From contig NC_083224.1 of NCBI RefSeq assembly GCF_032191835.1, positions 117,924,001-117,988,000 of the forward strand: a stretch of DNA of 64,000 bases, in the 5' to 3' direction. The stretch is from Heteronotia binoei. Taxonomy: Eukaryota. How positions within the stretch are numbered: position 1 is the first letter of the stretch; each line of letters begins with the position of its first letter. The notes under the pieces are model-generated. The model had not been told where the DNA came from, ran no database searches, and saw nothing but the letters and a program-made list of their open reading frames with translations. This document shows positions 1 through 64,000 of the stretch, one piece after another. A program made the translations under genes and the position numbers.

Positions 1-194
1 AGGGGAACTCCCCACGCATTCAAACTCTGTCATTAAGTAACACTGAACATCGTTTAATAACAATATACACTGAAGCAAACTCTGACAGCAAACCGTTAAA
101 TCTCTTCAACTGACAAAAAATGGAATGTTCCATCAAAACAGCAGGAGGGAGCAATTCAGCAGCAGCAGAGAAACAAACTCTGTATCACCTGTCC

Positions 195-800
195 ACCTGC
201 AAATAGTCTTCACCCTTTCTATTCAAATTAGGCTACAGTGGGCTGCTGCTTTAAGAGGCAGGAAGCCATTTGAAGGCTCCCTTTTGCTCTCCCACCTGCA
301 AGTGGGAGGGGGTGAAAGGCAAGCTTCTAATGGCTGCCTACCTTCCTGCCTGTCTTCCTGTCATTTCTCTGTCTCCCTGTTTTCCTTCCTTCCGTCCTTT
401 CCCTTTATTTTATTCCTTTCTCCCAAATATTTACATAACATTCACCTCATTAATTCCTCTCATTCTTTCTGTCTCTCTCTGTCTTTGTCTTTCATTCTAT
501 TTTCCTCCTCACTTTTTTTCTCCCACTCCTTCCCCCCCCTTTTTCGATATCTCTCTTTTGTTCTTTCTCTAATTCTTTCTCTGTATCTCTGTCTTTCTGT
601 CTTTTATTTCATTCTGGCTGCAATCACACATACCAAATAATGTACTTTCAATTTGGGTTCCAGGTTCAATTCAAAAAATATCTGGGGACTTTGGGAATGG
701 AGCCAGGAGACATCAGGAGTGGAGCCAGAAGCAAGGTTGTGACAAGCATAATTGAACTTCAAAGGGAGTTCTGTCCATCACATTTAAAGGGATTGCACAG
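195..800. repeat. Direct repeat A (606 bp), the left copy of the duplicated ERV flank
   Basis: ACCTGCAAATAGTC...GGGATTGCACAG recurs almost identically at 2691-3295, with a few substitution and homopolymer differences. Confidence 0.95.
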
Positions 801-1410
801 TGTAGCAGGAAAAACCCCCGCTTGGTGGTTCTTACAAAGGGGTGCAATGACAAAAGGAGGTCTGAGACGAAAAATCAGGGGAAAAACAGCTTTATTAACA
901 CACGTGTGGGATCAGCTTCCTAGGCATCTGCCTCAAAAGTGGAAGTCTGAACAATTGTTACAGAATTCTGCCTTCTTTTATAGGATTTCTTCACCCCAAC
1001 TGCCAACTCAAAACACTCATGTTCTCCTTCCTGCAGGAGGGTGCCTACGTCATATTTTTAACCACAATCTGAGTTGTTTACCAGCTCTCTGGGCCCCTAT
1101 TAGGGCCTCAACTGCCCCTTTCTTTCCATATATAGAAGCCCTCAATACACACCCACACATACCTTCTTGCTCCATTGGTAGCACCTGCCATAGTTCCCTT
1201 TATGCTTCTTGGTGGCGCTTTCACCCTGCGGTTTCTAGAAAGGGCAATGACCTTTTTGCAGTTCCCCTTTCCTTCAGCAAGCAAAAACTCTTCTGCTTTT
1301 TAAAGCTGCTACAGATAATTTTTGCCTAAAAGCATTACTATATATTTCTAATTCTGCTAAGCCATATATATTGATTAAGTATTTGTATTGATTTTTGGCT
1401 TGATGCCACA
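801..1410 (-). mobile_element. ERV 3' LTR (610 bp)
   Basis: On the minus strand it starts TGTGGC and ends GCTACA, contains TATAAAAG and AATAAA, and is preceded by a PPT and the env stop codon. It is homologous to the LTR at 50625-51234. Confidence 0.9.
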
Positions 1411-1422
1411 TTTCCCCTCTTT
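1411..1422 (-). promoter_or_regulatory. Polypurine tract of the ERV
   Basis: AAAGAGGGGAAA lies between the env TGA and the LTR TG on the minus strand. Confidence 0.85.
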
Positions 1423-2690
1423 CAAACGGAGTTTGACGTTTCATTTGCTCTTTCGGGGTCCGCCTGCTTTTCCACATACTGCTGGCGGATGGTCTTCATC
1501 ATCTCATACACAGGTTCTCCATCTGAGGGTGAAAGCAACTGCTGGCAATGCTTCAGTATCTCTGGTAAGCAGCGGATACATCCATAGATGATCAGGGCGG
1601 CTATTATGAATGTGAGAACTATAACAAACCCATGTCGCAGCCAAGAGAAGTCTGGGAGCCAGCTGGTCAGCCATTGGAATAGGTCTGACCCGGAATCAAA
1701 CGCTTTATCTGCTCCCTGGGCCTGCTTGACCAGGCCCCTGAAGGTTTTTACTCCTGAAAGGATTTGACCGGATTTATTGACATAAAAACAACAGACTTCT
1801 CCCAGGTACGCACAGGCACCACCCTGTTCTGAGAGCATTTGGTCTAGGACCCTGCGGTTCTGGAGAACCACATTAGCAATACTGTCAACCTCCTTTTGCA
1901 GAGTAAACAGGGATGAGGCTGTCTTCTCGAGCCCCTCTTGCAGAATGCGAGAAAGATTTCTAGTATAGATTTGTAAATCAGAGACTCCCCAACCCGGTAT
2001 CAGGGCACGCAGAAAATCTAACAGGCCTGAGCTCTTCTCATAGAAGCTGCGTTTTTCTCTTAAGTTATGGCCTGTACGTGCTGTAGGGTAGCCTAGATTT
2101 AATGCCTCGTGCGCCATTACCTCACTTCGGAGGTGTCCTGCCACCGTCAGGTAGCCCACCGAGCACAGTCCGCTCCAATGAATGGGTAGGTACTTGTAAC
2201 CTATCTTTCCACATATCCAATACAACCCCGGGAGGTCAATATAGATACCGTCTACAAGGGCATAAGAAGCGTTACACATGTTCTTAAAGAGAGTCAACGT
2301 CCTAGGGTGTGTGCTGGTATTGCAGACTTGTAAGTAGGCCAGACCTGTAAGCCAGACGGATTCATGGGATTTAGTCCAGAGCCCCTCTTTTGATTCCTCC
2401 CACAATGTGCCTCGGGTACCTATCTGCAAGGCATAGTCACCAGTCCGTAAGTATGACACCGAACCTGCCATGCTACCCCGTGTCTGCCAGCCGACCTTGT
2501 TCGGGTCTAAAAAAAGGACATAGCGACAATTTTCATCTTGTAAATATCCTACACTTGGGCCACTTCCACTACCTGTGATGCACCAAGGGTATCGTCTCTG
2601 ATGTTTTGCTGCAATGGGGTGCAAGTCAAACATAATGCCATCTCGGCCTTTTACCCGAAAACTGTTATGAGGGTTCCAAGATGTATTTCT
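1422..2690 (-). CDS. env: 5'-truncated gamma-type retroviral envelope: C-terminal SU plus complete TM
   Basis: The frame is open for 422 codons from the junction at 2690 (first ATG at 2633, 403 aa). It has an SU motif PGLYWICG...WSGLC, furin site REKR (2049-2060), fusion peptide, immunosuppressive-domain-like LQNRRVLDQMLSEQGG, CX6CC (CAYLGEVCC), a transmembrane helix and a cytoplasmic tail. No signal peptide or SU CXXC is present. Confidence 0.93.
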   Translation of the reverse strand, partial: RNTSWNPHNSFRVKGRDGIMFDLHPIAAKHQRRYPWCITGSGSGPSVGYLQDENCRYVLFLDPNKVGWQTRGSMAGSVSYLRTGDYALQIGTRGTLWEESKEGLWTKSHESVWLTGLAYLQVCNTSTHPRTLTLFKNMCNASYALVDGIYIDLPGLYWICGKIGYKYLPIHWSGLCSVGYLTVAGHLRSEVMAHEALNLGYPTARTGHNLREKRSFYEKSSGLLDFLRALIPGWGVSDLQIYTRNLSRILQEGLEKTASSLFTLQKEVDSIANVVLQNRRVLDQMLSEQGGACAYLGEVCCFYVNKSGQILSGVKTFRGLVKQAQGADKAFDSGSDLFQWLTSWLPDFSWLRHGFVIVLTFIIAALIIYGCIRCLPEILKHCQQLLSPSDGEPVYEMMKTIRQQYVEKQADPERANETSNSV

Positions 2691-3295
2691 ACCTGCAAAT
2701 AGTCTTCACCCTTTCTATTCAAATTAGGCTACAGTGGGCTGCTGCTTTAAGAGGCAGGAAGCCATTTGAAGGCTCCCTTTTGCTCTCCCACCTGCAAGTG
2801 GGAGGGGGTGAAAGGCAAGCTTCTAATGGCTGCCTACCTTCCTGCCTGTCTTCCTGTCATTTCTCTGTCTCCCTGTTTTCCTTCCTTCCGTCCTTTCCCT
2901 TTATTTTATTCCTTTCTCCCAAATATTTACATAACATTCACCTCATTAATTCCTCTCATTCTTTCTGTCTCTCTCTGTCTTTGTCTTTCATTCTATTTCC
3001 TCCTCACTTTTTTTCTCCCACTCCTCCCCCCCCCTTTTTCGATATCTCTCTTTTGTTCTTTCTCTAATTCTTTCTCTGTATCTCTGTCTTTCTGTCTTTT
3101 ATTTCATTCTGGCTGCAATCACACATACCAAATAATGCACTTTCAATTTGGGTTCCAGGTTCAATTCAAAAAATATCTGGGGACTTTGGGAATGGAGCCA
3201 GGAGACATCAGGAGTGGAGCCAGAAGCAAGGTTGTGACAAGCATAATTGAACTTCAAAGGGAGTTCTGTCCATCACATTTAAAGGGATTGCACAG
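2691..3295. repeat. Direct repeat A' (605 bp), the right copy of the duplicated ERV flank
   Basis: Near-identical to 195-800. It continues into CTTTTAAATGCC, the uninterrupted continuation of the host repeat. Confidence 0.95.
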
Positions 3296-3535
3296 CTTTT
3301 AAATGCCTTCCCTCCTTTGGAAATAATGGAGGATAGGGGCACCTTACTTGGGAGCTCATAGATTTGGTCCCCTTATTCAATCCTTTTGAAACTTGGAGGG
3401 TGTTTTGAGGAGAGGCACTGAATGCTATGCTGCAAATCTGATGCCTCTATCCCAAAGACCAACTCCCTTAGAGCCCCAGATACCCAAGGATCATTTCTCC
3501 ATTAAATCCTATGGGAATTGGTCTCCTTAGGGAAT
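3296..3535 (-). mobile_element. Fragment of an interspersed non-autonomous repeat sharing the internal module of the hAT-like element at 50325-54083
   Basis: The reverse complement resembles 50400-50542 plus 53702-53790 (CCTCTCCTCAAAA..TTTCAAAA.GATTG...AAGGCATTTAAA). Confidence 0.6.
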
Positions 3536-3537
3536 TG

Positions 3538-3900
3538 TTTTCTGTTACCCCAGAAGGTAGGACCAGAAGCAATGGTTTGAAATTAAATCAGAAGAGTTTC
3601 TGGCTCAACATTAGAAAGAACTTCTCACAGAGTGGTCCCTCAGTGGAACAGGCTTCCGCAGGAGGTGGTGGGCTCTCCTTTCTTGGAGGTTTTTTTAACA
3701 AAGGCTTTATCAACAGAACCAGAGCAGAGTAAAGTGATACCATCACTTTGTGTGACCTGGACACTATACTTCTGTTGATACAGCCCAAAATTGCATTGCC
3801 TTTTTAGCTACTGTATTACAGTGCTGCTTCATGTTCAGTGTACAGTCCACTAAGACCCCTAGATACTTTACACACATACTACTGTCTAGACAAGTGTCCC
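3538..3900. mobile_element. CR1 LINE fragments in both orientations
   Basis: The plus strand gives RTRSNGLKLNQKSFWLNIRKNF (CR1 ORF2 C-terminus). The minus strand gives MGCINRSIVSRSHKVMVSLYSALV (CR1 RT). Confidence 0.75.
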
Positions 3901-5325
3901 CTATCCTATCTCTTTAAAATAAGCTGCTGTTGTAGTAATGCCCAGTCATGGTTATAACGAACTCAGGTTTTTTTTTTATTCTAACTGCCCACACATTCAA
4001 TTTATTTATATTTTGAATTTATTTAGGCCTTGATCCAAAAGCACATTTTGTAGATGAAATTCCATCAAATCTGTTCACACTTCTTTTAGTCAGTGACAAA
4101 GACAAATGCTTATTTTGGGTTGCACTAGATGCTCTTTTTTCACTTTTCTGACAGAAAACTTGTTTAGTAATGTCAGTGCTCTAGTCGCTGTGCATTGATA
4201 ATACACATAGCTCCAACTTTGAGCTTCCTTTATTTAGAGCTATACCTGAAACATTTTTATCTTTTGCTATATTACATAAAATGACCCAGCAAAAGCCATG
4301 ATTTTCAATTATCTGCTAGGCCTTTTGACAACAGATCAACTTTTTGCAATGGTTTTTATTAGGTTCCCCCCCCCCCCAAAAAAATGACACTTTCTAGTCC
4401 TCATTTAATAAAATGTATTTGTTTCATAGATTTATAAACCACTTTTCCACCAATAGGTTTGCAACTACTTAAAAATTACAACAAACTAGGATGAAAATGA
4501 ATCCATTATGTTCTTGTATGTATGTATGCATGTGTGTATGTGTGTTAATGCCTGGACCCCTCCTCCCTCAAAGGACTAATGTGGTACTTTGGACAAGGTG
4601 ATGCAAGCAGCCTTCTTTTTAAACATGGTAATTCCTCTAGACTTTTACCTGCTCTGCAAATAGGATCAAAATAGGTCCTACAATCACATGGAATGTGTGT
4701 CATCAAATATTGACCAGAGGCTTGTCTGGGAAAAGTGATCCTAAAGGTGCAAAGGTCTGGCTTTTGGCAGTTCTCTTTCCTCTATTAAATCCATCAGTGC
4801 CAAAGATTTATTTCCAGAAAAGGCAGTACAACTAACCCATTTCCCCACCTTGCCTGATTTTTCCCTACCTGGTTCATCCTATGTGAGTCTTTGGTCAAAA
4901 CCATTTTAATCCCATAACACCCCTTTCTTGTCCTGTCTATTAGAGATCACCAAACACAATAGACATTTTCACATGAACGTTACATTGCATTCACAATCCA
5001 TGGGAAAGCTATGCAGCTTCCCTGGTTCAAATACATTGTTTCATTCACACCATCACAGCATTGTTCTAGCAGCAATCACATCATAACTCGAAGGCTATAT
5101 CCAAACACACTCTGGTTCTTCTTAGGCTTCCTTTTTGTGACTGTGTGTGTGTGTGTGTGTCTGTCTGGATACTTCTTCTTTGAGTGGAATGCTGGTTTGT
5201 TCTGCTCACCTTTCTCCTCGAATCTCTATTCTGGAATAAGTAAATACAGTCCTATGTAAAATAAGTTCTTTTCTTGTCTCTATAAAGCTACTACCTTTAT
5301 TTTCTGAACTTGTATGAGTGCTCAT

Positions 5326-5830
5326 AGAGTGCTTTTTCAATTTGATCTTCTTGCAGTCCAAGGGACTTTCTAGAGTCTTCTCCAGCATCACAGCTCAAAA
5401 GCATCTATTCTTCTGCGATTGATCTTCCTTATGGTCCAGCTCTCACAGCCATACATTACTAAAGGGAATACTATAGCTTTAACTATACAGACTTTAGTTG
5501 GCAGGGTGATGTCTCTGCTTTTTATTAGGTTCGCCACAGCTGTCATCCCAAAGAGCAAACATCTTTTAATTTCATGGCTGCAGTCACCATCTGCAATGAT
5601 CTTAGATATACTGCATGGTGTAATCTGCATATAAACAAAATATGCAGGGTGACAATATACATCCTTATAGAACTCCTTTTCCTATTCTAACCAATCAGTT
5701 GCTCCATATCCTGTTCCGACAGTTGCTTCTTGATCCTTATATAGGTTTGTCAGGAGACATGTGAGGTGGGCTGATACTCCCATCTCTTTAAGGACTTGCC
5801 ACAGTTTGTTGTGATCCACACAATCAAAGT
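5326..5830 (-). mobile_element. RTE-BovB fragment
   Basis: Peptides DCSHEIKRCLL, SRDITLPTKVCIVKA..FP.VMYGCESWTI and MLEKTLESPLDCK are typical BovB RT/C-terminal sequence. Confidence 0.9.
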
Positions 5831-8800
5831 ATTTCTGCTACTTAATCTTAAATATGTACACATATGGCCTGGCCCAACATGGCCCAGCCCAACAAGGTCT
5901 CATTTATATCAGATCCGCCTCATGAGTTTGACACCCCTGTCCTAGATTATCATCTCATATTCCGTGTTAATGGAAACTGGATGGAAGACCATTTCTCTTA
6001 TACCTGCTTACTGGTTATTAAATATTAGCTTGCAAATTAATCTAGAGAGTAAGGAAGAACTAGTTTCAATGTCAGTATTAGATTCTTTTAAACCTGGATG
6101 GGTTTGCTTCCTCATAGATTAGCTAAACTTTTTCAGTTTGGATTGCGACTCTCTTCCGGCCTTAGGGAAGACTGGTGCTTATAGTTTTGTTAATAGCTGC
6201 CTAGTGGTGGAAGAATGGCACAGTCTAAAGAAAGGGAAGTGGTGTCTATGTTCATTGATGTATTTTGGATATTCATATTTTAAGCAATACCAGTTACCAT
6301 ACTATTTCTATAGTATGACGATACCATGCTATCAAAAAAATTTTTTCTTGCAAGAATAAATTCACTTCAACTTGCTATCTTACAGGCCAAGAAATGGAAT
6401 CTAGAGTTTGTATCTGTGATAGTTCCTTGGTAGAAACTATTGAGGATTTCTTTTTCTGCGTAATCTATTCAGATCTGCAAAGAAAATTTCTGGATTCTCA
6501 TCTGAATAAGAAGCCTGTTCACTCTTCTTACTCTCATTTAATGACCCTGTTAGTGGACCTGGATTTTGGTATAACATTATATATGTGTAAAGATACAGTT
6601 GCTGTTATTAAACATACGTTTTTAATGAATATTAAACAGTAATAACTTTTTGTTTTACTGCTTTCTTTTTCTGGTTGAACAGCCTATTGGCTTTTAAGAC
6701 ATAGATGGGAAAATATTTACCTATTATATTTGAAACATTATCTAACCACTTTTTTATAAACCACATCATGGAGTTGGAAGTAATAATTTCAGATGTGGCC
6801 ACAGGGGAATACAAGCATCATCACTTCAGTGAAGAGAGTAAATTAAGTCTATATTTTTCCTGAAAAACTTACATGCAATACAGACTGACATACTGAAACA
6901 GTTGTCTTGTTTGTATGTTCATTTGAATAACAAAAAAGTATCTCTGCAACAGTTTTACTAACGTAAAGATGGATCATATGATTAATGGAAGGAGTTCACA
7001 TAATAGATCTCCTTCTTCTCACAGCATGCTTATCTCTTTCTCCTCCACTAAAAATTTGCCCTTGATGCTGTAGGGGCTGCAAATTGAAGGAAATCTCCCC
7101 TTTTGTATGAATTGTGAATAGAACAAAATTCATGTTGGGGTGGGGTGCTTTCTACCAATGACCCCTTCTTGCTGCTGACCTTCAAACCACATCCCACTGT
7201 TCTTGAGGTTCCCTCAGCCCTCACAAGCAGCTTCTCAGGGGATTTAAGGAAGAAGAGATCTTTTCCATAATTTGCAACCCATACTTTTTAAAGCAACTCT
7301 AGAAAAGAGGCAAACTCCCCCCAGAGAAAGAGCATCTGACTGCCATCCCTTAGATTAGCATTTTTAGTATCATTTTTACATGTGTGTGTGTATATGATGA
7401 CCTCACCCACTTCTGTTCCCTCTGAGACAGAATTTTCCATCTGTTTTTCTCTCCCTTTCTGACTGAGCAGCCCTTTTAATCTAGTTTCTTATTCTCTGAA
7501 GATCTATTGCTGTCCCACAATATCATAGTATGATATTTTGCTGCTGGCTCAACCCAGGAATCTAAGGGAAGGAACAAAAATCACCACTTTAACTCAAACT
7601 TCTGAAATTGCACACAAGGCTTTTTAAAGTTCAAAAATAACAAAATATATTATTCAACAGAGAGCAAAAATGTCAGTTGAAATCAGGGGTAAAATGAGAT
7701 AAATCAATAATGGATTCCGAAGTGAATCAGTGCAGGCACAGATTACAGTTCCTATGTTTCAAGCAAATGAGCGTTTCTTAAACTTTTCACATAGTTTTAA
7801 AAACTAAGATTTTTGTTTCAATGTTTCCTAAACACTCCAGTATACTTTCTTAAGCTTAACTTTTTTTGGTTTCCAGAATGCAAGGATACACTATCCATTT
7901 TCCAGATTCCTTCACTGAACACACCAGTACACTTTCTTGAGTTTTACTGACTTTTTGGATTTCATCAGTCTCTAAACACACCAGACCAGGGATTATTCCA
8001 CTCTTTGAGCTATCTCCCTTTTTTAACTGGGTAGGGAATTTTTTTCTCTCACTAGAAGATCTATCCCTTTTTCTGGCCCAAATACCAGTCTTCACCAATC
8101 TACCCACTCCTCCTGCCAACCTTCCTAGTTTTCCATCCATGCTAAACTGTTCTCTGTCAGAGCTGAACACAAACCAGTCATCACTCAACTCTTTTCAATC
8201 AGAGCAGTCTTAGTTCTCTTCAGCATTCAGCTCTAAAGTATTTTTGATCAACTGATGCTAAACAATCAAATTTCTTTGAGCAGCCTGTCAGTCAAACACT
8301 CTGGCTCTGTAAGGTGTTAACCCTTCACAATCCTCTGCATATTTACACAGGACTTCTGAGCTTTTAATGCGCAGTCTGTCACAGTGTAACATAGGATCAT
8401 TGTAACTTATCTCCAAGTGGTATTCCTGCTTTTGCTCTTCCTTCCTGTTGCAGGATATGTCCCTTGACAATGCAAAACATAACATGAGGTCAATGGGAAC
8501 CAACAGCATGTGGAATTAACAGGAAGTCCCTTCTAAGATGTGACTAATGAGCAGTATATCCTTGTTAGGACAAATTAGTTGGCACAGAAATTGCTGAATA
8601 ATACAAAGATTCCAAAGATTCCATTGACTCCCCACTAACTTACTCAAGACTGAATTTTAAAATCTTAAGCAACAGCATTTCAGCATGACAAATGTTCCAT
8701 GCATCTTTTGAAAAATGTCTCCAAATATTGTATAACTAGAAATAAGTGATTAAACTGTAGCAGATTATTCACTCAGCAAAGATAGTAACATGGGTGGGAT

Positions 8801-9350
8801 TGTTATGAAGAAAAAGGATTAGAAATGTCAGAGTCAGCTGAATAAGATCGGGGTTGAGTATTTATCCTTCTGTTTCTACAGGTAATTTAAAGCTTGGATG
8901 TGGCCATGGGTGTAACCCAAACACTTTTAACCAGTGGCCCTGTGTACACAGTACCAATGGAACATCACACGCTTGGGACATTCTTTCGGTTCATGCCTTG
9001 CTTGAAGTTTCACTGATGGAGGCTATTGGGTGTAAGGCCCATAGCCACAATGAGGCCTACAGGATCCTGGCCCCTCCACCTAAAAACAGAGGCCAGGACC
9101 CCAACCCCATCGCTTACCACCACCAAGAGTTTCCCAGCTGGGGCTTAGCATGGTGGTGGTTGCCAGTGCAGGGTGGAAGTCAAAGGGCAGTGGGGTGACC
9201 CCACTCTTTCCTGGTCAGGTAACTGGCTATGTTCCTCAGGCTTGCAGCCTCCTGGTGCCAACTGGCCATAGCTCAGTGGAGGTGTTGCCACTGCCAATGG
9301 GATGACTGGGGCTCCAAAACCCCTCTCAGAATATGCACCCTGGCTGTCCC

Positions 9351-9738
9351 CAGCGGCGTCACTAGGGCAGGGCCAAGGGGGCCATTGGCCCTCCCCCAGA
9401 GCATTCTCATTGGCCCCAGGCACTGACCCATGGTCCCCCCCCAACAGGAAGGGGCTGGCCCTGGGACTAGAACACTGCTGCTGTGTGTGGGCTGGCTGGG
9501 ATTCTGAAACCGGGGCCGCGCTGCCGCCAGCTCAGCTAAAAGCATGTGGGTGAGTGGGGGAAACTTAAATGCTGCAACACTGGTATCTTGGATTACGGAT
9601 GAGGGAGGGGCCATGTGAAGTGGGCGGGGTTGTGTGCGGAGGGGGTGATGCAGCCCTCCAAAAGGGGTGATGCCCAATGGGGGGGGTGACTTGAATCAGT
9701 TACACCCCAGGGTGCAACCCACCCTAGTGACACCTCTG
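9351..9738. mobile_element. hAT-type MITE
   Basis: TIRs CAGCGGCGTCACTAGGG / CCCTAGTGACACCTCTG, with a perfect 8-bp TSD GCTGTCCC (9343-9350 and 9739-9746). Confidence 0.85.
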
Positions 9739-10949
9739 GCTGTCCCACACTCACCACACTTCTGGGAGGGGGGAGCACCAGAGCCCACAGTCAGGCCTTC
9801 CATGCTGGGGCTGCCCTCCACCTCCCCAGGCCAAGGGAAGGGATGGAGGTGCAGTATGGCTGCTGGGGGAATGTGCCCACCAGGACCTGGCTGGCCCACT
9901 CATGCCCTTCAGCTGTGTTGGCTACACACACATCCTGCCTTTATTTTTGTTTCGCTTTCAAGGCATGAGGTGGTGGTGGGCTTTCTTGAGACACGAATGT
10001 AGTTTTTTATCTTTCTTATGAAGGTAAGATCTCTTTGCAGTCTTGTTTATGGAGCAACTTGCTGGCGGGTGATGGGGGGTGAGTGGCAGATTCAGGGCAG
10101 AAGGCTGTCATCCCCCTACCCCTACCCGTTAGCCTCTTACAGCAGCAGCATTCCCCCTGAAGCATGGAGTTCACTTGTCCCTTCTTCACAGAAAAGGGGG
10201 AAGAGTGAGGGACAGCCATGGGGCACTTGGCTGCCAGGCCCAACTGAACTGGCACTCCCTCAGGAGCAAGGTTGTGCCTGTGGCCCCTGGCAAATCCCCA
10301 GCCACCAGTGAGCCAGGATCTAAATTTTGTTATTGATTTTGTGGCACCCCTGGACAAAAAATCCTACTATGTGCCCCACCAGATTTGAAATTCTGGCTAT
10401 GCTTGTGCCAATATGCAATATGCCTTGATCCTTTTTAGTCTGGCTTCAGGCCTGAGTATGGAAGACAGACAGCTTTAGTGGCACTTGTGGATGATCCCCA
10501 TCTTTAAATGGGCAAATGGGTTGGATCTAGTGCAAGAGCTATCCAGGGGCTGTACAAGAATCCCAATTTTTCTGGCTTTTTGCAGTGAGCAAAAAGCAGG
10601 GGTTCAAACTTTAAAAGGCTCATGAACTGATATGAACCAGTTTGGTTTGTGAACTGCCTATCAGTTCATGGTTTGGTTTGTGGTTCAGCTGCATACCATG
10701 AGCTGAATTGAAAAAGGGATTCGTGCCCATCTCTACCTCTTACTGTAGACATGTAAATAAACATAAATAAATAAACGTACAGAGCGAGGTGTCTTGGGCG
10801 CAGCGGCGGCACAGCAGGGAGCATGGGCATAGCGACAGCACAGGACAGCCGTACCCCAAAGGCAAGATCCACCAGACGAATCCCTATGAGCCCAGCACCA
10901 GCCGCTGATGTCATTTACAGGACTCCAATTCCATTCTGCATTATGACTG

Positions 10950-13900
10950 CACTTTAATCATCTAACACCTGGCACTTTGCTTGCACTTTGCAGAAACTTT
11001 ATTATTTATTCGGTTTGATTTTTAGATTGGTTTAGCGCTAATTGATTATATATGATTGTAAGTTCTATTTATTTAGAATTGGGGGAGGGTTATGATTAAT
11101 TAGTGGTATTAGATTTATTTAAATTGAACCATTTAATTGCTACTATATCTGAATTTGATTTTTTGCTAATTAATTGGGGTGCTTAATTTGGGGAGGGTGG
11201 TGTTGTCTGGATTTTAGGGGAGGGTAACTGATTAGATTTGTAATTAATTGGCTAAGGTAATAAGTAGGTAGTTGGGATCAATTTAATTATTGGAATTTAG
11301 TCTAGTTAAATTAGTAGATAGGAATCAACTGTTGAGGATGTGTAGAGCAAATGGTATAGAAATAGATTAGATTAGTGCTGGGTATATGTTAGTTGGACCA
11401 TCCTGGCCTGATAACATTGTGTGGGGAGGATTATGGCTGGGTCAGGGATTCTGGTCATATGGGGGCAGGGGATATATGGTGGTGTGTCCAGGTCTTCGTG
11501 CTTTGGAAGAGGCCAGAGATGCAGGAATGCTTGGACCCCTTCCCACCTGCGGCCCATCCCAAGACATGTCGGTTGTGGGGCTAAGACAAATTACTCAGCT
11601 CCAATATTGGTGTTGGTTAATGCCAGATCTATCAACAACAAGATCTATACTCTATGGGATTATTTCATACAGCAACAGATAGATCTGGCATGTGTGACCG
11701 AGACCTGGGTGCATGACGGTGAAATTGTAGCTTTGAACCAACTTGACCCACCCGAGTTCTTTGTCTTCCACCAGTCCCGGGCAACTGGGTGGGGAGGGGG
11801 GTTGCAATGCTCATTCGTAACTGTTTTCCTTTCAGGGCACTCCCTGCCCCAAATATAACTGACATTGAATGTGTCGACCTGGTGTGGGAGGCCGAGAAGA
11901 GTTTGGCTATCTGGGTGGTGTACCGGCCACCTAACTCACCCCCAGAGAGCCTGCCTGCCCTGCTGAACATGGTATCGGCCTGGGCATTGGACTTCCCCAG
12001 GCTATTGGTCCTGGGGGATTTCAAAGTCCACGCTGATGATGTGGCATCCGTGCAGGCACAGGACCTAGTGTCATCCATGGAGACACTGGGACTCAGCCAG
12101 ATTATGTCAACCCCCACTCACCAAGCTGGTCACACACTGGACCTGATTTTTGGGGCTGGGATAACACCTGATCTGATAGCTGCTGCTTCAGTTCCATGGT
12201 CAGATCATTATGCCCTGAAAGTCTGAGTTGACTTGCAGCCTTCCTCCTGTTTAGGTGGCAGGCAGCTTTATGCTCACCCGTGGAGCCAATTGGACACAGA
12301 GCAGCTTCAAGAAGCTCTGCAGGATCCGATGCCCCCTGATGGGTTGTTAGATGAGCTAGTAGAGGATTGGTATTCCCGATTCTCTGCTGCCATCAATGAC
12401 ATCAGCCCCCAGTGTCCTCTACATCGCTGTACCAAATCAGCTCCATGGTATACCCTGGAGCTGAAAAGGATGAAACAGCAACTTAGATGGCTAGAGCAAA
12501 TGTGACGAAAATCTTATGATGAGGAGCAGGAGTCGTTTTGTAGAAAAATAGGTGGTGGAGCTCATCCAGGGATTGTTATGCAGCTGCACATACTAGTCAA
12601 TGGATCCAGTGGTGGAACTCTCAGGAGGAGGAGGTGGAACTCTCAGAAAGGTTCAGGAGCTGTGCTCCTGTGAGCTCCCACTGAATCTGAGGCCTGACAA
12701 GGAGTCTAGAACTTCTTATACAGCATTCATGAAGGCCTATGAAAAGGCAGTGAAGTCCATTAAGAAGGAATTCTATGCGGCCTCCATTGCGTCAGCGAAG
12801 TCATGCCCGGCCCAATTATTTAGAACGATTTGGTCATTGACTACACTGCCAACAGGCAATCTAAAAGCTAGAGAATTGGATATTGGCTGTGAGGCTTTTG
12901 CGACCTATTTCGCAGATAAGGTCTTGACTCCCCACCAAAACCTCCCTGCCACAGTTGATACAGTACAGGAGCTAGAAGCCCATTGCCTGTCTATGGGCCC
13001 CATATTGGACCACTTCAGCCATCTTACATGGGAAGATGTGGACAGGATCTTGGCTGCAGTGAAGCCGACCACTTGCCCACTGGACCCATGTCCATCCTGG
13101 CTTATTAAGGCAGGTGGTGAGGGTATCCAGGACTCTTTAGCTGATATTATCAATCTTTCCTTAGAAACAGAGACTTTTCCAGCTAAACTTAAAGTCGCAG
13201 TGGTCCACCCACTTTTGAAAAAGCCTTCCTTGGACCCGATGGTCCTGGCCCATTACCGCCCAGTCTCGAACTTATCGTTTCTGGATAAGGTAATTGAGAA
13301 AGCAGTAGCAGAGCAGTTCCAAGGTTTCCCGGAGGATACTTCTACCCTTGATCCCTTCCAGTCCGAATTTCATCCTGGTCATTGGGCAGAGACTGCTCTG
13401 GTCACCCTCATAGATGACCTTAGAAGGCATCTGGATCAAGGCGGGTCAGCACTGCTATTGTTGTTAGATCTTTCAGCATCATTTGACATGGTCATTTAAG
13501 ATCTAATGACCTACCACCTTGCTGATGTCGGAGTTCAAGGGGTAGCCTTACAGTGGCTTTCCTTCTTTCTCTGTGGTCGGGGACAAAGGGTGGCAATTGG
13601 TGAGCAGACCTCTCTGCGGCACCCACTTGAATGTGATGTGCATCAGGGAGCTATTCTCTCACCAATGATGTTTAACATCTATATGCGCCTCCTTGCCCAG
13701 ATTGCCTGAGGTTTTGGGCTGGGTTGTCACCAATATGCAGATAACACCCAGCTCTATCTGTTGATGGACGGCCATTCAGACGCCGCCCCACACCATCTGA
13801 CCAGGGCTGTAGAAGCCATGGCAGGTTGGCTGCAGTTAAACTGGCTGAAGCTTAATCCAACTAAGACAGAGGTCCTGTACCTGGGTCGGCGGGGGCGGGG

Positions 13901-14845
13901 TTAGGATTGGGCATCCAACTACCCATCCTAGATGGTGCCTCTTTGGTGCCAGCTCAGAAGGTGAGGAGTCTGGGGGTGATAGTGGACACCTCCCTTTCCA
14001 TGGAGGCCCAGGTCACAGCAGTTGTGCGATCTGCCTTCCACCATCTGCGACAGGCCAAACAGCTGATGCCCTATCTGACACCACAGGACCTAGCTACAGT
14101 GATCCACGCAACGTTCACTTCCAGGTTGGACTACTGTAACTTGCTCTACACAGACTTGCCCTGGAGACTGATCTGAAAATTCCTACTGGTGCAAAATGCA
14201 GCAGCATGGTTCCTAACTGGATTGCCTGTACAGGCAAGCATTCAACCAATGCTGTGCACATTGCACTGGTTACCAGTTGAGTAACAGATCCGCTTCAGGG
14301 TTTTAATATTGACATTAAAAGCCTTACATGGCCTGAGACCAACATACCTGCAGGACCACCTCTCCCCATATGAGCCCCGAAGGGCACTGCGATCGGCCAA
14401 CCAACATCTTCTGGTCATCCCTGGCCCTAAGGACATCTGTCTTGCCTCGGCCAGGGCCTTCTTGGCCCTGGCCCCAACTTGGTGAAATCAGCTCCCTGTG
14501 GAGATACAGGCCCTATTGGATTTGTTATCTTTCCATAGGGCTTGTAAGACAGAGCTGTTCCACCAGGCGTTTAGTGGAGGCAAGCGGGTATCCTTTACTG
14601 TATAGCCTATACCATCGGCTATCCTCCCCCACAGTGCGCCATCATCTGAACTACTACATCTGGACCACTGAATGATTATACCTTAATTTGCACTATGTGC
14701 CCACTCGCATTTGTTATATAATGCTGTTGTTTTAATTGTATTTATTGGTTTTATTGTATGTGACCTGTTTTACTTGAATGTAATCCGCCCTGAGCCCGTC
14801 TGGGAAAGGGCGGAATATAAATGTACCAAATAAATAAATAAATAA
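10950..14845 (+). mobile_element. Near full-length degenerate L2-clade LINE
   Basis: APE endonuclease motifs (VNARSINNK, CVTETW, GDF, GHTLDL, SDHY) and RT motifs (LDLSASFD, QGAILSP, YADNTQLY) are broken by stops and frameshifts. The 3' tail is (TAAA)n near 14830. The 5' boundary is approximate. Confidence 0.85.
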
Positions 14846-15367
14846 CATTCCTAGTTCTTTAAGAACTCAAACCAACCTGTGCCTCTCCAAACCAAAGAGC
14901 CTATGATGACTGTGATCTTGTGATTGCTGTTGCCCTAGGGCAGCCATTTTGTGGTGGTGTGCACTCTTCTTTCTCAGAACTTCCTACAGGTTCAGCAAGG
15001 CTGGAAGTCCCATTTCATGTTATATCCATGTTTATGGTTGGTGAGCTACCTGGCAAAAAAAAAAAATCTTGTCCCTTTAGGAAATTCTTAATGGGTTGTT
15101 ATTTATCTCCAAGCCATGAAGACATGTAATCCTCTATTTTTCCCCAGGCCTGTTTGCAAAACCGGCTCCCCCCCCCAATCATTTTTGTCCTGTCTTTTCT
15201 GTTTATGTTTTTTTTAATCATTTCATTTTTACCCCACTCTTTCTCCAAGGAGCTCAAACATTGCCCCATACCATTTTGTCTCCACATTTTGTGAGATGGT
15301 TTAGGCTGTGAAGCCCAAAGTCATCTGATGAATGATCTGAGTGAAGATCTGAGCCTGATTCTCTGCA

Positions 15368-15600
15368 AACATAAGAAGCCATGTTGGATCAGGCCAATGG
15401 CCCATCCAGTCCAACACTCTGTGTCACACAGTGGCCAAAAAAACCATGTGCCATCAGGAGGTCCACCAGTGGGGCCAGGACACTAGGAGCCCTCCCACTG
15501 TGCCCCTCCAAGCACCAAGAATACAGAGCATCACTGCCCCAGACAGAGAGTTCTAACGATAAGCTATGGCTAATAGTCACTGATGGACCTCTGCTCCATA
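15368..15600 (+). mobile_element. CR1-type 3' end fragment
   Basis: ACATAAGAAGCCATGTTGGATCAGGCCAATGGCCCATCCAGTCCAACACTCTG resembles squamate CR1 3' sequence. A related reverse copy lies at about 34216-34300. Confidence 0.6.
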
Positions 15601-16449
15601 TGCCCATACAACATAATCTTACACATGATCTCAAATTCAAGTTTAGAATTCTGTATGTTTTACTATGTATGTTTTTCAGCAAATATATTTGAAAGGGAAT
15701 AGATTTATGGTATCAAGACTACTGTACAAAAATCCATGCATCCCTTTGAGTGTAGAGATTTGAACTCAAAATATTTTGTCAAAATTCACCTTTCCTATGA
15801 CCTTGTAAAATAACCCACACTCACTTTCACAAAAGAGTCAGCTTTAATGACACTACTTATAAACTGTAACAGGGATATTGTGAGGCTTAATGTCTCCAAA
15901 ACACTTTATCGTCCTCATCCAGGAGGAGCAATAAAAAAGTCTGAAACACTATGAATAATAATGGAACATTGGCACTTTAAACATAAAACAGCCAACCAAA
16001 TATCATGAACGTCCTCGAGAGAATGTAAAATTCATTGCAGCATCCATACCAAACTGGGTGTGAAAAAGACAGAAGTAGATCACTGTGAGACCCTGAAGGA
16101 GCTATAGCAACTTTTTACCACACGACTTTTTACTAAATACCTTGATAGTACAAGATCCTGTCTGAAGAAGTATGAATTAAAGATTGAACCCAATCTCTCT
16201 ATGAATGGACTGAATATGGGGAAAGCCTCCCCAAAATCTCATTTTGAGGCTGAGGGTGCCCTTGGGAATTTTATTTATTTATTTACTTACTTACTTTGGA
16301 TTTATATGTCACCCACTCCACAAAGTGGACTCTGGGCAGCAAACAGTCATAGTAAAAGCAATTTGAATTACAATTTTAAGTGATAAAAATGTATAAACAA
16401 TTTAAAAACTAAACATTTGGTGCTATAGAAAAGATTTTGTAACACAGGT

Positions 16450-16734
16450 GGAGAGCCAGTTCGGTGTAGTGGTTAAGTGTGCGGACTCTTATCTGGGAGA
16501 ACCGGGTTTGATTCCCCACTCCTTCACTTGCACCTGCTAGCATGGCCTTGGGTCAGCCATAGCTCTGGCAGAGGTTGTCCTTGAAAGGGCAGCTGCTGTG
16601 AGAGCCCTCTCCAGCCCCACCCACCTCACAGGGTGTCTGTTGTGGGGGAGGAAGGTAAAGGAGATTGTGAGCCGCTCTGAGACTCTTCGGAGTGGAGGGC
16701 GGGATATAAATCCAATATCTTCTTCTTCTTCTTC
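16450..16734 (+). mobile_element. tRNA-derived SINE, Squam3-like (full length)
   Basis: tRNA-like head with an A box (GGTGTAGTGG) and B box (GGTTTGATTCC), a MIR/L2-like body and tail, and a (CTT)n end. Confidence 0.85.
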
Positions 16735-16879
16735 AAATTATATTATCTCTGTTCTTCTGTTAATCTGTTAGTGGTCCTACAGATAATATTGGTTGGCGGC
16801 CTCATCCCACATTAGTTGTTGTAGACCTATCAAAAGAGCTCAGTTTTGCAGGCCCTGCAAAATGACACTACTTATAAAC

Positions 16880-17515
16880 TGTAACAGGGAAAGGTCCCAC
16901 AGGGTTCTTATGGCCTCTGGGAGAGCAATCCATAGCATCAGTGCTGCCACTGAGAAGGCCCTGGCCGATGTAGAACTTAGTCTGGCCTCCCTTGGTCCGG
17001 GGTTGGATAGCATATTTTGGACTCCTGAATGCAGTGCTCTCTAGGGTGTATATGGGGAAAGGTGGTCCCTTAGATAGACAGGTCTTCGGCCATATAGGGC
17101 TTTAAAGGTCAATTTGTTGTTGTTCAGTCGCATAGTCGAGTCTGACTCTTTGCGACACCATGGACAAAGTTACGCCAGGCCCTCCTGTCTTCTACCATCC
17201 TCCAAAGTCTGCTCAAATTTGTGTTAGTTACATCAGTAACGCTGTCCAGCCATCTCATCTTTTACCGTCCCCTTCTTCTTTTACCTTCTGTCTTTCCCAG
17301 CATCAGGGTCTTCTCCAGTGAGTGTTCATTTGGTGGCCAAAGTATTTGAGCTTCAGCTTCAGCATCTGACCTTCCAGGGAACAGTCAGGACTGACTGTTT
17401 CCCTTAGGACTGACTGATTTGATCTTCTTGCAATCCACTGCAGATGGAAAAAGGCAGATTTGGCAGTGGCTGCTAACTGGGCCTCCACAGTCAGAGAGGA
17501 CTCCAGGGGCATTCC
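16880..17515 (-). mobile_element. L2 3' fragment interrupted by a BovB 3' fragment (about 17113-17425)
   Basis: L2 peptides (LTVEAQLAATAKSAFFHL) flank BovB 3' end sequence (NQSVLRE..PDCSLEGQMLKLKLKYFGH; TTGTTGTTCAGTCG tail). Confidence 0.75.
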
Positions 17516-17662
17516 CAGACTCCTGACCTTTGGGGCTTAGAATACCCTGGGATATAGAAAAAACATAGGAATCAGCAGAAATGACTCCTAAATTTTGCAG
17601 AAGTAGAACAAGTAGTGCAAACTGAGAAAAATTTCATGCAACATTCCTCCCTCTTGTTGTAT

Positions 17663-18010
17663 CTAGGGATAGGCATAAACCAAATTACGAACCAGGTTTC
17701 ATTACTAACTAAATTGCCTTCCCTTTAATCCTTGATGTGTGCTACTGTTGTGGCATGACTTGGGGAGGGAGGGAGGGGGAGGCATTTAAAAATCCCCCCT
17801 TCCCTTCCATAGTCATGCCACCTTGGTGGCATGCCTCCATAACTCAAGGATAGGCAGTTTGCCTTCACTTCACTTCTGGGAGTGTGCTGTCGCTGCAGTG
17901 CAACACGGGGAGGGGGGCAGAGGCATTTAAAATTTCTCCTCTTCATGAACCCCACAAAACTGAACTGGTTCAGGAAATGGAAATTTTGTGAAGGTTCACA
18001 AATCATCTAG
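17663..18010. mobile_element. MITE-like element (TAGGGAT.GGCA terminus family)
   Basis: Starts TAGGGATAGGCATAAACC and ends GGTTCACAAATCATCTA. A related terminus TTCGTGCCCATCTCTA occurs at about 10720-10735. The right TIR is degenerate. Confidence 0.45.
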
Positions 18011-18623
18011 AGCACAGCATAAAGCTGAGGAGCTAAGTCCCACCCCCTCCCCACAGCTGTGCATCTACCATTGTGTTCAAATGTGTGCATGGAGGAAAAC
18101 TGCTCCCAGAAACATATAGGTAGTGCAACTCCTAAGTCTCAGGTAGCTTTTGCCAGGCGTATGGTTGTCAGTGGGAGTCAAAGAAAGTCATGTAGCTTTA
18201 TAAAACAAGAAAATATACTCTTTGGAGAGCAGCCTCTTGTTGAACATTAATATCCCTTTTCTATGATTGCCATAATCCTAGGCCTATAGTAGTGTGTGCT
18301 TTAGGCCTTTTGTCAAGACCCAGAGAAAATGGATTGTTGGCAAGAACAACCAGGAACAAGAATAAGCACCTTTCCCCATCATAGGAGCCAGTGTAACTGC
18401 CAATCAACTCTGTGACAAGTATCTGATGAGTATCTGACATATAGTGACTTACACAACAGAGCTCAACTCTTTCTCTCTATCTCTCTGAAATCATGAGGGT
18501 ATGGGAAAGCTGGGTCAAACTAGTTGATTCAGAGAGTCCTAACTAAGACAGTCTCAGGAAACTAGGCTCTGATGATCTACTTAGAATTTTATAGTATATA
18601 AAAATTCCAAAATGCAAGTCATG

Positions 18624-18883
18624 AGAAGAAGAAGACCAAAGATTTATACCCCACCCTTCTCTCTGAATCAGAGTCTCAGAGCAGCTTTCAATCTCCTTTA
18701 TCTTCTTCCCCCACAACAGACATCCTGTGAGGGGTGAGAGAGCTCTCAGAGATGCTGCCCTTTCAAGGACAACTCTTGCAAGAGCTATGGCTGACCCAAG
18801 GCCATTCCAGTGGAGGAATGGGGAATCAAACCCAGTTCTCCCAGATAAGAGTCCACACACTTAACCACTACACCAAACGGCTG
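18624..18883 (-). mobile_element. Squam3-like SINE
   Basis: Reverse-complement homologue of 16450-16734. Confidence 0.85.
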
Positions 18884-20877
18884 TTATCTGAACCAGGAAG
18901 GTTGCATAACTCAATGTAATGTGAAGTATCCTAAATCCTCCTGGGAAACAACCAATGTTTCAGCTATGGAGTCTAATTAATATATAAATTGAAATAGCAC
19001 TGGGTTAACATAGGCAGATGACTGAGACTCAATCCAGTGCTAATTCCACAACAGTTTTCACCCTTTGATGCTACGTCATCTGCCTCATTTGTGGGATTTA
19101 CTACATGGTGGTTGATACATAGGTACAAAGCTGGACTTTGCCGTGATACAAAAGGTCATCCCAACAACCCAGGCCTCAATAAGATACAAAGCTAAATTTA
19201 TCAATTAGTATGAAATCAAATCTCAATACGTTCAGAAGATGCAGGAGTAGAGTATCTTATCCAGATTTCTTTTAGGCCTTGGATTAATTTAGATCCTAGA
19301 CTTGGCAATAAATCACTTGGGAATTTCCTTTAATAATTATTCCATATACTTTTACTCTTAATAATAATACTAATATATATCGGCAGTAAAAATTACAGTA
19401 ATATAGGTTAAAGGATATTTTCAAATGATTTTAATTTCTGAAATCATAAAAAGCTTTACAAAACAAATTTTAAGCTAGTCCAAATAAATAATTATGGTGT
19501 AATGGTTAGCACTCCGTTAGAATATTGGTTCTACATTAACCCATAATAATACTTCTAACTAAGCATTTAAGGAATCCCTACAGGGGGGAAATGTTCACAA
19601 ATTGTCTTGTCTTTCCTTCATTTCTTCCTGCATATAATTTCTGTGTGAAGCCAGCTGAAAAAGTGTTCAGTGGCATAGACAGTCTGTAGACCTTTGTAAA
19701 AAAAACCTTGCAGTTCTCAAAATTAGCAGAACTGACAGAAAAATAATAAAAAAAATAAACAGAGTTCAGAAGTCCAACATCCAAAGTTCTCTTTAGGTGG
19801 GTGGTTCAGTTATCTCCACTGTGCTTTAGAATCTCTGCTTTTCTAGTTCTGCTTTTCTGGAATGAAACCCATGTAGCCAAGAAAGGATTCAAGTCAGTTG
19901 GATTTGCCCCCCTCCCTCCTTTGAGCAGGTCAGGATACCCTTGGCTATTCCTGCCAGCAACCCATTTTTTCTGGGTCCTGCCAAGAACCTCCAAGGATAT
20001 TCTTTATAAAACTACTCTGCACAATGTTTAAGTATTAAATTTTTATTAAGGATGTATTTTAATATGTTTTAATGGATTTACATTTGGATTTAAACTTAAA
20101 TAAATAAGAGGTTTTTTAGAACAATTGTCTCTTTCTTGATGCAATTGGGAAACCATCTTCTCTCCTTACCCAAATGAACACAATGGAAATGGGAGTGTAT
20201 GAATGGGTGCCTGCACCCCTAATTTCCCCAACATTAGTGCTGGATGTCACCATCACCTGATGTGAGGGACAAAAACTGTAATTGTGATATTCTGCAGGGG
20301 TTCCTCTCTAAGATTTCATGGGTAAAGGCCTAAATCTATGCTTGGCAAATTGCTGAAGTCATAGTCTATGCCAATTTGAGGCCTGCATCTCAGTGTAAGT
20401 TTGTACCACCTAATATGGTTCTTAAAAGTAGAAAAAGCTAGCTTTATTGTTTTGTGTTCAGTGTGGTTTTTGGTAATCTGTTGGCTATTTTAATATTAAC
20501 TTGTCTATTTTTTTAATAAATTATATAAATATTTTTAAAATAATATCACTCTGAATATTTGTGTGCTTTTGCCCTGCTAACTCATGAGGCCAACCTGTTC
20601 AGCTCTTTGACAGGCTGTGCAAGGTCTATACAAGAAATTCCAATCATCCTGGCTCCTTTCTCCATCCAGAAGCCACTTCCAACCCTGGAACGTTTATTCC
20701 CAGTGTTTTAAGACCCAGGACTCACATGCAATAAGCCCATACAAGTTGGGAGGCTGCAATCAGGAGGAGTCTCCAGGCCTTTGCTCACTCAAGAGGCAGG
20801 AGAGCTATTCTGACTTCTTTTCCCTTCCCACTGCAGGCTCCCTACCCACATGTCTATTAATCTACACAGGTCTCACG

Positions 20878-21154
20878 TAGGGTTCCCAGCCTCCCACTGA
20901 GGGGCAAAGTTTTCCCTGGTTTGGAAGCCCCCAACCCACAAGCACAGAACTGGCCAGCAGGGGGATCTCCACTCCCAAAGAGCTCCATCGGTGCCTGACG
21001 TGCCCAGCATGATAACATTACAAAAAAGTGACATCATCACATTATGCACATGCAGCGGGGGACTCGGTTAAAATTCTATAGTACCATAGAGTTTTTAACC
21101 CAAATACTAGAGGAACATCCCCCACCCAGAGCCAGGTAAGACCTGGCAACCCTA
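20878..21154. mobile_element. hAT-type MITE (TAGGGTTGCCA family)
   Basis: TIRs TAGGGTTCCCAG / CTGGCAACCCTA, with an 8-bp TSD GTCTCACG / GTCTCATG. Confidence 0.8.
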
Positions 21155-21250
21155 GTCTCATGACCTCAGAAATAAACTTTCCCAAGGTCAAAAATGGCTG
21201 TTGGGAGGAAGGGAAGCTAGGAAGATCAGCAACTATCTATATGTTCTGAC

Positions 21251-21825
21251 TGTCATGCTATGGGGTGCCAGCAGAGTGAGACTCAGTCCCAGGCAGTGTA
21301 TCAGCCAAAGAGTAGAGGAAAAGTAAGTCCCAAAGAGCAGGGTCTCCAGCCAGTCCGAGGTCAGAAGCTAGGAAAGAACAATGTCCAAAACACTAACCAA
21401 AAGCTGAGTCATTCAAGCTAAGGGTCCAGAAGCCAAGGATCAGGTTTCACAGCAAGACAGGGTGAGGACAGTCACAAAGTTCAACATGTTGCGCTCACGA
21501 AGGAATCTGCCCAGAGCAGGGAGCTTAATAGCTTGCTGCAGCTATTTCCAATTAGCAAGCCATCAAGAGAGCACTTTGCCTATGGCCTCGCCTCTCTGTG
21601 TCTGAGGGCCCAATCCTGGCGTAGTCTCTCTCGCAGTCATGTCATTTGTGGGGGTGAGTCAAGGAGGCTCTGTGCTTGTGGCTGCTCAACTGCAGGGAGT
21701 GAGGGCGGCCACAGCCGTCAGTTTCTTCTGAGGGACTGGCAGCTGTGCTGTCAGACGGCTGAGCTGTTTGTTCTGCTACTTCTGCAGCCAGCAGCTCCCC
21801 TTCAGCATCAGCATTGCCCATGACA
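21251..21825. mobile_element. Solo LTR (575 bp), probably Ty3/gypsy-like
   Basis: Termini TGTCATG...CATGACA, with a 5-bp TSD CTGAC (21246-21250 and 21826-21830). Confidence 0.8.
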
Positions 21826-22672
21826 CTGACAAACAGATTGCAGGATCCAGCCCTTCCTGGTTTTCATTTGATTTATCTTTTGTATTCATATTTGCACATG
21901 GATGAATTGGAACAGAAACAACAGAAATATTGTATGTATGTAGAATCTATATCATATATAGATTGTGAACATATTAAAGAAGTTTGGCCTCTAGCTTTCT
22001 AGAGCAATTCTCTCCATGTCAAGGAAGAAGGAGGGGGAGAATGGAAAACCCTTCATTCCTGTTAACTTATTTCAGCAATTGGAATAGACTGTGATATTTA
22101 AATGTTGTTTTTTTTAAGATTCACAAGGGTCGATGTGCAAGATTTGGGGCATCTCAAGAAGACAGGCTCCCATCTGCTAGTAAATTGTACTGCTTGTTCA
22201 GAAGATCCATACTACCTGAACTTTAGTTATAAACAATGTTTTCTTACAATTCTTTCATTTTCATACAGCTAGGTACAAAACTCTGCTGTATCATTCTTTG
22301 GTATTAAATAGGGACAAAGCAAAGAGATTGGTACATATCCACTATGAATAATATTAAAAATAAATTTAGCTTATCTTGGGGGTTTTTTGCCCTTCCTTCC
22401 TTATATGGGCATCAAAGGCAACAAAGCTTATCAAGACTCATACAATGGTCAGATCATACAGTGACTAAAATTTCAAGCATTTCTATGGTCTGCATAGCTA
22501 ACTGCGCTTGAGGAAATGTTATGTCCTCAGCATAGATTGTATGTGTGTGTGTAAACTTTGTAACTGCTGTACATTGTATAAAAATTGACAGCACACATAT
22601 CCTAGCACCTGAATACAAAGCATGATTTGTCCTGTCCTCCTCTCTGTGAACGTTTTGGAAATATGATACTAT

Positions 22673-22829
22673 CAGTGTTCCCTCTAAGCTGAGTTAGTGT
22701 GAGCTAGCTCACAGGTTTTTAACCTCCAGCTCACACATTTTTGTCTTAGCTCAGAAAAAAATAGCCCCAGAGAAAATTAATTTATACGGTAACTTGCTCA
22801 CAAGACTACACAGCTTAGAGGAAGTATTG
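22673..22829. mobile_element. hAT-type MITE (CAGTGTTCCCTCTAAGCTG family)
   Basis: TIR CAGTGTTCCCTCTAAGCTG with a degenerate right TIR and a perfect 8-bp TSD GATACTAT. Confidence 0.85.
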
Positions 22830-23852
22830 GATACTATCCCATGTCAGTTGTACTTGAAGATCATAGAGTGTGATGTGACTCTGTCTATACAATATTGGAT
22901 CTAAGTTTATTCAAGGGTCAACATCTTGAAAAGGCAGATGCTTCCCCACTCATTTGAAAATGTCCTATTCTAGCACTGACTTGCAGTATTTTTTTTTTAA
23001 ATGTTGCACAGCTATTTCTATACACCACTAAGCAGAAGGGGGGTTAGAAAAAGGATGGAGGGTAAGTGAATGTGCATCATTCCTTCTTTTCTCAGGCTGA
23101 GATGACTTCTAATATGAACAAGCCCTTAGAGAAATTCACAAATGTATTCTTTAGTGTTCACAGTAATTGCTTGGTTTTTTTGCTGGAGAGCTGTAATACG
23201 TTAATGTGCTCTACTGGCTTGGGTTCTCATCCCACAAATTAAAACACTCATTTACAAGCAAGCAGCATTTGTAACTGAGTAAGACTGAAATGTTCCAAAA
23301 GTGCAGTGGGGTTAAGCAGTCTGGGGGATTCTAAAACCAGGAGTCTGATTATGCAAGGAGGAAATAAATGTGATGCTTTCTTGATTTCTGACTGCCTTTT
23401 CTAAGTTCTCCCTGTAAAATGTATTGTCTACAGAATGCTGCAATAATGTCTATGATAAGCACAAGAAAGCAGATGCCAGGAGGATGAATTTTATTGCTAG
23501 TAGTTTTAAGACTACAGACTCTTTCTATTGAATGATAATGAAAGGTGAGTCTTTAACATCCATATTTGAAACAAATGAACAAAATACTTAAACTTAAACA
23601 AAATACTTTGGAGTGTGCCCATGTTAATACTAAAGCAACCAAGCCACAACTGTAACTTTGCTTGGACATTCTTGGCATTTTTGTGATACTGGCACAGAGC
23701 AGCTGAAGGGAGACACTGACCACATCTATTCAAAATCTGCCATGCCACTTGCTATGAACTGACCTGTCCACATACTGATTAGAATAAAGGTACTGATCTT
23801 TAGAGACTCACAGCCTGTGTCAGTACCGTCCCCTGCACACATACACTGCTTG

Positions 23853-26800
23853 TTTCATTGTTGTTCAGTCGCACAGTCGATTCCGACTCTTTGCGACCCC
23901 ATGGACAAAGTCACATCAGGCCCTCCTGTCTGCTCAAATTCGTGTTAGTTACATCAGTAATGCTGTCCAGCCATCTCATCTTTTGCAGTCCCCTTCTTCT
24001 TTTGCCTTCTATCTTTCCCAGCATCAGGATCTTCTCCAGTGAGTGCTCCCTTCTCATTTGGTGGCCAAAGTATTTGAGCTTCAGCTTCAGCATCTGACCT
24101 TCCAAGGAACAATCAGGGTTGATTTCCCTTAAGACTGACTGATTTGATCTTCTTGAAGTCCAAGGGTCTCTCAAGAGTCTTCTCTAGCACCACATCTCAA
24201 AAGCATCTATTCTTCTGTGCTCGGCCTTCCGTATAGTCAAACTCTCACAGCCATACATTACTACAGGGAATACCATCACTTTGACTATACAAACTTTTGT
24301 TAACAGGGTGATGTCTCTACTTTTTATTATACTGCCTAGGTTCACCATAGTTGTCCTCCCAAGGAGCAAACGTCTTTTAATTTCATGGTTACGGTCACCA
24401 TCTGCAGTGATTTTGGATCATAGAAATGTGAAGTCTGTCACTATTTCCACATCTTCCCCTTCTATTTGCCAAGGAGTGATGGGGCCAGATGCCATGATCT
24501 TAGTTTTTTTGATGTTGAGTTTCAAGCCTACTTTTGTGCTCTCCTCTTTCACCCTCAACAAGAGGTTCTTTAGGTCCTCCTCACTTTCTGCCATTAGAGT
24601 GGTGTCATCTGCATACCTGAGGTTGTTGATGTTTTCCCCAGCAATCTTAATTCCGGCTTGTGCTTCATCCAGGCAGGCATTTCACATGATATATTCTGCA
24701 TATAAAATAAATAAGCAGGGTGACAATATACATCCTTGTCAAACTCCTTTTCCTATTCTAAACCAATCAGTTGTTCCATATCCCGTTCTGACAGTTGCTT
24801 CTTGACCCTTATACAGGTTTCTCAGGAGACATGTGAGGTGGGCTGGTACTCCCATCTTTTTAAGGACTTGCCACAGTTTGTTCTGATCCACACAATCAAA
24901 GGCTTTAGCATAGTCAATGAAGCAGAAATAGACGTTTTTCTGATACTCCATAATCCACGAATGTTGGCAATTTGATCTCTAGTTCCTCTACCTCTCCAAA
25001 ACCCAGCTTGAACTTCTGGTAGTTCCTGATCGACACTACTGAAACCTAGCTTGTAGGATCTTTAACATGACCTGCTGGCATGTGAAATGAGTGCAATAGT
25101 GCGATAGTTTGAACATTCCTTGGCATTACCCTTCTTTGGGATTGGAATATAAACTGACCTTTTCCAATCCTGTGGCCACTGTTGCATTTTCCAAATTTGC
25201 TGACATAATGTGTGCATCACTTTAACAGCATTGTCTTTTAGAACTTTGAATAGCTCAACTGGGATACTGTCATCTCCACTTGCTTTGTTGTTAGTAATGC
25301 TTCTTGAGGCCCATTTGACTTCACACTCCAGGATGTCTGGCTCAAGATCAGTGATTTCACCATCATGGTTGTCAAGGATGTTGTATTCCTTCTTGTATAA
25401 TTCCTCAGTGTAGTCTTGCCACCTCTTCCTAATCTCTTCTGCTTCTGCTAGGTGCCTACCATTTTTGTCCTTTATCATGGCCATCTTTGCACGAAACGTT
25501 CCCTTGATTTCTCCAATTTTCTTGAAGAGATCTCTTGTCCTTCCCATTCTATTATTTTCCTCTATTGCTTTGCATTGTTCCTTCAGGAAGGCCTTCTTAT
25601 CTCTCCTTGCTGTTCTCTAGAAATCTTCATTCAGTTGGGTGAATCTTTCCTTTTCACCTTTGCCTTTCGTTTTCCTTCTTTCCTCAGCGATTGCTAAAGC
25701 CTCATCAGACAGCCACTTTGCTTTCTTGCATTTCTTTTTCTTTGGGATGGTGCTGATTGCTGCCTTCTGTACAATGTCACGAACTTCCATCCATAATTCT
25801 TCAGGCACTCTATCAACTCTAGTTCCTTTATTCTTCACCTCCACTGTATATTCATAAGGGATGTGATCAAGATCAAACCTAAATGGCCTGATGGCTTCCC
25901 CAGTTTTCTTCAGTTTAAGCCTGAATTTTGCAATGAGTAGCTCATGATCTGAGCCGCAGTCAGCTCCAGGTCTTGTTTTTGCTGACTGTAAGGAGCTTCT
26001 CCACCTTTGACTGTAGAGTATATAATCAATCTGATTCCTGTGTTGCCCATCAGGTTATGTCCACATGCAGAGTTGCCTTTTAGGTTGTTGGAAGAGGGTG
26101 TTTGCTATGACCAGCGTGTTCTCTTGATAAAACTCTATTAGTCTTTGACTGGCTTCATTTTGTTCTCCAAGGCCAAACTTGTCAGTTGTTCCAGTTACCT
26201 TTTGACTTCCTACTTTGGCATTCCAGTTCCCTATGATGAGGAGGACATCTTTTTTTGGTGTTAGTTCTAGAAGGTGTTGTAGATCTTCATAGAACTGGTC
26301 CATTTCAGCCTCTTCTGCATCAGTGGTTGGGGCATAGACTTGGATTACTGTGATATTGAAGAGTTTGCCTTGGATACGGACTGAGATCATTCTGCCATTT
26401 TTGAGATTGTATCCCATTACTGCCTTCCTCACTCTCGTGTTAACTACAAAGGCCACAGCACTTCTTCTATGGGACTCTTGCCCACAGAATAGGTGTAGTG
26501 ATCATCTGAGTTAAATTCGCCCATTCCCATCCATTTTAGCTCACTGATTCCCAAGATGTCGATGTTCAGTCTTGCCATCTCGTTTGACCACATCCAGCTT
26601 ACCTTGATTCATAAATCTTACATTCCATGTTCCAATGCAGTATTATGCTTTGCAGCATCGGACTTTCCTTTCACCATCAGACACATCCACAGCTTAGTGT
26701 CCTTTCGGCTTTGACCCAGCCACTTCACTCTTTCTGTGGTTACTTGGACTTGCCCTCTGCTCTTCCCCAGTAGCATATTGGGCACCTTCTGACCTGGGGG

Positions 26801-27297
26801 ACTCTTCCAGTGCCATATCTTTTAGCTTTTTGTAATGTACTCGATGACGAGACGTGTTGAAGGCAACATACTTTATTAGATGGTACATCACAAGAGAGAG
26901 AATGGCGGGCCGAGTCCCGATTATATCCATGCCCCAGAACAACCCTCCGTGAAGCCAGGTCCAATCCTGGTCAGTTACTTCCCACCACAGATCTTGATTG
27001 GTGGTGCGTATTAGCGAGCTACATCCGGGGACCAGTGGGGTTCCACTGGTTGCCTCTGTAGCGTGCGCTGTGCTGTACATAGAGATTAGAATGCAGGACA
27101 TAACACTTTTGTTACTGCCCATGGGGTTTTTTTGGCAAGGATACTGGAGTGGGTTGCCATTTCCTTCTCCAGTGGATCACATTTTGTCTGGGTTCTCAGC
27201 TGTGGCCTGTCCATCTTGGGTAGCCCTGCATAGCATAGCCCACAGGCTCACTGAACCGTGCAAGCCTTCTTGCCACATCAAGACAGCAATCTATTAG
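23853..27297 (-). mobile_element. Near full-length degenerate RTE-BovB
   Basis: BovB endonuclease (ISVRIQGK.FNITVIQVYAPT), linker (GRTRDLFKKIGEIKG), RT (FCFIDYAKAFDCVD, NLRYADDTTLMAE) and 3' end are all present, with multiple stops. Confidence 0.93.
26831..27105 (-). mobile_element. Short solo LTR (275 bp) nested in the BovB 5' region
   Basis: TG...CA termini and a 5-bp TSD CTTTT, with AATAAA on the minus strand near 26875. It interrupts the BovB sequence TTTAGCTTTT|GTTACTGCCC. Confidence 0.8.
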
Positions 27298-27576
27298 GGG
27301 ACACTGCTTGTTACTTACTTGCAGTTATCAGAGTCTTGTTGCTGAGAACAAATGAAGCATCCATCAGCGCTGCTCTGGTGTTTCTTCCCTCCTACCTTGC
27401 CAAAGTAGCATGGGTTGTATCAACCAATCCCTAATGCTTCACCAGCTGGCAAGTGCAGATACTCTTCCTTGTAGAAGCAGCTGCTGCCCACACATAGCCT
27501 GTAGCCCAGCTACTACATCCTCTCCTGGCTTGGCCAGCTTTGCTGAGACCATGCCATTCAGAAAGGAGAGAGAAGG

Positions 27577-27834
27577 CAGGGCTGTCTTAATGCATGGGCC
27601 TGATGGGCACTTGCCCGTGGGCACCATGAGCATAGGGGCCCTATACTAATCTGTGTATGATGCAGTACTAATAACCAAGTATTGATAGTTTGTGAATATA
27701 TGAATGAATAAGCTTTTTATTTGTGCAATTTACATTTGTGCAACCATTTACGTTTTTATTCCTGTGAGTAGTTATCATAGGGGCCCAGTACACTGCTTTG
27801 CCCGGGGCCCATAATGCTGTTAAGACGTTCTCTG
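27577..27834. mobile_element. hAT-type MITE (CAGGGC.GTCTTAA family)
   Basis: Imperfect TIRs CAGGGCTGTCTTAA / TTAAGACGTTCTC(TG), with GAGAAGG repeated at both flanks. Confidence 0.6.
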
Positions 27835-28289
27835 AGAAGGCTGGCTTCTGAGGACTATAAGGTTGGGTATATTCCAGGGCTTCAAAACTGGTAAATGACC
27901 CCTAGATCTAATAGCATTGCCATTCTCATTTTCCACGGAGTACCCAAGACACAGGGGAAGAGAAATTTCAGAGAAATTGAAAGATAGGAGGCACATTGAT
28001 GAAGCCTTGATTGAAGCCCTGTCCTCCCACTCCGCCCCGAATTCTGAAAGCAAGCAAGACAGCATGTGTTGTTGATGGTGCTGAGGATGTGTGATACTAG
28101 TATTCATAGACTTTTACATTTCTAGTTTTCACAGCGGTCAGTTTTAAACTTGCCTTTCTGAGTTCAAATCAGACCTACCCATATTATACATTTAATCTTC
28201 CTCCTCTCGGCCCTAATACCAGCCAATGGATTTAGAACAGGAGTGGGGAACCTCCATCCTGTTCACTTGGTGTGGCCCTCAGGGATTGC

Positions 28290-28460
28290 TGAACCGAACC
28301 GAGCCATGTGGCAGCCTCCTTGGGGCCTGGCTGGCCAGCAAGGATCATGGGGCCCAGCCGTGCTGTGCTGCAGCCTCCCCAGGGCCAGGCAAGGATCACA
28401 GGGCCCAGATGTACTGTGCGGCAGCCTCCCTGGGGCCTGGCTGGCTGGCTAGAATTGCTG
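28290..28460. repeat. GC-rich tandem repeat, about 3 diverged copies, within a hAT-like element
   Basis: The unit GCAGCCTCC..GGGGCCTGGCTGGC..GCAAGGATCA..GGGCCCAG is repeated. Confidence 0.6.
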
Positions 28461-28625
28461 CAGGGCCTGAAAAAGTTACTGTCACAGTTCAGTTTGCACT
28501 TGATTATCCCAGATGGTATGGCCTAATATGCTAATGAGTGTGTAACCTAATATGCTAATATTAGGGGATGTGGTCTAATATGCTGAGTTCTTGCTGGGCT
28601 TTTTCTGCAAAGAAGTCCTGGACCT

Positions 28626-29943
28626 TGTAAGCCAAAATGCCTTCAAAACGAGGTTGGGGAACTGACAGGTGGGCACCTGGCTTAAAAAGGATCTTTGAAT
28701 CTATGTATACAGGATACACGTCCAGAAATTATTGCTTAAATTCACCAGGGACACTAGTTAAGTAAAAACAATTAAAATTTATTATAGAAAAATATAGAAC
28801 ACACATACAATAAACTAATAAAAAATACATACAGTCCTAAGAAAAAGAGAGAGATGTGGAGATAACAAAAGGTGGGCAAACAGGGTGATAACTACCAATT
28901 GTAGTCTTCAAGGAAGGCTCCAATGGCAACTAACAAAGACTAGGGGGAGGGTACCCTCAACTGGCCAAGAATTGGGGATGTATCTAGACAGCTGAACTGG
29001 GGTACTGCTAGATGCACACCTGTGAGGAGCTGGACTACAGGTTATAAGGACTACCTTGAGCCCTTAGGGGATGGGAGGTACAGGGGCGGATGACAGTGGT
29101 CAGCTGGTACATGACCTCAGAAAAAGGGGAGGCTGGACATATGCAGTAGCCAATAGCCAGTTAATTGGTGGTCCCTGATTGGATGCTCATAGCTAGCCAA
29201 TGAGCAGACTTGACCTTAGTTACCTGATTGGACTTTCAGGTAACAATGGGCCAAGGGGGAGGCTCCAGGATGACCATTAAGAGAAAGAATGGGAAAAATT
29301 GTTTAGGTGGGGGGTACTTGAGTCTATCAAACTTATCTAAAAAGGTGACAATAGATGGCCAAATTGCTACCTAGGTCTAAATACCTGGTCTTTTCAAAGA
29401 AACTTGGCTCTGGGTGAAGATGTTCTTCCTCCTCTTCGATCTTCTATTGGCACCAGTCTTTGTCTTGAGTTCTGTTGGACAAAGGCTTAGGTGGTCTGGC
29501 AGGATCCACACCTAAGATAAGTTTGATGGCTTTATGCATGGGTGACATCTGTTTGAGTACGTGAGCCTCCCGCTTCGCTGTTATGGAGTCTGGCACTGCA
29601 GGAAGATAGCTGCTGGTGGTGTTAGCCTCCCAAGATGGATTCTATGGTTGAGGCTGGAAACCACTTGCCTGGACAGTTCCTGGCAGCGTGCCTTCTTCCG
29701 CTGCTATAGCCAAGATGGGGATCGCACGGAGCGACTGGAAACCATCTGTTCTCCTGGTTAGCACTCCTCCAGAGACACGGAGTGCTGCTGCACCTTTGTG
29801 GCTGTTAGTACTCATAAGTCCCTTTCAGTTTGTTAGACAAAATCCACGTTCTCCTGGTAGATGTGTGTGAGTTGAGTCTCCAGGCACCCTGGCAACCAAG
29901 TGGGTGACTACGATGTTCTGGAATTAGGGGTATTTTTCTCACA
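28626..29943. mobile_element. Long solo LTR (about 1.3 kb), ERV-like
   Basis: TG...CA termini (TGTAAG...CTCACA) with a 4-bp TSD ACCT. No ORF. Confidence 0.6.
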
Positions 29944-31241
29944 ACCTATGTCTAGGGTGGTGGGCCGGGTATGTGCATGTGTGTGTGTTCCAGATTAGGC
30001 TCTCCCCACATGACTTTAAATAGAAAAACAATTATTTGCATTAATTTTGCTGGCCTGAATCATTCTCCCTCAACAGAGCACTGTTTTTTAAGTTGATAAT
30101 TTTTTATGGCCCACGAATGATGTTATAAATATCCATATGGCCCTTGGCAGAAAAACGGTTTCCCACCCCTGATTTAGAAGGATGTAATTCAGTTTAGGAT
30201 TAAGGATCTTGCAGCCACTCATTCAACTCATGCCCCATTCACAAGTTGTACATAGGGAGTGATTTTTAAAATTATCGTTATGACTGTGTATCCACCTGTT
30301 TGTGCCTGTTTGGCCAGTAGTCTCACTATATTCCTCCCTAACATTGCAGTACAGAGCAATCAATTTATCTTGCAATTGTGGTCTCCATTTTGCATGCATG
30401 CACTAAAAGACTTTTTGAGGACATGAAAATCAGTGAAAGTGTGCAGTAATGTTTTAACAACTAATGATCACAATTTATGATTTCCCAGCTTTTACTTTAA
30501 AAATAAGTAGCATTTTTCCTTGCAAAATTATAGGGAGAAATGTATGCAGCTCTGCCCCCCTCCCCCCAGAGCCTATAAATCATAAAGTGGTTAGACATAG
30601 TAGAAAATAGGGTGCTATATATTCTGTTTTGCTCCAGAGGCTATATCTAACTGCTAATATTAGTGGACAAATCCCCAGAGCCACTGTTAAATGCACCATG
30701 TATTTCTCCAGACCTCCAAGTTAAATTATTGCAATAGCTCCATCATCTCATCAGAGGTGTTGGACTTTAATATTCTAAACTTCAGATAATGAACTAAAAT
30801 GACACTGCCATATCACCTATCCTGGTCAGTAAAATACAATAGCCCCTATATACGGTCCTGCGATTTTTCAGCTACCTAGTGCTGTAGATGCTACCCCTTA
30901 TTCCATTCTCTGTACTCCCCAGGATTGGAGGAGATGTGATCAGGCTGAAAAGAACTATAAGTGCAACCACAGTCCTCCTCCTCCTTTGCTTCCACTTTTC
31001 CTCCATGTTATGTATGTGAACTCAAGGGAAGACTTTGGGTGTTCTGGCCTGGCTCATTGGAGCCATACGGACTGAGCTTGGGAACAATGGGCTGCAGGAT
31101 CCAAATCTCTGTCACCCTGGACCAATCACAAGACCTCGTGGGTTTGAATGACCCAATAACGTGCTTGCATGGGAACCCAGGGATGTATATAAATTTGGCC
31201 CCGTTGGCCTAGTTCTCAGTCTTGTTGTACAGCTATCTACT

Positions 31242-31858
31242 CTCTCTCGGCTTGACTTCGCGAACGAAGATTTAAGAAGGGTGCAGTAGTCCACGTCTGC
31301 TGCAGGCTCGCTGGTGGCTGACAAGACCAATGCGGGACAGGCAGGTCCGGCCACAGTGGCTGCAGGGAAAAGTCTGATTTGGGGTTGGTGCTGTAGCAGT
31401 ACGATTCTTCCTCAATCTCCTTTTGTCCTCAAGACCAGCTATGCGTGCGTTCTCAAAGGAAGAGACAGCCTGGTGGATGGTGTGCCTCCATGCTTTGCGA
31501 TCTAAGGCTAGGTCAGACCACTGGTGATGGTTGATGCGACAGGTGCCAAGGGATTTCTTCAAGGAGTCCTTGTACCTCTTCTTTGGTGCCCCTCTATTTC
31601 GATGGCCGATGGAAAGTTCGCCATACAGGGCAATCTTGGGAAGGCGGTGGTTTTCCATCCTAGAAATATGCCCTGCCCAGCGCAGCTGCGTCTTCAACAG
31701 CAGTGCCTCGATGCTTGTAACCTCCGCCCTCTTGAGGACTTCAGTGTTGGTCACAAAGTCACTCCAGTGGATGTTGAGGATGGTGCAAAGGCAGCGCTGA
31801 TGAAAGCGCTCAAGGAGTCGCAGGTGATGATGGTATAAAACCCACGATTCGGAGCCGG
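31242..31858 (-). mobile_element. 5'-truncated RTE-clade LINE (non-BovB, RTE-1-like), young
   Basis: Open C-terminal ORF2 (LERFHQRCL..IL.IHW..FVTNTEVL...QLRWAGH..RM, ending in CSHCGRTCLSRIGLVSHQRAC), with an 11-bp TSD AGCTATCTACT (31231-31241 and 31859-31869). Confidence 0.9.
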
Positions 31859-32989
31859 AGCTATCTACTATGTCGTACTTATTAAAGAGCTTGTTATCAC
31901 TTATCTTGCGGCTCATCAATGCATAGAACCCACCATACAGTACTCCTCCTCCTCCTCTTCTTGTTATATAACTCCCTCTTGGTGCCATATTATATGTTCC
32001 AACCTCTCTCTTTCCATAATGTGACGCTTAACAGGGGACAGTTGACATTTAATGAGAGGACTCTGACTTCAGATAAGAGAAAGAGATGCTGTCTTCACTA
32101 GATGTAGAAAATGTTGTCTGTGCCCCATGCTTCCAAAATTACAATTCCCTAAGGGGCATTTGTTAAATCAGACAAGAGAAGTGTCTTCAGCATACCAACA
32201 CAGAGAAGAGTGAAGTGTGGCTACTATGCAAAAATAGCCAAGGAGGCTATAATTAGCATGATTACTTAGGCAGAATTAGATTTTTCTAAATACTTCAGAT
32301 TTCAGTTGATTGAATGTAAACGGGCTGTCATCTTATGAAATGTGTAAAGCAAGAAGTACTCCAGAGCAAAAATCAACTAAGAAAAAACCCTTTTTCACTG
32401 GTGGAAAGCACCCTTACGGTTCACCCTCATGACACTGTGGGGTTTAAATGGAAAACTTTCTGTGTAGGTAGATTATCTCACACCCATCCACACACCACCA
32501 TCCCAGTTATACCAAATGTTGTGAAAAACCATAATGAAGTCTGACTATATTTATACTCTCATGAAAAAATGCATCAAGTAAGTGTAGGGCATTATGAATG
32601 TGGTGATAGTCTATGGTAATCATTGCATCAAGTAAGAGATGCAGTGATCAGAATGACATACTGGTAGTTTGTGTTGGTTCAGTCTCGATCATACATTAGC
32701 GGTTATACATTAGCACACTGTTTCTAGCTTGTGTAGCTGAAAGAGAATAAGTATCCAATGGACCTGAGAGTTCAAAAGCAGACATAATTTTTTGCTGTTC
32801 CAGTCTCTTGCATACAGCAGAGTTTATGGCAATTCATCCTAGTGTGCTTTAAATGTGGTTGGTAACTCACATTTCAAGATGAATTCACTTCTTAAAAGAA
32901 AAAGTCTTGCTGATTCACAATGTTCATCTAACCCGCTATGAGTGAAAACTCATCTGCTCCTGAAAAGAGTGATTACAATATGGAATTCA

Positions 32990-33247
32990 CTGCCAGAGGA
33001 TGTAGTGATGGCCACAGGAATAAACAGCTTTAAAAGGGGATTAGATAGGGGATTAAGTCTATCAATTCGTATTAGTGGGATTAAATCTATCAATGGTTAT
33101 CAATTAGATTAGGGGATTAAGTCTATCAATGGCTACTAGCCATGGTAACTGAGGGGAACCTCCTCATTCAGATGCACTAAGTCCCTGGATCCCAGAGTCA
33201 GGAGGCAACATCAGAGGAAGGCCTTAGCCTCTATGCTCTGTTGTTGG
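32990..33247 (+). mobile_element. CR1 3' fragment, continuing at 34216-34300 after the L2 insertion
   Basis: GAGGATGTAGTGATGGCCACAGG..TTTAAAAGGGGATTAGAT CR1 terminal motif, with an internal tandem triplication of GGGATTAAGTCTATCAAT-like sequence. Confidence 0.65.
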
Positions 33248-34215
33248 TAGGTAGGTAGGTAGGTAATTTTATTTATATCCCGCCCTCCCCGCCGGAGCAG
33301 GCTCAGGGCGGCTAACAACATCATTCAGTTTCCCTTATACAAAAGACAAGGTTACATTAACATTAAACATTAAAAATTCTGATAAGTTTAAAATCACTTA
33401 ATTAAGTTGATAAAAGTGCTAATGCTAGTTGTGCTTTTATAATGGCGGTAATCATTAGCAATTTCTTTCTTCGTCAGCGAAAGCCAGTCGGAAGAGGAAG
33501 GTCTTGCAGGCCCTGCGGAATTGTTCAAGGTCCCGCAGGGCCCGCATTTCCTCTGGAAGTTGGTTCCATAGGTTCGGGGCTGCAGAGGAGAAGGCCCGGT
33601 TACGGGTACATTGCAGCTTCACCTCTTTCGGTCCGGGGGTGGTCAACAAGTTTTTTCCAGCTGACCTCAGTGCTCTCTGGGGTTCGTATGGGGAGAGACG
33701 GTCCCTAAGGTAGACAGGTCCTCGACCATATAGGGCTTTAAAGGTAATGACCAGCACTTTGTAACGAACCCGGTATGTAACTGGCAGCCAGTGCAGCTCG
33801 CGCAGCCCAGGCTGTATGTGCTCCCATTTAGGGAGCCCCAACAACAGTCTGGCCGCTGCGTTCTGCACCAGCTGCAGCTTCCGGGTTCGGTACAGAGGCA
33901 GCCCCATGTAGAGGGCATTACAGTAATCCAGTCTCGAGGTGACCGTTGCGTGAAGTACCGTTGCCAGGTCTTGGCGCTCTAGGAAGGGAGCCAACTGCCT
34001 TGCCCGCCTCAGGTGAAAAAAGGCTGACTTGGAAGTGGCTGCAATCTGGGCCTCCATTGATAAAGAAGGCTCCAGTAAAACTCCCAGACTCCTGACCCGG
34101 TGCGCCGCTTTCAGTGGCGCCCCGTCGAAGACCGGGAGAGGTATTTCCCCTTCCCGGGCGCCCCGACCCAGACAAAGGACTTCTGTCTTCGCTGGATTCA
34201 ATTTCAGCCTTTCAA
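33248..34215 (-). mobile_element. 5'-truncated young L2 LINE
   Basis: Uninterrupted 248-aa ORF2 C-terminus (33455-34201), a (TACC)n tail and a 7-bp TSD TTGTTGG. Confidence 0.9.
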
Positions 34216-37149
34216 TTGTTGGCCCTCCAGAAGAACTGGTTGGCCACTGTGTGAGACAGGATGCTGGACCTGATAGACCACTGGTCTGATCCAGTAGGAC
34301 TCTTCTTAAGTTCTTCTGGAGAAGACAAAAGCAAAAGGAGAATTCAAGATATGCCCTGTTGGATCAGTCCATTGTCTGGTTTCCAATGGTGGCAGTCAAT
34401 TCCTGCTTCTAGAAAGCCGATAGACTGAGCATGAGGATAACATTCCCCTCACCACCTTTTGCCATCTTCCATCCAGCATCTAGCACTGCCTCTGAAACTG
34501 GAGCTTCTCATGTATCAATTTAACTATCTCCAGCCTGGTAAATTTTAATACCCCATCCGCAGCTGTACTTCAGACTGTCATCTAGGACAAGACCAAACAA
34601 GATTTGGATACAGAGGCTTCAGTTATATGGACAAATCCTTTACTCACTGAATCACAGCAAACATTTCATCCATCTGAGCTGGCAGACCTTGTGTTGGAAG
34701 GTGGTGATGATGACACCACACTCATTTTGGCACCACATCCAGTATCCACCAGGTCAAGTTCAACCATGAATAGATCCACAAGCCAAGCTCGCTGATCAAT
34801 GACAGCTGGCCCTTAACAGACAGCCATCTGACAATCAGCTGTCCTGAGTGCAGGAAAGGAGAGTATTAGGGGAGAGACTGGACCCAAGGTCTCAATCTTT
34901 TAAAGCTTGGCCTCATTTCCAAGGGACTTCTGTAGTGAGAGGCCATTGGGCATGCCCCAGACCTAACTAGGGCCTCTGAAAGGCTTGAGGGCAGAAGCTG
35001 AGGAGGACATGCTAGTTTTATCTTTCAACTCAGAAAGGAGTAGAGCTAGGGAAGAAGTAAAGTAGAGTGTTACTCAGTCCCCACTCCTCTCACTTTGAGG
35101 ACAAGGGAAGATATTTCAGCCAAGTTGGACCCTGGTGCACACCAGCAGTGACCCAGGATCCAACACATTCTTACAGCTATTAAGTTTTGGGCTTGTCCTT
35201 ATTTTTCCAGCTTGGTGGGCCAAACATTGTGTAAGACTCATTTTAGAAATGAGTATGTATAAAAACTAGGCCAACACAGAACATCCTGATGACACCAAAG
35301 TAATGTTTGTCAAAAGTAATACAGGGGAGGTTAGTACTCAAAATATCCCATACAAAAGAAGCTGGAATGGAGCCCTAATTAGGGAAAGGGGGAGGTTATT
35401 ACTACAAATACTTGTTATGTTCAGATACACCTCACACAAAAACAGCTACAGTATTAACCTAATTGTGCAGCTTTTCTTGATGCAAGATTAAATTATTCCC
35501 TTTTCACTACTATTGACTCTGCAAGCAAGCAGTCATTTTCCCCCGGCATGAAAAAGAAGTTTGAATAAGCTCAATACTAACAAAGTCGAATACTGTTTAG
35601 GAAAAAAAAGACTTGCACATGGCATTAGCCATGCTGCATCAGTCCCATTTCATACCAAATATATCTAGGCAACAAGCTTCAAAGATGGGGCAAAATGAAG
35701 CAAATGTAGTCCAGGTTTTCTTGGGAGACTTGCAACCTTTTGATTTGCCTATCAAGCACCAAAACAGAAGGTACAATTTAGAAGGCACAAAGGACATTTT
35801 TAGAGCTCATGTGACTCATCCTCAGGAAAATCTATATAATTGGCTGTTGTGAGATATTTAAAATAAAACTATGTTGCTCCTTTTAAATTATATTTGTAAT
35901 CAAAGTTTCAGGTTCACAAAGCCAAATTAGAAAATTGATTTTGCCTGGCTTGTAATGCCATTTTCTTTCACAATGAACGCCATGTTTGAAACACTGACAG
36001 TTTGTTCAGAAGTTGCAATTAAGCTTGATGGGAATCTTGGCCCTATGCTACTGAAATTCCTGTGTTGCCTGTACTGATCCCTGAAACAGCTTTCTTGCAA
36101 GAAACATAAAGCAAGCATCAGCTCTGACCCATGATTAACAAAAACTAGGGTCTAAATGGGGGGTTTGGAGGGCTTCTTTCTCTCCGCCCCCCCCCCCCCC
36201 GGACCAGCTGGCTGGTGGAGAAAACCCCTCTCCTAAACAGGGATGTCACCGTGCAATGTTCCTTATGCAAAGACATAATCTGGAAAGGATGTCATCCTGT
36301 CGGTGATGCTACATGGGGACATTCTAGATTTGGGGGCAGAACTCCATGGTTTGAGGGCAAATTTACCATAGAATTTCTCCCAAAATCCAGAGTGTCACCC
36401 CCCACCCCCCATGTTGCCCACACAATGACATAACTTCTGGATGATGTTAACACTTTGCATGATGTCCTCACCCACCCCTGGAATGCTCCCAAATCCTCCC
36501 ACCAGAGTGACAATGGGACCTTGCAACCCTAACAAAAACTATTTAGTCATACACAACTACATGAGCATTTTCCTGTGCACTTATGGCCCCACAAGAACTG
36601 TACTGGGGAATGGCAGGAGGACACAATCATTCACTACTTCTTAATTATCCTGCAGGTTCTGCTGTGTCCATAGTATGAATATTAGAATGTAAAAAGCAAA
36701 GTCTTTCCCATTGTAATTTCTTGCTCACCTCAGTTTATGTGACCAGCATCAAATAAAACCTCTGTGTATTTAATTAAAGAAGAACTAGGACTGGTAAATC
36801 TAGCAGCCCTGTAGCTTCAAACCCTGTTTTAGAAAAGGAATAAGATGCTGCAAACATTCTATATGAGAAAAATCTCCTTTTGTGAGATGTCATCAGGAGA
36901 CAATATATTCTGCTTGATAATTATGTACTTCTGCATAATCATGTAGCATTATATACAAAATCACCACACTGCAGAGAAGAAAACAGCCTGAAATGCTAAT
37001 TAGTTCCAAAATTAACAGTGACTTGATTTAATGTTGAATAAAGGTTTGCAGCTTTAATTTCAGAGAGAGCTCAAAATAGTCACATGGTATGTTTTAAATA
37101 ACTCAGCACATCTTGTATACGGTGCACAACACTGTCATATTTTAAAAAA

Positions 37150-40100
37150 GAATAGCATGTGCTCATTTTAGCTGATTCCACGGACTAAATCACTGTGTCA
37201 TCCAGAGCCAACTTTGAATCCAGTAGCACCTTTAAGATCAACAAAGTTTTATTCAGGGTATAAGCTTTCATGTGTATGCACACTTCTTCAGATACAACAA
37301 AATTACCAGTCCATACATATAGGTAGAGCGTGAGTAATAAATTAGCATAAAATATAATTAAGATGTTTAACAGATTCAAGGATCAAACAGGAACAAGTTT
37401 AGTTTATATGGTTACCATATTTTTGGTTTTAATTCCGGGGGGAGGGGGACATAGTGAAGGAAATAAATATGTCAACAATTGGAGATTGATGGGCAGATGT
37501 ATCCTTAATTGTGGAATTCTGAGAGGAATTAACTGAGACCCTGCCTTTACACTCCATCCATCTCCTCTCAAGCATGGAGACAACTTTACAACATCATCTT
37601 CTTTGAAGTGGGGGGATTGGCTGTGTAGAGTTACCTCCCCTGTTCTCAGACCAGAAAAATACATTTCAATCTACCATTCCAAATTACATTACATTCTACT
37701 ATTCATTATATTAAATCTGCTATTCTAATCTACTACTTCAAGTAAGAAATAAAATAAAGAAGATGTATGACTCTCATGGGTGACTGGTGAGAATACAGAC
37801 GTAAGGACTGAATGAGGTTAGCATATGTAGTGAGCAATGTTCCCTCTAAACTGCAGAGTTTTGTGAGTAAAAATTCTGCTTTGTGAGTTACTGGTATTAA
37901 AGTTGTGAGCTACTAGCATTAAAGCTGTGAGCTACTGCATGAATTATTGTGCTCTGGTGCCATTTTTCCTGAGGTAAGACAAAAATGTGTGAGCTGGAGG
38001 CTAAAAGTCTGTGAGCTAGCTCATGCTAACTCAGCTTAGAGGGAACACAGGTAGTGAGATAAGAAACTAATATCCCTGTTAAGTCCTGGGATTCCATTGA
38101 TCGAAGCATTGTAATAACTTGCAACTCAACAATTTTCATTTCTAGTCTGTTCCTGCAGTTTCTTTGCAATAGAACAACTACTTGGAGGTCATCAATTGAA
38201 TGTCCTGGAAGGCTGAAGTGTTCTCCTACAGATTTCTCAGTCTTGTGGTTCTTGGATATAATATATTTTTTTTTATTTTTGTATGTAAACAAACATAGAA
38301 AATAGGCATAAAAGAGATAAAATAAGACAGAAATACCACAATGGTTCATTTATACATAAACATATTTTGGCCAATAAAAACATAAAAATCAGTAAGTGAG
38401 GAAAGCCATCAATATTATCTAATAAATTGTAGCTGATAATGTTTTTCTATCTATAAAATTGCTGAACTGATCCTACTTTATTAAGTGCAAGTTACTTATG
38501 TACTTTTGATTTTGGTCTGGACTACATATAAATATATTTACATTCCTAACATTCTTGACAATTCTAGTGTTTCTCACATTAGAAATGTTAGCCTTGTGGT
38601 TCTTGATGTCAGATTTGTGTCCATTTATCCTTTGGTGTAGAGTTTGTCCTGTTTAACCTAAATGCATTGTTGGCATTTAATGACATAGACAATGCTAGGA
38701 GATGAGCATGTGAACAAGCCTGATTTGGCAACAATTTGCTCCTTCAGATCAATGGTACAGCCGTGGACACCCACATGGCCTCAAAGTATGCTAATATCTT
38801 TTTTGCTAACTCCCCCCCCCCCCATACCTCTCTTATACCTGGGATACATTTGTTGCACACAAACCATGAGCCAAGCATGCTCCCTCACCCAAACAACAAA
38901 GGAACACATGACCAGAATTCTATTGAAGCAGAAATTGTTTATATAACACTTATCAACAGGCCTGGAGAAACACTCCACACACTCTCTCTATACCAATATC
39001 TCCTGTGTTTCTGTGTTTTTCTTGGAATCAGGTCCATTACAGCAGTTCATATACATTTTGATAATATATCCAACATGGGACAGATTAATTATAATTGGTT
39101 TATCAAAACATGACCCAATAGCTTATCTCTGTTCCCATTGGCCAGTTTCCTCTCAGGTTACTTGAACCCTTGCAAAAAGCTGAGTTGGTGCTGGTGTTAA
39201 AAGGGTATACCTTAGCATATTAAAAAAATACACTAGCCAAAGCCAGTGGGTTGCTGGAAGTTCTGTTATTAGGGCAATGCTGGATTATTCTGGGATGCCA
39301 TGGGCTCTTCTCGAAGTGCCTAGGTCAGCTGACTGTTGCTTTGACCCATCTGCAGCTGTATGGAATGTGGAAGTTTTCTTAGAGAACATTTCTCTTTGTT
39401 TAATACTTTCCCTGAGATAAAGACCTTGTTTAGGAACATGGACTTCTCGCTCTCTTGCTAATACTTGCTGGCTTAAAGTTAGAAAAATAAGGCTTCAATA
39501 TAAAATGCTTTAGGCTTAATCAATATATCCCATATTCAAATGTGATTCTCAGTGTAAAGCATAGTTTCTAATTAATCCCTGAAATGTTAGGGCAAATGTT
39601 AATGCAAGTTTAATGTGCAAACAGGTTGATTTGTCCACTACATTGTTGACATTTTTATTGTCTGGACACATGGTACAGAAGCCCTGGAAATATTCTACCA
39701 GGCATTCAATGACTTTCACCCTACCATCAACCTGACAATGAAGCAATCTATGCAACAAATACATTTTCTGGACACTACTGTAAAAATACAGAATGGATGC
39801 GTAGACACCACTTATACTGGAAAGTTAATGTTGTTCGGTCCAGTGATTGTGTTGTCTGGGTTTATGCAGCAGTAAACTTGGCATCTGGGTTTATTGCAAG
39901 CTCTGGTACCGGTGTCCATAACACAGTTTGGTGGCAAAGTCATCTGTAGTTTTGTCAGAAATTATATTCCTGACAGCTAGTAATTCATCTTTGTGTGGGA
40001 TGTTGCTAAACAGAAATTTCACATCCATTGTGGCTAAAGTAGTATTCTCTGGAAGGGTTTTCAAAGATTGTATTTTCCTCAGAAAGTCGCAAACATAACT

Positions 40101-40570
40101 AGGAGTGTTGATGGCATAGGTTATTAGAACAGAGTCCATATATCCAGATACCCACACAGTGATAGTGCCTATGTCTGAGACAATGGGGCATTCTGGGTTG
40201 ACAGGTTTGTTGAGGTTTGTGTGGTGTGTCTTAAAATATTTATTCCTGAATGTGCAGGGGTAATTCCTTTATAATCTTGTTTAGTACTTTTTTATATTGT
40301 AGTATTCCTTTGTGTCATCCAACAACCTACCTAGTGTCCCTTTAAGGGACACACCTCCCCCCCCCCCGCCGGTCTTTCCTGTAGTCTACTTTTTTTAGTG
40401 TACTGCACTGAATTTATCTCCATGAGGGACATAAAGTATACACATGTTTCTTTATTCCTGTATTTGGCAGTGTATCTGAATCCTGACTGTCTGCGGTAAG
40501 TCTTTTTGCTTTAGAGGTGAGCAACATTTGGTGAGGGGACCTCAGATCTGAAGAAAAGTGCAAAGGCTTT
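37150..40570. mobile_element. Mosaic of Penelope-like element fragments (RT and GIY-YIG) in both orientations
   Basis: GIY-YIG-domain C-terminus KSVGEHFSLPGHS (about 38060-38270, minus); RT QINGTA...KYANIF (about 38740, plus); YIVDIFIVWTHG..FNDFHPTINLTM..HFLD (about 39640-39830, plus); TPSYV.DFL....LATMDV..LFSNIPH (about 39900-40160, minus). Confidence 0.8.
37835..38050. mobile_element. hAT-type MITE, same family as 22673-22829, in the opposite orientation
   Basis: TIRs CAATGTTCCCTCTAA / TTAGAGGGAACACAG with a perfect 8-bp TSD GTAGTGAG. Confidence 0.85.
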
Positions 40571-42559
40571 AATGCAAAAATTGTTCCCAAAAGAAAGATG
40601 TTTAGCTCAGAACCTGTCTGGAAAAAAATCTTATTGGCTCAAAGTTCAAAGGTCAGTTGCAGCTTGCAAAGTACCAAACAGAAAACTCTTGTACTTGTGT
40701 AAAAAGATGACTGCAATACCTAAGGACTACACAGGAAATTATGCAGCAGGTTCACAGATATTGACAAACTATTCAGGAGAGAGGTCAAACTGATCACATG
40801 TTGCTTTTATGTCAAGAACCATCAGATTATAGATAAATACGGAAAATCATGCTGATTTATGCAAAAGTCATGTGACCTGATAGGTTTTCAGCACTGACAT
40901 AACCACATAGTGTGACTCAGTGGTTTAGGATAGAGATTGTAGCTCAGTAGTAAACTGCATGCTCAATCTCAGAACATCCCAGGTTTATTCCTCAATATCT
41001 CAAGTTAAAAAGACCATAAAGGAATAGGTTTTGGGAAAGATATTTTTCTATCTGATATCCTAGAGAGCAGCTGTCAGTCAAGCAATAGGCAATATTGAGC
41101 AGGTAAACCAATGGTCTATGACACCAGGCTAATGCTATATTGTCTGTAATAATATTATAAACATGGGATACTGAAACAGGAGGGAGCGCATAGTGGAACA
41201 GCATGATATAACAAAAAAAAAACAATCTCACCACAGCTCCTATGAGTCTGTACAATTGATCTATTCCTTAGGGCCATTAGTTTTAAAAAACAACAACCCT
41301 GTACTCACATAAATTTCTAGTTTTGTTCTAAATCATATAATAGTACAAATATAATCAAGAGAATAATAACATTTGCAAGTAACATGACCATCATGTTCAA
41401 AGTAGAAGATGGCAATCATTCAGCCAACTGGAGAGAACTCAGTAACTTAGGTAATGTGACTTGTCTTTGCTTAAACACATGATTCAGATATTGAATTAAT
41501 ATAGCAGCTTGCAAAAACACAAAATTGTAAATAATTTTTCTGACATTGGTATGAAAACATTAAACATCATGTCAAGATATGCTACTGGAAAAATGGGTTT
41601 AGCTTGGTTTTTTAATGAAACTAGATTTTTAAAAATCTAGCATGAAAAATATGTCTCCCATTCTTTTTGCTAATTTGACATTTATTAATGCATACAGAAA
41701 TAAAGCTATATTTGGCTGAATGCAGTAAATATTAAAATTATGACGTTAATGATAAATTGATATTTGCTGGGGTGAAAAACGAGATGCGAAATCATTCTGC
41801 CATTTCCACTAGTCATAGTTAGGATTAAACAATTCTCCAGTTTTCTGGTTCAATGAGTGTGTGGAGGATTTTAAAAAAAATGCTTGCCCAAGACAAGACA
41901 CAGATTGTGTCTGCAAGCTTAAACCACTCCATTTGCTGCAGTGTCAGCATTCCAGCTACACTTGAACTGTACTACTCTTATTTTATTCTAGTTCAGATCT
42001 GCTTGGTCCAGCCTCATCTGCATTTCCTTGGCTCGCTGAACCATCCAGTTCAATTATAGCATATTATGCATGAGATAATTGTTAAACTTTATAAATTAAC
42101 ATCCACAAGCAAACCAGGGGAAGAACAGAAAATAATCACTGAAAAGCTTCAGATGGCAATTCTAGTAGCAACCACTGGCAATTTAAGTTGTAAAGTTCAA
42201 GAGTATTTTTAACTAGCAAAAGAAGAAAATTCTAAAACAAACCAGAATATGACAGCTAATACACACATCCCACACACATCTGTCTCCTTTCATGAGAAAA
42301 GACTGGAGAAGAAAAAAGTCAATCCTGCTGTTTTCCCAGTAGCTTCAGAAATTCAGCCTTCTTCTCTGCTGAGAGGAGACAGGTCCTAGATCAGCCTAAA
42401 CCCATTTATTTCAATGGAATTAGACTGGAGTAACTCAGCATATTATTGTACTGTAAGTTGAGGGCTAAACATCACCCTTCCTTTAGCCCTCCCTACACTA
42501 CCAGCAACTTCCAAAAAAAGGTATAGCTCTCTCTTCCTCTCTATTATCCATATGTAGGT

Positions 42560-43690
42560 AATGCTGAAACACCAGAACTACATATATAAAGTTATGAATC
42601 CATGATACATACCACTTACCCTACTTAGGCACATCAGCTGTGTAGGCTTCTCACTGTTGCTTCTTTGCATCAGGAAATGCCTTCTGTTTTCTATCATGTT
42701 ATGCTGAGGAAGGAATCCAGATTGTTCTGTTTTTATGTATGATGGGAGAATTGTTTTTAATCTATTGGCTAGGACTTTAGTAAATATTTTTGTATCTAAA
42801 TTTAAAAGTGACATTGGGTGGTATGACGTTGGGAGCAAAGGATCCTTATTTGGTTTTAAGATCACTACTATGTTTGTTTCTTCCCATGTAGGGGGCATGT
42901 CCCCAGTCTTTAATATATAATTACAGAGTTCTGTCAGTGGTTCTATTAGTTCTATTAGAGAATACCTATTGCAACCGGGAGAAGTTTGGTTTCTGAGTTA
43001 ACTTATAATAACTATTTCTATCTCTTTTGAGGTTATTTCAACCTCCATAAGAGTCCTATGGTCTCAGTTTATTCAGCAAGTTGTTCTTTTGCAGAAATTC
43101 TTGTATTTTGAAAGTATCTGGCTTTCTAGAAGACTATAAATCTGAATAGTATTTAGTAAAGCAATCTAGGATTGAATTAGAAAAGGTAAGTATTTCCCCT
43201 TTATCATTTTTAAGGAATAAATATGCCTGGCTTTTTTTTGTTCTTTTGCCTTCCAGGCCAAAAGTCTGAGAGATGTTTTTGATCTGATGGAATACTTTTG
43301 TTTTGTGTATATTAGGGTTTTTTGAATATTTTCATTCTCTAGTGATTCTAAAATCTTTCTTTCAGCTTGTAACTTCTGATATATAGGGTTGCTACCTGTT
43401 TTTTTGTGTAGCTGTTCTAGGTTTTTTATTGAATTTTATAAAGTTATTACAGTTTCCCTGTCCAAAATAACACAACCGTTCTTAAACAAGGAGACTTCTG
43501 CCACCCTGTTTTGTAAATCCATGTTTGAGGTCTTTAAGTTTCATTCCACAGAAACCTGTTTATCCACACCAGTGTTCAGTGGGTCATGGAGAGCCTTCTT
43601 TTTCAATTTTCCCCTGTTGAGATATGCTGTGGGAACTAGCAACCTTCTTTAAAACATCCACCTTGGGAGTAAGTGGGATTGGAAGAGCAG
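42560..43690 (-). mobile_element. Degenerate L1 ORF2 fragment (post-endonuclease linker plus RT N-terminus)
   Basis: Peptides LEQLHKKQ...KLQAERKILESLE...LRLLAWKAKE and MPPTWEETNIVVILKPNKDPLLPTSY.PMSLLNLDTKIFTKVLANRL..EQSGF. Confidence 0.85.
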
Positions 43691-43699
43691 TCATAGCTA

Positions 43700-44640
43700 A
43701 ACCAGTCTCCCATAAATCTAGCTGCGCAGACTTCTTTGGCTCCAAATGCTTAAAGTCTTCTTTGTTTCTAAGTAGCTTGTCCGCCACTGACAAAGAGTGT
43801 CATTCTGCAGACCTGATCAGAATTTTCCCAGTCTAGTGGTAATTGTCAACTGTTCTTTAACTGGAAGAGATGAAAAGTTGTTCAGTAACTCCCCTTCCAT
43901 AGAGTTTTCCAATGAGGAGTGTTCTAACATCAGTTTCTGAGAGGTAGGAGCGATGAAGCTCAAATTCTGATCTTTCTGAGACACCTCCTTCTGATTCTCT
44001 TTAGTTGTCTTATCCACCTCCATTCAAGAAACTTCTGTAGATCCGGATGGTAACAAAGGATTTAAAATTAGGTTATCAAAAACTCTGGCAGCAAAGATTT
44101 CCCTACTATATAAAAAATTCTTTTTTACGCAGCAATATACTGGGAATCTTAGAGCTTCCAAACTTGAGGATCACTCTTTGTGCTTGATTTGAGTTATTTA
44201 GAAGCTCTACAGAGTTTAAATCAATTATAGGGCTCTTCATCTGTAAGAGAGTTCTTAAATGCTGAATAACTCTCCCCTTTGTGTTCCATATCTTCTGGCC
44301 TTTGTATCTACCAATTGTCAAGCATATTTTCCTTGCTTGTAACTTTAAATGAAATTTAGCTGCTTTTCCAGACTGCCAGACTTTTCCTTTTTTGGGGTTC
44401 TCTTTCTGAGTTAACCCTGGGAAATTTTTTAGAGATAGCCCATCAGGATTTAAATTACTTTTATTACTGTTCAATATAATTTGAGTAAGATGGTCCACTT
44501 TGTTTTCAGTTGCCTTTATCCTATTCAGGACAACTTCCAAAGTCTTAGCTGTTAGTTGAATAACCTCATTCAACATTTTCTCAGGCAGTCTATAGCAGTC
44601 TATAGTTAACAAGCACAGAGTCATTCAGATTTCCTACATC
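43700..44640 (-). pseudogene. Degenerate ORF1 homologous to ORF1 of the LINE at 55582-61017
   Basis: LKLQARKICLTI...IDLNSVELL...QRVILKFGSSKIPSILLRKK aligns with LVLQPNKVCITV...IDLITIESL...QRILLTFQSSNIPSLILRRK. MEGELLNNFSSLPVKEQ aligns with LEDDLLQSFGSLPAKDQ. Confidence 0.8.
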
Positions 44641-44873
44641 CCCTCTCTCATCAATGCTATTAGTTGAAATGGTATCAAAGCCATATAGTTGTGGGTGGGC
44701 CCCTTATGTCTCCTGGCAACCAATATTTTAGACTCAGTTCGCCACTGACCAAGAGTGTCATTCTGCAGAACTGATGAGGATTTTAAATGACTTTTAAATT
44801 GTAGCAGTATCCTTGAGTTGGCCAGAAGGACGACTTCACATCTATTGGCCCTAATACTTTGAATTCAGTAGGC

Positions 44874-45082
44874 AAAGAAGAGATTGGATTTATACCTCGC
44901 CCTTTTCTCAGAGTGATTTATAATCCACTTCCCTTCTTCTCCCAACAACAGACATGCTGTGAGATAGGTGAAACTGAGAGATCTCTTTGAGAACTGCTCT
45001 TGAGAGAACAGCTCTGAGAGAAGTGTGGCTGACCCAAGCTCACCCAGCTGGCTGCATGTGGAGCAGTGGGGATTCAAACCCC
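44874..45082 (-). mobile_element. Squam3-like SINE, 5'-truncated
   Basis: Reverse-complement similarity to 16450-16734 from the B box to the tail. Confidence 0.75.
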
Positions 45083-45301
45083 TACTCAGGGGATCAGGTC
45101 AGAGTCAGCAGCTTTATAGAAGTAAACTCTTACTGGAACTTTGTCTCACATGATCTCTGCTGACCTGGCAACAGTAGTACTACCCATAGACATCTGCAGG
45201 CTAGGGTTGGTAGGTGTCTACTGACCCAAATCCCAAGACTCGCGTGGCTGGACCTGGTGATGTCCCATTGATGTTCTAAGGGTAGTTCTTTCACATACAG
45301 C

Positions 45302-45485
45302 CAGGGCTTTTTTTGTAGCAGGAACTCCTTAGCATATTAGGCCACATACCCCTGATGTAGCCAATCCTCCAAGAGCTTACAGTAAACCCTGTACTAAGAG
45401 CCCTGTAAGCTCATGGAGGATTGCCTACATCAGGGATATGTGGCCTAATATGCAAAGGAGTTCCTGCTACAAAGAAAAAGCCCTG
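45302..45485. mobile_element. Palindromic hAT-type MITE (184 bp)
   Basis: CAGGGCTTTTTTTGTAGCAGGAACTCC ... GGAGTTCCTGCTACAAAGAAAAAGCCCTG, palindromic almost to the centre, with an 8-bp TSD CATACAGC / CATACTGC. Confidence 0.9.
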
Positions 45486-46014
45486 CATACTGCTAGGAAT
45501 TGTACTGCATGCTGTCTGTAAATGTGTGCATTCATAATCTTAAGGCTTTGAAAAGATTGACTGTTTTCTATACCCAAACATGATATTAAAAATAACATGG
45601 AAATTAACTATGTGCTAAATGTATAATGGTGATTACTGCCAGATTATGCCTGTTTAAATCTTGTATTGAACTCAAGTCATCAAATATGCAAGTGATGGTC
45701 CTGAAATTTCTCTGTGCTGACTTGAGAATGAGCTTCAGTTCTAGATCTTGATTAAAGACCAATGGCATAATGGAATAAGAGAGATTAGCATGGTATTGTT
45801 TTTGTTATATTTCCTAATAAATTGTAGCCTAAACAACCTGTCCCAAAGCTAGGTCATAGGATTTACAAACATGATACGTTAACTGAAGGAAAATGCTTGT
45901 CACTGATGCACTAAACAACCAAGACACACAGTACCAAGCAGAGCCAACTCAAAACAAAATACTGTGTATAATTAAGCCATATAATACTAAATGCCAAATG
46001 TATAGTATTATTAA

Positions 46015-46412
46015 CACTCTCCAAAGTATATGCTTCAGAATATCATGCCCATACATAAGTATTTCCTTAAAGTCAAAAGTCCTGAGAGGACTGTCACTCA
46101 TTATCAGAAGGCTCATTAGCCGGTGGAAGAATGAGAAGGAGTATTAATTCTCTTTGTTTAATGACACCAGTGTTTGGCATTGGAAGTCCAGATGTTGCCT
46201 TATATACAGCAGTGATTCTCCACTGAGAAAGTTTGATTATGAAACACCACGGGGATCTTGTTTGGAGCTGGAATATCATCTTTGGAATTTGCAACATGGA
46301 CTATTGCTAACTGAATGTTTTTGGATGCTCTTTGTGATTCAGGACTTTTGGCTTTAACAAAATATTTCTTATGTATGGACATAGTATTGTGATATATATG
46401 CTTTGAAAGGAG
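46015..46412. mobile_element. Old inverted-repeat element flanked by TTAA
   Basis: Imperfect inverted repeats of about 70 bp (…CCATACATAAG…TTAAAG(T/C)CAAAAGTCCTGA), with TTAA at 46011-46014 and 46413-46416. Confidence 0.5.
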
Positions 46413-46436
46413 TTAAGCTACTAAAATGGCCTTGGG

Positions 46437-49035
46437 TTATTTATTTATTTATTTTAGTATGTTTCTATTCTGCCCATTCCCCGTAGAGCTCAGGGCGGAG
46501 TACAACATATGATAAAACAATAAAAACATTTTATTAACAGACAACTCAACAGCATTCAGAAAATTTCCATATCATCACATATTGCCCAGCATGGCCGTCT
46601 CACATCATGATAAAATGTTATCCCATAGGGGTGGCAGATATTATTCCATTTTATAGCACAGGTGACAGTGCCAATAGGGGGGGCAACCAGATCAAGAATA
46701 GACACCCACAGCCTCAAATAAAAGCCTGGTGGAACAGCTCCGTTTTACAGGCCCTATGGAAGGCTAATAAGCCAGGTAGGGTCTGGATCTCTGTAGGGAG
46801 CTGATTCCACCAGGTCAGGGCCAGAACTGAAAAAGCCCTGGCCCTAGTTGAGGCAAGGCCGGGAACAGCCAACAGATGTTGGGAGGCCAAATGTAACGAC
46901 CTCCCGGGCATATATGGGAGGAGACAGTCCTGCAGGTATGTTGGTCCCAGGCTGCGTAAGGCTTTAAACGTTAAAACTAAAACCTTGAAATGGACCCAAT
47001 ACTCAATGGGCAGCCAGTGCAGACTGCGGAGCACCGGCCGAATGCTCACCCGTAGAGGTGGTGCAGTCAGCAGGTGAGCCGCCATATTCTTCACCAGCTG
47101 CAGTTTCCAGATCAGTCTCAAGGGCAAGCCAGAATAGAGAGAGTTACAATAGTCTAGTCTGGAAGTGACCATTGCATGGATCACTGTAGTCAGGTCCTGG
47201 GGGGATGGATATGCTGCTAGCTGCCTGATCTGCCAAGGATAACAAAAGGCAGACCTGGCAACCATTTTGATCTGGGCCTCCATGGAAAGGGAGGCATCCA
47301 AGATCACTCTCAAGCTCTTCACCTGTTGGGCCAGCACCAATGTGGCACTGTCCAAAGCTGGGAGTTGGATGCACGCACACACTCCACCCTGACCTAGGTA
47401 CAGGACCTCCATCTTAGCTGGATTCAGCTTCAGCCAGCTCTGTTGTAACCTTCCAGCCACAGCTCCCAATGCCTCGGACAGCTGGACAGGGGCGGAGACT
47501 GGCTGGCCACTCATCAACAGATAGAGCTGGGTGTCATCAGCATACTGGTGGCAACCCAGCCCAAAACCTTGGGCAACCTGAGCAAGGGGGCGCATATAGA
47601 TGTTAAATAATATTGGTGAGAGAATGGCTTCCTGTGGCACTTCACATATAAGTGGATGCTGCAAGGAAGCCTGCTCGCCAAACACCACCCTTTGTCCCCA
47701 TTCCCAGAGAAAGGAGGAAAAGCATTGCAAGACCACCCCCCAAACTCCGGCGACGGTGAGGTGGTGGGTCGTAAGGTTGCAATCGACCGTGTCAAACACT
47801 GCCAACAGATTGAGAAGTATCAGCAGTGCTGACCCGCCTTGATCCAGATGCCATCTTAGGTCATCTGTGAGAGCAACTAGGACAGTCTCCGTTCCATGGC
47901 CCGGGCGAAAGCCGGACTGGAATGGGATCAAGGTGGATGTCTCATCCAGGAAAACCTGTAACTGCTCTGCCACCGCTTTCTCAACTACCTTACCAGAAAT
48001 AGTAAAATCAAACCTGGGCGGTAGTTGGCCAAGACCCCAGGATCTAATGATATTTTTTTTAAAGCAGATGAACCACTGCCTCCTTCAATTTCTCTGGGAA
48101 GGTCCCTGTTGAAAGGGACAAGTTGACAATATCACCCAGAGAGTCCCTGATACCATCCCGGCAGACTTTCACTAGCCAGGATGGACAGGGAGCCAGGGGG
48201 CAGGTGGTAGGCTTCACTGCAGCCAGGATCCTGTCCACATCCTCCAGCAAGAGCCCACTGAAGCAGTCCAATATAGGACCAGAAGACGGCCAAGGAACTT
48301 CCAGTTTGCGTACTGTATCAATCGTGGCAGGTAGATCCTGGCAGAGAGTCAAGATTTTATCTGTGAAATATGTTGCAAAGGCCTCAGAACCAATATCCCA
48401 TTCCCTATTATTTTGATTGCCCAGTAACAAAACTGTTAATGAACAGATTACTCTAAATAATTGGGCTGGGTGCAACTTTGCAGACTCTATGGAGGCCACA
48501 TAGAACTCTTTCTTAGCAGACTTCATAGCCCCTTCATAGACGTTCATAAACGTTCTAAAAGAGTTTCTTGACTCTTCGTCATGAGCACATCGCCACACTC
48601 ATTCTAACCATCTAAACTGCCGTTTAATCCTCAGCAGCTCCACAGTATACCAAGGGGCTGCTTTGGAATGACAACGAAGAGGGCACCAGGGAGCGATGTC
48701 ATCGATGGCAGTGGAGAACTGGAAGTACAGTCCTCCACTAACTCATTCAGTGATCCACCAGGGAGCATCGAATCCCGCAGAGCCTCCTGAAGCCGCTCTG
48801 GGTCCATTTGGCTCCGCGGGCGAGTATAAATCCGCTCACCACCTAAACAGGAGGGAAGTTTCAGGTCTAACCGGGCTTTCAGGGCATAATGATCTGACCA
48901 TGGAACTGGCTCCTCAGTCATCAGATCTGGTAATATACCTGCCCCAAAGATCAAATACAGTGTGTGACCGGTCTGATGTATGGGAGCTGATACAAATTGG
49001 CTGAGTCCTAGTGCCTCCATGGATGACATCAGGTC
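46437..49035 (-). mobile_element. Degenerate L2-clade LINE (endonuclease C-terminus to 3' tail)
   Basis: Homologous to the L2 at 10950-14845: GHTL.LIFG, SDHY, PFQSGFRPGHGTET, YADDTQLY (419-aa open segment 46714-47973), with a (TAAA)n tail near 46440. Confidence 0.9.
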
Positions 49036-49039
49036 CTGA

Positions 49040-49150
49040 ACCAGCTGAGATGCTGAGGGTGTCTGTTGTGGGGGGAGAAGATATAGGAGATTGTAAGCCT
49101 CTCTGAGTCTTTGATTCAGAGAGAAGGGCGGGGTATAAATATGCAGTCTA
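49040..49150 (+). mobile_element. 3' fragment of a Squam3-like SINE
   Basis: GGGTGTCTGTTGTGGGGG...GATTGTAAGCC...GGGCGGGGTATAAAT. Confidence 0.65.
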
Positions 49151-50624
49151 AATAATAATTATTATAATTATAATAATAATATGCATTTAGTGTTATATGG
49201 CTTGATTATACATAGTATTTTGTTTTGAGTTGGCTCTGTCACTGATCCATAACAGATAGCATCAAGAGAACTAGTAACTCCTTTCCTCTTAGAGTTGCAA
49301 ACCAGGCAGTCTAATCAGTAAAACTATATTTAGTCAGGTCACTAGAATCGCAGTGTGAAAACCAGTACAAATTAAGGCCTTATAACTAACTGTCCAGGTT
49401 CCAATGTTGTTTCACCATGAACCACCAGGTTCAGACATGGCTCTGAACTGTATTCCTAGAATATTTAAGGCTCTCCCCTTAAATCTACTAGAAATTGCTA
49501 GTGCACCTCCTTTCACCTCCCACTGGTTCCTCCTTCCTCCTGCTGCTACTTTTTGCCACTCCACATTTCTTTTCCAGCTGTTTTCTCTCTTCCTTGCTGC
49601 CTCAAACACAATCCCTGGCTGCTCCCTTCCCACTGCCTGTAGTGCCACTGCTGCCTCTATCCACCCACCACTCACCTCATGCAGCTTCCTCTCTTCAATG
49701 CTATGTAGGCTGGTTCCTACCTTCTCCACCTACAAACATGCATCTCTCCCTCAGCTGTCAATGACAGTCACTGTGTTACATAAGCACAAGGAGAAACAGT
49801 TTTGGGGGAACCATTTTGACAATCTCTGGAAGCCTAACATTAAAATAGCAGCTGAGTCACATGGACTTTCTGCAAACCATCAAACATGGGATCAATCCAT
49901 TGGGAGGACGGAGTGCAATCTGCACATGACAGGCTCTAAAAAACTGGCAAGATCATGACCAGTATGTAGGATCTAATTACAGAATCACAAAGAGAAAACC
50001 ACACAAATTTTCAAGGAAGGATGGGAAATTGGCATTACTCTGCAGCTGCACTAGGGCATCGGCAAAATTATCCCCCCCAATTAGTGACACAAGACTAAAA
50101 AAGCTCTCCAGAGCTTCTGTGAGAGGACTCCTCCCCTATACAAATTGCAGTCATGTGCAAAGCTTGGTGGAATGTATGCATATACACACACACGTTGCCA
50201 ACGATCAAAGCTTGCAATGCCAGTGTCAGTGGTTTCCACCATGTATTTTGTACACTCAGCATGTTCCCCCATATTAGATTCTGTGACTCTTCCCCATTTT
50301 TCACAATGGCTAATAACACAGCAGTAGGGGTGTGCAAAAAACCCTGATATTTTCCAATATTCCTGAATCCCAATATTGGTATTGGTATTCAGGATTTTTT
50401 GGAAATCATAGGTTATAATAGAGAATTGATCTAGGGGCATCTGGGTCTCTGAGGGGGCTGTTTTTTGAAGTAGTGGCACTGAAATTACAGTATAGCTGCT
50501 GATACCTCTCCTCAAAAAACCCCTCAGGTTTCAAAAAGATTGTGTTACCAGGAGGTGCTGCCTATGCTATGGGAGCACCCTAACATGCAGTGGGGTCCTC
50601 ATTTTCTGATCTGAACTGGGGAGC

Positions 50625-51234
50625 TATAGCGGTGGATCGATAAGAACAAGAATCAATACCAATACCTAATCAATATGTATGGCTTGGCGATGCTAGGATT
50701 AAATAACAGTGCTTTTGGGAAATAATCTTCTAGGACAGTTTAAGCAGAGGAGTTTTAGCTGGCTGAGAAAAAGGGAACTACAAAAGGTCGTTGACCTTTC
50801 AAAACCGCAGGCTGAAAAACATAGAACAGAGCCTGGAGAGAAGCAAGATAGGTACTGGGGATAAAGCAAGAAGTTGTGGGCGTGTGGGTAAAATGCTTCT
50901 AGAGAAAGAGGAACCAGGGCTTGCAGAGGCCTTAAGAAAGACCCTAAGAAGAACCCAGAGGGTTGAAAAACAACTCGAATTGTGGTGAGAACATGGGTGT
51001 TTTAAGGTAGTGAGTGGGTAGTGAGTGGGTAGTGAGTGGGTAGTGAGTGGGTGGAGGCCCCCTATAAGGGATGGCAGGTAGCTGCAGTCATTGCTCAGAC
51101 CCTCGGGTCTGGAGCCCGTGTATAGAGCGCTTATGCACGTTAAATAAAGAAGCTGTTTTCCTGACCTTGCCTCAGACCTCGTTTGTGAGTATGATTTACT
51201 ATTAATTGGACAACACAGGACTTTTCCTGCTACA
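50625..51234 (+). mobile_element. ERV 5' LTR (LTR-A, 610 bp)
   Basis: Starts TATAGC (TGTAGC with one change) and ends GCTACA. It has CCTATAAG at about 51061 and AATAAA at about 51143, is followed by a PBS, and is homologous to the LTR at 801-1410. Confidence 0.88.
51007..51050 (+). repeat. 11-bp tandem repeat x4 in the LTR U3 region
   Basis: (GTAGTGAGTGG)4 lies immediately upstream of the TATA-like box. Confidence 0.9.
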
Positions 51235-51240
51235 TAAATT

Positions 51241-51258
51241 TGGCGACCGCGGCAGGAC
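51241..51258 (+). promoter_or_regulatory. Primer-binding site for tRNA-Arg(TCG)
   Basis: TGGCGACCGCGGCAGGAC is complementary to the 3' 18 nt of vertebrate tRNA-Arg-TCG (...GTCCTGCCGCGGTCGCCA, recalled sequence). It lies 6 nt after the LTR end. Confidence 0.88.
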
Positions 51259-52673
51259 CGGGGGCCTTTAGCCCCTGATGATTAGCCCGGCCAGGTGCTG
51301 CTGTTGGCAGGGAGGACCAGATCCACGGTAGGAATTCCCAGCCTTCTTTTTGGCTGACCGTCATCTGCCCGCCCTGTCTTCAGTTAGCCTTTGACCGATG
51401 GCCTGATCTCGGACCGGCAAGAGGGCAACAGGAACCAGCTCTGCTTGGGAGACTCCGGAGTGTAAGTAGAGAGCCTTGAACCCAGGGCCCTGACAGTACA
51501 GGACCTTGTGCTCAACGTGATAGATTTCCTTCACCTGAAACAGTCTGATTGCAGTAATAGAACCTCTCTAACAGGGTAGGTGACCAAACGGGTCGCCTGA
51601 TGCCCATCCCAGCGGCCTAACCACCCGCAGACACCGGCAGCACCCTAGTACAGCCCGCTGGCAGGGGTAGTGGTTCTCTCCATACCAGCGCCCTGGAAGA
51701 TGTGCTTGCCTCGAGAAGTTGACAGGTCAGGGTTCCCTACCAACGCGGCTGCAGGGAGCCTACATGTCATTCGCCTGTCTGTCTGGGGAAGGGACGAAAT
51801 CGACCCTTCTGCCACCAATAGGGAATTATTGGGGGAAATTTTGTGTTTATTGTCTAGGGAAATTGTGGGTTTAGAAGTGACATATTTGTCTGGTATGCTT
51901 GATGTGTGCATGACGTGTGCCTGAGACAATACTTGCTATTGAAGCGATAGTGGATCTGTCAGTACCGCGTTTCCCGCCTGCGTGAGCACGGTGGGCCGGG
52001 ACCACAGAGAAGCGGCTGAATAGGATCCCATATATGTTACCCCTCCCTGTTCTTGTGTTCTAGTTGTCTGTCAGTCGGGGGGGGACGTATTGTAGACTTA
52101 TTAAAGCAGTCCCATATGTGCTCGTGGGGGGGCCGATGTTGATTATTGGTATTTAGAGGTGACCCAGGTCCAGAATGTTGGGACCCTAGAAATAAAATGC
52201 CATCTACCTCCTGGTATGATCAATGGTGGCCCTAGTATGGGCCACAGCAGCTTCTGCCCCTTTGCTTGTGTAACCATTACTGGAAGAGCTCAGCAAGTGG
52301 CTCAAGCTTTAATTTACAAGCCCATATATTACTGTGTGGAAGAGAGAACCGTTTATAAATTTCACTTGGGGTGTGACGACTAGGTATGTTTTGACCCACA
52401 CTAAAATGCTGGAGGCCAAGAGGTCACCTAATTCTCGAAATTTTTCAAATTGCACTGATTGCAGAGAAGTTGTCTGCTGAACAGTGGGAAGCCGCGGACG
52501 GGTTTCGCAGCACCCCCAGGCAGCTGGGTATAAAGGCTGATTGGGGTGATGTGAAATATTTCTGCAGTATTGCATAACCCTAGCCTTGCTCAGAAAAACG
52601 GGAAGTATGAATGTGGTTAAGTTAGTTAACAGATTGGTGTGGTGCCATATAGTGTGACAAAACAATGCATTTC
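51259..52673 (+). mobile_element. ERV leader region, truncated before any recognisable gag
   Basis: CpG-containing sequence after the PBS, with a splice-donor-like AGT|GTAAGT at about 51460. It ends abruptly at the duplicated flank. Confidence 0.7.
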
Positions 52674-52697
52674 ACCCCTCAGGTTTCAAAAAGATTG

Positions 52698-53697
52698 TGT
52701 TACCAGGAGGTGCTGCCTATGCTATGGGAGCACCCTAACATGCAGTGGGGTCCTCATTTTCTGATCTGAACTGGGGAGCTACCTGTCAGAAACAGACCAA
52801 TGAAAAACACTCTCTGCATGGGCCAGAGAACTTGCCCAGGCTTGTCTGAAAAGGTCTCTGCATAAGGTTACAACACAGATGCCCTCCAGGCCAATTCCTG
52901 TCTTCCTCCCCCTCTACCCAGCTATGAAATGTGTGAGACAATGAGTTCACAGGTAAGGTATTTCTTATTCCTTAATCTCTGGCTAGCAACTAATGACTAA
53001 TCTTTCCTATCTTCCTGCTCCAACTAAGCATCTTTTGTGTGTTCTATGAGCTATTGCACAACCCCCCTCCTCCCTTTCTGTATCCATTTCAGAGTGTCAA
53101 AATAAAATTAATAGTAAACATTGACCCATCATAGCTCTTCCTGACACCCATTAAGAGTCCTTCTCACTTTTTGTCTTTAACTGGGAATCCATTCAGGCAC
53201 CCAAGAAAAACCCATCAATGATGGTTAAGGCTGATCATAGCCCAGGAGTGGGTCTGCACATCTCCAAATACTATATAAACTGAGAGCAAGCCACACAACC
53301 CCGTGCATTGTGTGGGTGCCATTTACTCTATCTAATGGGGCCTCTTGGGCATATCACACTAGTCAGGCATGTCCCCATTTCCATTTTTCTCTATACGGAC
53401 TTCTGCACAACTGGACTGGTAAATATCACCTCTATAATGATCCCTGAACATCTCTATTCCTTACCCCTATTTTCCTAGCCTCTTGACTGTATGTATTTTG
53501 ATTGTTTTATGTGTGATTGTATTCCTACATATTTTTCCAAGTAAACATTTTTAAAATTTTTAACTCTGGAACCATCTTTCTGATACTGGACCTTTGTATT
53601 ATTGGTGGAAAGAATCCCACTCCAAACTAGCTCTATCTAAGCCTCTTTCTGCTAATTCCCCTATAAAAAGAAGATACAGCTAGCATTTTTGGAAACA
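52698..53697 (+). mobile_element. Solo LTR-B (1000 bp); its first 82 bp are duplicated at 50543-50624
   Basis: Termini TGTTACC...GGAAACA (6/7 inverted), a 4-bp TSD ATTG (50539-50542 or 52694-52697, and 53698-53701), and a TATA-like TATATAAA at about 53273. Confidence 0.8.
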
Positions 53698-55049
53698 ATT
53701 GGACCAGGGGGTTCAGTTCTATGGGCCCTCAAAGAAGATGTCCCATCATCTATTGGTTACAATGGCAGGAGAAAAGGCATTTAAAGGCATCACAGTCCCT
53801 TTAAATGCCTTCTCCAAACTGCAACTCTGCAAGTGAACTCCAAAGGTGTTTAAAGGGCTCATAGCCTCTTTAAACACTTCCAAGTGGTGAGTTTACCCAA
53901 AAGGCTTTAAAGAGACTACACCCTTTAAATACCCTTTAATGGCCATTTTGAATAGCTTGGCCATTTTGAATAGCTGACAAATAGCCTAATCTATATCCAG
54001 CTGAAAGAATATCTAGAAAATATTGATAAGGTATTTCTCAGATTTTTTTTAATTGCTTGGATATAGCTGAATGCACACCCCTATGCAGCAGAGAGTCCCA
54101 TAGTGCTTGGAAATATGGAAAATGGAGCTTTGCAGCTGCTTGTCAGTTTTGTTTTGTTTTTTTAAAAAGTCCCATCAGTTTCAACATTGGGTCTCCCTCC
54201 CTTTGCCTGCATTCTTTTCTGTTCCCTTTCATTCAACAAACTAAAATGCCTGTGCAAAACCTGAAACATGGGAATTTAAATGGAAGGTATTTGCTGGACG
54301 CTACTGCACAGCTGTGAAAGGGCAATCACGTATTTTTTAAAAATCTTTGGATGCCACCCCCATGTCACAAGTAACATTTCATCTCAGTTTAGAAAAGTGC
54401 ATTTTAAATTGCAGCTGCAGAATGAATACACCAGAGGAAAAAGAATGGTATGTAAGGGAGGCACATAATCCAAAATCAAGATTAAAGGCTTACTGCTCTA
54501 AAATGGGCCATATATATGAAAGATTTAAGCAAAGGGTCAGATAAACTCTCCTGAATAACTGCTCTTAAAGGGCTAGGGCATCAGTATATCTAATTCTCAA
54601 AGTGGCCAGATCAGTTCTGGACACTAGACCCATGAAGAGACAACACAGATCTTTCTACAAATCTGAGAAAAGCCTCAGATATGCAGAAAAATCTGAAATA
54701 AAAAAACAGTTGGAGGTTAAAATCCTCCAAAATGATAGAAGCAGCAGTTGTAGCTTTAAGAAACCGATTACTTCAGTGGCTGTTCCTAGGCAACCACACA
54801 GCATTTCCAGAGTTCAGGCTTTAGTTTCTGTCAGTAAAAGGCAAGTGAAGGGATCAGGCCCTCATCACCCACTTAGTTGAGCCCATCCCAGCCATTAAAA
54901 CATTTAACTGTTTTAAATGTTTAATTGCTTATATATTTATATTGTTTAATTGTATGTTTGATTAATTTCTGGAAGCCGCCCTGAGCCACTTGTGGGAAGG
55001 GCGGGATACAAATCAATAAATAAATAAATAAATAAAATACCATAAAACA

Positions 55050-55581
55050 GCCCAGGCAAAAACTTGTTGGTTTGAAAAAAACAACTTTGGATCCTTCCAA
55101 TTATCACCCAGTTTCAAATTTATTATTTCTATGCAAGATAATTGAGAGGGTGGTTGCCAAGCAGCTCCAGTGTTTCCTGGCTGACACGTCAGCACTAGAC
55201 CCATTCCAGTCTGGCTTCCGTCCTGGTCATGAGATGAAGATGGCTCTGGTCACCCTCACATATGAGCTCTATAGACAGCTGAATCAAGCCAGATCAGTGC
55301 TGCTGCTATTACTAGATCTTATAGCAGTATTTGACACAGTTGGCCATGATCTTCTAGCCCACTACCTCTCCAACACAGGAGTTCGTGGGGTAGTCCTGAA
55401 GTGGATCTCCTAATTCTTTCATGGTTGGGGGCAGAGGGTGGCACTGCATGATAGGATGTCCTCTAGGCACTCCAGGTTTGTGATGTGCCTCAGCGAGCCA
55501 TCCTCTCCCCAATGTTATTTAACATCTATATGCACCCCCTTGCCCAGCTGGCACAGAGTTTCAGGTTGAGTTGTCATTAAT
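55050..55581 (+). mobile_element. Degenerate L2 RT fragment, left part (continues at 61018-61440)
   Basis: NYHPVSNL.FL.K..ERVVA.QL, PFQSGFRPGH, LLDL.AVFDTV. The YADDTQL motif resumes directly after the inserted LINE. Confidence 0.8.
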
Positions 55582-56169
55582 GGCAGACTCGGAGGAAGGC
55601 AGCCGCTTGTCTCTTCGCTCCTACTAACGCTAAGTTGTTTTAATCTTTTAACTTTTATCTTGCCTTGACAGAAGGAATTGTTTTTAAATAATCTTATCCT
55701 ATCACCTCACTTTTGATATTTGGTGCCTCTGTTTTGTCTTTCCCAAGCTCTGGTTGTTTAATTAGTCAATAAGCCTCTGCTTTCGTTTTCCTAATCAGAA
55801 GCTGCTGCAGCTAACGACCTACAGCTGAAGTTTTATAAAGTTTTATAAAGTTTTACATAGTCTTAGCCTGTCTCTCAAAGACAGGGTTTTGTTTTTTTTT
55901 TTTGTTTGTTTGTTTTAGAATCTTTTAATTTGAACTGAAGGTTGAAATTAAGTCAACTCCTGCAAAGCAACAAGGCGGAGTGCAGTCGGCTACAGAGTTG
56001 GCTCTGACAAATTTGGCTTTTAAAGATATTTTACAATATTCTTAGCAGATGTTGTGGCTTTTATCTGTAAGTTTTAAGACATTAGTTGTTTGGTATTTGT
56101 TTTATTTTTTTATTTTTTTATTCATTTTTATCAGGACAGGGCTAATTGCCACCCAACAGAACCCTCTTA

Positions 56170-57555
56170 ATGGCATCAGGCAAGCGGCCAAGAGAAGTGG
56201 AGGAGGAATCTGCTTCTTTGCCACTTTGCAAACAGTTCAGGATAGAGGACTTTTTTACCTTAAACAATAAGTCCAAATCTGCTCTGCCGTCATTTGCTAT
56301 TGAAACATCGAATCGCTTCTCCCCTTTAGAAGACGAGGTAGAGCCTGCTGAAAAGGAGGAACCGACTAATGAATTGACTAATGAGTCTGATCACGAGGAT
56401 GGCGTTGACTCTCAACTCCTATCTGGGGTGGGGGCTTTAAAGGTGCAGCAGAGTCAGCATGATAATGAAGAAAGATCCATGTCTTCTGACGAACTTGCCC
56501 CAATTACCCTTATTGCAAGCACAGTGGATTGTATCTTTAAAAAGTTAAAGAGTTTAGAAGACCAAATTCTTGACCTTTCTTTAGAACTAAAGAGACTATC
56601 AGTGTCAATGGATAAAGTCTACTTAGCCCAGCTGGATGATACCTCTATTGGTGCTCTAGCCCCTTTAAAGCGATGTCCGTCTGCAACTCAGGAGGTTGAT
56701 CCCCGGAGCTCCTTTACGGAGTCTAAGGTCAGCGTGGGCCTTAAAAGGAACGTGCAACAATTGGTTCTACAGCCCAATAAGGTTTGCATCACTGTTTGTC
56801 CTTATGGCAGGAAGACCCCATGCTGGAGAAGTAAACTTTTAGCTAAATCCCATCTCTGTGAACTTCTTCATCTGAACTATCACAAAATTGACTTGATTAC
56901 CATTGAATCTCTTAATGATCAGTCTCAAATGCAGAGGATTCTGCTTACCTTTCAATCCTCCAACATTCCTTCACTAATTTTGAGGCGAAAGAATTACCTA
57001 TGGTCAAAGGGGGTTTTCCCTGTTCGATCTTTTATTAACTCTCAAACTAATGCTCTGCTGCCTAACCTGTCCGCAGGGGTCAGGACACGAAGTAATCCCC
57101 ATCTCTTGAAGAACGCATCATCTTCAGCGGCAAAATATAAGGCTGCAATGTGTCTTAAGGTATCCAGATCTGGTCAGTCCCAAGCAAACCCCGAGTTGCA
57201 TAATGAGTCATCAGTGCAGCCCTCTATGGATGTGACGCATAGTCCCCTTAATGTTTCATTAGAAGATGACCTTTTGCAGTCATTTGGGAGTCTTCCAGCA
57301 AAAGATCAACAGGCGATACTCATAAGACTTGAAGGTACTAAGCTGCAGCTGCAAAGGTCTTTAGAGCCGGGGAAATCAGTTCCTTCAATCAACCTAGATC
57401 CTGCAAGCAACCCCCTGCCCCCTTGTCCCCCATCAGCTGACTTAATTGATCTGTCTATGGAACTCTCTCTAACTGGCTCAAGGGCACCCCAACATAATGG
57501 TTGTATTTTCACTGATGACTCCAGGGTTCTAGAAAGGATATCCATTATCGATTGA
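56170..57555 (+). CDS. LINE ORF1 protein (461 aa from the first ATG)
   Basis: Uninterrupted frame with a KRPR basic motif, an SNRFSPL motif, a predicted coiled coil (FKKLKSLEDQILDLSLELKRL) and a putative RRM-like block. The track start at 56146 is a TTG. Confidence 0.85.
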   Translation: MASGKRPREVEEESASLPLCKQFRIEDFFTLNNKSKSALPSFAIETSNRFSPLEDEVEPAEKEEPTNELTNESDHEDGVDSQLLSGVGALKVQQSQHDNEERSMSSDELAPITLIASTVDCIFKKLKSLEDQILDLSLELKRLSVSMDKVYLAQLDDTSIGALAPLKRCPSATQEVDPRSSFTESKVSVGLKRNVQQLVLQPNKVCITVCPYGRKTPCWRSKLLAKSHLCELLHLNYHKIDLITIESLNDQSQMQRILLTFQSSNIPSLILRRKNYLWSKGVFPVRSFINSQTNALLPNLSAGVRTRSNPHLLKNASSSAAKYKAAMCLKVSRSGQSQANPELHNESSVQPSMDVTHSPLNVSLEDDLLQSFGSLPAKDQQAILIRLEGTKLQLQRSLEPGKSVPSINLDPASNPLPPCPPSADLIDLSMELSLTGSRAPQHNGCIFTDDSRVLERISIID

Positions 57556-60500
57556 CTACCAGCTAGGGAAGCCACAAGGAAGATCCACATCATCTCCTGG
57601 AACATTGCTGGGTGGAAGAGTAAAGCGAATGACTCAGATTTTTTGGACTTTTTGAAATCCTTTGATTGTGTCTTCCTTCAGGAAACATGGGCAGAAGACA
57701 GTTTTAGACTGACGGATTTTAAAGTTTTTAATCTCCCCGCTTATAGATCTCACTCTAAAGGTCGCAGTAAAGCAGGCATGGCTGCTTTGGTGAAATCCAG
57801 CTTACCATTTAAGGTGATCCTCTTGGATCCTTGCCCGCCAATTGCCCAGGCTTTATTGCTGTCCTCCCCAGCACTGACCCTAATCATGATTAATGTTTAT
57901 TTAGCCCCTTCTAATGGTGAGCTGGAGTTTGATGCTGTCTGGGAGAAATTTTCTGACTATGTGACGTCTTTGTCTAGGAAATTCCATACTGCTCAGCTCA
58001 TGATTTTTGGTGATTTTAATGCTCGGATAGGCAGTAACAATCAGAAATGGATCTCTCATTTTGGCTTTGAAGCGGTTGAATCCCCTCCACTACAACTATG
58101 TTTACCCCGTTGTTCTAAAGATACTTTAACCAATAAGGCGGGTCTTAGATTAATTGAATTCTGCATAGCGCACAATGTTATAATATTTAATGGTCTCTCC
58201 AAATTTCCAGCTGCAAATGACTTTACTTTTTTTTCCACAAGGGGTTGCAGTGTGATAGATTTTTGTGTGGGCTCATCCAACCTTCTGTCATCTATCGATA
58301 ACTTTTACATCGATCCGCGCACAGAAAGTGACCACCTGCCCCTAACTCTATCCCTACGATTGGATCTGGAGGTTAATATGGTATCACCTTCCCAATCCAT
58401 GAAGGCCCCTGAGAATGTTCTAAAAAAAATCAAGTGGTCCCCGGCCCTAGAAAGGGAGTTTTCTTCCCTCTTTGGCTCTGAAGCGCTATGCAGATTAAGG
58501 GATTCAATCATTAATTCCAATTCAGATGATTCAATCCTTTCAGGATTTTCATTATTAATTGATTATTGTAGTGCCAAAGCTAAACCGGTGATCTTGTCTA
58601 GGTCTAGTTTCTCCAGCTGGTTCGATACAGATTGTTTAGCTTGGAAACAAGAACTGAGAGCTCATTTTAAAGAGGCTTGTCACTCCAAAGACCAATCAAA
58701 AATTAAGGCCTACATTGCTTACAAGACAGCCTACCTGGAGCTTACTACATCCAAAAAGAAAGCTTTCTTTCAGAATAAATGGGACCAACTTTACCACTCG
58801 ATAAAATCTAACGATAATAAGGCCTTCTGGAGAATCATTTCAGGTAATCTAAAAAACAATTCTGTTACTGACCCAAATATCTCTGAGCAAACATGGGTTG
58901 ATTACTTCTCTAACATTTTTGCTGCCCCATGTGTATCCCCTCCCATCTTAGCAAACCCCTCAGTTACTGATATGCCGGTCTGGCCTCCAGTAACTCTAGA
59001 GGAAATCAGTGAGTTATTGAAGGATTTAAAAGCGGGTAAAGCACCTGGCCCTGATGGCCTTCCCACTGAGGTATTCACAAAGTTTGCCGATTGGTGGCTC
59101 TTGCCCCTTGCAAAATTGTTCTCTTTTATCGATCTGCATGGCTCCATCCCTGACTCTTGGCTTGACTCTATAATTATCCCAATATACAAAAAGGGGGGGT
59201 TGGAGTTACCAGAAAACTTCCGCCCCATTAGTTTATTATCTATAGTGGGCAAATTGTATGCAAAACATTTAGAACTCCGATTAACTGACTGGATGCGCCT
59301 AGGCAACATCATAGGTCCTGAACAGATTGGCTTCTCCAAAGGCAAATCTGCTATGGATCACTGCTGCACTCTGGCCTTCCTTGCTGAAAAATATATGCAT
59401 ACCGGGTCAAAAAAATTATATGCTGCCTTCATCGATTTGAAGGGTGCTTTTGATTCAATAGATAGAGCCCAACTATGGATCAAGCTAGGTTACCTGGGAA
59501 TGGACCCTCGTTTGCTGTTTCTCTTGAGGAAACTTCATTCTAATACCTTTTGCCAAGTGAAATTTTCTTCTAGCGGTGACTTGACTAGTAAAATCCCAGT
59601 GTTAAAGGGGGTAAAACAAGGTTGTGTGCTGGCCCCACATCTTTTTAATTTATTTTTAACTGACCTGGCACAATTTTTGACCCCTATCAATGGTCATCCG
59701 CCTAAACTTGCAGGCCGAGCGGTCCCCTTATTACTTTATGCCGATGACACTACCATCCTCTCTTGTACAAGAGTGGGCCTGCAAAGGTATTTGAACGCCT
59801 TTTATGACTACTGTAATTGTAATTCACTCTCTATCAATTATGCCAAATCTAAAGTAGTTGTCTTTTCAAATTGCTGGGGCCCACAGAGATGGTTTATTGG
59901 CAATTCAACAATCGAGCAAACAAAAATTTTTAAATACTTGGGGATCACTTTTAACCACAAGTTAAGCTGGGTTTCACATCGTAACAACACCATCAACTTG
60001 GCTAAGTGTTCAGCTGCTCAAATTAAACAGTTTTTCTTTGCAAGGGGCAACCAATTAGTTCCAGCAGCTATTAAAGTATTCAAAGCCAAAACGCTTGCCC
60101 AAATCCTCTATGGTATCCCTATATGGATCTCAGCTTTTACCAGGAAAGTGGAGGGCATTCAAGCCTCATTCTTTAGACAAATTCTTGGTTTGCCAAAATG
60201 TGTGTCCTACTTTGCTCTCTGCTCTGAAGTGGGTCAGTCTTTGGTGGAGACAAAAGCCTGGATTGCAGTGTTTAAATCCTGGCTCAAAATTCATTTTAGA
60301 ACAGATCCCAACAGCCTCCTTGATTGTATGAAAAGAGACCCATATATTTCGTCCTGGACAGCAGTGCTTCTGTCTAAACTCAATCAATTGGGGTTAGAGG
60401 TAGATGATTTTTCTACCTCTGAAGAGTCATATATCTTCAGATGTATTAAACTGAGACTGTGGGAATTGGAGGAAACGAAATTACGGCCAACTCTCCCTTA

Positions 60501-60900
60501 TACTTGCTCTCCAGCTTCCTTAGGTCTTTATGCTTTTTGTGGCAAAATGCCCAATTATCTATCAGACCTAACCACTCCAAGTCATCGCAGGGCATTTATG
60601 TTGGCCAGACTAAACGCGTTTCCCTCCAAAGTTTTACAAGGGAGATATCAGCGAGTCCCTTTAGCCGACAGACTTTGCTCCTGTGGAGCGAATACCCCTG
60701 ACTCAATCCAGCATATATTGCTTGATTGTTCTTTTTACCATAACCTCCGTAAAGATTTATTTGGCAAGCTTTCTTTTTCTCCAGATTTGTCTATTCTGCC
60801 ACCCTGTTATTATTTATTGAGTGATACTGAGGGGGTGGTTAGTGAGGCTGTGGCAAAATTTCTGGCTGACATCCTTAAATTTAATTCTGACCATGTTTGA
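57556..60900 (+). CDS. LINE ORF2: APE endonuclease, reverse transcriptase and C-terminal CCHC-type finger (1114 codons, no initiating AUG)
   Basis: IISWNIAG, FLQETW, GDFNAR, SVIDF, SDHLP; KAPGPDG, FRPISLL, QIGF, FIDLKGAFDSI, GVKQGCVLAPHLF, LLYADD; CSCG...IQHILLDC. The frame is open from 57556 and is the same frame as ORF1. Confidence 0.95.
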   Translation, partial: LPAREATRKIHIISWNIAGWKSKANDSDFLDFLKSFDCVFLQETWAEDSFRLTDFKVFNLPAYRSHSKGRSKAGMAALVKSSLPFKVILLDPCPPIAQALLLSSPALTLIMINVYLAPSNGELEFDAVWEKFSDYVTSLSRKFHTAQLMIFGDFNARIGSNNQKWISHFGFEAVESPPLQLCLPRCSKDTLTNKAGLRLIEFCIAHNVIIFNGLSKFPAANDFTFFSTRGCSVIDFCVGSSNLLSSIDNFYIDPRTESDHLPLTLSLRLDLEVNMVSPSQSMKAPENVLKKIKWSPALEREFSSLFGSEALCRLRDSIINSNSDDSILSGFSLLIDYCSAKAKPVILSRSSFSSWFDTDCLAWKQELRAHFKEACHSKDQSKIKAYIAYKTAYLELTTSKKKAFFQNKWDQLYHSIKSNDNKAFWRIISGNLKNNSVTDPNISEQTWVDYFSNIFAAPCVSPPILANPSVTDMPVWPPVTLEEISELLKDLKAGKAPGPDGLPTEVFTKFADWWLLPLAKLFSFIDLHGSIPDSWLDSIIIPIYKKGGLELPENFRPISLLSIVGKLYAKHLELRLTDWMRLGNIIGPEQIGFSKGKSAMDHCCTLAFLAEKYMHTGSKKLYAAFIDLKGAFDSIDRAQLWIKLGYLGMDPRLLFLLRKLHSNTFCQVKFSSSGDLTSKIPVLKGVKQGCVLAPHLFNLFLTDLAQFLTPINGHPPKLAGRAVPLLLYADDTTILSCTRVGLQRYLNAFYDYCNCNSLSINYAKSKVVVFSNCWGPQRWFIGNSTIEQTKIFKYLGITFNHKLSWVSHRNNTINLAKCSAAQIKQFFFARGNQLVPAAIKVFKAKTLAQILYGIPIWISAFTRKVEGIQASFFRQILGLPKCVSYFALCSEVGQSLVETKAWIAVFKSWLKIHFRTDPNSLLDCMKRDPYISSWTAVLLSKLNQLGLEVDDFSTSEESYIFRCIKLRLWELEETKLRPTLPYTCSPASLGLYAFCGKMPNYLSDLTTPSHRRAFMLARLNAFPSKVLQGRYQRVPLADRLCSCGANTPDSIQHILLDCSFYHNLRKDLFGKLSFSPDLSILPPCYYLLSDTEGVVSEAVAKFLADILKFNSDHV

Positions 60901-61017
60901 ATGTATCTGTAAGCTCGGTTTTATTTTGATTTTATCTCCAATGTTTAAATTTTTATATTCTGTGTATTTTTATCTGAATCTATTATGCCATTAAAGGTTT
61001 GGTATGGTATGGTATTG

Positions 61018-61440
61018 GAGTTGTCATTAATATGTTGATGACACCCAGCTTTAACTGTTGATGGGTGACAAGCCAGGAACCACCCCAGTTAATCTGGCTA
61101 ATCTGGTTAATCCATGCAACAGTCATCAACTGGCTGGATTATTGTAACTTGCTCTATGTGGGCCTACCCTTGAGGCTGACTTGAAAACTCCAGCTGGTGC
61201 AAAATGCAACAGCCTGTGTCCTGACAGGAACCCCACACACAGTGCACATCTCTTTGCATTGGCTTCTGGTGGAGATGCACTGGCTTCTGGTGAAATACCG
61301 AATCAGATTCAAGGTCATGGTGTTGACTTTAAAGCTCTTAATGGCCTGGGACCTGTATACCTTTAGGACTGTATACCTTTATCTCCTGATAGACCCCCAG
61401 CAGAGCCTTGTGCTCTGTTGACCAACATTTGCTGATGGTC
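61018..61440 (+). mobile_element. Degenerate L2 RT and C-terminal fragment, right part
   Basis: YVDDTQL, LQLVQNATAC.LTG, and LHWL.V.YRI.FK motifs. Confidence 0.75.
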
Positions 61441-62689
61441 CCCAGCCTGTAAAAAAAGAAGAAAATTAGAGGTTCCAGAGCTCCACTCCTATGAGCTCCT
61501 GCCCAAAATGAGGCCTGCCTTTATATAAAGTAAAAGTTTGATGTAAAAGGATTTTTGTATTCCATTTATTGCCTAACATATATATTGTGTAACATTCACT
61601 GCTCAGGATTTATGAATCCATAAGCTTCTAAGGGAATAAAAGAAAAGGAACAGTAAGGTAAAAGGAAACATATATATTACTAAATCCACATAACTGAGAA
61701 GTATAGAAGATTCATGAATGTAAAAAGGAGCCCATGCTCTTAAATGCAATTTTCTTTGAATGATATTCTTCAGTTCCCTACAGAAGTATAAATATAGATG
61801 TCTTTCAACTAATACAAATAAATCAGTGTTTCTCTTCTTAGTAAATGCTCAGCAGAACCCAGTCTCCTCCGAACAAATGTCATGGCTTGTATGAGGTGCC
61901 AGTTATCATAGACAGACAAGTGAGGGGAAGAAGAACTGACATCTTAATGTGTTTGCCCTTCAGACCCTTCTAAAGAAGAATGGGGATTGAAAGAAAGACC
62001 CTTTATCCTCAAGATAGAGATCCCTGTCTTGGATTAAGCTTGTGATCCCAGGGCAAATGAAATACATTTAGTCATGCCATTTGAATTATGGGTGAATGAT
62101 AATCTGCATTAGTGCACTTTGCTTAAGAGAAGCTATGTTGAACCAGGAAGGAGACTGACTACCCATTATTCCTATAAGTGTCTATATATTCCAATCTGAT
62201 AAAGGGCAAATATGAGAGAGACAACAAGAAAGTAATGTACTGGCAGTGTCTTGACTGAGAGGTGAAACGGTCATTCCAAGTGGGAATATCTTGCACCTGC
62301 TGCAGCTTCCAAAAGAGGTAAACAGTGGGCAAGATAAAAATTGAATGTTTAACTGCTTACAGAATTTCAGTCTTTAAGGCCTCTGATCAAGCAGTAGCTG
62401 TTTGCAATGATTGGTAGTCCTAATTAGTGGTAATATCATTCACTTCAAAAGATACCTCTAGTCTGTTCAATGTGGACAAGTGATCATTATGATGGGGACA
62501 CATACAGTACAAATGCAAGTCGTATCTACTACACGTGCAGAAGCCTGTTTCCACATACAGGCCTCCCTTGCATAGTTAGGGCAGCAGCCTTTTAACAGAG
62601 GCTGTATCTGTGGCTCAGTGGTAGAGTGTCCACTCTACAGTCAATCCCTGAAAACATCTCAGGCAGAAACTGCAGCCTGAGACCTAGAG

Positions 62690-63121
62690 CAAGGGTGTCG
62701 AACTCATGAGGGCCAGATCTTCACCTTGTCGAGCCGGACCATGTGTGTCATAAAATGTAATGCCAGGTAGGAGATATATAAACTTTATAAAGAACACAGA
62801 CAAACACACACACACAGCCTGATACACCTCCCTGGCTTGTTGAGCCTCAGCCAACAGAAGGAAGAGAGGCTTGACTCAGTAGCTCTGCTGTGCAATTGAG
62901 AGAGCCTGGCAAAGCTAGCTCTCCTTCTCCCACTTCCTTCCCAAGGGAGGAGCTTTGCTCTGTAGCTCCAGTGCAATTGAGCAAGTCTGGCAAAGCAAGT
63001 TGTGATATAGAAGGAAGCAGGAGAGGGAGAAGGAAGCAAACAACAATGAGTTGCTTGTGGGCCTGATAGCAGTCCTCTGGGGGCCTGAGTCGGCCCCTGG
63101 GCTGCATATTTGACACCCCTG
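62690..63121. mobile_element. hAT (Charlie-like) MITE
   Basis: TIRs CAAGGGTGTCGAAC / TTTGACACCCCTG, with an 8-bp TSD ACCTAGAG / CCCTAGAG. A same-family right end occurs at about 5925-5939. Confidence 0.8.
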
Positions 63122-64000
63122 CCCTAGAGAGCCTCTGTCCTTCTGTAGGAATCAGGGTTGAGGTTCATCGCACCAGTCTGTCTCTCTCCTGACAGTGGTT
63201 GTTTTACTTATTAATTTAATTGTTTGTGGGATTTTATGTTGTGAGCCGCCCTAAGCCTGCTTCGGCGGGATATAAATCAAATCAAATAAATAAATATTTC
63301 TGCCAGCTGGCTGCAGAATTCAGTAACAGAAAAAAGTGACATCTTTTAAAATATTATTTTCTTTCTCTCACACAGGGTATTAGACACCACAGAGTTTAGG
63401 AGTGTGTTATTGCACATTGGAAGGAAGATTATGATAATGATTACCAAGAGGTCTCTAAGAAGTGTAAAAAATCATGTTGATTAGCTTCCAGCAGTGCCAT
63501 CCTGCCTGAAATAAAATGAAAGAGATTGTTCATTGCTGCATTAAGGGAAGAATTCAGATTCAGCATCATGCTGGGCAAGCACATACAAAACAAATACCTG
63601 TGACAATGGCTCCCCACTGATCAACAGTATATCAGGTTCCCTGTACACAAACTTCAGAATATATTTAAGGTCCATTAAAAAAAAACAGTTTTCATTCTTT
63701 TAACTGTGAATATCAACATGTTTTATAACAATGGCAGCAGACAACATTGGCAGAACAGCTGCAGAGAGCAAAATGCCAAAGGAAATAAAAATTTAGCCTG
63801 TGATCCTTCAGGGTAGGTTATGTCAAGACAGATGCCGACTGCTTCTGTTTGAAGTGCAAGGCAAAACAGACTGCTTTGGTCTTCTTGATTTAACCTGGAA
63901 ATATCAGCAAAGTTGGACACATGATCTTCAGCTGTTTCTGCTAAACCCAACTAGTGGAGGATCTGAACTATCTGTTCTTTTGTCTCTTAACGAAGGATGC

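What the first reader, a model, noticed from the sequence alone, without database searches (positions are those of the whole stretch)
57541..57780. LINE ORF1 and ORF2 in one frame, separated by a single TGA-CTA: candidate programmed readthrough
Seen: ...ATC GAT TGA CTA CCA GCT... at 57553. ORF2 continues in the ORF1 frame as LPAREATRKIHIISWNIAGW...FLQETW. Its first in-frame ATG (57778, codon 75) lies downstream of the conserved endonuclease SWN and QETW motifs, so a complete enzyme cannot start at an AUG. Established: UGA followed by CUA is a known leaky context (alphavirus nsP3/nsP4; UGA-CUAG in vertebrate AQP4, MDH1, LDHB and OPRK1). Gammaretroviruses set the Gag:Pol ratio by readthrough, whereas mammalian L1 ORF2 uses unconventional reinitiation. 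Inference: this LINE may make abundant ORF1p plus a rarer 1576-aa ORF1-ORF2 fusion by readthrough, a retrovirus-like expression strategy that I do not know as standard for LINEs. Alternatives are non-AUG reinitiation, or a private nonsense mutation in a single-ORF element.
Basis: partly seen in the sequence, partly recalled or inferred. Interest (0 to 1): 0.82.

Follow-up and report, generated by a model that had tools for sequence, protein, structure and literature searches.

The report
Lizard LINE leaky-stop ORF1-ORF2 fusion
A young, abundant lizard jumping-gene family keeps a weak stop codon between its two in-frame genes and has no start codon for the second; most related lineages in the genome keep this signal, two carry a slippery stop instead, so the enzyme is likely made as a rare fused protein, as in retroviruses.

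Summary
Observation confirmed. ORF1 (461 aa) ends at TGA 57553-57555. ORF2 (endonuclease + reverse transcriptase, 1114 codons) follows in frame, and its first ATG is codon 75. The stop is not a private mutation: 153 of 159 genomic copies read TGA-CTA. Across 41 divergent lineage clusters in this genome (sampled endonucleases 22-60% identical to the window's), 23 have in-frame TGA-C 9-22 codons before the endonuclease motif. They use both classic readthrough contexts (CUA/CGG and CAA-YYA-like). Two sister lineages instead place ORF2 in the +1 frame behind a shifty stop (CTT-TAR-C, 22 of 22 copies; TTT-TGA-C, 18 of 19), also without an AUG. Best reading: programmed recoding gives a rare ORF1p-ORF2p fusion (about 0.75; translation untested). 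Main rival: AUG-independent reinitiation. Against: no stimulatory RNA structure was found, some lineages have an upstream AUG, and DNA from other reptiles could not be seen. Precedent: the same readthrough or +1 frameshift was suggested from sequence for Paramecium LINEs (PMC5405496). This scan also noted an in-frame stop in a dinoflagellate LINE. Eight literature searches found no vertebrate case. Verdict: new variant of a known kind, directly testable.

The parts
55568..55581 (+). Left target-site duplication (14 bp), inside an older CR1/L2-like RT remnant
   Evidence: Same 14 bases at 61018-61031; flanking frame 55036-55410 hits RVT_1
55582..56169 (+). 5' UTR of the full-length element
   Evidence: Starts after the duplication; an older copy (L229) aligns from about 55585
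56170..57552 (+). ORF1, 461 aa: predicted coiled coil (109-154), RRM-like domain (198-296), helical hairpin (359-397), long disordered tail
   Evidence: no Pfam hit; Foldseek hits to RRMs only weak, E >= 0.006; homologous across lineages and to a Zootoca protein
57493..57552 (+). Conserved ORF1 C-terminal motif (NG-x-[IV]-F-x-D ... D/N before the stop)
   Evidence: Recurs in many lineages; not packed on the endonuclease in the model (pLDDT about 40-52)
57553..57558 (+). TGA-CTA leaky-stop signal
   Evidence: 153 of 159 copies; TGA-C modal in 23 of 41 lineage clusters
57556..60900 (+). ORF2, 1114 codons, no ATG before codon 75
57571..58335 (+). APE endonuclease domain (first strand from codon 6)
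   Evidence: Pfam PF03372/PF14529; model pLDDT 87.8
59188..59952 (+). Reverse transcriptase domain
   Evidence: PF00078, E 8.8e-33
60677..60729 (+). C-terminal Cys/His cluster (C-x-C ... H ... C)
   Evidence: Read from the translation
60901..61017 (+). Short AT-rich 3' UTR ending in ATTAAA and a (TGGTA)3 tail
61018..61031 (+). Right target-site duplication

Best explanation
This is a full-length copy of a very young LINE whose two genes lie in one frame, separated by a single TGA-CTA and with no usable AUG for the second, so a small share of ribosomes likely reads through the stop and makes an ORF1p-ORF2p fusion that would be the working endonuclease/reverse transcriptase. Shown: the anatomy, the fixation of the stop in the family, the conservation of in-frame TGA-C across divergent lineages, and a +1 shifty stop in two sister lineages. 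Inferred: slow termination at a weak stop lets a near-cognate tRNA in (TGA-C lineages) or lets the P-site tRNA slip +1 (CTT-TAR-C and TTT-TGA-C lineages). The level would be about 1-3%, by analogy with UGA-CUA reporters, giving abundant ORF1p and scarce enzyme. More speculative: the fusion's coiled coil would pull the enzyme into the ORF1p particle, as Gag does with Gag-Pol.
For: (1) 153 of 159 copies read TGA-CTA. Of the 30 loci with the best-scoring ORF2, 29 have it, median identity 99.6%, and 13 (the window's own included) have the full 469-codon ORF1 frame open; the family has clearly spread in this state. (2) Of 41 endonuclease-supported clusters, 23 have modal in-frame TGA-C 9-22 codons upstream; 13 of 19 multi-copy clusters do, and 2 more are +1. 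(3) 23 of 28 TGA clusters have C at +4, against 20% of off-frame TGAs (binomial 4e-12, lineages not fully independent). (4) Synonymous sites are largely scrambled between lineages: same codon at 26-55% of shared residues. After the stop, Leu is CTN in 18 clusters and TTR in 1, whereas all 15 conserved Leu columns in the endonuclease mix both. (5) The codon after the stop switches among CTN, CGG/CAG and CAA-(TTT/TAT/CTA/TTC/CTT), resembling the type II and type I contexts defined in PMC13517186 (passages). (6) Control: the ORF2 stop is modal TGA-C in 0 of 10 lineages read. (7) Two lineages forming one supported clade (97/97) have ORF1 open for up to 540-595 codons, ending in CTT-TAA/TAG-C (22 of 22) or TTT-TGA-C (18 of 19), with ORF2 in +1 and no AUG. 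(8) UGA-CUA alone gives 1.5% readthrough (PMC4132726 abstract).
Against: No protein, ribosome-profiling or reporter data. No stimulatory structure 3' of the stop: z +0.68 in the window; among 26 representatives, z <= -2 in only 3 at 60 nt and 1 at 120 nt; Rfam found nothing. The context lacks the G of CUAG. TGA identity alone is not decisive, since ORF2 stops are TGA in 6 of 10 lineages too (P 0.07). Some lineages have an in-frame AUG before SWN: the young L221 family 11 codons before it (with TGA-CTG kept), the old L077 family (TGA-TGT, AUG at codon 4), and the L083 family (Met just before SWN). 15 of the 41 clusters show neither signal by the script's rule, and its one further +1 call (L156) is a doubtful single copy; most are single decayed or 5'-truncated copies, and L147 and L063/L137 show TGA-C on inspection. 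Relatives from other sources (P0003, P0022, P0016) have long open stretches before SWN, and their DNA could not be seen. The ORF1 tail does not pack on the endonuclease in the model. Where tested, in rat L1, the data argue against a fusion (PMC2241872 passage).
Confidence: 0.75

Rival explanations
1. Ribosomes terminate at the TGA and restart close by without an AUG (L1-type unconventional termination-reinitiation), giving a separate ORF2p; the weak stop only helps the ribosome linger.
For: Termination-reinitiation is the mechanism described for L1 and SART1 (PMC5972666; PMC10760644; passages). Near-cognate ATC codons lie at ORF2 codons 10, 12 and 13. Some lineages have an AUG shortly after the stop. 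That L1 ORF2 can start without its AUG is recalled; the paper was not held.
Against: It does not explain why the frame is kept through about a dozen spacer lengths, why +4 C and known readthrough contexts are kept, or why the out-of-frame lineages carry exactly a slippery codon before the stop. CTA, CTC, CTT, CAA and CGG are not near-cognate starts. The ATC codons fall inside the first modelled strand.
Confidence: 0.17
2. The RNA is changed before translation: A-to-I editing turns UGA into a Trp codon, or splicing removes the stop.
For: UGA is one edit from UGG; only a small share of transcripts would be needed.
Against: Four RNA runs of related elements showed no joints, and no change at 57553-57558 among the 40 best-supported differences listed (520 more were not shown; depth 2-8 at the junction in the raw-read runs, both strands, 3'-biased, so a weak test). 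No long duplex covers the stop. It does not cover the +1 lineages. Edited RNA would be copied into sense-codon insertions, but young copies keep TGA.
Confidence: 0.04
3. The TGA is a nonsense mutation in a single-ORF element that is dead or moved in trans.
For: Three copies with a sense codon exist, as do single such copies in other lineages (L110, L146, L176).
Against: These are lone, old copies; 153 of 159 copies have the stop, and it sits at the same place in lineages with scrambled synonymous sites.
Confidence: 0.01
4. UGA is decoded as selenocysteine.
For: The stop is UGA in the in-frame lineages.
Against: No Rfam match (SECIS included) over the element; the 3' UTR is about 115 nt and AT-rich; the +4 C bias and the +1 lineages are unexplained.
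Confidence: 0.01

Closest known systems
Paramecium non-LTR retrotransposons, Groups 1-3 (PMC5405496; passages read)
   Same: APE-RT LINEs with an ORF1. Their consensus sequences were taken to suggest +1 frameshifting or reinitiation (Groups 1-2) or readthrough of the ORF1 stop (Group 3): the same two options.
   Different: A separate ciliate clade in a host with another genetic code (recalled); suggested from sequence, with no context analysis in the passages seen. Here the host is a vertebrate, the family is very young, and the signal is traced over many lineages.
Type II (alphavirus UGA-CUA/CGG) and type I (TMV CAR-YYA) readthrough; vertebrate UGA-CUAG genes (PMC13517186, PMC4132726; passages)
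   Same: Stop identity and 3' context; low-level extension into a polymerase.
   Different: No 3' stem-loop detected; CUAC rather than CUAG; the product has no protease to cut it.
Gammaretroviral Gag-Pol readthrough (PMC13517186 table)
   Same: Structural gene and RT gene in one frame with one stop that sets their ratio.
   Different: Uses UAG-G and a pseudoknot; an LTR virus; the polyprotein is cleaved (recalled).
Shifty-stop +1 frameshifting: antizyme (UCC-UGA; yeast GCG-UGA-C), Ty1 CUU-AGG-C (PMC5009743 passages); bacterial RF2 CUU-UGA-C (site recalled)
   Same: Slip-prone codon before a slow stop, next ORF in +1, as in the two sister lineages.
   Different: Found here at a LINE ORF1/ORF2 border; no stimulator identified.
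L1 and SART1 ORF2 translation; 2A StopGo in single-ORF LINEs (PMC3894237, parts 1-2 of 3 read; PMC5972666, PMC2241872 passages)
   Same: All keep ORF2p scarce relative to ORF1p.
   Different: These give a separate ORF2p (L1 spacer with two stops; SART1 UAAUG overlap; 2A skip). The text read from the 2013 review names neither readthrough nor frameshifting for LINEs.

Membership tests
APE-type non-LTR retrotransposon (LINE) | APE endonuclease followed by RT in ORF2 | tested here: met
   Pfam; model
APE-type non-LTR retrotransposon (LINE) | Target-site duplication, simple-repeat 3' tail, 5'-truncated dispersed copies | tested here: met
   14-bp duplication and (TGGTA)3 tail; truncated copies among L031-L060
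APE-type non-LTR retrotransposon (LINE) | ORF1 with coiled coil and RNA-binding domain | tested here: inconclusive
   Model mean pLDDT 51.6, with confident helix and beta-alpha-beta domain; RRM and L1 ORF1p hits only at E 0.007-0.03; Atlas best 0.87, unnamed
RTEX (RTE-X) clade | Groups with Repbase RTEX in an RT tree | not testable with these tools
   No labelled reference was available; the label is recalled from general resemblance only. The defining paper was not held
RTEX (RTE-X) clade | ORF1 esterase, seen in some RTEX (PMC3905857) | tested here: not met
   No Pfam family in ORF1, no esterase fold in the model; not required of all members
Type II stop-codon readthrough | UGA followed by CUA or CGG, next ORF in frame | tested here: met
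Type II stop-codon readthrough | Context conserved at nucleotide level beyond synonymous drift | tested here: met
   control
Type II stop-codon readthrough | 3' stimulatory stem-loop (needed by some viruses, conditional for UGA-CUA) | tested here: not met
   long-range pairs beyond 200 nt not tested
Type II stop-codon readthrough | Extended protein or reporter readthrough shown | not testable with these tools
   No ribosome profiling or proteomics available
Shifty-stop +1 frameshifting (sister lineages) | ORF2 in +1, P-site codon able to re-pair one base on, weak stop in the A-site | tested here: met
   CTT-TAR-C 22 of 22, TTT-TGA-C 18 of 19, frames
SART1-type stop-start coupling | Overlapping stop and AUG opening ORF2 | tested here: not met
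   No ATG in the ORF2 frame before codon 75
2A StopGo LINEs | DxExNPGP motif at the ORF2 N-terminus | tested here: not met
   Absent from the translation

The most novel reading that the evidence does not exclude
A squamate-wide LINE clade makes its reverse transcriptase only as an uncleaved ORF1p-ORF2p fusion by recoding at a weak stop. It has moved between type II readthrough, type I readthrough and +1 shifty-stop frameshifting. This would be the first vertebrate LINE with Gag-Pol-like expression, and the strategy may be widespread among LINEs: distant metagenomic LINEs show in-frame UAG-G or UGA-G junctions without an AUG.
Probability: 0.55. Interest if true: 0.88.

Novelty: new variant of a known kind. 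Interest (0 to 1): 0.76.

Why it matters
How LINEs translate ORF2 is an open question, answered experimentally mainly for L1 and SART1, both as separate proteins. A near-intact, 99.6%-identical vertebrate family, with natural comparators that differ only in the recoding signal, makes the fusion route directly testable with reporters and retrotransposition assays. It also supplies a natural library of vertebrate readthrough and +1 frameshift contexts. And it shows that ORF2 annotations starting at the first AUG miss the catalytic N-terminus, as in the Podarcis UniRef entries.

Tried and rejected
- RNA structure 3' or 5' of the stop: no consistent signal; Rfam found none.
- ORF1 tail folding onto the endonuclease: not supported.
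- Private nonsense mutation: rejected.
The metagenome scan returned only distant LINEs (21-33% identity).
- RNA runs: related elements are present, but reads are on both strands, shallow at the junction and 3'-biased, so they show neither expression of a full transcript nor editing.
- ORF1 family searches: Pfam, the Atlas and Foldseek gave only weak leads.
- Searching the genome with a Podarcis-type ORF2 returned only the window's family.
- The script's '+1' call for single copy L156 was not accepted. L226 (TAA in frame) is one copy with a 7-nt deletion in a +1 family.
- Kojima 2005, Alisch 2006 and Kapitonov 2009 were not held. Repbase entries and subscription papers were not searchable and may already note this junction. 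No supplements were read; those of PMC5405496 may describe the ciliate junction contexts.
Full report
Observation. The window holds a 5.4-kb element (55582-61017) between 14-bp duplications, inserted into an older CR1/L2-like remnant. ORF1 runs from ATG 56170 to TGA 57553-57555. ORF2 continues in the same frame for 1114 codons, with APE endonuclease and RT domains. Its first ATG is codon 75. An AlphaFold model of the junction, read through the stop (76-sequence alignment, pLDDT 87.8), puts the first endonuclease strand at ORF2 codons 6-16, so no AUG start can give a whole enzyme. The host is likely a gecko or other lizard, inferred from source names of homologues: Heteronotia, Zootoca, Podarcis, Rhineura, Pogona, Hemicordylus.

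The stop is the family state. With the six junction bases left free, 159 copies match the flanks and 153 read TGA-CTA. Of the 100 listed, five differ: two keep TGA and three have a sense codon. Those three are single copies only 84-92% identical to the window. Among the 30 loci with the best-scoring ORF2 (a set biased to intact copies), 29 carry TGA-CTA and one is truncated past the junction. Median identity is 99.6%, and 13 have the whole ORF1 frame open. A family this young and intact must make its enzyme with this junction.

Comparison across lineages. Four motif scans for the endonuclease N-terminus found 343, 127, 121 and 114 places. I examined 192 hits: the first 30 loci of each scan, 60 further rows picked for variety, 17 follow-up stretches and the window, with duplicates removed. 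26 hits were dropped for lacking endonuclease similarity downstream; a few of these were interrupted true copies that do show TGA-C. The remaining 166 formed 41 clusters. In-frame TGA-C within 9-22 codons is modal in 23 clusters (13 of 19 multi-copy) and present in 109 of 166 copies. Five clusters have TGA with another base, two multi-copy clusters are +1, and the other eleven are mostly single decayed or truncated copies. Long open ORF1 frames (250-515 codons) end at this stop in copies of several lineages, and ORF1s align across lineages.

The signal lies in the nucleotides. Endonucleases of 20 sampled copies are 22-60% identical to the window's, and share the same codon at only 26-55% of identical residues. 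C follows TGA in 23 of 28 clusters, against 20% for off-frame TGAs. The following Leu is CTN in 18 clusters and TTR in one, whereas all 15 conserved Leu columns in the domain mix both. Other lineages replace it with CGG/CAG or CAA-YTN/TAT, close to the type II and type I contexts reviewed in PMC13517186 (passages). ORF2's own stop is modal TGA-C in none of 10 lineages, though TGA in six and TAA-C in two. So the +4 C and the kept frame carry the argument, not TGA alone. Lineages share ancestry, so the P values are only guides.

A second solution. Two young lineages have ORF2 in the +1 frame with no AUG. Their ORF1 (up to 540-595 open codons) ends in CTT-TAA-C or CTT-TAG-C (22 of 22 copies) or in TTT-TGA-C (18 of 19). 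They form one supported clade (97/97) among the readthrough-type lineages; the deeper branches are open. A codon that can re-pair one base on, followed by a weak stop, is the layout of shifty-stop frameshifting (antizyme and Ty1 sites in PMC5009743, passages; RF2 site recalled). Both layouts centre on slow termination and both yield a fusion. Reinitiation predicts neither.

What did not support it. No stem-loop signal follows the stop. The context is CUAC; UGA-CUA alone gave 1.5% in reporters (PMC4132726 abstract), which may be enough for an enzyme needed in few copies (inference). One young family has both TGA-CTG and an AUG six codons later, and one old family has TGA-TGT with an AUG at codon 4 and may have switched to reinitiation. 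The conserved ORF1 tail motif does not pack on the endonuclease. RNA runs showed no splice joints but were too shallow and unstranded to test editing. Junction DNA outside this genome was not seen. Podarcis UniRef entries start at a Met downstream of SWN, consistent with a missing upstream AUG, but three other relatives have long open N-terminal stretches.

Known and new. Eight searches of the open library listed no vertebrate LINE with readthrough or frameshift at this border; most hits were seen only as listings. One paper suggests both options from Paramecium LINE consensus sequences (PMC5405496, passages). A review of LINE protein synthesis lists stop-start coupling, reinitiation, IRES and 2A only (PMC3894237, parts 1-2 of 3). 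The clade name RTEX is recalled and untested.

Verdict. The feature is real, conserved and under nucleotide-level constraint. Recoding to an ORF1p-ORF2p fusion is the best explanation (0.75), and AUG-independent reinitiation is the main rival (0.17). New variant of a known kind; interest 0.76.

Noticed in passing
L235, L236, L242, L250, L251, L257, L258, L265 and L231 (metagenome contigs): Distant LINEs (22-28% endonuclease identity) have an ORF1-like frame in line with ORF2, one stop and no AUG. The stop is TAG-GGG/GAG-GGC (like the gammaretroviral type III context) in eight loci of one family, and TGA-GGA after 297 open codons in L231.
   Followed up: partly
L221-L223 (G000 C1, C2): A second young family has nearly the same ORF1 N-terminus as the window's family, but a different ORF1 C-terminal part and an ORF2 only 31% identical in the endonuclease: likely a recombinant.
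   Followed up: partly
P0011: An annotated TRIM/RFP-like protein ends in the last ~75 residues of an older copy of this ORF1 and stops where ORF1 stops: possible exonisation or a gene-model artefact. P0176 similarly joins an endonuclease piece to a zinc-finger gene model.
   Followed up: no
window 57493-57552 and homologues: The motif NG-x-[IV]-F-x-D about 20 residues before the stop is kept in many lineages within an otherwise variable tail. It could be a nascent-peptide modulator of termination or a protein-binding motif.
   Followed up: partly
window 43829-44624 (- strand): Decayed ORF1 fragment of another lineage of the same clade (29-32% identity); no junction or endonuclease motif beside it.
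   Followed up: partly
window 1422-2705 (- strand): A 427-codon open frame resembling a retroviral envelope protein (judged by eye from the translation), between two copies of a repeated stretch that may be LTRs.
   Followed up: no
L077, L126, L161, L165: An old lineage with TGA-TGT and an in-frame AUG at codon 4 after the stop in 3 of 4 copies: possible loss of readthrough in favour of reinitiation.
   Followed up: partly
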